64,000 bases of DNA from Podarcis melisellensis (Eukaryota): the NCBI GenBank assembly GCA_964234715.1, contig OZ174287.1. The stretch is one strand, 5' to 3'. Under the pieces are notes generated by a model. It was given only the letters and a program-made list of their open reading frames with translations, had not been told where the DNA came from and searched no databases. Made by a program: the position numbers and the translations under genes. Below, in pieces: positions 1-64,000 of the stretch (positions are counted from its first letter, which is position 1; every line of letters starts with the position of its first letter).

Positions 1-125
1 ATCATGTGTCAATGCTATCTTGCGGGGAGGAGGCATCCCATAGTTTCCAGACCATCCCTGCCTTCAGCACTGAACAAATTCAGTGAGTGGAACATGTGGG
101 TTGTTGTTGTTTTTTAACTACTTCC

Positions 126-151
126 TTTTCTTTTCTTTTCTTTTCTTTTCT
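126..151. repeat. (TTTTC)n pentanucleotide microsatellite
   Basis: Direct read. Confidence 0.8.
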
Positions 152-1499
152 TGGATTGAATTTTCTGGTTTTTTTCCTACAATTTAACTGGTCCCCGCCC
201 CCCATTACTTCTTCCTTGGACTGTTTCAGGGTACATTGATTACTTCCCTCTTTTCAACCCCTTCTTGGATTTCACCTCCCTCTTGCCCACCCCCCTTTAA
301 AGGAAGGGAAACAGGGCAGTGCAATCCATTCCCCTTGGGCAGCTTCTAACTGGGAGAATTGGGAAGCCAGTGAATCTCCAACCTGCAGGCAATTCTCCTA
401 ATAGTTGCTCAGCACACTGCACGGACTGTGCGCCTTTTTATAGGTCCAATCCAGAACCTTTGTTTTTACCACGTGCAAAGTGCTGACTTCATCAGGACTA
501 CAAGAGGGAGCCACTGGATTTGAGCCAGCCTATTTTTCCTGCCTCTGGAGCAGCCAGAAACCATGTGGAGAAGACCCTGAGATCAGTGTGCACAGGGCAT
601 TACATTGCTTAGCAAAGGATGTATCAAGGGAATATTCTGTAGGAGGCCAGGGATGAGGTAATCCTGGAGTCTTTTAAAAGTGGCAAGACATGAAAACTGT
701 CCAGTCTGAAGCATAAAGCACTGGGAAGCTTGAAGAATGGCACCCCATAATAGCTTTTGGGAACCCTTTTTGCAATCTGTGTAAAGCACCTGCAGTTTTC
801 ATGATATTTGGGTTTCATTTAAGAAATGGAGGCACCAGAAAACAGGCTGGATCAGCACTGCAGTCAGTGTAGAACCGTAACAAAGGAGAAATGAATGAAA
901 CAAAGGAAATGAGACAATCATTGTTAGCATCAGTCTGTCTCAGAAGACAATGGAGGAGCGAGCCTACTGGGGTGAAGTCAAAGTGTTGAGACAATAATGA
1001 GTGGAAAGCAAAACATTTTTTCTAAGTGCACATCCCTAGAAAACATGGGCCTAGTAATTTGGGGTGCTGTCATAGCTTAAAACTGTGATACCAAAGACAT
1101 TTGCATTGCTGTAATGATAACTTTTATTTCGGGGGTATTCTCACTGGCTCCAAGTAGGAGGTTTGAAAGTGGCAGCAGCATTGAGTTGAGAGGGTCCTGA
1201 TGCTGCAGCTGTATGTAGATTGGTGGTTAGGAAGAGTTGGACAAGGGAAGCAAATCCCCCTGTAGGGTTTCACTCCCTTTCCCCCCATTGGTTTCATGGG
1301 AGTAATGGCTGCTTGCCTTATCAAAATAATTTGTTGGAGCTGTGAACAAATTGTTTGGAAATTACTCTTTGCATTAAAATTATTTTAAAATTATTAACAG
1401 CAGTAGAATTGTAGAGAATTGTGTGTTGGTATTAATGAAACTGCAGCTGCTTACTAGCTGGGGGAGCATTTTCATGTGAGTTTTTTCCCCCTTCCACAG

Positions 1500-1609
1500 A
1501 GGATCTTTGGGAAAGCCTGGAACAATCGAGTGGTAAACCTATTGCTGCTGTGATGAATACATGGACCAAGCAAATGGGGTTTCCACTTGTTTATGTGGAG
1601 GCAGAACAG
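1500..1609 (+). CDS. NPEPPS: NPEPPS exon ~13: (E)DLWESLEQSSGKPIAAVMNTWTKQMGFPLVYVEAEQ
   Basis: ttccacag acceptor, gtaggt donor; M1 aminopeptidase WTxQxGFP motif. Confidence 0.96.
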
Positions 1610-3696
1610 GTAGGTATATTACTTTCTTACTTTTATAGTGGCTCAGTTGAGACAACATGCAAAATGATTGCGCTTTCAAACATAGACACAAATCCCAGTT
1701 TGTTTTCCATCTGCTCGTCACTCCCATTTCTGTATTGGAAAGGGCCCTCTGGAAAAGCAGCTGTAACTTCTGGCTTGTCAGTTCAAATATTATACCAAAC
1801 CTTAGTTAGCTTGAATAGTATTTTGTGTACACACTAGAAACTCTAGTTTTCTAACTTGATCACAAACCGTAGTGTGTTATTGCAGACATCATGCCATTCC
1901 GTACTTACGCTTCCTGAACCATGGTTGAGCTTGATGCCTGAATTACGCATTTTCTGTCAAACACAACACGTGCATTCACACGTCACCGGCATCTAAGTTG
2001 AATAAATGAGTCAAAATTTCAAAAACATTGAATTTACATGTTCTTACTGTGATATTGAAGGCTTCATAAAATTTGTGATATTTTAGAGATGGCAAAGGCA
2101 GAAAATGTATTCCTAATTGGAATGGTTGACTAAACTGGATAGATTATGCAAATAAAGCAGATTTGCAAGCAGATTTTCCTAGCATCACTTGTGGGAGCAA
2201 CTGAATTGATTAGTTAGTGTAGACATTGGTGAGAATACTGATGGTTATATACTCTGCACTTAAAAATCCAATGATGGGTAAATTGTGCAAATCAAGCTAA
2301 TACTGTATATTTTTGTGTTCTATTTCTGGAACAAATGAGGAATGAAGATGCAGGGTACTGAAGCCTCACACCTGGATTCAGCTACTCCTTCTCTTGCTTA
2401 AGCATTGCTCACATGAACTTTCAGTAGTTACCTTCATAGCCAGAAAGTCTTAAATTCCTAACACTGAATGCTGCATCAAAACTACTGATACAATTTGGTG
2501 CATCTGTTTACATGGATTACCAAAAACCTCAGCTCTAGAGTCCCTTGCTGATTACAAAGTTGGCAAATTCATTCTGAGATGTTCTTTATTTTTTAATTAT
2601 TAAAATGCTTGTATGCCGTAATTTCATTTAAAAATAGCAAAGCGATTTGCAACGATTTGCAATAAAAAACACATAAAAATTAAGCCATTTTCTTCTTTCT
2701 TAGATCTAATTTATTTGTAACTTAAAATCAATAAAATACAATTTTTTAGAAAGATTAAAATAGATCACCAGCTAATTATTAAAGAATTTTTTAAAATTGT
2801 CCACATAAGCCTGGTGGCAAAGAAATGTTTTCAGCAAACTTTTCAGCAAATAAAGAATACATCTGCTGATTGAGAACATTCCACAGGGCTGGGCCAATGA
2901 TACCAAAGGTCAGTTTTGTCCTGATATCAAATGAGCCTCACCAATTTATTAAACAACCAGTAATGCTCCTACAGATTATTTTAGTCATTGAAACATTTCT
3001 ATCCTGCTTGTCAGTCCTAGGATGTCTATAAATAAAACATGAAAACAATTTAAATAACACAAAATCTAGAATGAGGTTGAGGGGGAGCCAGATGAGAAAT
3101 ATTTTTGCTGCTCTCTAGAAAGCAGTTATAATAAGGGAGTCTAGGCAGTACAGCCTTGAAATGGTTTGTTGCTTAATTTGGACTTGCCATTGAAGTCCAT
3201 TTGTAAGCTGTACACAAATTCTGTTTCTCCATTTGTGGACAATTCTCCAAATTCTGAAGTCCATTTGGAAGAATGTCCCTAATTCTGCTTCTCCTGTGCC
3301 CCACCCCACCCCTGCATCTGATTCCTCTGAGGAAGAATAGCAGGTGCTAAAGGTGTGAGATGAATGAGTTGCTTTCCTAGAATGCCCTTGCTCCTCCAGT
3401 GCTTTGTGCAGCAGACTGTTTTTAACAGTGCATTGCTGTGATAACTTTCAAAATCTTAGATAAGGATTTTTTTGTCTGTGTTTGGGGTCTTCCCCACCAA
3501 AAATAACAAGCTTGTAAATGCAGGAAGGAAACTATCATAAATTGTTACTTGGAGCTGCAACTAAAAGCAGAATGGATGAAGCAGTAGAGTAGAGGGCAGG
3601 ATTTATGGGAGAGGGTTGAGAAAACAGGACTCGGGTGTGGGAAGAAGATGGGAAATGTAAATGGTGTAGCAAGCCTCAATTTTCTAAACACTAGAA

Positions 3697-4044
3697 GAAC
3701 GCGGGTGGCACGGTGGGTTAAACCACAGAGCCTAGGACTTGCCGATCAGAAGGTCGGCAGTTCGAATCCCCACAACGGGGTGAGCTCCTGTTGCTCTGTC
3801 CGTGCTCCTGCCAACCTAGCAGTTCAAAAGCACATCAAAAGTGCAAGTAGATAAATAGGTACCGCTCCGGCAGGAAGGTAAACGGCATTTCCGTGCACTG
3901 CTCTGGTTCGCCAGATGCGGCTTAGTCACACTGGCCACATGACCCGGAAGCTGTACGTCGGCTCCCTCGGCCAATAAAGTGAGATGAGCGCGCAACCCCA
4001 GTCGACCACAACTGGACCTAATGGTCAGGGGTCCCTTTACCTTT
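3697..4044 (+). mobile_element. Sauria SINE (Squam1 type), near full length
   Basis: tRNA-like head with B box GTTCGAATCC, (ACCTTT)n tail, TSD actagaagaa (3690-3699 / 4045-4054). Confidence 0.9.
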
Positions 4045-5227
4045 ACTAGAAGAATATCCATATTCGTTTTTAATTAATGTGACATTATACAACATTTTCC
4101 AAAGTACAAGTACTTATGTATTCATTAGACGTAACTCTCTAAAGGGAGCCAGTTTAAGTCCCATGTTGCAAATGCTATTTTGGGGGCAGAAAAAGTGCCT
4201 CATAAGGCTCTCCAGTGATTTCATTGCTGGGCTGAGATTTGCAGCAGGAACTTCCTGTGTCATGACTCATGCTCTTAAGGACTGAGACCTAAGCAGTATC
4301 CAAGTTTTGGTATGACTTTCCTCTAAAACAATTGTAATTTAACATAAAGTCATAGAGTCATATAGTACAACATTATGATAAATTATCAATTGTGGCAAAT
4401 TTGCTTCATTTGAAAAGAAGGGTGCTATAAGGCACTTAAGTTACTGGTTTGGGAGCACTGCCCCCTAATTCCAGATGAGAAGTGGTTTTGGTTACTCAGC
4501 AGCGTGCTCAGATATGTTTTCTTCCATATCCATCTTTCAGGTCGTTGCCTTCATTTATAAGCCACAACACTCACTCCTCAAATAATCATCGGGATGGTTG
4601 TGGTTAAGCATAGAAACTTCAGTTTTTGTGGTGAAAACCATTCAGCCATAAAAGTCTATATTTTGGTCCTCTATATCCCTGAAGACTTATTAGCAGCATT
4701 GCATGAGAGGCTTTGAATAGTTATTTAACTGGAGACCCTCATCCAAACGCATTTGATTATGTCCTCTTATGTTCAAGGCCTGAGGCCTGATGTAGAATTT
4801 AAGTTTGTTAAACTGAACCATGGATCAGCTTGAGCCAGGGCCACATTTTGCCAGGCAACCAGACTACCTAATCTGTCTTGCTAGAATCTCATTTGTCCTA
4901 CTTAACCTGTAGCCACTGATAACCCAGTCCTGGTTATGCTATATTATATGTGATACAATACAGTCTCATAAGAAAACATGGCAGCTGTGACTGGGGCACC
5001 AGAGATCATTGGGACCAACAGAAAAAAGGTATGTGGGAATGCGAGGACAACAACAGAGGGGGGTGAGAATTGGGAAAGAAGTAGCAGCTCAGCATGTTGG
5101 ACATTTGACCAGCCTAATGTGGCCTGTGAATTCAAGGAATGAGGCCTTCATAGCTGGATGGGTTCTGGGCATATGATCTTATTTGAAACCTTTGAATACT
5201 ATTCTTGCCTCTTGTTCTCTACTCCAG

Positions 5228-5291
5228 CGAGAAGATGAAAAAGTGTTGAAGCTAGTCCAGAAGAAATTCTGTGCCAGCGGACCATATAGTG
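5228..5291 (+). CDS. NPEPPS: NPEPPS exon ~14: REDEKVLKLVQKKFCASGPYS(G)
   Basis: actccag / gtaagg; 64 nt, phase fits both neighbours. Confidence 0.93.
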
Positions 5292-7893
5292 GTAAGGCGA
5301 TGGCTAATAGCAGGAGCCAAGCAGCGCACCATATTGTACGTGACACCAACCATTCTGGGAAACAGCACTTGCACTGTCAGTTTCTGCAGGCAGGTGTCCT
5401 TTTTAGGATTTAGATGTTTGAAATAACTTGATCTTTTTTATATATATAAAAATGAACTACTAAGCCTGAAGTTCTAGTTTTTCATTATTTTCCTTCTTAC
5501 AGTCTGCATGTTTTAACTAGGAAGATTGTAATCTGCCTTTAAATTTTCTTTACAATGTGTACTCGGTGCCTATGTGTATCCAGAACATTTCTGGAAGGCA
5601 GTAGAAATGGATTTACACAGTGTTTCCCCCTCCTCCTGCACATGGAACTCTAGTGGAGAATGGATTCAATATTGCAGATACTGCACTCAGCTGCTCCGTT
5701 GCCACACATATTTGACAAACCACATATTTAGCCTTTGTTAGGCATGTAGTTGGTAGATATCTGAGTGCTTATTTATCACAGTTAGAAAGGACAAAAAAAA
5801 AAAAAAAGCTTTTAGCATTATCTGTGCCGGACGGCAGAGTCATCAGTGCACGTAATCAAGATACAGCTCCACTTCAGGAAGGAGCCTTTAGTGCAGGAGT
5901 AGCTAACCAGTGGACTTCCATATTTTGCTGTACTAAAACTCATTATCCCTGACCATTGGCCATGCTGCTAGGACTGATTGGAACTGGAGTCCAGTATGTG
6001 GTGGGCCATGGGTTAGCCACCCCTTCTTCAAATAGCACCGGATTACTGATGCAAGCAGTAAAACCATGCGTTCCAGGAGAAAGCACATAACAAAAAGGCA
6101 AACAAGCCACTGGCTCCTCCTACGTGAGGATGCAGAGATTACTTTCCTGGTGGCAAATATAAGTCAGACGCTGGGTTTGAAAGAGACCTGAAGGAACTTA
6201 GAGAATATTCTGTTGCTAATTGTGGTACTCCCTTTCAAGAAGAGAAGTAAGAGAACCCACCTTATCTTACAGACAATCCGGTGAAGGAGGCATGACTATA
6301 TACTCTTAAACTATCTTCACTGTTCCAGAACGTCATACCTCTCACTAGTTCAAAACATTCATTGACTTTCAAGATTATATTTGCTAACAGTCAGCTTTTA
6401 GCCTTATATCTGCAGCTATCTATAACTGCTTCTATTTCTACTTACCTTTTTATTGTGGAGTGTAATTATGTCCCTGTTCAACCTTTCTTTTTCTAAGCTG
6501 AGCAGATTAAGCTCTCATATTTGTTCCTAGCAATGTATTTCCTTCCTATGACCATTCTATTTGCTGCTCTTGAAAATACAGTATTTCTTTCATATTCATT
6601 ACCAGACTGAACGTAAGAGTTCATCTAAGCATTCATGAGCAGAATTGAATAGTTTTGTAGAGTTTATGCAGGAGCATATATTTTCTAAGCTCTTTGTGCA
6701 GTTTTCATTGCTTGAAAACCATGGTGGTTGAATAGCTTTATGAATATTTTTCAAAGGAAAGTAATGAAGAATTGGAATGTTTCATACTTTTCCCAATCCC
6801 AGGAGTAGCTTGCTAAATGAACTCAGTGGGATAGCACCGAACTTTCCGTGCTTCTGCTTAAGCAGCTGTTTGCTCAGGTTGACAGAGGCAAGAGCAGCCC
6901 TGAGAAATTTTCACACATTCTCACACAAACATATAACTATACTATGTTTCCTCCTCACATTTGTCTCCCTTCTGTGGAGTTACTTTTAATAGCTAAACAT
7001 TAGAACCATCTGGGATGTGTGAAAGGATAACCATTCAGTTGCAGCATTGATGCATTGGCACCAGAGCACCCTTGCTTTCCAAGCTGGCTTGCTTAAAAGG
7101 GTGCAGGCCTCACTTGAACTGGTACCACACAGTTCTGACTTTTAGCAGGTGTTGCACTGCCTAACCCAAGCCCAATATGGCTAAATGTGTGTGTTTAAAG
7201 GAGTAATTCTTCATATAAATAGTTTGTGGCTAGCTTTTAATGACACCTCCACCTTCAAAGTGACTGGAAAAAGACAGTCCTTGCTAGCAGTCTTATAACT
7301 CAAAAGACATAACACTATAAAGGAAAAGGATGAGGAGGAAAGAGGGAAATAAGTAAACTTTGACACCAATTCCTAGTTTCATAATAGTACTTGTAATGAC
7401 CCACCGGAATGGGAACAGCTCAGGGAGTGGAGGAGCCAAATGGAGTTGCTGTCCCAGCAGAGCTAACAGAGTGGCCATTTCCCATCTCTCTGCTGCAGCC
7501 TGATGAAATGGCTGCTACCAAGTGACAGATGAGGAAGGGAGCCAGCATGTCAGCAGAGCCCATGGAATGGCCCCTCATATCTCTCCCTCGGTTACAGTCT
7601 GCAGGAAGTCAATCGATCATTTCATTTGAACTGGAGTGCTGAACTTGAGAACTACTGTTCTGAAATATAAGTCGTAGATCTCCAAAGTGCTCTTCAGATT
7701 ATTATTATTATTTATTTTTTAAAAAGGAACTTAGATATTTTCCCTTTGCAGAATCATTGCATTGATACTATATAAATGTGCTGACTTGGAGCAGCTGTGA
7801 GTTGAATGCTACAAAAGGGGTGTTTCCGTGGGGCCGGGCAGTTTGCCATACCATGCCTTGTTCTGTCAGGCATTCTTCTCTTTTTTCATATAG

Positions 7894-8033
7894 GGGATGG
7901 TAACCCTCTGTGGATGATACCCATCAGCATCTGTACAAGTGAAGACCCAACCCATGCCAAAATGCAAGTGTTGATGGACAAGCCCGAGTTGACGTTGGTT
8001 TTGAAAGACGTGAAGCCAGAGCAGTGGGTGAAG
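7894..8033 (+). CDS. NPEPPS: NPEPPS exon ~15: (G)DGNPLWMIPISICTSEDP...VKPEQWVK
   Basis: catatag / gtgagc; 140 nt. Confidence 0.94.
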
Positions 8034-9202
8034 GTGAGCAGAAAGGGAAGACAGTCTTCTGAATTAACCTGGCAGATTGTCGAAACATGGTCAGCACCTT
8101 GATAGGCCAGCACAGTGCTCTAAGATGCATCGTCTTGCAGCATGTTATGGTCTTATTACCTTAAAGTTGTGCTGCCTCACAACCCAAACACCAGGACTAT
8201 GGAAGTGTCCTGAGTCCTTCTGGCTGATAAAGTTATAGTAGCTGCTGTTGTCTGAAAAAGTAGCTATAAATCAGAGATACTATATGAACTAATTTTTAAT
8301 TGTGGATTTCAGAAGAGAAGAGGTGCTTGCTTATTTAATTATTTGAATGATTTTAAGGCCATTCTATCTAGGTTGCTTACAAACATATAACACATATCAC
8401 AATTCCATTAAAATATAAGAGGGCAAAGTTAATATATTATAATATCAAAAATGCCAGCTAGCAGTAACAGTTAAAACATCATTTAGCCCAGCATAAGCAA
8501 AATCATTAAAAAATAATAATCTAATAATCAGCTGTGAAACCAATATTCCAAAAAACTAGCAGGAATCATACCAAAATAATTTTAAAATCCAGTTTTACTT
8601 ACTTCATAAAATGTAGTATGTTGATTGAGAGAGGTTTTTTTGCAGTCAAATTTTTTTCTTTTGCAAAGAGGATTACCAAAAAAAGTTGAAACATAGTATG
8701 TCTTCAAAATCTTTTTGGTGGCAGGCACGTTACTTGGGTGGAGTTCCAGAAGTAGGAGTCCATAATCTTCACTTAAGTTAGATGTTGCGAACGTAGGATA
8801 TATCCATGAACGTGCAAGTTGCTTTGGTTTATAATTTTGGATTGTTAAGCTGTTCCTTCTCTAAGATGTCAGAGGCTGGGAAAGGATTGTTGAGACTTGG
8901 TGAATGTTGGCACAGTTAATATACATATGCAGATAGGACAAGGACAGTGGTAATGGAATTGCTGAATGAATGTCACTTGCTATCAAGGCTGATTATTTCT
9001 GGCTTTGAAGCTTGCCATTCCAGTCCCTTTGTTTCCAGGTGATTCGCCCACATCCTGGAGGGCAGCAAACTAAGCATGTTTCAGCATCCTCCAACAGCAC
9101 CAAGTATGATTATGTGTACATACTATTCAGCATGGGCCCAAGACACAGACTTTCTAATCCCCTCTTACCTTGTAGCAATACAAAAATAATGATCTCTCAC
9201 AC

Positions 9203-9689
9203 CAGAGGTTTTCAAACTTCTTGAATCCATGGCTCCCTTGACCAACTACATCCTTTCTTCGGCACCTCTGTGGTGCTCAGGAGCCCAGTTATGTCACCCC
9301 TTGCTTGCAGAGCTGGCAGCCTCTCACCCTTTTTCAAACACCTCTTGTGGAGTGTTCCATCAGCCCTCTCTTCTTGGGAGTCCTCCAGGCAGCCACTGCT
9401 GCTGTCCCTGGTCTCTGAGCTGCCTCACCCCATAGAGAGGTGGTTCCTCATACAGGGGCCCGGGCTGGGAAGCACCCCCTGGCCCGCCCCAGAGGCACTA
9501 TTCGCCTATGGATCTTATAGCCAGGGCTGCTGCAACAAACAGCTGTGCAAGCCTTTGGGAGGCAGAGACGTGAGAGATCATCAGAGGAGGGATGGAATGA
9601 AAAGGGACAGAGGCCAGTGTTGCTTGCAGCACCCTGACCATCCTTCAAGGCACCCCAGGGTGCCACAGCACACTGGTTGAAAACCACTC
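9203..9689. mobile_element. hAT-type non-autonomous DNA transposon
   Basis: Imperfect TIRs CAGAGGTTTTCAAAC / GGTTGAAAACCACTC; 8-bp TSD tctcacac (9195-9202 / 9690-9697). Confidence 0.75.
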
Positions 9690-9795
9690 TCTCACACTGA
9701 TCTGCCTTGTAGGCGTGTTGCAGTCAGAAGAACCACAATATGCTTTCTACAGCGCAAAGCGCTACAGAAATTAAAATGGCACTATGTTTTGCACA

Positions 9796-10163
9796 GGGAC
9801 GCGGGTGGCGCTGTGGGTAAAACCTCAGCACCTAGGACTTGCCGATCGCATGGTCGGCGGTTCGAATCCCCGCAGCGGGGTGAGCTCCCGTCGTTCGGTC
9901 CCAGGTCCTGCCCACCTAGCAGTTTGAAAGCACAATTAAGTGCAAGTAGATAAATAGGTACCGCTTTCTAGCGGGAAGGTAAATGGCGTTCCGTGTGCTG
10001 CTCTGGTGCCGGTTTGCCAGAGCAGCTTCGTCACGCTGGCCACGTGACCCGGAAGTGTCTGCGGACAGCGCTGGCTCCCGGCCTCTAGAGTGAGATGAGC
10101 GCACAACCCTAGATTCTGTCAAGACTGGCCCGTATGGGCAGGGGTACCTTTACCTTTACCTTT
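9796..10163 (+). mobile_element. Sauria SINE, full length, young
   Basis: GGGACGCGGGTGGCGCTG head, B box, (ACCTTT)3 tail, 14-bp TSD tatgttttgcacag; CpGs largely retained. Confidence 0.93.
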
Positions 10164-11100
10164 TATGTTTTGCACAGCAATAACAGCTACCTGCTGGTAG
10201 TAGACATGCTAAAGGGTCTGCAAAAGGTGACTCGGATATTAATGTGGCTATTAAGTGCTTGTAATAATAAAATCACTTTAAACAAGACAAAAATGTGGTC
10301 TGCATGAAGGTGGCGCATTGCATCTTGATCTAAGAGAGCCTTCCAACTACAAGCACTTTGTAAAAGGAATCCCCTGAGCGTTGTCGGAAGAGCATCCTCT
10401 GCCATTTCTTTCCAAGCCTAATTCAGAGTGCTGGTTTCGACCTATAAAGCCTTGCAGTGTTTGGGATGTCAGTATCTTGGGACAACCTTTCCCTGGACCA
10501 AGCAAGGTCGCACACCTTTTTGGGGCAATCCTGTTTTGCCCAGTATTTGAAAGGCTCTTGGCAACCAGCTGGTTGTCGGGCAGTTTGAAAGTGGCTCCAG
10601 CAGGCTTTGGCCAAGCCCCTGCTCTTACCTGCAGGACGGGAGGTTTAGGGTGGGTGGACATGGCTTGCCCAATTTGGCTTCACAGCCCAAATGGGAAGCC
10701 TGGTGGGCCAGGATTATCCTTTAAGTTGGAGGTTCTTCACTCTGGCTATAAAACTTCAGGACTTTCTTTGATGAGAGAAGTGATGCACAAATCTAATCAA
10801 ACTAAACATGGTCCTTTCCAGTAAGGAAAACTAGCCATCTTTCTGATTGTCAGTTTGATAGTACAAGAACTTTAAACTCTTCTCTTTTTGAAACTCTTCT
10901 CTGTTAAAGCTGACCTTCTGTTGATGGTAATTCTCATTTATCTTCCTGCATGAAGTACTACCAGTGATATAAAATAATTGCCTAGTTCTGTTCTCCCTGT
11001 TTGACTCAAATACAGTCAAGGGTAATTTGGGGACTGTGGATTTGTTTCTCGGTTGTCTTCTGTAAGCTGCTGACTGAATTTCTTCATTCTGTATTTTCAG

Positions 11101-11235
11101 CTGAACCTGGGAACGGTAGGGTTTTACCGTACACAATACAGTTCTGACATGCTGGAGAGTTTGCTCCCAGCTATCCGTGACCTCTCCTTACCCCCTGTGG
11201 ACAGGTTGGGGCTGCAGAATGATCTTTTTTCTTTG
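11101..11235 (+). CDS. NPEPPS: NPEPPS exon ~16: LNLGTVGFYRTQYS...GLQNDLFSL
   Basis: ttttcag / gtaagt; 135 nt; KLNxxxxGFYR motif at the start of the ERAP1-like C-terminal domain. Confidence 0.96.
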
Positions 11236-13989
11236 GTAAGTGATTGCCTGTCTTCTCTCTTCATTAACCTGCCCCCGCCCCCCCCCCACTTTTCCTGTGG
11301 CAGCAGATTGCTTCCGTTGTTGTAGAAATGTCTCCCCAAAGTTAGGTGCTATTTCTGGAGGTACAGCATCTACAGCATACAGTTGCAGTTAATGAATTTG
11401 GCATCTTGTTAGTGAGGTGTGAAAGTTTCACCTCAGCGTGATCAAGCAAAGGCCCTGTAGCCCCAGCTGGTCATAATGCTGTTTTCCTGCAAGAGAATAT
11501 TTTACTTTAAGCTAATAGCCTGAGCAATGTGTTTAAACTTAGATAACCAGTATTCTGAAACATGAATAAATCATGCAAATGAGTTATCAAGTGGAAGGTC
11601 CTGATTTATGCTTAGTGGTATTCTGCAAGCCAAGTCTTTATTTTATTTTACTTTATTTTCTACTTTTTTGAATAGGTGACTCCTTTGTAGTATCTTGAGC
11701 TGCTTTTGATATCCCCTTCAGTTTCAAAAGCAGTTAGCCAAGTGCTGAGACTGGTTTCATGTTTCTTTGAATCCTGGCCACTATGTTTGTTTTGGCTAAT
11801 TTTGCATTATTTTTTCTGCCGCTTCTGCTTGTGGGGAGGTGCTAGTATACAGAGCACAGAAGCTTCACTCTGTGATCTTTGGGTCTCTCGGGATCTCACT
11901 TGAGCAGTGCCTGGCATTTAGAAGCTGCTTGCTACAGCTACAAGTGCTACTTTGTAGAAAGAGCTGGTGCTGAATTTTGTGCCTGGTACTAAACTGTGCC
12001 CTTATACAAGCAGTTGCAGATATGTGAAATAAGCACAGCCATGTCAGTGCCATAGGTTCCCCACACACCCTGACCTCCTGGTTTTGGGGGAGGGGGTAAT
12101 GTGAAAGCGTGTGAAATGGAAGGATTTGCATAACAAATCTGTGGGTGACTCCTTGCTGTGTTTTCCCTTGAGAAACCAGAATAGATTGATTCTGGTTAAT
12201 TTTAACAAAAAGTTCCATTGGGTCCTGCACAGAGAATGTAGGTTCTTAAGTAACATGCCTTTTAAATTTGAGAATGGTAAAGAGAATGCAAGAGTGATTT
12301 ACTTCGGTGGGTGTAATGTCTCCCAGTTAAACCAGCGTTTTTTAAACTTACATAGTCATTAAGCCTTTTCCTGCACATAAATTTATCTGCTGACAAATAG
12401 TTTTACAGAGGATTCTGGGGTGCTCACTTAACACAGAGCACTGCTCGGGCCTTTTGAACTTTGCAGTAATCCTAAATGATTTGTGAGTGTGAGCACACTT
12501 CTATGGACTGAGTTCACTAGCTGCAAACATTCACAAATCGCCGTGGGTGAGGACCTCTGGCAAGAAGGGTCTCCAGCTAAGCTCACTCACACTGAAGTTT
12601 GGAGATAGTAGAAATGGCAAGAACCACCTTCATACAACAGTCCAAATGAGAGAAATACCTACTTCTTTTAGAAGCATTTTACATGTCAGAGGACTTGAGA
12701 AAGTGGGTTTGGACAGCACAAATAGAGGCGGTTTAGTTAGGAAGCCAATATTTGTACATGATAATAAATGCATCTTTTTCAGCCGCTAGAGACTTGAAAG
12801 CATCATGAAATCAGCAGAAGTGCAACTTTATCACTAGACTTTAGTGTTAGGGGCGTAGTGGCACATTGCATCAAGCTTACCTCTCTACCTTTTCCTATTG
12901 TTGCAGAGGAACATTGGCAATGGTGGACAAGTTGTAGTTTAAGGATGGTTGTGTGCCATTACTGATTTCACTGAGAAATACTTAAGAAGCTTTAGAACCC
13001 TAGGCACTCTTGCCTCACAGAGTTAAGCAGTGCCTCTGACACAGGCCAAGCCAATTCCTGACAAATGAGAGAGTGTGTGTTACAGAACAGATTGCCCAGC
13101 AGCGGGTTATCTGTCACCAAGATCACATTGTGGGCAGGGAGCAGCTGGGGTTTCCGTCCAAAAGACCATCCGGTAGGAAGACAAAACGGGCAAGGAAAGC
13201 CAGGAGCCAGGGTTGAGGAAGATAGCTCTGCCTAGTCCAGCATCTTATATTCAGTAGTGCCCAGCTAGATGCTGCTTCTTGGCAGGCCCCCCTGTGGTAT
13301 CCTAGGAATCCTGTGAGTTAGGTTAGACTGAGAGACTGACTGGCCCAAGGTAACCCAGCAAACTTCATGAATCCTGGTTTCCCAGATCTCTCATGAATCT
13401 GTCTAATCTCTTTTTAATGCTATCTAAGCTAGTGACCAGAATACCATTCGCTGGAGGTAAATTTCATAAACTAATTGTGAGTTCTAAATTGCATAAACTA
13501 ATTCTGAGTGCTATATTCTTGCATCTGTCCTGAACCTACTTCAGATCCATTTCATTAGGAGACAACAAAGTGCAGAATTATGAGACAGAAGAAAATTCTG
13601 TTTCCCTTTTCACATTTGTTTCATAATGTATTAAACCTCTTTCATATCCCCTTTTAGGGGCTTGATTTGATCCCTGTGAAATTATATTGAGCTGGGAACC
13701 AATTGTTTTAATTAGAGAATGAAATATCCTGCAAAAGAAAGAAGGCATGGTTAGTCTTCCAGGCTGGTCACATGGCTGGAAACCAACTCTGTATCCCTAC
13801 TAAAACACACTGATTCCAGTCCCATGTGAAGTAGCGCTGTCCTTTCTCTGTCCCTGCCTCCTGCAAAAGGCGCAGTCAACATCCAGTCTCCAGATACGAG
13901 GAAGAAACACAAAAGAGCTTTCTTCGCGGTAAGCCTTAATTCATTTTGGTTTGGGAGATGAGTGTAACTTGTTTCTTTTCCTCTCTCAG

Positions 13990-14209
13990 GCCCGAGCTGG
14001 AATTATTAGCACTGTAGAGGTTCTAAAAGTCATGGAAGCATTTGTGAATGAGCCCAACTATACCGTATGGAGCGACCTGAGCTGTAACCTGGGGATTCTC
14101 TCGACTCTCTTGTCCCACACAGACTTCTATGAGGAGATCCAGGCGTTCGTCCGTGATATATTTTCACCCATAGGAGAGAAGCTGGGCTGGGACCCCAGAC
14201 CTGGCGAGG
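13990..14209 (+). CDS. NPEPPS: NPEPPS exon ~17: ARAGIISTVEVLKV...LGWDPRPGE(G)
   Basis: ctctcag / gtatgg; 220 nt. Confidence 0.96.
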
Positions 14210-14637
14210 GTATGGAAGTTTCTCTGCTGTGAGATTTCAGCACTATGAATCTTTGCCCTGCCAATTTCACTGTGTCCGAATAGACTCCCAGAGACTTACA
14301 TCAGTGGTGGGGAAACATTTCAGCCTTTCGGCTTATTTGTGTGCAGCAGGGGGTCCTGATTTGGCTCACAAGGATGTTTTCCCAAAGTCACACCCACCTG
14401 TACCACACCTGAGGTTGTATATGAAAGCTCCATTGCTGGAGTTTAGGAAGACTAGGAAGCATTTTGTAGAAGCCAGGTCACAAACAAAGCCCTGACTCCA
14501 AGCCCTGATTTTTGATGAACTGATAATATTATGTCCTTTTCAGTTCAGATTTTGGGCCCCCCCCCCAAAAAAAAATTCCAGTAAGAAATGCTGTTAATCC
14601 TTTAAAAAATAAACATATTTTCTTGTTTTTTCATCAG

Positions 14638-14780
14638 GCCATCTAGATGCACTTCTGAGGGGTTTAGTTCTGGGCAAGCTAGGAAAAGCCGGCCATAAGG
14701 CAACTGTGGAAGAAGCTCGGCGCCGGTTTAAGGACCACGTGGAAGGGAAGCACATCCTCTCCGCTGATCTGAGAAGTCCT
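14638..14780 (+). CDS. NPEPPS: NPEPPS exon ~18: (G)HLDALLRGLVLGKLGKAGH...SADLRSP
   Basis: tcatcag / gtaggt; 143 nt. Confidence 0.96.
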
Positions 14781-15164
14781 GTAGGTTGCATTAAGACATC
14801 CTTTTCTCCTTAAAGGATCTGTATTCTCTCCCCACCCCCACCCTCTGCATCCCTTGCCTGTAAACAAATCCTGTCTTTTATACAGTGTTGAGTAACCATG
14901 TAAGTTTCCTGCATGGTTGGCCAGTAAGTTTCCTTGAGCAGCTGCTAAATATATCTGTTTAGAAGTTTTTAATTGTAGAAGCAGAACATATACTGATTGC
15001 ATGGGGGCAAGTTCATATACTCCCAGTGGTTTCTGAAATTCCTAGGCAGAGTTTGGAGGGGCAGCAGGGTGAAATCTAAAAGTGAGGATGCTTTAAAACT
15101 GAATGGTAGTAAATGTGCTCCTTGAGAAATTGATTTTTAATCATTTTAAAATCATTCTTTCCAG

Positions 15165-15221
15165 GTATATGTAACTGTTTTGAAGCACGGTGACAGTACA
15201 ACCTTAGACACTATGCTAAAG
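15165..15221 (+). CDS. NPEPPS: NPEPPS exon ~19: VYVTVLKHGDSTTLDTMLK
   Basis: tttccag / gtgagt; 57 nt. Confidence 0.95.
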
Positions 15222-16544
15222 GTGAGTGTGTTCTTTGCATTTCTGTGCATGAAAAAATACAGGGAAGAATCCATCTATAAATGAATGTGATGAGCCCAGG
15301 TCGGTAATGCATTAATGATCAAGGGCACAGGTGTTTTGAATATTTGGCATTTTGATAGTGTGTTCTTTTTTGTTCTGTCCCATGTGAACAGTAGTTGCCC
15401 TTAATAATGCTCACTTCAGTTCAGCAGGAGAGATTTTTAAATGCTCTTGAACCTCTCCCATTGAAATGAATGGGATTAAAAAGCCCCATTTGTTACACAG
15501 GTATGCGCACACAAATTGAAATGATTCTTTTGAATTTAGTCCTATTAATATTAATCCTTCAAAATGGGTAAGATATCAGTACCATAAATTCAAATAAATA
15601 TAAAGCCTAGAAGATTCACAAAGTCCCTGGGAGAGCTGTAATCATGTCTACGAAGTTGACAAAAAGAGCTTGCACGTCATAACCAAATGGTTATTTTTCT
15701 CTTGGCGGCTTTGATTTTCTTAAAAACCATAGAGCAATGTAGCTTAGACTACCCTGGATTCTGGCCCATCCCATTCCATGGAAATTGTGCTTTGGGCTAT
15801 AATGGCCTCTGGTCACCTATTAATTCCAGTGACCATCAAAACACTCCATAGCAACTGTTTCCACAGGTGGTTCATGTGCTGGGAGAGCAAATTGCTTTGC
15901 AGTGTCAAGAGGAGGATGCAAAAGTTTTTTTTAAGAATGGGTTTTTCCTGATACTCTTGCACTGTATGGCACAGCTGTTGATGTTTGCCATGTTCTGTGT
16001 TTCCCCCCCATCTTTTCAAGCTTAAACTCCAGTTGCGTCAGCATTTTTTCACAGGAAGATTATTCATCTCTCAGATCATACTGAGTGGCTTTTCTTATAC
16101 CTTGCAGCCAGCTGTATTTGCTCCTGCAGAAGAGCTCCGATCTAAGTAACATGTTACCCCTATATGAAGGGCCTGGCCATGAACACACTTTGAAAAAAGA
16201 CAAGCAGTTCAGTTAAATATAGGTAGCACTGCAGGTTACAGTATTTGGAAATGGCTCTCATTTCACTACCGCATGGAGCTAGGGTGCCTCCTAGTGGCTC
16301 TGTTGCCATTTCAAATGTGCAGTTATTCGGAAGTGCGGCCTCTGTTTGACCCCCACTAAACTAAGTGGCAAATATTCCTGTGTGGATTACCCGTTGGCCA
16401 TGCTCCCAGAGGCTGAGCAGGTTTGCCAGCGTACCACATGTCAGGTTTCTAATTTAGCTTCACTGACTTGAGCTTGAAGCAGAGAGGGTGATTGCTTGTG
16501 GCAGAGAAAGAGCCTTGTCACTTGCTCTGTTTGATTTCTTTCAG

Positions 16545-16652
16545 CTCCACAAGCAAGCTGATATGCAGGAAGAGAAGAACCGAATAGAACGTGTACTTGG
16601 CGCAATATCTCAGCCGGAGTTAATACAGAAAGTTCTCACTTTTGCACTTTCA
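16545..16652 (+). CDS. NPEPPS: NPEPPS exon ~20: LHKQADMQEEKNRIERVLGAISQPELIQKVLTFALS
   Basis: ctttcag / gtgagt; 108 nt. Confidence 0.96.
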
Positions 16653-16807
16653 GTGAGTAACCAACAAAATGCTCAGTTGTGTGTGTCCCATGCATCGGAA
16701 GTTGCATAAACATGGAATTACCGGGTGCCTGTTTTCGAGATCTTGGGAATCTTGGTTTACATTTTTTTACTTTGATTGCTTCTATCATACACATCAAAAT
16801 CAATGTA

Positions 16808-17281
16808 CAGTGGTACCTTGGTTCTCAAACTTAATCGGTTTCGGAAGTCAATTCCAAAACCAAAGCATTCCAAAACCAAGGCACACTTTCCCATAGAAAG
16901 TAAAGCAAAATGGATTAATCCGTTCCAGACTTTTAAAAACAAACCTCTAAAACAGCAATTTAACATGAATTTTATTATCTAACGAGACCATTGATCCATA
17001 AAATGAAAGCAGTAAACAATGTACTGCAGTCACACAATCAATCAATCAATCAGTAGCTGAACTGGGTTCCACACAGTCACAAAAAAGCTACAAAAACGCA
17101 AAATAAATAGTAAAAACAGACAGACCTCAGCGTAACACTCAAAACGGAAGTGTGGCACTCAAAACGGTGCACACTTGGCTTCCGAAAAAGTTCGCAAACC
17201 CGAACACCTATTTCTGGGTTTACAGTGTTTGGATTCCAAGTTGTTTGAGTACCAAGGCGTTTGAGAACCATGGTACCACTG
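16808..17281. mobile_element. Tc1/mariner (Tigger/pogo-like) MITE
   Basis: TIRs CAGTGGTACCTTGGTTCTCAAAC / GTTTGAGAACCATGGTACCACTG flanked by TA on both sides. Confidence 0.88.
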
Positions 17282-18420
17282 TACTACAAATACATATTGT
17301 ATATTCCTAAATGATTACTGGTATTCTCACAAGACTCAAAATCCTCACGCCACAGCACAATACCTCATTTTTAAAGAAAAGTTAGTTAACGTTGGCTTGG
17401 AACATATATGCCCAGCTTGATGACAAAGAAACCAAAGGGAAATTGAGCAGCAATTGGTACATCACTTGCCCTGCATATCTCCCACAGCCATAAAATTAAT
17501 GCAAAATAAGCTGAAAAGAAAGAGACAGAGGGAGGAGCAATGGCACAAAGCTGCAAGAGGTGTAAAGAGTGCAAAGCAGGTTCAGAGTGGTTGGCCTCTT
17601 TGCCCCTGTATTTTTTCAGAATTGGATCACTCATCAGGCGTATGTCAATATCTTCCTCTGTATGTCTGAGAACTAGCAACTTGTTTGAACTAAAGAAAAT
17701 GTGTGTGGTAGTGGTAGGCTTGCACTAGTAGTTTACTGCGGTTTACTGCTGAGTGTTCCATTGTAGGCCGGTTCACGTGTGGCCACTGATACCTTGGAAG
17801 ATTAATCAGTGGTTGCTGCTGTTTTCCTCTGGGTGCTTGAAAGAGACTGGATTGCCTAGGAGTAGAATCTTCAGTCTGAATGTAGAGAAGTGTGGGATAC
17901 TTGCAGCTTCACAGGCTTAAATGACTGAGAAATAGCAACAATTGCATCTCCTCTGGAATGGCCATGTGGCCATTACAGAATTGAAATATTTACTGCTGAA
18001 ACTGGCTGTGGGAATAGTCCGTTGCTGTTAGAATGCCCCCCTGCTCCACAGTATGGTTGATTAATACACATGGGGCTGCCACCGAAACCAGCCATCCCAT
18101 ACCATTCCCCTTCCTTCTGCTTCTAACATCTAGTTATAGCAGTGAATACAGTGCAGCAGTGAGGCCCAAGAGGCCTGGCTAGTACTGCCATCAACGGAGG
18201 GTGTGTCCTGGAAGACTTCCCAGGATCCTTTGCAACACAGAGAAGCAGGCAAGTGAGTTAAATGAAGCAAGAATATCTGAATGCTGCTTCCCCAGACTAG
18301 TTAAGTAGGCAAGCTGGTGCTGCAGCTGCACGTGATGGCATCTCTTGGATGGTGCGTGGGGAACTTAAATGTGGATTCAAGGCTGCTAGAATTACCTGCA
18401 ATTTCTTACTCCATTTGCAG

Positions 18421-18576
18421 GAAGAGGTACGTCCTCAGGACACAGTATCTGTCATTGGTGGAGTGGCCGGAGGCAGCAAGCAGGGCAGGAAAGCTGCCTG
18501 GAAGTTTGTCAGAGACAACTGGGAGGAACTCTATAATCGCTACCAAGGAGGGTTCTTAATATCCCGGCTAATAAAG
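18421..18576 (+). CDS. NPEPPS: NPEPPS exon ~21: EEVRPQDTVSVIGGVAGG...GGFLISRLIK
   Basis: tttgcag / gtgcgc; 156 nt. Confidence 0.96.
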
Positions 18577-18676
18577 GTGCGCACACAAAAAGTTTTGACT
18601 ACAGTAGTCATTGAAAATACGAGGCTTTAAAAAGTTCCCTCCCCTCCTGATTTATTGTGCATTCCTTGTTTTTCAG

Positions 18677-18724
18677 CTATCGGTGGATGGATTTGCAATT
18701 GACAAAATGGCTGCAGAGGTTAAG
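18677..18724 (+). CDS. NPEPPS: NPEPPS exon ~22: LSVDGFAIDKMAAEVK
   Basis: ttttcag / gtaaga; 48 nt. Confidence 0.95.
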
Positions 18725-19328
18725 GTAAGACAGTCTGATCTGCATCTTGGCTGATGGCATTGCCAGGGCCTGTGCATTTAGAGGCCAATAAAGGGGTGAT
18801 ATGCCTGACCTAATTCCTCTGTGCACACTGTTGGGGCATCCTCATTGTGGGAGGGAGTAGGGGCAAGGACAAATATATGTCAGAGCAAGGTATTCTAGAA
18901 CTCTCTTTCCTGACTTGGCATTCTCCCGATAAATAAAAACAAGTGTGCAAAGAAGCCAATCGATGTGAATTGATTTTGTCTTATGTAAGGGTTGAATGAC
19001 CAAACCCCTAACCAAGGAAATTGCCATGGTTACAGACTCTTGACTTTTTCTTTAAAAACCATCAGTTTTAAGCACGTTACACTATAGGGAGAGTTCTTTC
19101 CCCCAGGGTTGTGCTGCAGAGGGATTAATTGGCTAGCATATCACAATGAAGGGAGCACAGAATAGTTGGGGGTCATAAACCACTGTCACTCAAAGTGTTG
19201 GGACATTTAAGTTGCCTGTTGCACTGTTCTACCGCCCATGGTGGGGGTCACTGAATTATACCAGGGTAAAGCTAGGATTTAACTATAGCTGTCTCAGATA
19301 ACACACAGAAATACTACTACTAGTACTA

Positions 19329-19567
19329 CAACAACAACAACAACAACAACATATTTATACCCAGCCCATTTGGCTGGGTTTCCCCGCCACTTTGGGTGGC
19401 TCCCAATAGAATATTAAAAACACGATAAAACATCAGACATTATAAACTTCCCTAAACAGGGTTGCCGTCAGATGTCTTCTAAAACTCAGATAGTTGTTTA
19501 TTTCCTTGACATCTGATGGGAGGGCGTTCCACAGGGCGGGTGCCACTACCAAGAAGTCCCTCTGCCC
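19329..19567 (-). mobile_element. 3' end of an L2-type LINE with (TTG)n tail
   Basis: (ACA)n run on +, then the typical L2 3' region (gggagggcgttccacagggcggg...); family call by resemblance only. Confidence 0.6.
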
Positions 19568-19871
19568 TAGTCTGAGTCCAAATCAGAGAGAGATTTGGAG
19601 GCAATGGCATTTGGGGTTATTATAGTGATCAAGACCTGGTAAACCTCACTTGGTCTGTGGAAGTGCATATTGAATGTGCTCTACATATTCTTCAGCAGTC
19701 TGCAAGGCCCCGATGAACACTGTTCAAACCTTAGCAAAGATTGATTTTGCTAATTAGTTCTGTGTGAAAACTAGCCCCATACCCACATTTCTATGTAGTT
19801 TGATTGTCCTGAAATGGATGAATATATGCCAGAATATATTTATCGTTTTGCTGTCCTCTATACATCACCTT

Positions 19872-20205
19872 GGGTACTTGAAGGTGGCGCTGTGGTCTAA
19901 ACCACTGAGCCTCTTGCGCTTGCCGATCAGACGGTCGGCCGTTCGAATCCATGCAGCAGGGTGAGCTCCCCTTGCTCTGTCCCAGCTCCTGCCAACCTAG
20001 CAGTTCGAAAGCACACCACTGTAAGTAGATAAATAGGCACCGCTGCGGTGGGAAAGTAGATGGCTTTTCCGTGCGCTCTGGTTTCCGTCAGTGTCCCGTT
20101 GCCCAGGAGCGGTTTAGTCATGCTGGCCACATTACCTGGAATGCTGTCTGTGGACAAATGCCAGCTCCCTTTGCCTGAAAGCGAGATAGTGCTTTACTTT
20201 TTTAC
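19872..20205 (+). mobile_element. Sauria SINE, older and internally deleted
   Basis: Homologous to the copies at 3697 and 9796 (ggtggcgctgtggtctaaacc...gttcgaatcc...gtagataaatagg). Confidence 0.85.
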
Positions 20206-20600
20206 CTGCTTGAATAAGCATAAGGACAATTTATTGTTACAAAAAAACCAAAAAACTATCTATGGCTGTAAACTTAACACCTGCCTTTCTCCCTGGGAGT
20301 ATAGGATATCTTCTCACTGTGGCAACATAGAAAAATCAAGACAATTTAAAGCAGAAACTTGCAAAAGCATTTAGCCGCCTTAATGGTAAACGTGCTCTGG
20401 GTTGCATCCAGGTACACATGCCCAACTGAGCAGTCCCTGTTCTTGTAGTTAGGTTCTGCTTTTTTTGCCCACCTTGTATTTAAAAAAACACACACCCTAA
20501 ACTTTTATTTCCTGTGGAACTGAGACCTCTATCCTAAGATTCAAACTTATTAAAATGACATATATGGAACTCCTAGTGGATGTTGTTTCGTTTTATATAG

Positions 20601-20753
20601 GCTTTCTTTGAGAGTCACCCAGCTCCGTCAGCTGAGCGCACCATCCAGCAGTGCTGTGAAAACATTCTGTTGAACGCTGCATGGCTGAAGCGCGATGCCG
20701 AAAATCTGCACCAGTACCTCCTGCAGCGCAAGGCCTCACCGACTGCTGTGTGA
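20601..20753 (+). CDS. NPEPPS: NPEPPS last exon CDS: AFFESHPAPSAERTIQQCCENILLNAAWLKRDAENLHQYLLQRKASPTAV*
   Basis: tatatag acceptor; TGA at 20751-20753. Confidence 0.97.
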   Translation, partial: AFFESHPAPSAERTIQQCCENILLNAAWLKRDAENLHQYLLQRKASPTAV

Positions 20754-20994
20754 GCCCACCCTCACCCACCTCTGACATCCCAACTGCTGTGGCCCAACTG
20801 CCTCGGTGCGAGGAGGAGGAGCTGCTACCCGACAGCTGAATCATACGCCAAGGAAATTGGAGTCTTTTCTCAAACCAAGGGGATTGGACAATGAATGTAG
20901 TTAACTGGTTCCTGCTCACACTCCAAAACTAAATTCTATTAAAAAAATTATCAACAATTCAGCAAAAACAGAAACACCCTGTAAATATAATGGT

Positions 20995-21000
20995 AATAAA
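20995..21000 (+). terminator. Candidate proximal poly(A) signal of NPEPPS (AATAAA)
   Basis: First AATAAA after the stop codon; further AATAAA near 21557-21569 and at 21624-21629. Confidence 0.5.
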
Positions 21001-21623
21001 ATAGAGGATAACAAAACTGTGAAACTTCCTTAAGCCTTGTCAGTGGTCAAAATATTTAACACCCCTCCTTTCTTTACACTTACTGATGATTTTTTAACCA
21101 TCCCTCTCCCATTTTCTAAAAAAAAAAAAAAAAAAAAGAAGCAGAAGCAGGGAAACCAGTGGTTTCTAGGCAAGTTGAATTCTGTGGCACGTCGAGGGCA
21201 GGAATAGGTTAATGCCTCTGAGCACGCCAGAGAGCACACTACAAGACAGCAAAAACATGTACGTGTTTTGTGGATTGGTTCAATAATGAAAGGCAGCTTG
21301 GCACACAACCCAGTGGGTAGTGCCGAGTTGGGTGTTTCTGGAGATGTCCTGTAATCTCAGATTATATTTGAAGGCTTGTAAGAGTCCTGCCCTTCCCAAT
21401 CTCTTGTCTCACTATCTTTTGAGGGAAGGAGAAATCAAATGTTCTGTCTCTGCCTGCCCCTCTCTTCTTTTGATTTCATTTGCTGATGTCCTTCTTAGAG
21501 ATTTAAAAAAAAAACACAACCCTGTATGAAAACATATTTTTCAGCCACATGAAAAAAAATAAAAATAAACAATTCATGCCACCTTTTTCTCATTCTTTAA
21601 ATTATATCCTCCCACTGCATGCA

Positions 21624-21629
21624 AATAAA
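21624..21629 (+). terminator. Candidate distal poly(A) signal of NPEPPS (AATAAA)
   Basis: AATAAA about 870 nt after the stop codon; usage cannot be verified from sequence. Confidence 0.4.
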
Positions 21630-24576
21630 GATTTAGTACTGTGACTGGATCCTTCTGGGCCGCTGTTATGGCTGGCCCCCTTTATGCATAACACTGTAGT
21701 TTGTCTGAAAGACTCACCCTGTTTGAAAACCAAAACACCGCCCCTAAATACCTTGTGACTGCAGCTTTCCAACCCCCCCCCCTTTCTTTGGTGACGTTTG
21801 GTAATTTGATTCAGAAGCCTTAAAACTTGTACTAGCTGGCATGATGATGAAATTCTAAGTTGTGTGCCATCAGTTGCTTACCAGAGTAGCATGTTCCTGC
21901 TAACCAGATTTCAAACCCGACACCACTCCTCCCACAGACGTTTACAGTTCCCTTTTTTAAAAAGCACCTTTTTAAAAAGGAATTCATATTTGGTGTGGCT
22001 TTAACTGTTATTTCAGAAGGTCATCAGATACTAGCTGTCAAACTGCTTCCCTGGAAACACATTTTTTGTGCTATTGTTTTAAAAGAAAAACAAAAGGAAA
22101 AAAAATCAGACAAGTTGGCGTTAATAAAAAGGAAAGTCAATGTGAAACTGAAGAGTCTTGGTTTTGGTATGTGTGTGTTGGTGGAAAAGCTGGAAACTGA
22201 CTTTTTTTTTGTACGTACCTTGGGCTGTCTTGCCATGACACTGAATCCCTTTTGATGGGCTGTAATATGCAAGGATGAGGGTCTTCCCTATTTATCTTTA
22301 ATTCTGCTATCACTTGAAAGGCTTCAGAGCCAGAGGTCACTCTGCAATGCCACAAAGTCAGGTGGCTGCATCATGTGAGAGATTTTGGGTGTCATTAATG
22401 GTAGCATAGGTGGAATAAAGTACACAACCTATGGGGCACAAAGCACTGGGACTTTCTCTTGCACAAGCCCCATTGAAATAATTCAGCTCTTTGACAGCTC
22501 ATATTGATGTCAGTAGGGCTGCTGCGGGGGAAATTTCCAATGGTTTGTGTTTCATGTTAATTAGCAAGCGTGTGATTTTTTTGCATTTCATTTTAATGGA
22601 GCTTGCACAGGAGAACTGCTTAGTGGAATGTGCTATTTGCACTTTTTTCTGTTACAATACATGAAACTTAAATAATGACTTGCCTCATGGATGTCAGTAA
22701 AATCTAAATTCAGCCAGCAAGTCTAGATCCAGCTACATGTATTGGATCATCCGTGTGGCTACAAAAAGGCAGGCTTGGGGAAGGAATTGGGAGGGTGCTG
22801 GCTGGGTCCTAGAGTCCGCCGCCGCCTCCACAAAGCCTACTAAGTGCTTCTGCTCCTTTGGGAAGGAGGAGGGCGGGCTCTAGGACCCTGCCAGAGTCCC
22901 TTCTCCTTCCCAAAGCCCTGCATCTTGCTTACTACTAGGGCTCTGGGATGCTTCCAGAGCCCTCATACCGCCTTCCAAAAGGGAGGTAAGCCCATTATTG
23001 TAGCTTTGTGCAGGTGTGTGTGTGTGGTGGGGGGAATAATTAAATTGAGAGAGGGTTTCCTCCTATCTCCATTTATTTATTTCTTAACACACTGCATAAA
23101 GCTGTGATTGCATAAGTAAAATAAGCATAAGAAGCGGGTTACCTATATTCCATGTGACGATTCTGTTCTGGCTGCCGCTGTGGTTGTTTGTATGAAAGCT
23201 GTCTCACAGAAATGCAGGGATCACTAACCTTTGGTTCAGAGGCCTGATCTGGCCCCTCAAGCAAATGCTTTTGACACCCACTTCCCACCTTCCTGATTTT
23301 GGTGAAAATCTGCCCAGCCTAGCATCCTGACGTGGATGTGTTTCTATCCTGTTTACCGCTCTGAGATCTTTTGAAGGAAGGCAGTATATAAATCTAATAA
23401 TAAATTGCCTCCTCCCATCATCAACTCATTTATTTGATGAGTGGGTAGGGGGCGTTCAGCCCTCTCAACTGATCTGCATGAATCTCCTTTGGAGGGGTGT
23501 GGTGTGTGGGTGTGTAAGAGAGAGAAAGAATATGTGACTGGCATGTGGCCTCAGAGGGTTGGCTAAAGAGAAATGCATTCCTTGAACCAAGAAACATCAC
23601 CCACCCCTGAATTAGAGGTTAGACATATTTCAAAAGCCATAGACTGTTAGGAGTTGAGCATGCACATTCCACTCTAAGGGGGAGATGTCTTTAAATGGGT
23701 ATCTGCACTTTAATGTGGAGAGAGGGATGAGAACCACATACCTATTGTGCAACACACTGTCAAGGAACCTTTATTAACACAGTGTTATGTTACAAAAGTT
23801 GATGTCTACCTACCTGGCTCTTGTTGCCTTGCAGAACAAAGCAGCAAGGAATTAACCATTGGCATTGACTATTGACCCACCCCCTAATCACTAAGCATTT
23901 GTGCCTGTGTTGCTTTTTACGGGCCTTTTGAAGAGGTTTGTGGGTGGGCTGCCCTAGTTAACACTTTCACACTTAATGCTGCAACTTGATACTGCGTTGT
24001 CAAGTCTTGAGGTTAGACACTGTGAGCCAGTTGATTACCTCCTAATCTGTCACCTGGTTCAGCTGCCACCTCCTAAATGGTGTTGAGCCATATACATCCT
24101 GTGCCAGCTTTCTTTGAACACACGCTCTGAAGTGCTATTTTGAAAAACATGACATTGTGCTGGATCAAACACTCTTAACCTTGCATGTAACCTTCACTGC
24201 CCTTCAGATGCCTGAGCTGGAATTTAGGGCCCAGGAACATACTTGGAACAAAATTAGCAGGTCCTTAATGGTGGGAGGACACCTCAGCCTTCTTCATAAC
24301 CAAGTTGGCTGTGGCACCTTCCAGCCTACTAGTTCAAACAAGCATTCCTCCTTCTGTCCAGTCTGTGTTCTCCATAACTTCACATTCTGTGGCCACCTAT
24401 GGCTTAGTGATGGTGCTCCCACTGACTTCCTTTCTTCACTAGTGTTCAGCTATTGCCTTCAGCTCAAGCATGTGCCTAGAGCAAACAAAGGGAAGATGAA
24501 AGACAGCTTCTTTTTTACAGACTAGGTTAGCATTTGGTTTTTAAGTTTTATGGAACATCTGTCATGTATGATCTAG

Positions 24577-24654
24577 TTGAGATCCCTGCATTGCAGGGAG
24601 TTTGACGACGACCCTCGCAATCCCTTCTGACTCTACAAGTCTATGATTCTATGA
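24577..24654 (+). mobile_element. CR1 LINE extreme 3' end
   Basis: Ends in the (ATTCTATG)n-type tail characteristic of CR1. Confidence 0.7.
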
Positions 24655-25194
24655 ATGCTCAGGAGCTGCACCTCTAATCAAGATAATTGTTTATGGACCA
24701 TCAGGCTGGCTAAATTATCTTAGATGAAATTAAGTTCATTGATTTTTCTTTAGCCCTGGCTGTGGATTTCAGTTATTTCTAATGCTTGGGTCTTTAGTTA
24801 TGGTACCTCAAATTTAAAGGATGCTGAAATCTTATATTGATGCACTCTGAAATGTACCTTGCATTACACAGCCACCCCACCTGATTCCAAAATTTGTACT
24901 CGCTTTCTCTAAAATTGTCAAGATGGCTTCCCTGAGCTCATGGAACAATGAGAGACCACTTGCTTCTCAGAACCCATCTTGCATGTGTTTACATTTGGGC
25001 AAAGTTCTCGTCCAAGGGTCCATTTGGGTAATAGTGTAAGGAAGCATGGTGGTGCAGTTGAAGCACATGTAGTTTGTGCATAAAATGTTCCAGGCTCAAT
25101 CCCTGGCATCTCTAGATAGACTGGGAAATACCCTGCTTAAATATTAAGTGTGGATGTGGGGAAGGGAGAGAGAAATAACCTGGCGACTAAATTA

Positions 25195-25402
25195 CAGTTG
25201 TACCTTGGATCTCAAAATGCCTTGGCTCCCGAACAACCAAAACCCGGAAGTGAGTGTTTTGGTTTTCAAATGATTTTCGGAAACCGAATGTCCGGCACAG
25301 CTTCCACAGCTTCTGATTGGCTGCAGGGCTCTCCTGCAGCCAATCGGAAGCTGCACCTTGGTTTTTGAATGGTTCTGGGAGTTGAGAACCAAGGTACGAC
25401 TG
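25195..25402. mobile_element. Tc1/mariner-type MITE (related to the element at 16808)
   Basis: TA-flanked TIRs CAGTTGTACCTTGG / CCAAGGTACGACTG; internal palindrome ttctgattggctgcagg..cctgcagccaatcggaa. Confidence 0.85.
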
Positions 25403-25732
25403 TACAGCCATTTCTCCCTTCGGGGGAAAAATACACAAGTGGGGTAACATAGCTTGCATAGTGGTTTCCAATCACCGCTTACCTGGCCAGGGTATCTAGG
25501 CTTCAGATGGTGATCTTAACACCCAGGCTGCTGCAAAGATCTAGTCTTTGCAGACTACTAGATCTACTCTTGTATCTAGTCCCAAGCAGCATTGGACTTC
25601 AAAGGAAGTCACTAGCACTTTGAATTTTGATTGGAATTGGACTTTGAATTTTGAATTTGAATTTTGATTGAAATACGGTTAAGCTCCTGGTGACCAGTCC
25701 TAGTTAGGAGCCTTCCACATATATTCTGAACT

Positions 25733-25884
25733 GGAAGGGCTGTAGCTTAGTGGAAGAGCACCTGCTTACATGCAGAAGATCCCAGGTTGGATCCTGGACA
25801 TCTGTAGGTAGGTGTGCCAGTATGTGCAGCGTATACTGACTTGCAATGGTTTGATTCAGCAAAAGGCAGCTTCCTATCTTCCTA
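25733..25884 (+). mobile_element. Degenerate tRNA-derived SINE with CR1-like tail (Squam2-like); a second head fragment lies at about 25040-25140
   Basis: A-box-like tagcttagtgg, degenerate B box, tail ggcagcttcctatcttccta. Confidence 0.55.
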
Positions 25885-27728
25885 ATTAACCGAAGTTGTC
25901 AAGCCTTAAATGGCAGCCCTATAAACAACGGTCTTATCTTAGAAGCAGCCAGAATGTGGATAATCATGGGTAGACTGTATCCAAGGAGATGTTGCAAGTA
26001 GCACACAAAAGACTTTGGCTGAAGTTAATTCAACAAAGAAATATTCCACCAAGCCTATCGGACACCAGCATGTTTTATGTGACTGAGCATTTTGTCCACA
26101 GATGGATGCAGAAGGTGTTTGTGTGACCACCAGCAGAATTGACACACCTCTTCTGGGAATACCCTTCATTTCCTGGAGAAATGGGAGGCACAGCACGCAA
26201 CTGCTGGAACTTTTATTCTCCACTCCTTACCTGATATACACCTAACCACTGCATGACTTGATGAATGAATGACAGGCAAAAAATGAAAATGCTGCTGTGA
26301 AGTAAGTTAAGTGCTTGGGGCAGCATGGCAGGCAGGCAAAGAGAGACAGGTGGTCTGCGTTAATGTAAAAGAGTGAAAACTTCAATAAACTATTAATTAC
26401 CAAAGAAAGAAAAACAGTATTCTAGACACACCCACAACTGAAAAGCAAAAGTGTCGAAATCATGATAGTTATGGGCCACTTTCTGCTGTCACTCTGGGCT
26501 TCTCTGATATCGTCCTGTGCTCCAAGATATAGTAAACACCAAACCACTCAGAAATGCTACCCTAAAAAACAATTTGATGGAGTATAGCTGCTTGATAACC
26601 ATAAAGCAGGCTTGATAAGTAGTTATTCCTTGCGTCTTGCCAAATTTGCTTCAACTTTATGTCCCTTGACTTCTGATAATCCCTCCCATCCTGCTAAACT
26701 GCCTCTAGCTCACTGTCAAACTAAGGAGCCGATTGAGCTTAGGTAATGTCTACCACTCGGGTTATCTCTCTTTCCCAGAGAGTGACCAGATCTTCAACAG
26801 GAAGGCCAAATATCAACAAGAAACTTTCCAAGACCAGACATAAACCATTTGGCTTCCACAGGACTTCAGAGAAGACCATCCCAATTGGACTACTGCCCCT
26901 ACAAAGCAAATTAGCTGCTGCAAGCCAACCCTCCATCTCTGTGGTAGTAGTCTGACCCACCAACATTACTGAAAGCCACTCCACATTCAGAGACTAATTT
27001 TGTCAGCTTGGGTAAGGAGATGGTTAGGTAGTGGGTTGATTTGGTTGCCCAACACCAAGAAGTATGTGAAATTCAGGCTTAACTGGATCTGGATCCTGAT
27101 GAGGGAGAAAGAAATATCGGACTCCATGTGGCCAGTGGACAAAGATGATGGGAGCTGTTATCCAATAACATCCCTACCCATTCTAGATCCTAAAGCTTAT
27201 TTTGGTACTGTCCCAAGATCCCAGGTGAAATAACAGGAAGAAATCAACTCCCCGCCCCCATTCATCTACTCAGGTCTCAGTAACATGAGCCATGTTGACG
27301 CATTTATCCATGGTTATTAATAAATTGTAAGAGTTTCCTTATCCACTGATCTGGCACTGAGTGAAACACCAAATGAGTCCAGGGCAAGTTGGGCTGCTAA
27401 TGCTGTTGGAAGGATGAAGATGGGGATGAGAAGTGGGCCTTGTTCTGGAATTTCCAAACGCACCTGCTAGTTTAACTTTCATCACAAACTCCCCTTGCCT
27501 ATGACTACTGTAACAGAAGCACCCTTGCTCCTTCCCACGGAATCCACAGGGAAGTCCCAGAGCCATGCAAATAGATGTTATAAGGGAGTAAATTTTACTA
27601 ATGTGACACAGCAGCAGCAACTAATAAGTATAGAGTGTGTTATAAAGTGTGTAATAATCATAAAGCACTACTTGTGACATGAGATCTGGCCATGGTGATG
27701 CATGCCTTAGTTATATACCATGGACTTA

Positions 27729-28065
27729 CAGGCACGTCCAACTCTATAGAGACTGCGATCTACTCCCAGTATAATAAAACTGGCAATGATCTACCCATTG
27801 TCATTGCCCATATTGTCAAGAGAGACCAGAGTTGTTGAACTTTTTGGGGGGGAGGGTTGCATCAAATTGCTCAAGCAACAGTCTACAACTTTCCCTTCTT
27901 TCCCCCCACTGGGGGAAGCGCAACAATGGGACCTAGCGCCGGGGGAGGTGGGGCGTCATGATCGCTCAGGAGCAACTAGGCAATCTCTTCTTTAACTCCT
28001 GCGATCGACTGGGAGAACCCTGTCGATCTACCTGCCGTTTGCGGTCGACCGGTTGGACATTGCTG
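27729..28065. mobile_element. Putative hAT-like MITE
   Basis: Imperfect TIRs CAGGCACGTCCAAC / GTTGGACATTGCTG and repeated GATCTAC subterminal motifs; TSD not clean. Confidence 0.55.
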
Positions 28066-28140
28066 GACTACTGTAATACACTCTACATGGGGCTGCCTTT
28101 GAAAAATGTTCAGAACCTTCAGCTGCCCCAGAATGCTGTG
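28063..28140 (+). mobile_element. L2 ORF2 remnant (LDYCNTLYMGLPLKNVQNLQL)
   Basis: Translation resembles the LDYCN motif downstream of the L2/CR1-clade RT domain. Confidence 0.55.
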
Positions 28141-28190
28141 ATTCAGTGTAAGGCAGTTCATGTTCCTATATATGCACTACTACTTTCATG

Positions 28191-28366
28191 GAGGGCACAA
28201 GGAGAAGGGGACGGCAGAGGACGAGATGGTTGGATAGTGTTTTCGAGGTTACCAGCATGAGTTTGACCAAACTGCGGGAGGCAGTGGAGGACAGAGGTGC
28301 CTGGCGTTCTCTGGTCCATGGGGTCACGAAGAGTCGGACACGACTAAACGACTAAACAACAACAAC
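28191..28366 (+). mobile_element. Bov-B/RTE LINE 3' end (5'-truncated)
   Basis: ...gtccatggggtcacgaagagtcggacacgactaaacgactaaac(aac)n; 9-bp TSD actttcatg (28182-28190 / 28367-28375). Confidence 0.88.
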
Positions 28367-29120
28367 ACTTTCATGCAGCTCATTTCAACTGGGCTTGCGG
28401 CAAATGAACTTTCACATGAAACCATCTGTTAGGATGTGCACACATTATGTTTTGATCAGTCAGTTTTTACCTATAAGTTGCGCTATGGATTATAACATGC
28501 TAAAGACCCAGAGCTAAAATGAATGCAGTATCAAAAGTTGTTTTTTTCCAGATCTTGTACATACATCCCATGAGAAATGTCAAACCTTTCATGTTAGAAA
28601 CTTATAATTAGATGATGTATCTGACAATCATGGCACATAGCATGGGGCAGAGTAACATAAGCAAGGGAAGAGGTTAGAAAACATAGCAATACATTTATTA
28701 AATATATTAGCATACTCAGGCAAACATAAAGCATGTGGAACATCAGCAGCCTGCACTTATTTATGTTTACTCAGAAGGAAATTTCACCTCTCTTAATAGG
28801 TCTCCCCCACCCCACCCCCATGTAAGTGTGCACAGGATCACAGCCTACATCTTTCCCACAAATCTTTATTAAGGGAATTTCCCCCTTTTTTAAGCAAACT
28901 ACTGCGCTCCATTAGACCTAACACCGTCATGACGTACGAGCCATAACTGGCCAATCGGCGCTTGACGAAGAGCAAGGCGGGCGTCGGCCGGTTGAAAACG
29001 AGGGGAGGGGAGAGCTTGCTCTTGTTCCTGCGTCTTGGCTGTTGCGTGAGCACGTTGGTTACGCACGAACGTTACGTGCCTGAAGGCGGGCTGGGGCCTG
29101 GGAGAGGCCTGACCAGTCCA

Positions 29121-29152
29121 AGTCAGTCAGTCAGTCAGTCGAGTCAAGTCAG
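29121..29152. repeat. (AGTC)n tetranucleotide repeat in the KPNB1 promoter
   Basis: agtcagtcagtcagtcagtcgagtcaagtcag. Confidence 0.8.
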
Positions 29153-29671
29153 TGAATAAGGGAGCGAAACAGCTTCCCCTCAGGGAGGCTGCGTGTGAGA
29201 GGAGCGTGAGGGCTTTTTTTTTTTTTTTGCACGCACGCCCCCACCCACGCACGCCCTCGAGCTCTTTTGTTTTCCTCCTCCGGGTGAATTACTTCGCTTC
29301 ACCTCGCCGCGCGCGCGCTTTTTTTCGGTTTTTTTTTTTGAAACTCCCCTCTTCCTGTCCGTCCCCCGCCTCCTCCCCCTCGTCCTCTTCCGCCGCCACA
29401 AGGAGTTGTGTGTGTGGGGAGGGGGGGAGGGGAAGTAGTAGAGGAGAGGAGAGTCGTTTCCGCCGGGGGTGGGGCCACCCCGCCGCAGCTGAGGGAGAGA
29501 AGTAAAGAGCGCGAAGGGAGAGAGCGGCCGGCCGAGTGAGCGGGGACAGCGGCAGCAACAGCAGGCGGCGGCGGCGGCGGCGATCACCGACTCCGGTGCT
29601 CCCTTTCCCTCTCCCTCCCCCCCTCCGCCTCTCCTCCCCACCAGGCTCTCTCGCCTCACGCCGCCGCCAAC

Positions 29672-29711
29672 ATGGAGCTCATTACGATCTTGGAGAAGAC
29701 GGTCTCGCCAG
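29672..29711 (+). CDS. KPNB1: KPNB1 exon 1 CDS: MELITILEKTVSP(D)
   Basis: Strong Kozak context gccaacATGG; gtaaaa donor. Confidence 0.97.
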
Positions 29712-31273
29712 GTAAAAACGGGGAGAAGGAGGGCTGGGCGGAGGCAGGGGAGGCGGCATCCCGACAGGCCCCTCTCTCCATGGGGATGGGCGGGAGGCCA
29801 GGGGAGGGAAAACCAACTGCCTCCCCCCCCATATAGAATAATATGTGGGGGGTGGGTGCTATTTAAAGGTGGGTGGTCGAGGGGGAGAAAGGGGTGTCAA
29901 AGGAATGAATGGTCTCGGAAGGGAAAGGGAAGGCCACGGGGGGAGGGGGAAGCCGAGGATGCCGGGCGGTTGGAAAAGGGGCTCCTGCCTTCTAGTGTGG
30001 GCAGCGAAGAGGTACGGTTTTTTGGGGGGGTCAATGTTGGGGGAAGGACAAGGAAAGAATGGGTGGGTGGGGGGAGGTCAGTTAGTTGGATGGGTATTTC
30101 CGCCAGCCCCACTGAAGCGGTGGGCCGAGAGTCGGTGGGTGCCCAGGCAGAAAGCTTCATCTCCGCCCCTATGTTGGTTAGGGGGGTCCGTTGGGTGGCC
30201 TGAGTGGGTGAGGGGAGGGCGGGGGGATACGAGCGAACGGCCTCTGCGTCAAGGGGGCAGCGATGTGGGGCGGGGGGTCCTGTGCGAGGCGAGCATGGAG
30301 GCGCCTCTCGTGGCACGAGGGAGGGAGAAGGGAAGGGTGGGGTGGAAGCTGCCTCTGCGAAAGGCGCCTCGGCATATGGCTGTGGGGCAAGCCGCCTTTT
30401 CTGCTCCTCGTGTGCGAAGGGCGACGGGTCTCTCCCCCCCCCCCCGGATATGCTCGCTTAGAGGGGGGGGAGAGGGAATAAGTCTTGTGTGAATTGCGGG
30501 GTGGGTCGTGAGAGCGGGTCCCAGGCGGGGTCAGTAGAGGTCTGGATGTGAGATCAGGATCTCTTTGACACTCGGACTGAGATATAGCGCCGGGGGAACT
30601 TGCACACTTACATAAGAAAGCGGTCCATGTGCAGGCCGGCATTGGCCGAGGGTGGTCTTGTCTCTAGCCTGGGGTGCAGGCCCAAAGCGGAGAGGTGGGG
30701 TGGCAGCAAGAAGCGCCCCCGTGCTCAGAGCTGGCAGACTGGGGAAGTAGTCGCGGCCCAGCACATGTCGGGGGAAGTTGAATGCATCTCTCCTCTCCCC
30801 CACTCCCAAAATACGCTTCGATTTGGAGGGATGCGATCTCGGGTCTCCAGAAGCGGGACTCTCGGGTGATGCACACCGGACCCACTCGCTGTGTTGGGGA
30901 GGCGATCTCCCCGCTATCCCGCCTTTGGGGAGAGAATGTATCATTTCTTTCTCTCTCTCTCTCTCCGCCCCCCCCCCCGGCCCGCCGTGAATGGAACCGA
31001 GAAAGTGAATTTCCCAGTCATCTTGGGGTGCTTCTTGCTGATAGAAACGAAGTTTGACTAAGAGGAGAGAGAGCTCCCGAGGCCCTCAGTATCGGGAGGG
31101 GTCTGTTGCTGGACGCCTGGTAGGAATGTGAGCATGTGGGCGCTTCTAGATTGGTGTGGGGTGTCAGCGCCTTGATTCGAGCAGATGGGGGAGTTGCTGC
31201 TGAGCCGGAATTGGGGACCGCTACTGACACCCCCTCGTGTATGTCCCCCTCCCGTCCTCCTAATCCCCTGCAG

Positions 31274-31332
31274 ATTGCACCGAGCTTGAGGCAGCTCAGA
31301 AGTTCCTGGAACAGGCGGCCATCGAGAACCTG
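31274..31332 (+). CDS. KPNB1: KPNB1 exon 2: (D)CTELEAAQKFLEQAAIENL
   Basis: cctgcag / gtaaga; 59 nt. Confidence 0.96.
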
Positions 31333-34300
31333 GTAAGAGAAAAACCGGGCTTGGGCTGCCCTTGGGTGGGGTTTGGAAAAGCGAAATCCCCTTCCTGTGT
31401 ATGTTTTATTATTATTTTAAAAAAAAAGCTATAGCAGGCCGAACCGCCATAGAGGGGCGCAGCCTAACTGAAGGGTTTTTTTCTCTCTTTTTTTTCCTTT
31501 TTCTCTCTCGCTCTCTCTTTTTGGGGGGAGGGAGGGGGAAATGCAGGAGGCAGCCAATGGCAAGACTCCCGGGAGTCGCGCCACCCAATCGTGAGGGCGC
31601 GCCGGGCCCGCGGGAGGGAAAAGGAAGGGGAGGGCGATTTGGCTCTGCCGCGCTGCATGCATGGAGGGAAAGGCGGGGGGAGGAGGATGGATAGATGAGG
31701 CCTGCGGGGGCCGGCCATGTGGGGAAGCCGGCATGAGTAGCTAGCTAGATGCCGCCGGAGGAGGAGGAGGAGGCCGCCGCTTCATGAAACGGGCCAGTCC
31801 GCCTAAGTGCTCGTAGGCGGGCCTACCTTAGGTTTCGTTTTTCCCTACTGGCTCCCCTCCCTAATTTTAGGGCTTGCCATGCTGGGCCTCCGAACCTCTC
31901 TGCATTTTCCTTTCCGTTTCCATTCTTTTACAACTCCACCCCATAGCCCTATTCTTAAAACGTCTCCCTTGAATTTGCAAGCTTTATAAATAATATTTTC
32001 CTCGTTTTCTTCGAGACTCTTTTTTGAAATCTGTTGTTGGTCTGTCTCTTAATGCCCTCAGCACATTTTTTCAGTTTCTAAAACTTTGTGAAATAGTAAT
32101 TCATTTCTGTATGCAAAAGCCTTGCTTAAGAAGGCAAGTAGGGATACACTGTAAAAGGGGACACAGCCAAGTGGGTGTCCTGAGTATGTCACCCACTAAA
32201 CTAATGTAGAATGCAGCTTAGGTTATGTACTTGAACTGACAGCACATAAAGCAGTGAAGAAAAATTCAGTTCACTGTATATTCTAGAAAGTAGGAGAGGA
32301 GAAATGGGTAACTGAAGCCTTTTATTGGATCAATTTAAGATGAGTGTATTGAGTTTAGCAGTTGATCTCCACGCTGAATGGAAAGGTGATTGACATTGCC
32401 TAGATTATTTGTTTTAATAAAGGCAAATGAGCCTGTGTTTCAGATGATGGACTACTTAGACATGCATACATATTTAGGAAAGATTGTTCAACATACATTG
32501 AAATCAGTAGTAGCATGTCCTAATTAGTTATTAGACAGGTATTACTGAGGTAGTGTTGCACGTTACATTCATTATTTGAGAGAACCTTTAAATGGCTCTT
32601 CATAACTAACATGTCTTGGGCCCCTGCCTTTAAAATCTGTGGGAATACTCTTGAGGCTTTGGGTTGACTCCAGCAATCTTGGAGGCTTTCAGAGAAGTAT
32701 CGTTTCTGAATTGCATATTATGTGTTGCATTGGCATTGTTGGGCAGGTGAATAACTTACTTGGCTTCAGGTGACAAGCTGTATTCTAATTTCCATATAGG
32801 TGCTTACCTGAATCCTCCACCCCATCCACCCTGTTTCTATTTAATTTGCAGGGTCATGTTCTGTAGGTTGCTTTGCACTGAAATATTTGATGTTAATACA
32901 TACTTGCTATTTTTAGAGGTCATGCTGTACTTTTTCTACACTGTAACAGTGAAATAGAAATAAAAGGAGTAAAGACAAAGGGAACATTCGTATGTGTGTT
33001 ACCTGAGCAGTGTCTTCCCGCCACCCAGTAGCGTTTCTGTGAATAGCCTAACTGTTGCTTCTCTTGAAAGTTAAGCAACAGAGGGACTTTGAGATGTTCT
33101 AGTATGGTTTCATACACTACCTGTGGATAGACAGACAATGTTCTTCTTGGGGTTAAAGCTCATGAGTTATAAAGAAGCAAGAATGTTCATGTGTAAGGTA
33201 ATCTGCACCAAAATGTTCCTTTAGTGCTATGCTGATGTACTTCTTGTGCTGTGTAACGAATGCCCTTGGCCCTGAAGATCTTGCATGTTTTAAATTAATG
33301 TTAAAGGTAACATTAACTATGTAAGACCCATTGCCTAGCTATCTCCCTGTCTTGCCACAATGTTTTGGTTAAGGTGCAGCCCCCTTCCAATCAAAGCATC
33401 ATATTTTAAAAATTTACCACCCTCATTCAAAAGTGTATACAAGGTATCCCATTCTATTCTCACAGTATATTTGAGATACCTGGGGTTGAGGGACAGTGGT
33501 TGGCCCAAGACCAACTGGTGAGCTTTATGACTGTGTGGATTTGAAACTGGGTTTCTCAATTCAGTGTCTAGTGTATTATTTGCTGCACCATACTTGTTCT
33601 TACTGTGAGTCCTGCAAAGAGCTGAAAAATATTTGCAGGTCATATGTGCAAAGTGCACAGATTTTAAGTGACCTAGGTCTAGGTGATTAGGAGCCAGCTT
33701 TGCCACAAATAGAAATAAGTTAATAATTGAGTGCTATCACAACTTTTAGACATCAGTGACATTCCCCTAGTGTCTGTGAATTGAGCATAGACTTAAAACC
33801 TTGTGTGTTAGAGATGGGAAGGACATCTTATGAGATAAAACACAGGATTTCCAATCAAATAGTGCTTTCAGAACTTGTTTTGTCAAGGCAGTTTGTAGCT
33901 CTGGCCTTACTTGCACTCCCTGAGGTGAATTCCTGTGATGAAGTACTTTAGGATTGTTTTAAGTTTTCTTCCTGGACTGCCATTTACCAGTATAACATTC
34001 GCTGCCCCTTGAATTCAGAGTTCCACACTCTGCATAAAATGCAGTGTGATTTTATTTTTTAGGACTGGGTGGAGGAGGATCAGGAGATTGCTGCACAGCA
34101 GAGAGCAGGACTGAGTCAGGTTCTACAATACACGGTTAAATGCATCCTAACCTTAATTTACCCCTCTATAGATCAGCTTCATTGCAAAATTGCAACCATC
34201 CCTCTTCACCTAAGCTCTCTAAAGTTATCCTTTTCAGCCATATATACACTTACCCAAGTTGCTTTCTATCTACTCACTTGTCAACTGCTCAGAGTTTTCT

Positions 34301-37123
34301 CTCATATTGTGTATGAGAGAGGTGAATTGCCATAAGCATTCCATAACCCTGTGTAGTCCAAATGGGAGGTGCATGTGTGACGTGTGGACCGCATGTCTAG
34401 ACTTGCTTCCTGTACCACCCGTGTTCAGGCTAAGGAAGTTCATACTGGGTGGATTGAAGGGCAGGGTATAAGGCAGAGTTTGGCAATATTTTGTGGCCTG
34501 TGGGCATATTTGGAAACAGGAGAAATTCTCATAGGCAACAAACACATGCCACAGCCGAAAACACACAACATCATCTATTGGCTACAACAGAATGCTGCTT
34601 TTGTGCCTAATTTCACTGGGGGGGTGTGTTTACCCTGTGGGTGCCAGCCCATGTGTGTGCACATGTGCAACTGCAGGAACCACATTAGTGACCCTTGATA
34701 CGTGAGATCGTGTAAGAGCATCTTGAGCTGGTGTAGGATGAGGGAAATTGGTTGAAAGATGGAGGACGGATTGGGATTCTACAGGAAAGCTGAGAAAAAT
34801 TCTAACGTTGCTGTTTAGGGACCAGCCGTGGATAGAGTATGGGGGCGGAGAGGCTGAGATATGAATAATGCCCATGGGGATTTGTATTTGTTTTTCCTTT
34901 AAACAGATACCCTCCAAGCTGCATAACAAGTCACTTTTTGAAAGTGAGGAAACTTCCAAAAGCAGTTAGTAATATGTCATGGGTTTGTATGTAATTTCCA
35001 TATAAAGAAAGTAAAAAAATTATAATATGCAGCCCCAATCCCTCAAGCGCTCTGGAATACTGACAAGTCTGTGATTCCTAGACACCAGTACCAAGCTTTC
35101 AGGTGTCAATATACTAAGATTCCTGGATCTTTGTGACCTGGCTATGCTCCTCCATCAAACTGGCCTGAGGATGTGCCTTAAGTAAGCATTGCAGTTTGTG
35201 CCATTGGATGTTCAACCACCCACCCTGTGCTGTCCCACCGTCTGCACATCCAAACTGGGTAAATAAAACTTGACGAATATCCAAACTCTACAACCTACCC
35301 TTTACCATTTGCTGTTTTTCTTTTCATGATTTCTCTTCAGCCATCCATTACTAGTCTGCCAGTGCACTCCAGTGTCACTGAAAATAAAGGGGGATTTAAA
35401 TCTGTCAAGTGCTTTTGAGCAAATTGCAGTTTAACACCCATCCTGGTTTGTTGCTAGAATTTTATAGAGCCATCATAGTTGAATGTTGGCTAAATATTTC
35501 CCAGTTCGTTCATCATATTAACACATGAAGACCTTTGGGTGACAGTTTCCTAATTAGGATATCATGTTCGAACATGCAGAACAACTCCTGTGTCCTTCGC
35601 CAAATTGACTGCTTTAAAAACCACTGCTAGCTACTTCTAGGATTTAGTTTGAAGTCACATTTCTTTTACAGCAGGGCAGTCAGCACTGAGATGTCTGGAA
35701 AAGCCCATGAGTCAAAAAGGACACAATTGGTAGTAACTTTGTGTACTTGCATAGGGTGGAAATGCTATTGATACTCAGTGTAGCTGCACTGAAGATAGTT
35801 AGCATGACTAATATTAGTTTCAGTAGGTCTATCTTGAATAGGACCTGGTTGGATACCACACATTCATTTGCCTACCGTAAAGATCATGTGCAAAACAACA
35901 GTTGATGGATATGATGTAATTACCTTCTTCTTCTGTTGGTATTATTATTAATGCCTTAATTATACTGACTTGAGGGTATAAATTTTGACTCTGTATCATG
36001 AGTATTAAGAAGTAATTGTGGATTTGCTTAGTTGCTATCTACTATGCAGACCCAGGGGTGGGGAACTTCCTGCCTAGGTCTGTCAGGCCTCCCCATTTGT
36101 TCTGCAAGGCTGTTATGGCCAAGCCACACCCATTTGCTCTGAATCGGTGTGGGGCAGGTAAAGATGTAGCTGGACTGGAAGGTGGAGTGCAAGCACTGAC
36201 CATCTGCTGATTGGTGACACCTGCAATACCTGAGCACACTGCTTTGCAGGCTCATCGGAACTTGGAAAGCACAGTGCTTTTGCCAGCATGGTTTAAATTC
36301 ACATTGCACGGGCAAAAAGAGGTCACCTGACTGCATTGTGACTTCAGGTGATGGATAGCTCCAGTTCCCCATCCCTGATGTAAACGGCTTATGCCCACCT
36401 TCTCCTGCAACCCTGTTACAATCCTGTTGTACAACCTTGTAGGAAATTCTGCATATTTGGGTTGAGTTTTAGTAGTCTAGTCCTAAAAGAATCTGCTTAG
36501 CAACTCAAGGAGAGAACTGGAATTGGGATGGTTCTGCCATATAGCAGAATGTAGCAACTTGTTTCAGGTAGTATCAAGAAGTGGAATAGACAGCAGTGTC
36601 TGAATGCTGCAACAAGCCGCCTTAAAATGTTGGCCCTACTAGGGTGGAGTGAAATGAGGATTGTTCCATTTTGGCTCAATGGTCATACATACTATCTCAG
36701 CAATGGTGAAATCAGAAAATAAATTTCCATGCAATAGAGTATGACACTTGAGAGATATATTCAAATACAGTATGAGCTTGAGCATGGAATCATTGACTGA
36801 CTTTCAGCAGGTTGCTGTGTGTCAGTTCTTAATCTATAAGGTAGGAGTAACCAGAGGTTGCTTGCACTATTCGTTTCACAGTTATATAAATCACTACTAA
36901 GAAGGACTAAACATGTATTATATTACATATTGAGGTGTGTATGTACTTTCAGCTTGGGAAAGGTAAGATTCTTCCATTCTGGTTTTTGACCCTTAAATTC
37001 AACTGTAAATGCTATCTCATTCATGCAAAGGTTAGAGATGAGGCGTAACTATTGCTTCACTCAAGGAAAGATGCAAGCTAGCTTCAGTTACTGAATTGTA
37101 TTTACCTCTCTTTTTTTGGCCAG

Positions 37124-37306
37124 CCCACTTTCCTTGTGGAACTGTCCAGAGTGCTGGCAAACCCAGGGAACAGCCAGGTTGCCAGAGTTGCAGCTGGTTT
37201 GCAGATCAAGAACTCTCTGACATCTAAAGACCCTGATGTTAAGGCCCAGCACCAGCAGAGATGGCTTGCAATCGATGCCAATGCTCGTCGAGAAGTCAAG
37301 AATTAT
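37124..37306 (+). CDS. KPNB1: KPNB1 exon 3: [22 protein letters not shown]...ARREVKNY
   Basis: tggccag / gtacgt; 183 nt. Confidence 0.97.
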
Positions 37307-37592
37307 GTACGTAAAAATTACAGCATTTTTGCTTTTCTTCCCAGTTGTGTTTGTTCAACCACCCTGTTATTCTATAGTGAATGCAGATCATGCATCTACA
37401 TCTGTGTTTTGAGACCTTGCTTCTCAGTTTACTTTTCTCTTGTTTATTTCAAGTCAAAGAATCTGTTTGGTCTCTGGCGTGTGAGATTGTTTTCTCAGCT
37501 TAAAGAGATTTCTTACGGTGACCTCTGGGATCCTATAATAAAATTGAAAGTCCCATGCCCAGAAGTTCTGTGTGATCTAGTAATATAGCTGA

Positions 37593-37883
<291 letters not shown>

Positions 37884-38216
37884 TGAGTCTGCTGTGCTAA
37901 AATCTGCTGCTTTCCCCCCCTGCACCTGCTCCTGCTCTGCTCCTCTGCTCTTTAGTGGCTTAATTTGAATCTGAACTGCCACTCGGTGGGCTCATCCCCC
38001 AAATCAGTTATGTTGTGTGTCTGCCACTTTGTCACACCAAGGTAAAAACTAATCTGTTGAACGTGGTATCTGTGTTCTACAATTTCATGAAGGAAAGCTC
38101 TTACAGAAAGTGTGTGTAGATGTGAATGTGTGCCAACAGAGGGAAGACTGCTGTGGGGGGTGGGGTTCTCATTTCTTTTTTTCTTCTTCACTTCCATCAC
38201 CACCATGCCTACTGCT

Positions 38217-38463
38217 AGAGCCAGTGTGGTGTAGTGGTTAAGAGTGGTAGTCTTGTAATCTGGGGAACCGGGTTCACGTCTCCGCTCTTCCACATGCAGC
38301 TGCTGGGTGACTTGGGCCAGTCACACTTCTTTGAAGTCTCTCAGCCCCACTCACCTCACAGAGTGTTTGTTGTGGGGGAGGAAGGGAAAGGAGAATGTTA
38401 GCCGCTTTGAGACTCCTGAAGGGGAGTGAAAGGCGGGATATCAAATCCAAACTCTTCTCTTCT
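38217..38463 (+). mobile_element. tRNA/CORE SINE with L2-like tail (Squam3-like)
   Basis: A box tggtgtagtgg, B-box-like ggttcacgtctcc, CORE-like tgggtgacttgggccagtca, tail ...atcaaatccaaactcttctcttct. Confidence 0.85.
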
Positions 38464-38811
38464 GTTGCACTGGTCCTCTTGCCACAAATTTCTTCTTGTT
38501 CCTTTTCCTCTGCTGCGCCACTGTTCTTCAAGGAAAAAATGCTCTGTTCTGGGAACCTAAATGTTTGAGGACTTTCGCTTGTGTTCCCTACAAGATCAGG
38601 CATGCTGCTGACCCAAAGTAACTAGATGCATTTGTTATGGAGAAAGAGGCATGCATATATTCTGTACTTGCATGGAACATCTGTCCCTGTAGGTTAGAAG
38701 TCGTAAGTGAATTGGGTGCTTAGCTGTTCTGCGAGATACCTCCATGCTGGTTGTGATCTGGCAAAGAATCTCCTCTTGACATTTTTTGCTTATTTTGATT
38801 CCTGTTTTTAG

Positions 38812-39018
<207 letters not shown>

Positions 39019-39036
39019 TAATGGGACATGAGAAAT

Positions 39037-39114
39037 AAATCCATGGTCCGTGATGAGAAACCATGCACCACTCTGAGTTTTGATGCATTCCCATTTCTGC
39101 TGAGACTTGGATTT
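39037..39114 (+). ncRNA. Intronic box C/D snoRNA, copy A (KPNB1 intron 5); predicted guide for 18S rRNA Gm1328-equivalent methylation
   Basis: C box GTGATGA 39050-39056; guide CCATGCACCAC 39061-39071; D' CTGA 39073-39076; C' TTGATGC 39080-39086; D CTGA 39100-39103; terminal stem aaatcca..ggtc / gact..tggattt. Confidence 0.85.
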
Positions 39115-40450
39115 ATGTGTTAGCAGCCAGTTATGAGAAGCATAATCCTATTGCAGTGGTGAAGAGTGAATACTAAATCAACTAAAATTGTAACTCTCAA
39201 ATAATCCTGTGAATTTTAACTGATATGCACTCTAGGAGGCACTCTAGGAACTCTGTAAAAGAGTTTTGCAGCTTGTAAGCTAGCACCTCCTTCCATGCCC
39301 TTGATGGAGATCACTTCAGTACATAGGGAGCAAAGCAGTCTCTTGGGTATGCAGGGCCTGCAATTTGCTTCCTAAGCAGTCTGTGCTCTGAAGCCTAGTT
39401 TGTGTGTTCTTCTCCATCTTGGGGTGTGATACTGCCTGTGGGTGAATTCCTTTGTCTGAATTTGCTTCATAACTATTTCTCAGGCATTGCCAGTGTATTT
39501 CAGGCAAGAGCTATGTTTTAGCATTTTTGGAAAAGTAGTGCAGACCAGCTTATCAGTCAGTACAGGCAATGTCATCCCTGTCCTGAGCCTTTGGAAACCA
39601 TTAAAGCTGTCTCTGGAATGGTGATTGCAGGGGCTAGGTTTTAGGGTTTCCCCCCTTTTAATTGGTTGAGGCATGGAAGGAAGCTCTCAGGTAGCCTAAA
39701 TGCAGATCTGTAATCCTTGCCTCTTCAATGTAGAGGCTTTCGGAAAGAACGAGAGAACCTCTCCGTATGGGTACAAATCATTTATTTCAGTTTTCTACAC
39801 CTGAGGAATAATTGCTGAAGTAATCTTCCTTACCTTTTGGTATCTAACTTTACCAGAAAACGTAAAGATTAAGAATTAAACTACTTAATTAGCCGCTTAA
39901 AAAATAGAAATAACTGCAGTGTTCTAGGAAGACAATTGGGGTTTTTTAAATCTTGCAGAGTCAGTTGGTACTTAGTAGTCTAACCCTTTTCTATTTTGTG
40001 AAAATGAGAAGTCCTGTTTTTAACAAGTCTTAGTTTTAAAAAACTTATTTCTAGCCTATTATATTAAAAAACTCAAATAATTACTGGGAAAAGAAACCAG
40101 AATGACCAAATGTCGGAGGCTACCTTTTCACGTGGAAAGCAGAGTGATGAAACCCTGATTTGCTTTATATCCTGCAGTTTTTTAATCTGGTCCTTGACTT
40201 AAATGAACACAAGTCAAAACATATTTGATCATGATACCCTCAGCTTTCTTTTTGTATAAGCATATTGCGTATAGGTGACAATAGTGGCTGACCTGTTTGT
40301 CAAAGCTGTCGTTAGGAAGAGGCAATAATTTATGCCCTAAGCATGCAAGAGTTTGAGCCTTTTCTGACCATTGTCCATGCTTCACTGCTGGGTTGCCCAT
40401 ATATTGTGAACCACAGCTGGCAAGAAAAACTGAAATTGTCAGTGTTGTAG

Positions 40451-40618
<168 letters not shown>

Positions 40619-41130
40619 TAAGTCCTAAACTGTTGTCAATAGTAACTGATAGTAGTTCTGGTCAGTGTTCAAAACTCCCACTGCTCTAGGTGCATTTTGC
40701 GACAGGGAATTTCATTAGCATGAGCAGTTTCTGAGCTATGGGCGCAGTACCACGCCTAAGATTTCAGATTAACACTGCAGAGTGGAAGGAAAAGAGGACC
40801 TTTTTCTGCCTGCCCACTTTCAGCTACTCTCTGAAGACTGGAGAAGAGACCCTCTTAAGAATATTAGGGGGGTGGGCAGGGGTAGGACTAGATCATGTGA
40901 AAAATGAACATAATATTTTAGCTGCCGTTCATTCATTTTCAACTTTGTATTCTTGTTATAAAAAAGCATGCCTAGACACTCTGTTGTTGCCCCTATAACC
41001 TAGGTTTAAGGTGCCATTTAGCTCCTAGCTTTCATATCTCAGTTTCTAGCCCTGGTCCTGCTATTATGGAACTAGTCAGAGCATACTTTTTTCTCCAAAA
41101 CGAGCATGAGAAATGTCTTTAAATAATCCT

Positions 41131-41344
41131 AGTTACAGATAGGTAGCCGTGTTGGTCTGCCATAGTCAAAACAAAAAAAATTCCTTCCAGTAGCACCTTA
41201 AAGACCAACTAAGTTAGTTCTTGGTATGAGCTTTCGTGTGCATGCACACTTTGGTATCTGAAGAAGTGTGCATGCACACGAAAGCTCATACCAAGAACTA
41301 ACTTAGTTGGTCTTTAAGGTGCTACTGGAAGGAATTTTTTTTGT
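41131..41344. mobile_element. Penelope-like element terminal fragment forming a fold-back (inverted) structure
   Basis: 13-bp TSD tttaaataatcct (41118-41130 and 41345-41357); perfect 84-bp inverted repeat; embedded minimal hammerhead motif typical of PLE pseudo-LTRs. Confidence 0.8.
41251..41294 (+). ncRNA. Minimal type I hammerhead ribozyme motif (PLE-type)
   Basis: Stem I TTGGTAT/ATACCAA; core CTGAAGA plus an extra A; stem II GTGTG-CATG-CACAC; GAAA-gc-TC with predicted cleavage after C41287. Confidence 0.75.
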
Positions 41345-42482
41345 TTTAAATAATCCTGTTTTTAATTGTCCTTTAATCAAGATAATCAATATATGTGGTG
41401 CTTTAGAGTTGTGTACACAAAACAAAAGGCATGTATCTGTCCCCAAGGAACTTGTAATCTAAATTGACAGTGGCGCAGACAACCGAAGGATGGGGAAAGA
41501 CATCTGGGTAGGCAAAGTGTTAATGTGAGCAAATCCCATTGTGCACCCTTAAGATAGGTTGCAGTTGGAGATGCGGGTTAAAAGGCTTGGAGAGATTTGA
41601 GGAGGGGCTTGATGTGGTCTGAGCAATGGGAGAAACGAATGATATCAGCAGTGGCGTTTTGGGTAGAGGTGGGAGGGTTGATGCAGGCAGGTCAGAGAAA
41701 AGGAATGTAAAGGCAGGAGATGGCCAGAGCATAGACCACAGTTTTAGCCGAGGGGACTTCAAGAGGTGACATTTTTGCCATTCATCAGCAAGAAGCAATA
41801 CGATTTAGCAACATAATTGAACAATTGGGGAGAGGAACACAAATGAGTTAAGTATAATGCTAGGGATGCAAAGCTTTGTTTCGGTTGCAAGCAAACATGA
41901 TCTACACCTGCAGAGGTGATGCTTGCCAGTTGCTATCAAAGGTCTGTCTAGCCCATCATTCTGTTTCCAGCTGTGACAGCCAGATGCTGCTCAGAAGCTG
42001 GTAAGTAGGTGGAATAGCAGTGCTGCTATTTTGGCAGTGGCAGGTAATCCGGATCATGCTTCCATTTTCAGCTCTGGCAGCTAATAAGTCATTGGTTCAT
42101 ACCTCTTGTGAGTTGCGGTGTTGGGTTTTGCAGTTGGATCTCTCCTGAGTATATGTGGCTGCCTCATTACCACGATTGGCTGTCTGCTGGGAATGGGTCT
42201 GATTGTGAACCTTTGTCTATTCTCGTAACTTCAGTTATGGTGATTGTCCTAACAGACTGCGGATACGGAGGTCATGTGGCCCCATAATTATGCAGGCTGC
42301 AACCCTGCTGGTTCCAAGAGGCCACTGGAGGGGATGTGCTGCATTGAGCACTAGCACAAGACTCCTTGCCTTTGGGGAAAGCTTTTTGGTGCTTTGTCTG
42401 CAGCATTATTATGAAATATAAGGTGAATACATCTGATAATTCACCATAGGAACAAAATAAGCTATACTTGATCAAGTCATCT

Positions 42483-42757
42483 TTATATATATCTATAATA
42501 TTTATTAAGTTTTCATTTTACAATATTTAAACATCTTCATTTTCACATTATTTTTGCTCATATGAGCTAGTTGACTTCTGCCTCTCCAGTCTCATGGTTA
42601 CTTTAATTTTTATTTTGTCATTTTATTTTATTTTGTACTTCTTCCTGATTACGTTTCATCATTTCTGATTTACAATTTTTTAAAGAATATGTAAAAAGGT
42701 ATAATTTTCACCATTACAAGTCTTATTCAGTCAGTCCTGCTAGCATTCTTAATTGTT
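42483..42757 (-). mobile_element. AT-rich retroposed insert, probably a truncated LINE (L1) 3'UTR
   Basis: Flanked by a perfect 18-bp direct repeat tacttgatcaagtcatct (42465-42482 / 42758-42775); T-rich left end. Confidence 0.65.
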
Positions 42758-43652
42758 TACTTGATCAAGTCATCTATCTTTAAGGCAGCTTCCAACAGGT
42801 CGCACACATAGGTTATCAAGTGGTTGTTACATGGTAGCTTCCTTCCTGCCAAACGGTGAATTCTGCAGCTGGTTGGAAGTCTGGAGGAGGAAATTGGGAG
42901 TCATCAATTTCTCCTTGCCGCTTGGCAGGATCACTAGCTTACCAAGAGATTCAATGCATCAAATCCTCAACGCGTTAAATTGTTGCTTGGCAAATGATTG
43001 TACTTATTTGTCCATAACCGAGTATGATTCACACGGGCATTTTGAAGCGATGCCCTGAGGCAATGTTCTTCCCCGGTGTTGTGACAAAGCAGTCTTGTGG
43101 GAAATCGTCCTGGGTTGTGACAAAGTAATCGTGTCTTGAAAAATGGTAGAAAACGAGCATTTAAAGAGCTTGGCTGTGTAGGCATTCCATAAGAATGGGT
43201 GCTTTAGAGTAAGGCAGGTTGCCTTTCTTCCAAGCCTTTTCAGAATGCTGTGAGAAGAACCCTGGCAAAATGGCAAAGCTTGTGGCATTGCTGCTTTTAA
43301 TGCACTGCAGTGATACTATGGTCGACTTCAATGGTTATTTTTCATAGCTAGGAAGGCTCACGTTTTCATTACTATGACACTTATTAAAAATACCATAGGA
43401 AGGCTATTTCTCTGGTACAATGTGCAAAATGCTTTACATTCCTCCTTTTGTTCCAGTCTCCCAGTAGTTTTCCCCCCCATTTAGAATTGGGAAGCAGACC
43501 ATGAATTGCTGCTTGGTCAACCAATGCAGTATTAACTGCAGATTTTTGGGGGATCCATGTTCCACTGCTTTAACTGGTGCAACAATAAGCTTTTTTTGCT
43601 TCCACAAAGCATCCATGGAGGTAATGGGTCCTGTCTTTTTATTTGCCTTTAG

Positions 43653-43742
43653 GTGCGAGTAGCTGCCTTACAGAACTTGGTGAAGATTATGTCCCTCTAT
43701 TATCAGTACATGGAGACGTATATGGGTCCTGCACTTTTTGCT
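43653..43742 (+). CDS. KPNB1: KPNB1 exon 7: [30 protein letters not shown]
   Basis: cctttag / gtgagt; 90 nt. Confidence 0.97.
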
Positions 43743-43825
43743 GTGAGTATTCAAGCCTGGGAATCAAGAACGGAAGTGTAGGTACTTACTGTAGGTGCGT
43801 TGCTTTAGTAAAGCAGCAACAGTGA

Positions 43826-44120
<295 letters not shown>

Positions 44121-45133
44121 CTTTCCTAAGAGCAGGAGGTGCTATTAGCTTTGAAGGAGACAGGGCTTACCATATGTCCTGCTTAAGAGGATATTGCTGG
44201 ACCCAAAAATAAAGATAACCATTTGTAGTGCAGTGTTATACCTTAAAGTACAAGCAATAAGTGATCTACAAGTGTCCAATTGATACGTCATGGCGCATTG
44301 CAGCAACCCGGAAAGGGGGGCAAGGGGGGCTTATGTTTGCCCCGCCAAAGTGCCCAAGAATGAAGAATGTTACCCCTGCACAGATTGGTTGCCGCCTGCA
44401 AATATAAACAGAACAATACTTGCAGGGGGAAGGAGGTTTGGGGGAAGAGGGAGGGGGTAGGCTTTGGTAGTGCCTACTAGGAATATACTGCATGCAAATA
44501 TTTCAAGGTGCAGATCCAGATTTCTGGGTGCTTGGTATCTTTGTGTCACCTGCTGAAGACTGCTTTTTTGTATGCTGCAAGAGTAAATAAGTCCTCTGAC
44601 CCCTGAGCATTTTGGAGATGGGGGCACCTATTCCTTCCAGTGTAGATCACACTTTTAGCCACCAAGAGGATACACAAAGTCCTATTACATTGCCCCACCA
44701 TCAAGATCCGTAGCACTGGAATATAATTGAATGTAATGTGAGCATCTTGAGATTTTTAGTGATTTTCCTAGGATCACGTTAACACGGACAATGACGTCTG
44801 GCCAGAATAGGCTCACTTATAGGGCAAGACCAGATCATACATTTCCTTCCAAACTACAAGCAGCAACCAAGATTTGGTTTTGACTTAACACTTGTTCAGT
44901 GAAAATGATAAGCCCATGTCCAGATAACATGGCAACCCAGACTCTGGCTTGTTTTGTTTGTGAGGTGGATGTGAGCAGGTTTTCTTAGTTTTAAACAATG
45001 GTTTAATATGATATGTGAACTGGGCTTAGGTGATCTTCAGAGAGCCCAGGTGGCATTTAAAGTTTCAATTAAGCAAGCCAATTTCAGATGGATGATTGAA
45101 ACTAATGGAAATGTGCATGGGTTTTGTTTTTAG

Positions 45134-45271
<138 letters not shown>

Positions 45272-45971
45272 TAGTGTGGTTAAGGGCCTGTGGCAGCAGT
45301 TCTTGTAAGTTTGAAGGAACAGCGTTGGAATATATCCTGCTCCCCTGAAAATAATAGTGTGGTCTTAACAAAATAATGTTCCCCATTCTACAGAGGACTG
45401 CCTTTTCCTATGACTTGCTATTGTACAAGGTCTCTGAAATAGCCATGGCAGTCTTTGGTCTGTGGTGAGATTGCATTCACTCTACTCATCAGCAATGTCT
45501 CACCCCCTCTACTTGTTGCCATATAGAGGCTCAGAACTCTTGAGTGCTCTCCACTCCATCCAATAGGAGGCAGTCTCTTTGAATGAACACTCTGCTCAGA
45601 GCTGGACCAGGAGGTGTCTTGCGCTTCTCGAAAACTTTTTATTTCTAGCAAACACATAAGTAATACTTCAGTTTTGTTGACCTGAAGCTGTCCCTTAGTA
45701 TATGCTACTCTTTTATATTAAGCTGTTACATCTGAGTTTTTAATTAAAAACTACAACATGGGAGATTCAGGAGCATTGTGTATAGGCAATGGGTCTTTTC
45801 GGTTCAAATTAAGCTTCTTCGTAATATTAAAAATATTACTTGCACTGTATAGAGCAGTTATCACAAGAGTGCTCTGTTTATAAAGTAGCTTTCCAGTTTC
45901 TACTGGGAAAGTAGTCAACATTGCTTCATGTGTGTGGTAACCAACATTTCTTTTGCTTTGTGAAATTGACT

Positions 45972-46220
45972 CAGCCATACCTTGGAAGTCGAACAGAATC
46001 CGTTCCAGAAGTCTGTTCGACTTCCAAACATTCGGAAACCCAAGCATGGCTTCTGATTGGCTGCAGGAAGCTCCTGCAGCCAATAAGGAGCCGCAGAAGC
46101 CCCGTTGGACATTTGGGTTTCACAGAACGTTTGCAAAACAGAACACTCACTTTAGGGTTTGCAGTGTTCAGGAGCCAAAATGTCCGAATACCAAGACGTT
46201 TGGGAGCCAAGGTACGACTG
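45972..46220. mobile_element. Tc1/mariner-type MITE (same family as the element at 25195)
   Basis: CAGCCATACCTTGG ... CCAAGGTACGACTG followed by TA; shared internal palindrome. Confidence 0.8.
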
Positions 46221-46323
46221 TAGTTTGCTTTGGCCTGGATTCTACCTACTAGTTTCAAAAATGTCATGCCTTGCTTACGTAGTCCAACAGAGATTGACTT
46301 GGGTGTTGTCCCTTTCACCTTAG

Positions 46324-46638
<315 letters not shown>

Positions 46639-47348
46639 TAGATTTGACTAGAAAACATCTCACAGCACTCTGTGAAGTAGGATATACATAGGGGCCATAT
46701 GTGGTCCTTGGTCACTGGTAAAAATGTGGTGTGTTTTTTTTTTAAAAAAAAAACATTTTATTACAATGAAACAATAATCTTACAAATGCATTCTGAAATA
46801 ACCCATAAAAGACCAAATCATAGCAATATAAACCAAACACATTTGTCAGAGGTGGCATAATAAAAAAAGAATCAGCATAACAATTCAATAGACCTTGGTT
46901 CTTGTATATGAGACGTCAACAAACAACAAACAAGACATCAACAAACAGCAAGACAATTTGCTTCAGATTCCCTTTAATTACCAGATTACAAAAGTCAAAG
47001 GCCCTGAGGAACATGAATAAGCTACACATTGTGTGCATTTCTGTGTAGATCATGAGTTATGTCTGACAGTAGGAAATACTGTATGGACTTTATTTTTGGT
47101 AGAAAAGGTGGTAATGTTTTTTGCCCTGAGACTGTAGAAATGAGGGAATAGTACACTGGTGTGTCACCGGCCAGAGGGACAAGAGCCACAGGGGAGTTTT
47201 ATATCCCTCCCCAAAAAGAATACCATGGCAAGATGACCTATTGGCCAGAGAAGAACAGCTTGTTCCCTTACCACCGCAAGATCAGAAAGAATGTCCCTTC
47301 ACCAACTATCTAAAAGCCATTATATAAATATAAAATAAAGAGTATTGA

Positions 47349-48075
<727 letters not shown>

Positions 48076-48115
48076 TAATGAAGCCTGTAGGCTGTGAGCC
48101 GTTGCCCTTCTGTAA

Positions 48116-48452
48116 AAAGGTAAAGGGACCCCTGACCATTAGGTCCAGTCATGACCGACTCTGGGGTTGCGGCGTTCATCTCGCTTTATTGGCCAAGGGA
48201 GCCGGCGTATAGCTTCTGGGTTATGTGGCCAGCATGACTAAGCCGCTTCTGGCAAACCAGAGCAGCACACGGAAATGCCGTTTACATTCCCGCCGGAGTG
48301 GTACCTATTTATCTACTTGCATTTTGACGTGCTTTCAAACTGCTAGGTTGGCAGGAGCTGGGACTAAGCAATGGGAGCTCACTCCGTGGTGGGGATTTGA
48401 ACCGCTGACCTTCTGATCAGCAAGTCCTAGGCTCTGCGGTTTAACCCACAGC
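48116..48452 (-). mobile_element. Sauria SINE, antisense in KPNB1 intron 12
   Basis: Reverse complement of the 3697 copy, beginning aaaggtaaagggacccc. Confidence 0.9.
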
Positions 48453-49874
48453 TTCAAACTCCTTAGATATTTCTGTTGAGAAGGTAGGCCTAGTAAAACC
48501 TGGTTAAGGCAAAATATCAGTAAACTTCCATAGAGGTTGAACCATATGCATCCACATGAGTGCAGGAAAAGCACAGAATGCAGCTTCCTAAAAAGAAGTT
48601 GGCGTTCATACACACACATATACATAAAATGCACATTGTTGCACAGTTATGCACAATGCCGTGTGCACAGTGTATTCAGAATTTCAGAAGTCAGAGTGAC
48701 TGAATAAGTTTCTGCTGCATCCCTCTCTGGCTCTTTGCCCTTACATATGACTAGCAGAAGCAGCAGGGTTTTCTGTAAAATAATAAAATATGCAGAATCA
48801 TATGAAATCATGCAAGTTTGTTTAACATGCATTGATTGTGCAGGTTGCAAAATTCCTTTTCTCTCATAGAAAATGGGATATCCTGGTACAGAAATGGTAC
48901 AGAATGGGATATCCTGGTTACAGCTGTGGTTTTCTTAGCATAGGGTGTGGGCAGCCCTAGGCATAGGCGCCTTGAAGCTTGAGTTTTATAATGTCACAGT
49001 TCCAAAAGGGAACTTTACTTCAGGCAGAGAGGAAAGGTAGCTAACTTCTCTTAAGTACTAGAGCAAAATTGGATTGCAAAATCATATAAACTTAAGCAAG
49101 TTAAAGCATTTGGTTAGCTGGCTGTGCGCTGTCTCAGACTTGGCAACCTTTCATTGTATGCCAACCTGAGATCTTGTGCATATCTACCCCTTAATATGGT
49201 CTTTTAAAATACCTTGTCTTGCCCATTTATGAAATGTACAGCAGTTTTTGCCAACTTTGTGCCCTCCATATGTTTTTGGACTGCCACTCTCATCACACCC
49301 TGCAACCTGAAAGTACTTTATGGGCTTTCAGCCTATTTCTGGATTGAGCTATGATCATGCTTTATACTTCAAAAAATAATTGGCTGAGTTGACTGCTTAA
49401 ATGTTCCCGGCCATGGCCCCCCCCCCCCAGCCACCAGATTGGCTGGCTGGCGATGATGTGGCCAGGATCCCCCAGGCAACACGGGACTTCGTCCCCCGGA
49501 GGAGAGGGGGTGGCTATGCACTCCACTGCAACTCCTCCCCACAGGTAAGTGGAGCAGACTTTCTGAAATAGTGGAATTGTAGACGTGAGGATAAAAGCAC
49601 TCTGGCCACCCCTGCCTGGCAGTGGTACCTGTGCCAACAAGAAGTGCCCCTTTTCCCTAAAAGACCCTTATGGCAAAGGAAAGATTGAGCACGGCCAGAC
49701 TGCCCAATTAACCACATTTGTTGCCTGCTTGGCTCTTCCCATTTCTTTCAGTTTGATCTGCCTTTAATGGTGTTGCTATCCACATTTCAGTTATGCCGGT
49801 AGAGAGGTGGACAAAAGTTAAATCATGCCATGATGGTTAGCATTTAACTTGAATTGTGTTCTCTAGGTGGCTAA

Positions 49875-50072
<198 letters not shown>

Positions 50073-50529
50073 TGATGTGTGCCCCAACAGATGAGTAGTG
50101 CCGAATGGAGTAGTAATATAACTTTGCAGTGATAGTGGAGGTAGTTCTTTGTGTCTTCTTACATGCTTTCTATCATTTCCTGCAAAGTTCACCTATCAAT
50201 TTTGGGGGAGGGGGCTTAGTATGTACAAAGACTGGAATATAAGAGCCACTTGCTACCTGCAGTGGGATTTCAAAGTGTACATATTTTGTAAGCTGCCTTG
50301 AGAATTCTTTTAACTTTGGAAAGGCAGCATGCAAATAAATGATTGGTTGATTCAGGTTATTTTTCCCTGATTTAAATGTGTTTATCTCCCTCTAATCACA
50401 GTATTGGCATGTAAACATAGGCTTTCACCTAACATAATCATAAGAGACCAGAGTTTGTTCTGGTTATACAATTATTGATGCACTGTGCTATTCCTAATTA
50501 TGATATCTGGATATATGTCTTCTTTTCAG

Positions 50530-50601
50530 TCCCATATCCAGAGCACGTCTGATAGAATCCAGTTCAATGATCTGCAGTCTTTGCTGTGTGCCACTTTACA
50601 G
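50530..50601 (+). CDS. KPNB1: KPNB1 exon 14: [24 protein letters not shown]
   Basis: ttttcag / gtaaaa; 72 nt. Confidence 0.96.
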
Positions 50602-50940
50602 GTAAAAACTTGTTCTTAAATTTATATGCAGCGTGAGGACATACAAAAGTACTTAGCGTGAGGGCTAGTGAGGAGAGATCAAGGGAAAACAGATACGAGT
50701 TGGGATTTTTCACAAGTGTCTCCAGGAATACTTCTGTAACTCAAACGTGAGATTTTTTCTTTTCTTTTGAAGTTGTGAATAAGAAGGCTGCCTAGAAATA
50801 TCTTAACAGGGGGTATGGAACACAGTATGTTTCTTTTGGGGGAGGTGCCCCTTGTCCAAATATCAGCTCATCACTTAATTGAAAGGGTGTCTTAAGGAAG
50901 GATGGTGAGGCAGTAGAAGATTAATACCGGAGGGCACTGA

Positions 50941-51062
50941 GGTAGCTGACATGGTGCCTTACAGATTTTTATGGACTACAATTTCCATCATCCTCACCAT
51001 TGGCCAGATTGCTGGGGTTGTTGGGAGTTGGAGTCCAGCAACATCTAGAGGGTACCACAATA
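50941..51062. mobile_element. Short palindromic MITE-like repeat (related copies at about 5893-6022, 55190-55305, 56283-56402)
   Basis: Recurrent motif ggactacaa.tcccatcatcc..accattggcc...tgggagttg.agtccagcaacat; boundaries approximate. Confidence 0.55.
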
Positions 51063-51155
51063 GGGGCGACCTATTAATGCTAGCACATTTCCCATCATTC
51101 TTCCTGCTGCAGAGTTGTATTTTAAGGTCAGATATAAGCCAGCCAGGACCTACTC

Positions 51156-51979
51156 TTTTTTTTTTTTTTGCATTTTAAATTTTATTTATTAAGTCAGTTA
51201 TATATACATAGTACTCGAATTTCGACATTTCTTAATCATTTTGGACTTCCTTCAGCGATGTTGACATTCATTCGTGTTTGGAACTTAGCAACGCATCCCG
51301 TCCTTTCGTATTGCCATTCGTACCTCCTTTTTTACATTATTTCAATTAAACAATACCTGTTAGTTCTTTACAAAGCCTCTTTAAATCCCACTAACGTTGT
51401 ACTTACAAAACATTTGTTCTCCAGATAACCCACGAATTTCCCCCAGTCTTCAATAAAATTTTGGTCTTTTAAATATCTTATTTTTCCTGTTAGTTTGTCC
51501 AGCTCGGCGTATTCTATTAATTTTGCTCTCCACTCTACCACCGTTGGAGTTTCTTCCTGCTTCCATCTCTGAGCTAACACAATTCTGGCAGCCGTAACCG
51601 CGTACTGGAAGAGTTTATAGTCCTTTCTCCTGATGTCCTTTCCCATAATACATAATAAGAAAGCTTCTGGTTTTTTAACAAAGGTGTAGCCTAACATCTT
51701 TTTCAGTTCATTGTAAACTTCCTCCCAGAAACTTTTAACTTTCTTGCATTCCCACCATAGATGGTAAAATGTCCCTTCCTTTTGTTTGCACTTCCAGCAT
51801 TTGTTATCTGCCCTATACATTTTGGCCAGTTTCACGGGTGTCATATACCACCTGTATTGCATCTTCATCACGTTTTCCTTAAGTAGCATACAGGCCGTAA
51901 ATTTTATGTTCACTCTCCAAAGCTTTTCCCAGTCTTCCATTTGAATGTTATACCCGAGATCCCTTGCCCACTGTACCAT
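51156..51979 (-). mobile_element. 5'-truncated L1-clade LINE (ORF2 C-terminus, 3'UTR, poly(A))
   Basis: Uninterrupted 203-aa ORF 51368-51979 with the CCHC knuckle CWKC...HLWWEC; T14 run at 51156-51169; 16-bp TSD cagccaggacctactc (51140-51155 / 51980-51995). Confidence 0.93.
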
Positions 51980-52084
51980 CAGCCAGGACCTACTCCTAGT
52001 GAATTGTCCAGAGAAAGCCTCTGCAGTGAAGGAACAGTAAAGTACCAGTTTGAAAACTCTGGATACTGGATCCTCTTCATTACA

Positions 52085-52345
52085 TGCCTTTTCTGTGGTG
52101 GCTCCCCATTTGTGGAATGCTCTCCCCAGAGTGGCTCACCTGGTTCCATCATTGCATGTCTTTAGGTGCCAAGCAAAAGCATCCCACTTAACCCAGGCCT
52201 TCATCCGTTAAACAATCTGTGGTCTTTTAAATGGGATGGGGGGGGGACTGTTGTTATGAATTTTTCTGCGATTGTTTTATTGTATTTTATTGTTATGCTA
52301 TGTAAAACATGTTTTTAATGCTGAACACTACCTTGAAATCTTCAG
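52085..52345 (+). mobile_element. Old L2-type LINE 3' end
   Basis: gccttttctgtggtggctcccc..tgtggaatgctctcccc motif and a degenerate tail; resemblance only. Confidence 0.5.
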
Positions 52346-52518
52346 ATAGAGAGTGGTATATAAATTGAATTTATATTTTTTAATATATATTTTTACACAT
52401 AGATAAACTCAATCTGCAGAGTTCATGGCTGTTCACCTCTGGGTGTGGGGGGTGTATATAGGATTGGAGGGGGGGCTGACATCTGGGGAGAAAATCTGAT
52501 CTGAGAGCCTCTGTCTAA

Positions 52519-52731
<213 letters not shown>

Positions 52732-55347
52732 TAATTCTTCAGTATATAAACCAAGGTCTGCAGGTGCATGTTCAATGGCCATGAAGCTCTCAGAATGCGG
52801 ATGTAATGCTCCAAAACCCAATCTCACGCCTGGCATTTCTCGCTCTATTTGGGGTAGGAAAGTGGAGGATGGGGGAGCCATGGAGAGAACTGCTGGAGGT
52901 TGTACCAGGAATCAGTGGTACTTTAATTGGTTGGATTGCTGCCTGGACCATCAGGCTGTAGTAGTCAATAGCCTGGTGTTGTGGAACTTCTTTCCTGCCT
53001 AGACCATCTTTTATCAAGAGAAGGAAGTGTTTGCTTGGAAAAGGTAAACTTCTGATGAGAATGAGGACCATATGAAAGGATGGATGTGGAGCGTGGGATT
53101 TCTGTTAAGGCAGAATAGAACTTGTAGGGAGGGGGTAAAATGGTTCTTTCAGGAAGCGATTAAGCAAAACATTCACCTTTTAGTGACTCCTGGGGTGGCG
53201 CAGTCAGGTTTGCCTGCTGCTTTAGTATATAGTAATTGCATAATAGGACTTAGTTTTAGGGCCTCACTTGGCAGCCAGCCAGAGTTTGTGGCTGCTGCCC
53301 ATGCTTCCCTTCTGCAGAGATGGGGACTGCAGGGTCTCATCTCTGACCGGGCTAGACTTCAGAGCTGCTTGAAAGCAAAGTGAGTTTTTGCTACTTTGGA
53401 GGACCTCAACTCCACTTCCATCGCAGGTATGAGCCTTCCACCTTTCTTCTGTATCTGAGGAAGCCTGTGTAGCTCATTTGCAGCCATTCTGAGCTTTGGA
53501 GGTGCCTTGGAATTTTAGAAACGAGGTCAAACACGAGTTTTATCACCTTCCACATGCTGCTAAGTTTTCATCAGCTTTTTTTTTGTCCTCTGTTGGGAGC
53601 TACCTTTTATGGCTTCACATATTCCTTACGGAGAGAGGCAGACCTCTATCTTGACTTGTATTTTATTTTTCTATTCACATGGCTAACAACAAATTGCACA
53701 CAGCAGTGATGACTAAAGAAAAAACAAGACCCGCCATTTAATTTAATACATAACGTTGTGTATTTCTTAAAGCTCCTTGCCCCCATGCTAACAATGCTTA
53801 TAAGGGATACTCCTATGTAAACAAATAGCTAAAGCTGCTATGCTGTACACAACTGCCTGGGAGTAAGTTCAATTGAATACTGTGAGATTGGCTTCTGAGC
53901 AGACATGCGTACAATTGCCATATCACTGTTTGAGGTGTGGGGAGTTTTATTAGATAGTTACTTGTTCAGAAAGCTTTTTCCAGTGGTTATGCCACCCTGA
54001 TAACCTGAAGAGCAGGATAGCATTTTGATGCACACTGTCAAAGTGAAGTAATGGCTTTAAACTAGTTTGAGATGAATAAGGAATTTGTTTCAGAGGAGGT
54101 TGGTATCTGTAATGCCCAACTTTTATTCTATCATTGAGTAGCTTTCTGTTGCTTGATTTGTTGCATACTGAAGAGTAGATCCAGTTATGTTAGTTTTCTG
54201 GAGACTCCCCCCCCCCCATGCCTATATATCAAAAGTGAGAAATCTCTGACCTGTAGACAGGATGTGGCCCATGGCATCTTGGCACCCAGCCCCACAACCT
54301 GCCATTCTCCAGCACCTGCATTAACTAGGTAGAAAAATTTCCATGGAAAAATAAAAGTATTGAGTGGATCACAGTGAGCCCTCACCACCTTTCCTCCTCT
54401 TCCTTCTGACGCTTCTAATAACCACATAGTAGATGAGAAATGATTCATCCTAAAGTTTAGACTGCAACAGTTGATCGTCTTTTTGTGTGCCTTTCATACC
54501 ACATTTTTTAAAAAGAAAGAGCATTGTTGCTATGGCTGTTCGTTTGTCTTTTGGAGATGGCTGAAAAAGAACAAGAAATAGTGTACGCATAAATAAGAAA
54601 CCTAGGTGGATTAGATGTGGGTTCTGGGTATAAAACACCTGGGTTCAAATCTCACTTAGCTTGGGGCACTAACACAGCCTTTGGACTAGCAGGGGCCTCT
54701 TTTTCCATGCCCTCCTTTTTGTTTGGAAACTAGTTATGTCTTGAAGGCTCCCTTGACACTTGTGTTCACACAGCTGGCACCAGAGCAGTTTCCAACTGTG
54801 TTTTGGATGTAATGCTCAGCACAGTTGTTTCTGAGATGCAAAGGGATGGTGGAATGACCATGTGCCCAGGCGGAGAAGCACACAAGCCTATGACGCGCTG
54901 ACTCCCAGTTTCCTCACCATCTTAGGATTGGGCAGTGTGCTTGCCATCTGCAGCAAGCCTCGGTGTGACCTTGAAATCCGTTCTCATCCTTGGTTCTCTT
55001 GTCGGAAGAGAGGAGGAGGACTGGGTGGAGGGGAGGTCTTATGGGGCGCTTTTTAGACCAGCAGATTCTTACTACTGTAAAAGTAGATATGCCATCCAGA
55101 TAAGTATAGATGCAATATCAAAGTAGCCTCAATTCTCTGTATCATTAACAACAATATGTTATTGACACATGGATTCAGTATATTAGAGGTTGGGAGCCTG
55201 GGGCTCACAGATGCTGTTGGATTTGGTTCTCATCATTCCCATCAAACATGGCCAATGGTCAGGGATGATGGGAGCTGTAGTCTAGCAACATGTAGAGGGC
55301 AAACGTGGAGATTGTGGTCTTCAGGGCCTTAATTTTAGATGCCCTAA

Positions 55348-55539
<192 letters not shown>

Positions 55540-57184
55540 TAGGCTGCCCAAGGAAAGGAGGTGGGGAGCCACCAGCCCAAAGGTCAGATGTTGCCTCATT
55601 TGGAAACTTATTTGTTGCTCAGTCTCCCCCTGTACCCCATGCCACAATTAGACTTCAGAAAACCTGCTTACTCCAATAAGAGTGTGGTGGGAAGTTACTT
55701 TTAGAGAGCAAGAGGGAATGAAATGTGTGGAGCTGAGATGTTTTACTCAGTAGCATCTAGGTAGCATTGTTTAGATCAGCAAGAAGTTCAGGCAGTAATT
55801 TCAGTTGCATGGAAGAGGTGAACAAACAGTTACTGATCAGAACAATAAACGGATGTTACCTGAACAGGTTGCTTGTTTTAACAATATAATCCTGAGGCTA
55901 TAGAAACCTGAAAGGTACTTTGTCTCTTTCCCAATTGCTCTTCCTTGCTGATTCCAGTTGCCTTGAAATCCTACTGTCAATTATGTGCAGCTCCTCACCA
56001 ATGCTCTAGAGGGCCCCAGGGTATAATTTGGTGAAAAGATTCTATGGGCTTCTGTGCATTTTAAATAGTGCTAAAGCTCAGAAGAGGAATCAACCTCCAT
56101 AGAAAGCAACAGCTTCTCATCAGGAGCACAGTCCTGCTACATGATATCAACTTATTAGTCCAAGTCAAAAAGTGCATGCCATAGGAGCACACTTACTTTG
56201 AAATCAAACCCTGGATTAGCAAAGGTGCAGAATTATTGGTAGTGTGGTGGGCAGGCAAAGACACTTGATTATAGTGCCACAGCAGGTGGATATCCTGTGG
56301 CCCTCCAGACAGGGCTAGATGACAAGGCCCTGTATTCCCCAGCCAGAATGGGTACTGGTGAGGGCTGATGGGAGCCGTAGTCCAACAACCTCTGTGTTAC
56401 TAGGGAGGACGAAAAGACACCCCCCCAATTTAGATCTGTAACAATAATATAAAGCCACACACAGATCATCATAATCATCAGCTTGTCTGAATCCTACATT
56501 TCCATGAAAATACTCTAAATTAAAACTAAATTGGAATATGCCAGGAAAACTTTGGATAGTTTTCAGGGACCATGTTTAGAGAATGAACACAGAAAGGGAC
56601 CCTGATATTGCAGAACCCCCTACAACATCCACAGCTACTGGATAGGAGGTGCATTCCTGAGAGCCCCCATAGCGCTGCATGTCCAGATTGAAAGCTTAAG
56701 GATAAATTAGCTTAAGCATAAACCATACAAATATGGTTTAAAATTCAGCATAGGGTACTGCAAACGGAGATATCTGCTTAGAAGTTGCTGGATTCGTAGA
56801 GCACTGTGTAAGGGCATCGAGTTCCAAAGTCCTGGAAATATTTGCTAGGCTAGGGAAAAGGGGCGGGATATGGTGAATTGGAAACTGATTTGATTAGAGG
56901 GTTTATTTGATAGATGAATGTAGCTCACTAGTAATTCAGTTTGGTGTTGAGAGTTCAGGGAAGGGCATTGCTCCTAGCAAGTATTTGGCACTACAAACTG
57001 ATTCCTAAGTATTGCTGCTTTCCCAGCCAGCAAACCAGCTTGCCTCCTTCCTGCTCCTTGTAACTGCATAAAACAGTTAGCAAAAGCTATGACTCTTCCA
57101 GACGCGTCACCCTTGAGCCGTTGCCTGCCTTGCTGGCTTTATTTAGCCTTTTTAATAGGGCACGGGTATAATGATCAGCACTAG

Positions 57185-57367
<183 letters not shown>

Positions 57368-58038
57368 TAGTTAGCTGTTTGAACAAGGAGGCTGGCAGAA
57401 ACGATCTAGAGATGAGGGGGGAAAGGCTTCTAAATAGAAATCCCTAATATGCTGGAAGACTAACAGGTGTAAACATTAAGTAGCTATGCTGGCTAGGTTT
57501 TTGGGCAAAAGAGACACTTCTAGGCAAGAAGCTTTTGTCTTGCACGAGTTTTCTTGATTGATCTCAGTGTGCTCATGGAGTTTTATTCTTCCTCTCCCAT
57601 CCCGATGCTTACATACTGTGAGGGTCAAAAGTCACCATTGCAAAAGAAGACTCTAATCCAGCGATGGATATTTCTACAGTGACTGGGAATATTGTACCTA
57701 CTTTGCCAAAACTGGAAAGGCAAAGGGCAAGAAGCATGAATAAAGCTTGTGTAACACCTGGGTCTTTTTATCTTTTCACAAAAGTTAATGCAGCTTGGTA
57801 AATTAAAAATAAATAAATCTGCCTCTCCTGCAGCTCAGGATCACAATCTTTCGGGGGGGGGGCTTAGTCCCATTGAACCTCAACTTATTTCTGAGTAAAC
57901 ATACAAACAATCTTACCTAGGTTGCTTGGTTAAGGCTGGAATAAGCTTTCAGTACTTTCAGGATAGAGTATAATAGAGATGCAAAATGTTTTCACACTTA
58001 ATATATTTGCTCAAGGTTTTCACTCATACCATGAATAA

Positions 58039-58254
<216 letters not shown>

Positions 58255-58298
58255 TAACCAGCCCAGACTGATTGCTGCTGTGCTTTTTTTTGCCTTAG

Positions 58299-58404
58299 TC
58301 TGACTATGACATGGTGGATTACCTGAATGAACTGCGAGAGGGCTGTCTTGAAGCCTACACAGGAATCATCCAAGGGCTGAAAGGAGATCAAGAGAATGTG
58401 CATC
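58299..58404 (+). CDS. KPNB1: KPNB1 exon 19: [35 protein letters not shown](P)
   Basis: gccttag / gtgagt; 106 nt. Confidence 0.97.
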
Positions 58405-59155
58405 GTGAGTATTTAAAGTTGGGCGAACAATTTCAACATCTTTAATTTAACCAACTTGCACGTGGCTCTTGTGAAGTGTAATGTGGGTGAGAAGACACTC
58501 TGTCCAAATCTCTAAATTGCCTTGTTCTTATCTCAAGGGCTCTCAGAGGAGTTGTAGTATATTGTCTTAATTGCCACACCTGTGAGTAGGCTGCTGAATA
58601 TGTTTTTGTGAATGGAAAAGCTGACCAGGAGATCTGAAAGTTGGACAGAGTCAGCAAATGACCTTTGGGCTAGTTTCTCATCACCTTGTGTCTTAAAAGG
58701 GTTACGTTCCATTATTCTTACAAAGCCGTTAGTCTTAAAAATTACACAATGAAGGGCTGCAGAAGAGGCAATCCCACCCTGAGATCTGTTGCCTTGGGTC
58801 ACTCACCTGTGTCTCCTACTTGCTGTGCTCTGGGACCATTGACTGCTATGTTCTGTGGCTGCAATATAATTACACCTGTGTCAGTTTTCAAGAAGAAAGG
58901 CTACTCCATGTTGACCGAAATAGCAGCAAACTTGGATGCTCACCATGTGTGTGCTCGCTACTTAACATGGTGTGTGTGTAGTCACTTAAAAGAAATATTG
59001 TTCTTGGAGTCAGCAGTCTTGAGTGAGGTGTGTGGGGTGTGTGTGTGTGTGTGCTGGGGAGGGGAGAGTATTGTGGGTTTCATTTGAACCATAGGTTGTC
59101 TGTGGTGGATCTGGGTGCTTAAAGAAAAGTTTAAATATCAGCAAGCAGAACATAG

Positions 59156-59314
<159 letters not shown>

Positions 59315-59999
59315 TAAATGCCAACAACTTATTTGTGCTTTGGGAAGTGGGGGATTTGGAAGTACCACACTGAACCTCAGGCGCCCTTTGTGAATCACAT
59401 TTACCATAAAGGCAAAATGAGGTATTTTAAGCATGGAGCCTCCACCACCAAAATAGACTTTCACAAGCGTTGGCTTAGGTTTTACATGGTGCAGCGTTAA
59501 GGGACTTTACAGTAAGTATGGGTAGTTTGTAAGCACACATTTAAATTTGCAATTGATGTGGAATAGGATGACCAGTTCACTGAATGTGAACTCATTTTGC
59601 AAAGACAGTCTTTAGACATCAGCCGTCTGAGCCAAACTGGTGGTTGTGGTACCTTGCTAGAGTGATGTTGTCCTTCAGTGATATTCTGACTCATAGCTAT
59701 ACTTGAGTTGGCTTAACAATAGTATAAGAACATAAATAAGCAAAGACTTCTTAAAAAACAGCAACACTGAAACCCCAGCAGAAAAGCAGCAATATCTGCA
59801 GCAACAACCCTAAGTCTCCAAAAGTTGAGCTTGGCCATGCTTAAATTGTCATACTTCTACAGGGAGGTTATTTCATAGTTCTGGGTAACTGTAGCAAGGG
59901 CCTGTCCATAGCACTCCATATGTGTGCTCTCTCCCCTTTTCTCTGTGGAACAGAAAGTTATAAACTCAAAAATGGCAGGTAACTTGAGATAAAAGCTAG

Positions 60000-60230
<231 letters not shown>

Positions 60231-60450
60231 TAAAGAAGCTATTTCTGTTCCTCAAAGCAGCTTCACCTACATAGTTTTTGTTAGAGATGCAGGGACTAAT
60301 GTCGGCCTTAGGACTTTAAGCCTTCAGTAAAGATCAGTTTCTTTCATCTGGTGTTTTTCCACCACTTGCTGAAAAATTCTGTCAGCCTGGAAGCCCATCA
60401 GAATGAATTGTGGAAAATGATCAAACTTTAGTAATTCAGATGGTAATTCA

Positions 60451-60757
60451 GCCTAGGACTCGGAAGGTCAGCGGTTCGAATCCCCGTGACGGGGTGAGCT
60501 CCCGTTGCATGGTCCCAGCTCCTGCTAACCTAGCAGTTGAAAAGCACGTCAAAGTGCAAGTAGATAAATAGGTACTGCTCTGGCGAGAAGGTAAACGGCG
60601 TTTCCGTGCGCTGCTCTGGTTTCGCCAAAAGCAGCTTAGCCATGCTGGCCACATGACCTGGAAAAACTGTATGCAGACAAACATCTGTTCCCAGTAAAGC
60701 GAGATGAGCGCTGCAACCCCAGAGTCATTTGGGATTGGACGGGGTCCTTTACCTTTT
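60451..60757 (+). mobile_element. Sauria SINE, 5'-truncated, in the last KPNB1 intron
   Basis: Homology to the other copies; B box ggttcgaatccc; cctttacctttt tail. Confidence 0.88.
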
Positions 60758-61179
60758 TATGGAGTCTCTTGGTTCTGGGCATACAGTACTGTAGATTGAA
60801 TAGCTTAGTGGAAGTGGAAGTTGTGTGCTATAGTGCAGCATGTCATATGCTACACGTCCTTAGTTTAAACCTCTATATGTGTGAACTTGGGAGCTTTCAA
60901 ACTGTGTTTTGAAAACCCTAGAAGTCATTAGAAACCTATCAGGGGTTTCTCAATAAGAAGATCAATGAAATTAGAAAGTTGAAAGATAGCTTTTCTTCCA
61001 CTACTTAATTTTTTATTAAATTTATGTCCTGCCCTCCTTCCTCCTACTGATTCCCTCCCCATCCACTCCCAGTTTACATGAAGCAGTGGTGCAGACCAGC
61101 ATAATCTGAGCGCGAAGCTTACAAAACATTCCAGAATTTGAGTGGCCTTTTCCAGCTCACAATATCCCTTCTCTTACAG

Positions 61180-62600
61180 ATCTGTTACCATTGGGATGAC
61201 ACCTGAGACCCCCACTGGATAATCTCCAATCTATTGAGAAAACAAACCCAACCCGGAAGTGAGGAGTGTGCACGGATGCTGAGTGTTTGGGAATGAGAGG
61301 ATGAGTGAGTGAGAGGCTTAAAACACACCACGGTGAAAATCCAGCCACGGCAAACGGCAGCAGCGCTGTTAATGGAGCTAATCACTGACTTGCGTAGCAA
61401 CGAAACCTTGTCATCGCTTGCCTCCAGGAAGTGGAAAATGATTGGTTTCCATACTTCAATGCGGTCTCTTCTGACAAGAGACAAAGGACTAACTTCTGTG
61501 TCTTGTCGCCAGTGAAGAGGGAGATGAATTAGTCTGGAGAGAAAGAGAGAGAGAGAGAGGAAAGCTAGTTTCAGGATCAATTCCGAGTGCTCATATAATA
61601 AGGTCTGGCTTTCGTTGCTGGAAAGAGGAGGCAGTGGGAACCCCAACTCACCTTTCGGGAGGGGAGTTTTTGGCCACTTGTCAGTGCACGAGAGAGCACG
61701 AGAGAAACGGGACGGGTGAAGGATTTTCTTTCAAGAGTGAGTGTGCGTGAATGAGGCGATATCTACATTCTCAACTTTTAAGTCATTGCAGTTAATCTTT
61801 CCCAAAAAAATAAGAGAAATACTGAAGAGGTTAGCAGTTGCATTTCATAAAACTAACAAAGTTCAGTCTACTTGAAGCAGCAGAAGAGTAAGAGTTTAAG
61901 GGGGGAGGGGGGGAAGAGAAGTTGCTCCGTAATAGGGCTTCTTTAGAGAAACGCTGGTGGGATGTTCAAAGCTCCCGTCGTGACACTTTTTCACGATCTT
62001 GTTTCATTAAAAAGCGCCTTTCCTTCCTTAATTTTGTTCAACTGTGAATGTAGAAACCAAGGGGGCAGGGTGGGGGGAGGCGGGGAGGGTGTCCAGAAAA
62101 AAAAAAGCTCTCACGTATTAGTAGAGAGATTAGGATCCAATTCTCCAAATGGGATGCAAGGCTTTAAAACAAAACAACTATGCTAAAAAAAAATTGGCAA
62201 CGACAAAAACCCAAAGGGACACAGCCCCTCTCTTGGCGTGAACAAAGTAGCCCGAACCACACACAACTGTGCCAAAGAGTTAAAAAAAAAAGGAAACAAA
62301 AGTCCAAATGAGAAAAAGAAACCTTCAGGAAATATTTTGGATTGCAAAAAATGAGGATGAAATTCAAATGTTCAAACAAAGCAAAAAGATAAAAGTACGA
62401 TTTGGAAACCTCTTGGCCTATTGGTTCTCTTTATTTGATTCTGAATATGGTATTAGTCTTGCTGCACTTCAAAAAGGAAAAATTTATATAAATATATATA
62501 TACTGACTTGAGCTTACACAGGATGGCACTTGTAAAAGGTTATATTTTTCCACTGCAGTTAAAGATTAATAAAATGGTGTCAAACATTCCCCCAGTACTA
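61180..62600 (+). other. KPNB1: KPNB1 exon 22: final A of the split TGA stop, then 3'UTR (end approximate)
   Basis: ctcttacag acceptor followed by A-TCTGTTACCATTGGGATGA, which as I recall resembles the start of the mammalian KPNB1 3'UTR; AATAAA at 62568-62573. Confidence 0.85.
62568..62573 (+). terminator. Candidate KPNB1 poly(A) signal
   Basis: AATAAA followed about 30 nt later by a T-rich tract (62602-62610). Confidence 0.65.
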
Positions 62601-63378
62601 CTTTTTTTTTCTATTGGTCTTTCCAGTAAACAGGAGATCCATGTTACTTCATTATTTTTTTTTACAAAAGAGAGCAGTTCAGATATGGGCAGCTATGTTC
62701 TAGGTGTACCAGTTTAAATTCTATAGTTCTATAACATTTAAAACAATTTCTTAAAAGGAAGGGGGAGAGGCAGCTGTTCTATAGCTGTTTAGGATTCCTA
62801 GACAAAGGTTGAAGGGGGGATAAGACACACCTGCTTCTAACTATGCAGCTATTGATGCTTAGGGGCTTTTAAAAGATGGGTGCTTTTTAAGCTTGCCTTG
62901 TCAGGAAATCTAATGCCTTGCAAGAAGCATTTCTTTTTTACAAAACAAAAAAATACCCTTCCTCATCCACTCCCATCCCTTCTCCGGCTCCACACTTCCC
63001 CAGGCTCGTCCTGGGATCCTCTTCAGTTGCCCATCCTCAATGGAAAGCAAGCATGCCAGTTTCTTGTACAGGGTATCTGACGCGTGCCTTCCAGTGCCAG
63101 GTTCAGAATTGCAGCCCCCACTGCTGACTTCTCGAACCAGTGTACAAAAAGAGACCAGGTGATGACTAAGCAGGAAGCTCCAGCGTGAGTCTGAAAGATG
63201 GGCTTTTGACAAACCTGGGTCCACCTTATCTTAATGCCTTTTTTCCTTTGGGAGACACCCACGAAACGAAAGCCATTCCTGAATTTGGGGAGATGGGTGT
63301 GTGAAGGGGAGATCTGATCATTCCTCAGTGCTACTGAACTCTGTCCAGTGTTGGCTGTTCAGCTGTAGGCTGCAGGTA

Positions 63379-63384
63379 AATAAA
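63379..63384 (+). terminator. Candidate distal KPNB1 poly(A) signal
   Basis: AATAAA followed by a GT/T-rich downstream element (gtgtgtcttactttttttct, about 63417-63436). Confidence 0.55.
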
Positions 63385-64000
63385 GTACACTGAGTTAGTA
63401 GTGGAAACCAAAAAAAGTGTGTCTTACTTTTTTTCTCTGTCTTCAGTGTTTCCCTGCCCTTCAGTGTTTAAAACGGCAGAGGCTGGAGCTACAACCAGGC
63501 TCTGTTTTAAAGAAAACCTTTCTTCTGAGCTAGGCTTGGGGGTGGGGAGGAAGAATCCCATACATGCTAGAAACCGATAATTTCTATTTCCATTCTTTAC
63601 TCTTCTGCATATTCTGTGCAAGCTACTTAAAGCATGCTTGCCCCTTTGATTCCTCCTCACTTTGGGGGAAAGACTATAAAATATTTGGAGGCTTATGCGT
63701 GCCTTATTATTAATGGAATGCATCTGAGAGGCTGCGGATTTCAGCTGCTCACCAGCTCTGCCTTAAGTAAAATAGAAATTACTGTGTGACTTTGGGTGTG
63801 GAGAAGAGGAAATGCTGCGTAGCTGGAAATGCAGTCAGCGATACAAAGAGGCATGTTCGTCAAAGTGTTGTTTCCTGACTGCACAGCCAGCCTGGAGGCA
63901 ACCGCTTCCTATAGATGCAGCTATTTTAGGGGAAATGTGTGTGTGGTTCTGGTTCATATTGGAACAGGCCTTCCTGCCTCACGACTTTCCGAGCTGAACA

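What the first reader, a model, noticed from the sequence alone, without database searches (positions are those of the whole stretch)
39037..39114. Second, paralogous C/D snoRNA in KPNB1 intron 5 with an identical D' guide but a diverged D-side
Seen: GGTCC-RTGATGAGA-A-CCATGCACCACTCTGA is shared almost exactly with the intron-8 copy, as are TGATGC and GCTGAGAC. The segment between C' and D has diverged completely (attcccatttctg vs gacgacctataacg). Inference: conserved boxes and guide with a free spacer is the signature of purifying selection on two functional copies from an old intragenic duplication. Only the D' guide appears to be the shared active one.
Basis: partly seen in the sequence, partly recalled or inferred. 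Interest (0 to 1): 0.72.

Follow-up and report, generated by a model that had tools for sequence, protein, structure and literature searches.

The report
Known KPNB1-intron C/D snoRNA twin
This is a real-looking small nucleolar RNA gene in intron 5 of the importin beta-1 gene, the twin of one in intron 8; both are predicted to direct one conserved methylation of 18S ribosomal RNA, and the same pair was described in chicken in 2009, so it is ordinary.

Summary
Copy A (39037-114, +) has every box C/D part. It shares 30 of 32 bases with copy B in intron 8, namely the 5' stem half, C box, guide and D' box. The C'-to-D spacers and the flanks are unrelated.

The 12-nt guide CCAUGCACCACU is the antisense element that Shao et al. 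2009 (PMC2653536) print for chicken GGgCD25a. Chicken has two isoforms in KPNB1 introns "4,7". They target 18S G1286, the site of human U32A/B, yeast snR40 and plant snoR21, and are marked present in lizard and absent in mammals and frog. By its flanks, copy A is the orthologue of chicken GGgCD25b and copy B of GGgCD25a, so the duplication is old.

A third sauropsid-like KPNB1 locus (metagenome contigs L006/L007) keeps an intact intron-5 copy with one compensatory change in the outer stem. Its intron-8 copy has lost its boxes, so the twins look redundant. The D-side is not conserved among orthologues, so this is a single guide.

Expression could not be tested, because only contigs were on hand. 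This scan already followed up the twin (s1-501569) on this same window and reached the same conclusion.

The parts
39037..39043 (+). 5' half of the external (precursor) stem, AAAUCCA
   Evidence: It pairs with UGGAUUU at 39108-14 in the MFE fold. The outermost A-U pair is G-C in the L007 orthologue, a compensatory change.
39045..39048 (+). 5' half of the terminal stem, GGUC
   Evidence: It pairs with GACU at 39104-07. The same GGUC is found in copy B and in L007.
39050..39056 (+). C box, GUGAUGA
   Evidence: It is aligned to the C box of RF00300, RF00533 and RF01201.
39060..39072 (+). D' guide ACCAUGCACCACU. Twelve of its bases (CCAUGCACCACU) are complementary to 18S GGUGGUGCAUGG. C39068 is the fifth base upstream of D' and faces the G to be methylated.
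   Evidence: It is identical to the antisense element printed for chicken GGgCD25a, target 18S-G1286. The same guide sits in the Rfam consensus of plant snoR21b and fly snoMe18S-Gm1358.
39073..39076 (+). D' box, CUGA
39081..39086 (+). C' box, UGAUGC
   Evidence: It is identical in copy B, in L007 and in both chicken isoforms.
39087..39099 (+). C'-to-D spacer AUUCCCAUUUCUG. The length is kept but the sequence is free, and no conserved D guide is present.
   Evidence: Identity is 4/17 to copy B and 8/16 to the L007 orthologue. The chicken spacer differs. Its reverse complement has no other + strand match in the window.
39100..39103 (+). D box, CUGA
39104..39114 (+). 3' halves of the terminal stem (GACU) and the external stem (UGGAUUU)
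   Evidence: Fold. Identity to L007 is 10/11. The same GACTTGGATT is present in chicken GGgCD25b.
38812..38964 (+). KPNB1 coding exon 5 (...[11 protein letters not shown]). Intron 5 runs from 38965 to 40552.
   Evidence: Frame translations. The exon peptide is 98% identical in L006/L007.
44049..44120 (+). Paralogue copy B in intron 8, with external stem UUCGGUC/GACCGAA, the same guide and spacer GACGACCUAUAACG
   Evidence: It is the orthologue of chicken GGgCD25a.

Best explanation
Copy A is an intron-encoded box C/D small nucleolar RNA of about 63 nt (39045-39107). It is the orthologue of chicken GGgCD25b and the paralogue of the intron-8 copy, which corresponds to GGgCD25a. After transcription within the KPNB1 pre-mRNA, the C and D boxes are brought together by the GGUC/GACU terminal stem, which the 7-bp external stem lengthens. 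The core proteins (15.5K/SNU13, NOP56, NOP58, fibrillarin) then assemble, and exonucleases trim the intron to the mature ends. The 12-nt element upstream of the D' box pairs with 18S rRNA GGUGGUGCAUGG. This places the G opposite the fifth guide base (chicken G1286, human G1328, yeast G1271) for 2'-O-methylation by fibrillarin. The C'-to-D segment serves only as a spacer of the needed length, so the RNA is a single guide and is functionally redundant with copy B. What is shown: the anatomy, the paralogy, the orthology, the conservation pattern and the complementarity to the rRNA string printed in the paper. What is inferred: expression, snoRNP assembly, the methylation itself and the helper role of the external stem. 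The last of these rests on the gene's position, 80 nt from the 5' splice site and about 1445 nt from the 3' splice site. That is far from the roughly 70-nt distance upstream of the 3' splice site that favours splicing-coupled assembly in mammalian cells (my own knowledge of Hirose and Steitz's work, not checked here).
For: All box C/D parts are at canonical spacings. The stems are predicted in the MFE fold (-21.5 kcal/mol, z -2.0). The guide is identical to that of chicken GGgCD25a, and the paper's table gives 18S-G1286, a 12-nt 5' element, homologues snR40/snR21/U32A/B and host KPNB1 introns 4,7. The flanks and loop match chicken GGgCD25b (compared by eye). The paper marks both isoforms present in lizard and absent in human, mouse, opossum, platypus and frog. 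An independent KPNB1 locus (L006/L007, exon peptides 98-100% identical) has an intact intron-5 copy, and this is the only alignable part of that intron. It also shows a compensatory A-U to G-C change in the outer stem. Four of the sub-threshold Rfam matches, including the two best (plant snoR21b at 28.4 bits with E 1e-4, fly snoMe18S-Gm1358, yeast snR40 and plant snoR120), align the same guide in front of the D' box (the rest, such as SCARNA18, snoR117 and SNORD27, look like generic C/D matches). Yeast snR40 has been shown to use its D' guide for Gm1271 (PMC4344503). A contig from a close relative (X19) covers 38975-39642 with 8 differences, none of them listed inside 39037-39114.
Against: There is no expression evidence. 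No listed run is on record as RNA, and the 'RNA?' runs gave low-depth pieces spread along the intron, as skim DNA would. The chicken paper predicted GGgCD25 by computation, and I found no statement that it was among the five guide C/D snoRNAs checked by RT-PCR. No Rfam family reaches its gathering score. The close relatives are too similar (about 1% divergence) for their intact copy to prove selection. The 18S sequence of this species was not on hand, so the target is taken from the chicken paper.
Confidence: 0.85

Rival explanations
1. Copy A is a redundant copy that is silent or decaying. It still looks intact, but copy B does all the work.
For: The twins carry the same guide, so one is dispensable. 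In the L007 species one twin has indeed decayed. No expression data exist for copy A.
Against: The twin that decayed in L007 is the intron-8 one, and the intron-5 copy is the one kept there. Copy A's boxes, guide and both stems are conserved to chicken and to L007 while the rest of intron 5 is unalignable. The outer stem shows a compensatory change.
Confidence: 0.07
2. Copy A is a double guide. Its D-side (AUUCCCAUUUCUG) directs a second, copy-specific methylation, or gives extra base-pairing on rRNA, snRNA or mRNA.
For: The spacer has the length a D guide needs (13 nt). The cmscan alignments place its CCCAUUU beside the D-side of yeast snR40 (ACCCAAAUUU, the 25S-Um898 guide) and of plant snoR21b (UACCCAUU) (PMC4344503).
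Against: The D-side is not conserved among the three intron-5 orthologues: window AUUCCCAUUUCUG, chicken AUAACCCCAUGUCAU, L007 AUAAUUAUUUUGGAA. The chicken paper lists a single 5' guide. A shared 6-mer is near chance level. No complementary site exists on the + strand of the host-gene window.
Confidence: 0.06
3. It is a chance resemblance or a recent neutral duplicate with no function.
For: None found.
Against: Chance expectation is 0.02 for the shared 16-mer and 0.32 for the box skeleton. The flanks of A and B are unrelated. Each copy has its own orthologue in chicken.
Confidence: 0.01

Closest known systems
Chicken GGgCD25b (Shao et al. 2009, PMC2653536), in KPNB1 'intron 4'
   Same: It has the same host gene and relative intron (three introns upstream of the twin). 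It also has the same C box, D' box, GUUUUGAUGCAU loop with C' box, D box, GGUC/GAC stem and AAAUCCA/UGGAUU external stem, and the same 18S target.
   Different: The chicken guide is AUCAUGCACCACG (an 11-nt duplex), while the window has ACCAUGCACCACU (12 nt, as in GGgCD25a). The C'-to-D spacer differs (AUAACCCCAUGUCAU against AUUCCCAUUUCUG). Intron numbering is 4 against 5, which I did not resolve; the three-intron spacing between the twins is the same.
Copy B of this window (44049-44120), orthologue of chicken GGgCD25a, in KPNB1 intron 8
   Same: It has an identical 13-nt guide, the same boxes, the same GGUC terminal stem and a position near the 5' splice site.
   Different: The D'-to-C' loop, the C'-to-D spacer, the external stem (UUCGGUC/GACCGAA) and all flanks are unrelated.
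Human SNORD32A/B (U32A/B)
   Same: It is named in the chicken paper as the mammalian functional homologue for the same 18S site, human G1328. It is called the homologue of snR40 in PMC4344503.
   Different: U32A/B are double guides that also target a 28S site, and they are not found at the KPNB1 locus, since mammals are marked '-' there. No Rfam U32-type model matched the window. In chicken the two functions are split between GGgCD25 and GGgCD35.
Yeast snR40 (RF01201), plant snoZ221/snoR21b (RF00300) and Drosophila snoMe18S-Gm1358 (RF00533)
   Same: They carry the same guide core, UGCACCA, in front of a D' box CUGA, for the equivalent 18S G. For snR40 the use of the D' guide has been shown by mutation.
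   Different: Scores are far below gathering (15.7/50, 28.4/44 and 21.4/50). snR40 also guides 18S Gm562 and, with its D guide, 25S Um898. These genes are not hosted in KPNB1 introns.

Membership tests
Box C/D snoRNA (class) | C box RUGAUGA near the 5' end and D box CUGA near the 3' end, joined by a short terminal stem | tested here: met
   GUGAUGA at 39050-56, CUGA at 39100-03 and GGUC/GACU with a 7-bp outer stem.
Box C/D snoRNA (class) | Internal D' and C' boxes with spacings that allow a guide of 10 nt or more | tested here: met
   D' is CUGA at 39073-76 and C' is UGAUGC at 39081-86. There are 16 nt from C to D' and 13 nt from C' to D.
Box C/D snoRNA (class) | Antisense element next to D or D' that pairs with a known methylated site, with the target opposite the fifth base | tested here: met
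   CCAUGCACCACU pairs with the rRNA string GGUGGUGCAUGG printed in the paper's supplement for 18S-G1286, and the fifth base C39068 faces the fifth G. This species' own 18S was not on hand.
Box C/D snoRNA (class) | A stable, processed ~60-90-nt RNA bound by fibrillarin, NOP56, NOP58 and 15.5K | not testable with these tools
   Only contigs could be laid, and no RNA run was on record.
GGgCD25 pair of sauropsid KPNB1 | Sense-strand location in two KPNB1 introns three introns apart | tested here: met
   The exon map places A after the exon ending ...FDKE and B after the exon ending ...AIEASE. The paper gives introns 4 and 7.
GGgCD25 pair of sauropsid KPNB1 | Sequence orthology to the published chicken isoforms, flanks included | tested here: met
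   I compared the window by eye with the sequences printed. Copy A shares the flanks AAATCCATGGTC and GACTTGGATT and the loop GTTTTGATGCAT with GGgCD25b. The chicken sequences were not typed into an aligner, because they have no reference. The L007 orthologue was aligned by tool.
Rfam RF00300 snoZ221_snoR21b, RF01201 snR40 and RF00533 snoMe18S-Gm1358 | Score at or above the family's gathering threshold | tested here: not met
   Scores were 28.4 against 44, 15.7 against 50 and 21.4 against 50. Copy A works like these families but is not a member by Rfam's criterion.

The most novel reading that the evidence does not exclude
The D-side of copy A (UCCCAUUUCUG before the D box) is a relic, or a still-used helper element, of the second guide of a double-guide ancestor of the snR40 type (yeast ACCCAAAUUU-CUGA for 25S Um898; plant snoR21b UACCCAUU). 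On this reading the sauropsid KPNB1 snoRNAs descend from that ancestral double guide, and the two copies are not fully equivalent.
Probability: 0.12. Interest if true: 0.3.

Novelty: already known. Interest (0 to 1): 0.15.

Why it matters
It matters little beyond annotation. The finding places a correct, functionally assigned snoRNA gene in an intron of KPNB1 in this genome and confirms that the sauropsid GGgCD25a/b pair is an old duplication. A small addition is the third KPNB1 locus, where the intron-8 twin has lost its boxes while the intron-5 twin is intact. That is a concrete case of redundancy being resolved by the loss of one copy. It also suggests that the intron-5 copy, the one examined here, is not the expendable one.

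Tried and rejected
- **Rfam at gathering thresholds:** no match in the window, so no curated family covers this RNA.
- **Expression:** The look-up of sequencing runs (intron-only stretch 38975-40540, to stay clear of the human-like exons) returned no run on record as RNA. Read laying gave contigs only. The two 'RNA?' runs (X1, X2) gave low-depth pieces scattered over the intron, which I read as skim DNA and not as transcription.
- **Sister species:** the X19 contig is about 99% identical across the intron, too close to tell selection from lack of time. The X17 contig that was laid turned out to be copy B cross-matching the shared 32 nt.
- **Cis targets of the two D-sides:** their reverse complements match nowhere else on the + strand of the window.
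- **Tool alignment with the chicken sequences:** left out, because they exist only as text in a supplement and have no reference. I compared them by eye.
- **Metagenome loci L001-L005:** they carry the same C box and guide but no KPNB1 exons, so they were not used as orthologues.
- **Chance or recent neutral duplicate:** rejected.

Full report
**Observation**

One search shows a complete box C/D layout on the + strand:
- outer stem half AAATCCA, 39037-43
- bulged T, 39044
- GGTC, 39045-48
- C box GTGATGA, 39050-56
- guide ACCATGCACCACT, 39060-72
- D' box CTGA, 39073-76
- C' box TGATGC, 39081-86
- spacer ATTCCCATTTCTG, 39087-99
- D box CTGA, 39100-03
- GACT, 39104-07
- TGGATTT, 39108-14

The second copy lies at 44049-44120. 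The shared 16-mer CCATGCACCACTCTGA occurs exactly twice in the window, against 0.02 expected. A blastn of intron 5 against intron 8 aligns only 39045-39076 with 44052-44083 (30/32, E 1.6e-9), and no flank similarity is found. The skeleton TGATGA-N12-22-CTGA-N18-40-CTGA matches only these two places, against 0.32 expected. The C'-to-D spacers share 4 of 17 aligned columns.

**Host gene**

Frame translations give these importin beta-1 exons:
- exon 1: MELITILEKTVSP, near 29.7 kb
- exon 2: near 31.3 kb
- exon 3: about 37120-37300
- exon 4: about 37680-37870
- exon 5: 38812-38964 (...FDKE)
- exon 6: 40553-40612
- exon 7: about 43653-43745
- exon 8: about 43893-44005 (...AIEASE)
- exon 9: from 45134

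Copy A is therefore in intron 5 (38965-40552), 80 nt from the 5' splice site and about 1445 nt from the 3' splice site. Copy B is in intron 8, 46 nt from the 5' splice site.

**Structure**

Both copies fold with the C and D boxes brought together. Copy A folds at -21.5 kcal/mol (z -2.0) with a 9-bp outer stem plus GGUC/GACU. Copy B folds at -17.1 kcal/mol (z -1.5) with UUCGGUC/GACCGAA. The outer stems of the two copies are unrelated in sequence, but both exist.

**What it is**

No Rfam family reaches its gathering score. With permissive thresholds, copy A aligns its guide in front of a D' box in four families, including the two best hits:
- plant snoZ221/snoR21b: 28.4 bits, E 1e-4
- Drosophila snoMe18S-Gm1358: 21.4 bits
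- yeast snR40: 15.7 bits
- plant snoR120: 18.3 bits

The rest of the list (SCARNA18, snoR117, SNORD27 and others) looks like generic C/D matches.

A paper search for KPNB1 and snoRNA led to Shao et al. 2009 (PMC2653536). Its Table 1 lists GGgCD25 with two isoforms, target 18S-G1286, a 12-nt 5' antisense element, homologues snR40, snR21 and U32A/B, and host KPNB1 introns 4,7. Its supplement prints the duplex, rRNA GGUGGUGCAUGG against 3'-UCACCACGUACC-5' next to D', and both gene sequences.

The window's 12-nt element CCAUGCACCACU is identical to that of GGgCD25a. The fifth base upstream of D', C39068, faces the fifth G of the rRNA string.

By eye, copy A shares with GGgCD25b ('intron 4') the flanks AAATCCATGGTC and GACTTGGATT and the loop GTTTTGATGCAT. 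Copy B shares GACACCATGCACCACTCTGA and GTGATGC with GGgCD25a ('intron 7'). I did not type the chicken sequences into an aligner, because they have no reference.

The paper's comparative table marks both isoforms '+' in chicken and lizard, and '-' in human, mouse, opossum, platypus and frog. The duplication therefore predates the split between this animal and chicken, and the pair is published.

**Independent orthologues**

A scan of metagenome contigs for the C box plus guide gave seven loci. L006 and L007 are 99.8% alike. They carry KPNB1 exons 4-8, with peptides 98-100% identical to the window's, and are presumably host DNA of another sauropsid-like animal.

Their intron 5 holds an intact A-type copy. 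Against the window:
- the D', C' and D boxes are 100% identical, and the C box heptamer GTGATGA is also identical (the 6/7 printed comes from a segment set one base too far 5')
- the guide is 15/17
- the 3' stem is 10/11
- the spacer is 8/16

The outermost stem pair changes from A-U to G-C, a compensatory change. Apart from exon 5 and the snoRNA, nothing in intron 5 aligns between the two species. This is the pattern expected under purifying selection on the snoRNA alone.

In the same locus the intron-8 copy has decayed. Its C box reads GTGGTGG, its guide ACACCGAGCACCACT, its D' box is lost and its D box reads CGGA. The two copies are thus redundant enough for one to be lost, and the copy kept there is the intron-5 one.

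**The D-side**

The three intron-5 orthologues differ here:
- window: AUUCCCAUUUCUG
- chicken: AUAACCCCAUGUCAU
- L007: AUAAUUAUUUUGGAA

There is no conserved block in register with the D box. The reverse complements of the two window spacers have no other + strand match in the window. This supports a single-guide RNA, as the chicken paper also lists.

One loose end remains. cmscan lines up copy A's CCCAUUU with the D-side of snR40 (ACCCAAAUUU, the 25S-Um898 guide; targets per PMC4344503) and of plant snoR21b (UACCCAUU). This may be a relic of an ancestral second guide or a 6-mer coincidence.

**Expression and sister species**

I sent only intronic sequence (38975-40540) to the read tools, to stay clear of the exons, which are likely human-like. 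No listed run is on record as RNA. All four laid runs were contigs.
- The 'RNA?' runs X1 and X2 gave low-depth pieces spread over the intron. This looks like skim DNA and says nothing about transcription.
- A relative's contig (X19) spans 38975-39642 with 8 differences, none of them listed within 39037-39114. At about 1% divergence this is uninformative.
- Loose ends show copy B in two relatives, one of them with a single change just after the C' box.

The chicken paper's RT-PCR covered five guide C/D snoRNAs, and I found no statement that GGgCD25 was among them. Expression of copy A therefore remains untested.

**Mechanism**

The most likely mechanism is the standard one for an intron-encoded C/D snoRNA:
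1. A k-turn forms from the C and D boxes, held by the terminal stem.
2. The core proteins assemble.
3. Exonucleases trim the intron to the mature ends.
4. The D' guide pairs with 18S helix-34-region sequence.
5. Fibrillarin methylates the G opposite the fifth guide base.

For yeast snR40, use of the D' guide for Gm1271 has been shown by mutation. The position near the 5' splice site, far from the 3' splice site, together with the long external stems, suggests assembly helped by the stem rather than by splicing-coupled positioning. That last point is inference from my own knowledge of work on mammalian snoRNA processing and was not checked here.

**Comparison and verdict**

Copy A works like U32A/B, snR40 and snoR21 at the same 18S site. 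It is a member of the published GGgCD25 pair by host, position, guide and flanks. It is not a member of the Rfam plant, yeast or fly families by their thresholds.

The earlier follow-up of the twin in this scan (s1-501569) reached the same conclusion. I checked its claim against the paper and its supplements myself.

Interest is low.

Noticed in passing
L007:4396-4488 (also the end of L006): In another sauropsid-like KPNB1 locus the intron-8 snoRNA (the GGgCD25a type) has decayed. The C box is GTGGTGG, the guide has two changes, D' is lost and the D box is CGGA. Most of the box changes are A/T to G/C, in a G+C-rich stretch. The intron-5 copy of the same locus is intact.
   Followed up: partly
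L001, L003, L004, L005 (MDSQ/MDSP contigs) and L002: These are C/D snoRNA-like units with the same C box, guide and D' box as the bird-type intron-5 copy, but without KPNB1 exons. The units and 110-544 nt around them are 88-92% alike between contigs, as for a repeated or retroposed snoRNA. L003 also carries phage terminase-like and portal-like ORFs, so the assembly is probably chimeric.
   Followed up: partly
window 41184-41331: This is a near-perfect 148-nt palindrome in KPNB1 intron 6. It gives sub-threshold matches to several hairpin miRNA families on both strands (mir-559 at 61 bits against a gathering score of 95). Another note of this scan reads a hammerhead ribozyme at 41251-41294. The permissive Rfam scan of 36000-48000 listed no hammerhead family at E up to 10.
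   Followed up: no
window 39087-39099: Copy A's D-side CCCAUUU lines up with the D-side of yeast snR40 (the 25S-Um898 guide) and of plant snoR21b in the cmscan alignments. It may be a relic of an ancestral second guide or a coincidence.
   Followed up: partly
window about 16467-20750 (+): Open frames upstream of KPNB1 read like the 3' exons of an M1-family aminopeptidase (for example ...FVRDNWEELYNRYQGGFLISRLIK and a C-terminal ...NAAWLKRDAENLHQYLLQRKASPTAV). From memory this would fit NPEPPS, the neighbour of KPNB1 in other vertebrates. I did not test it.
   Followed up: no
window about 43830-43890: A (CT)n microsatellite lies directly upstream of KPNB1 exon 8, within the polypyrimidine region of intron 7.
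   Followed up: no
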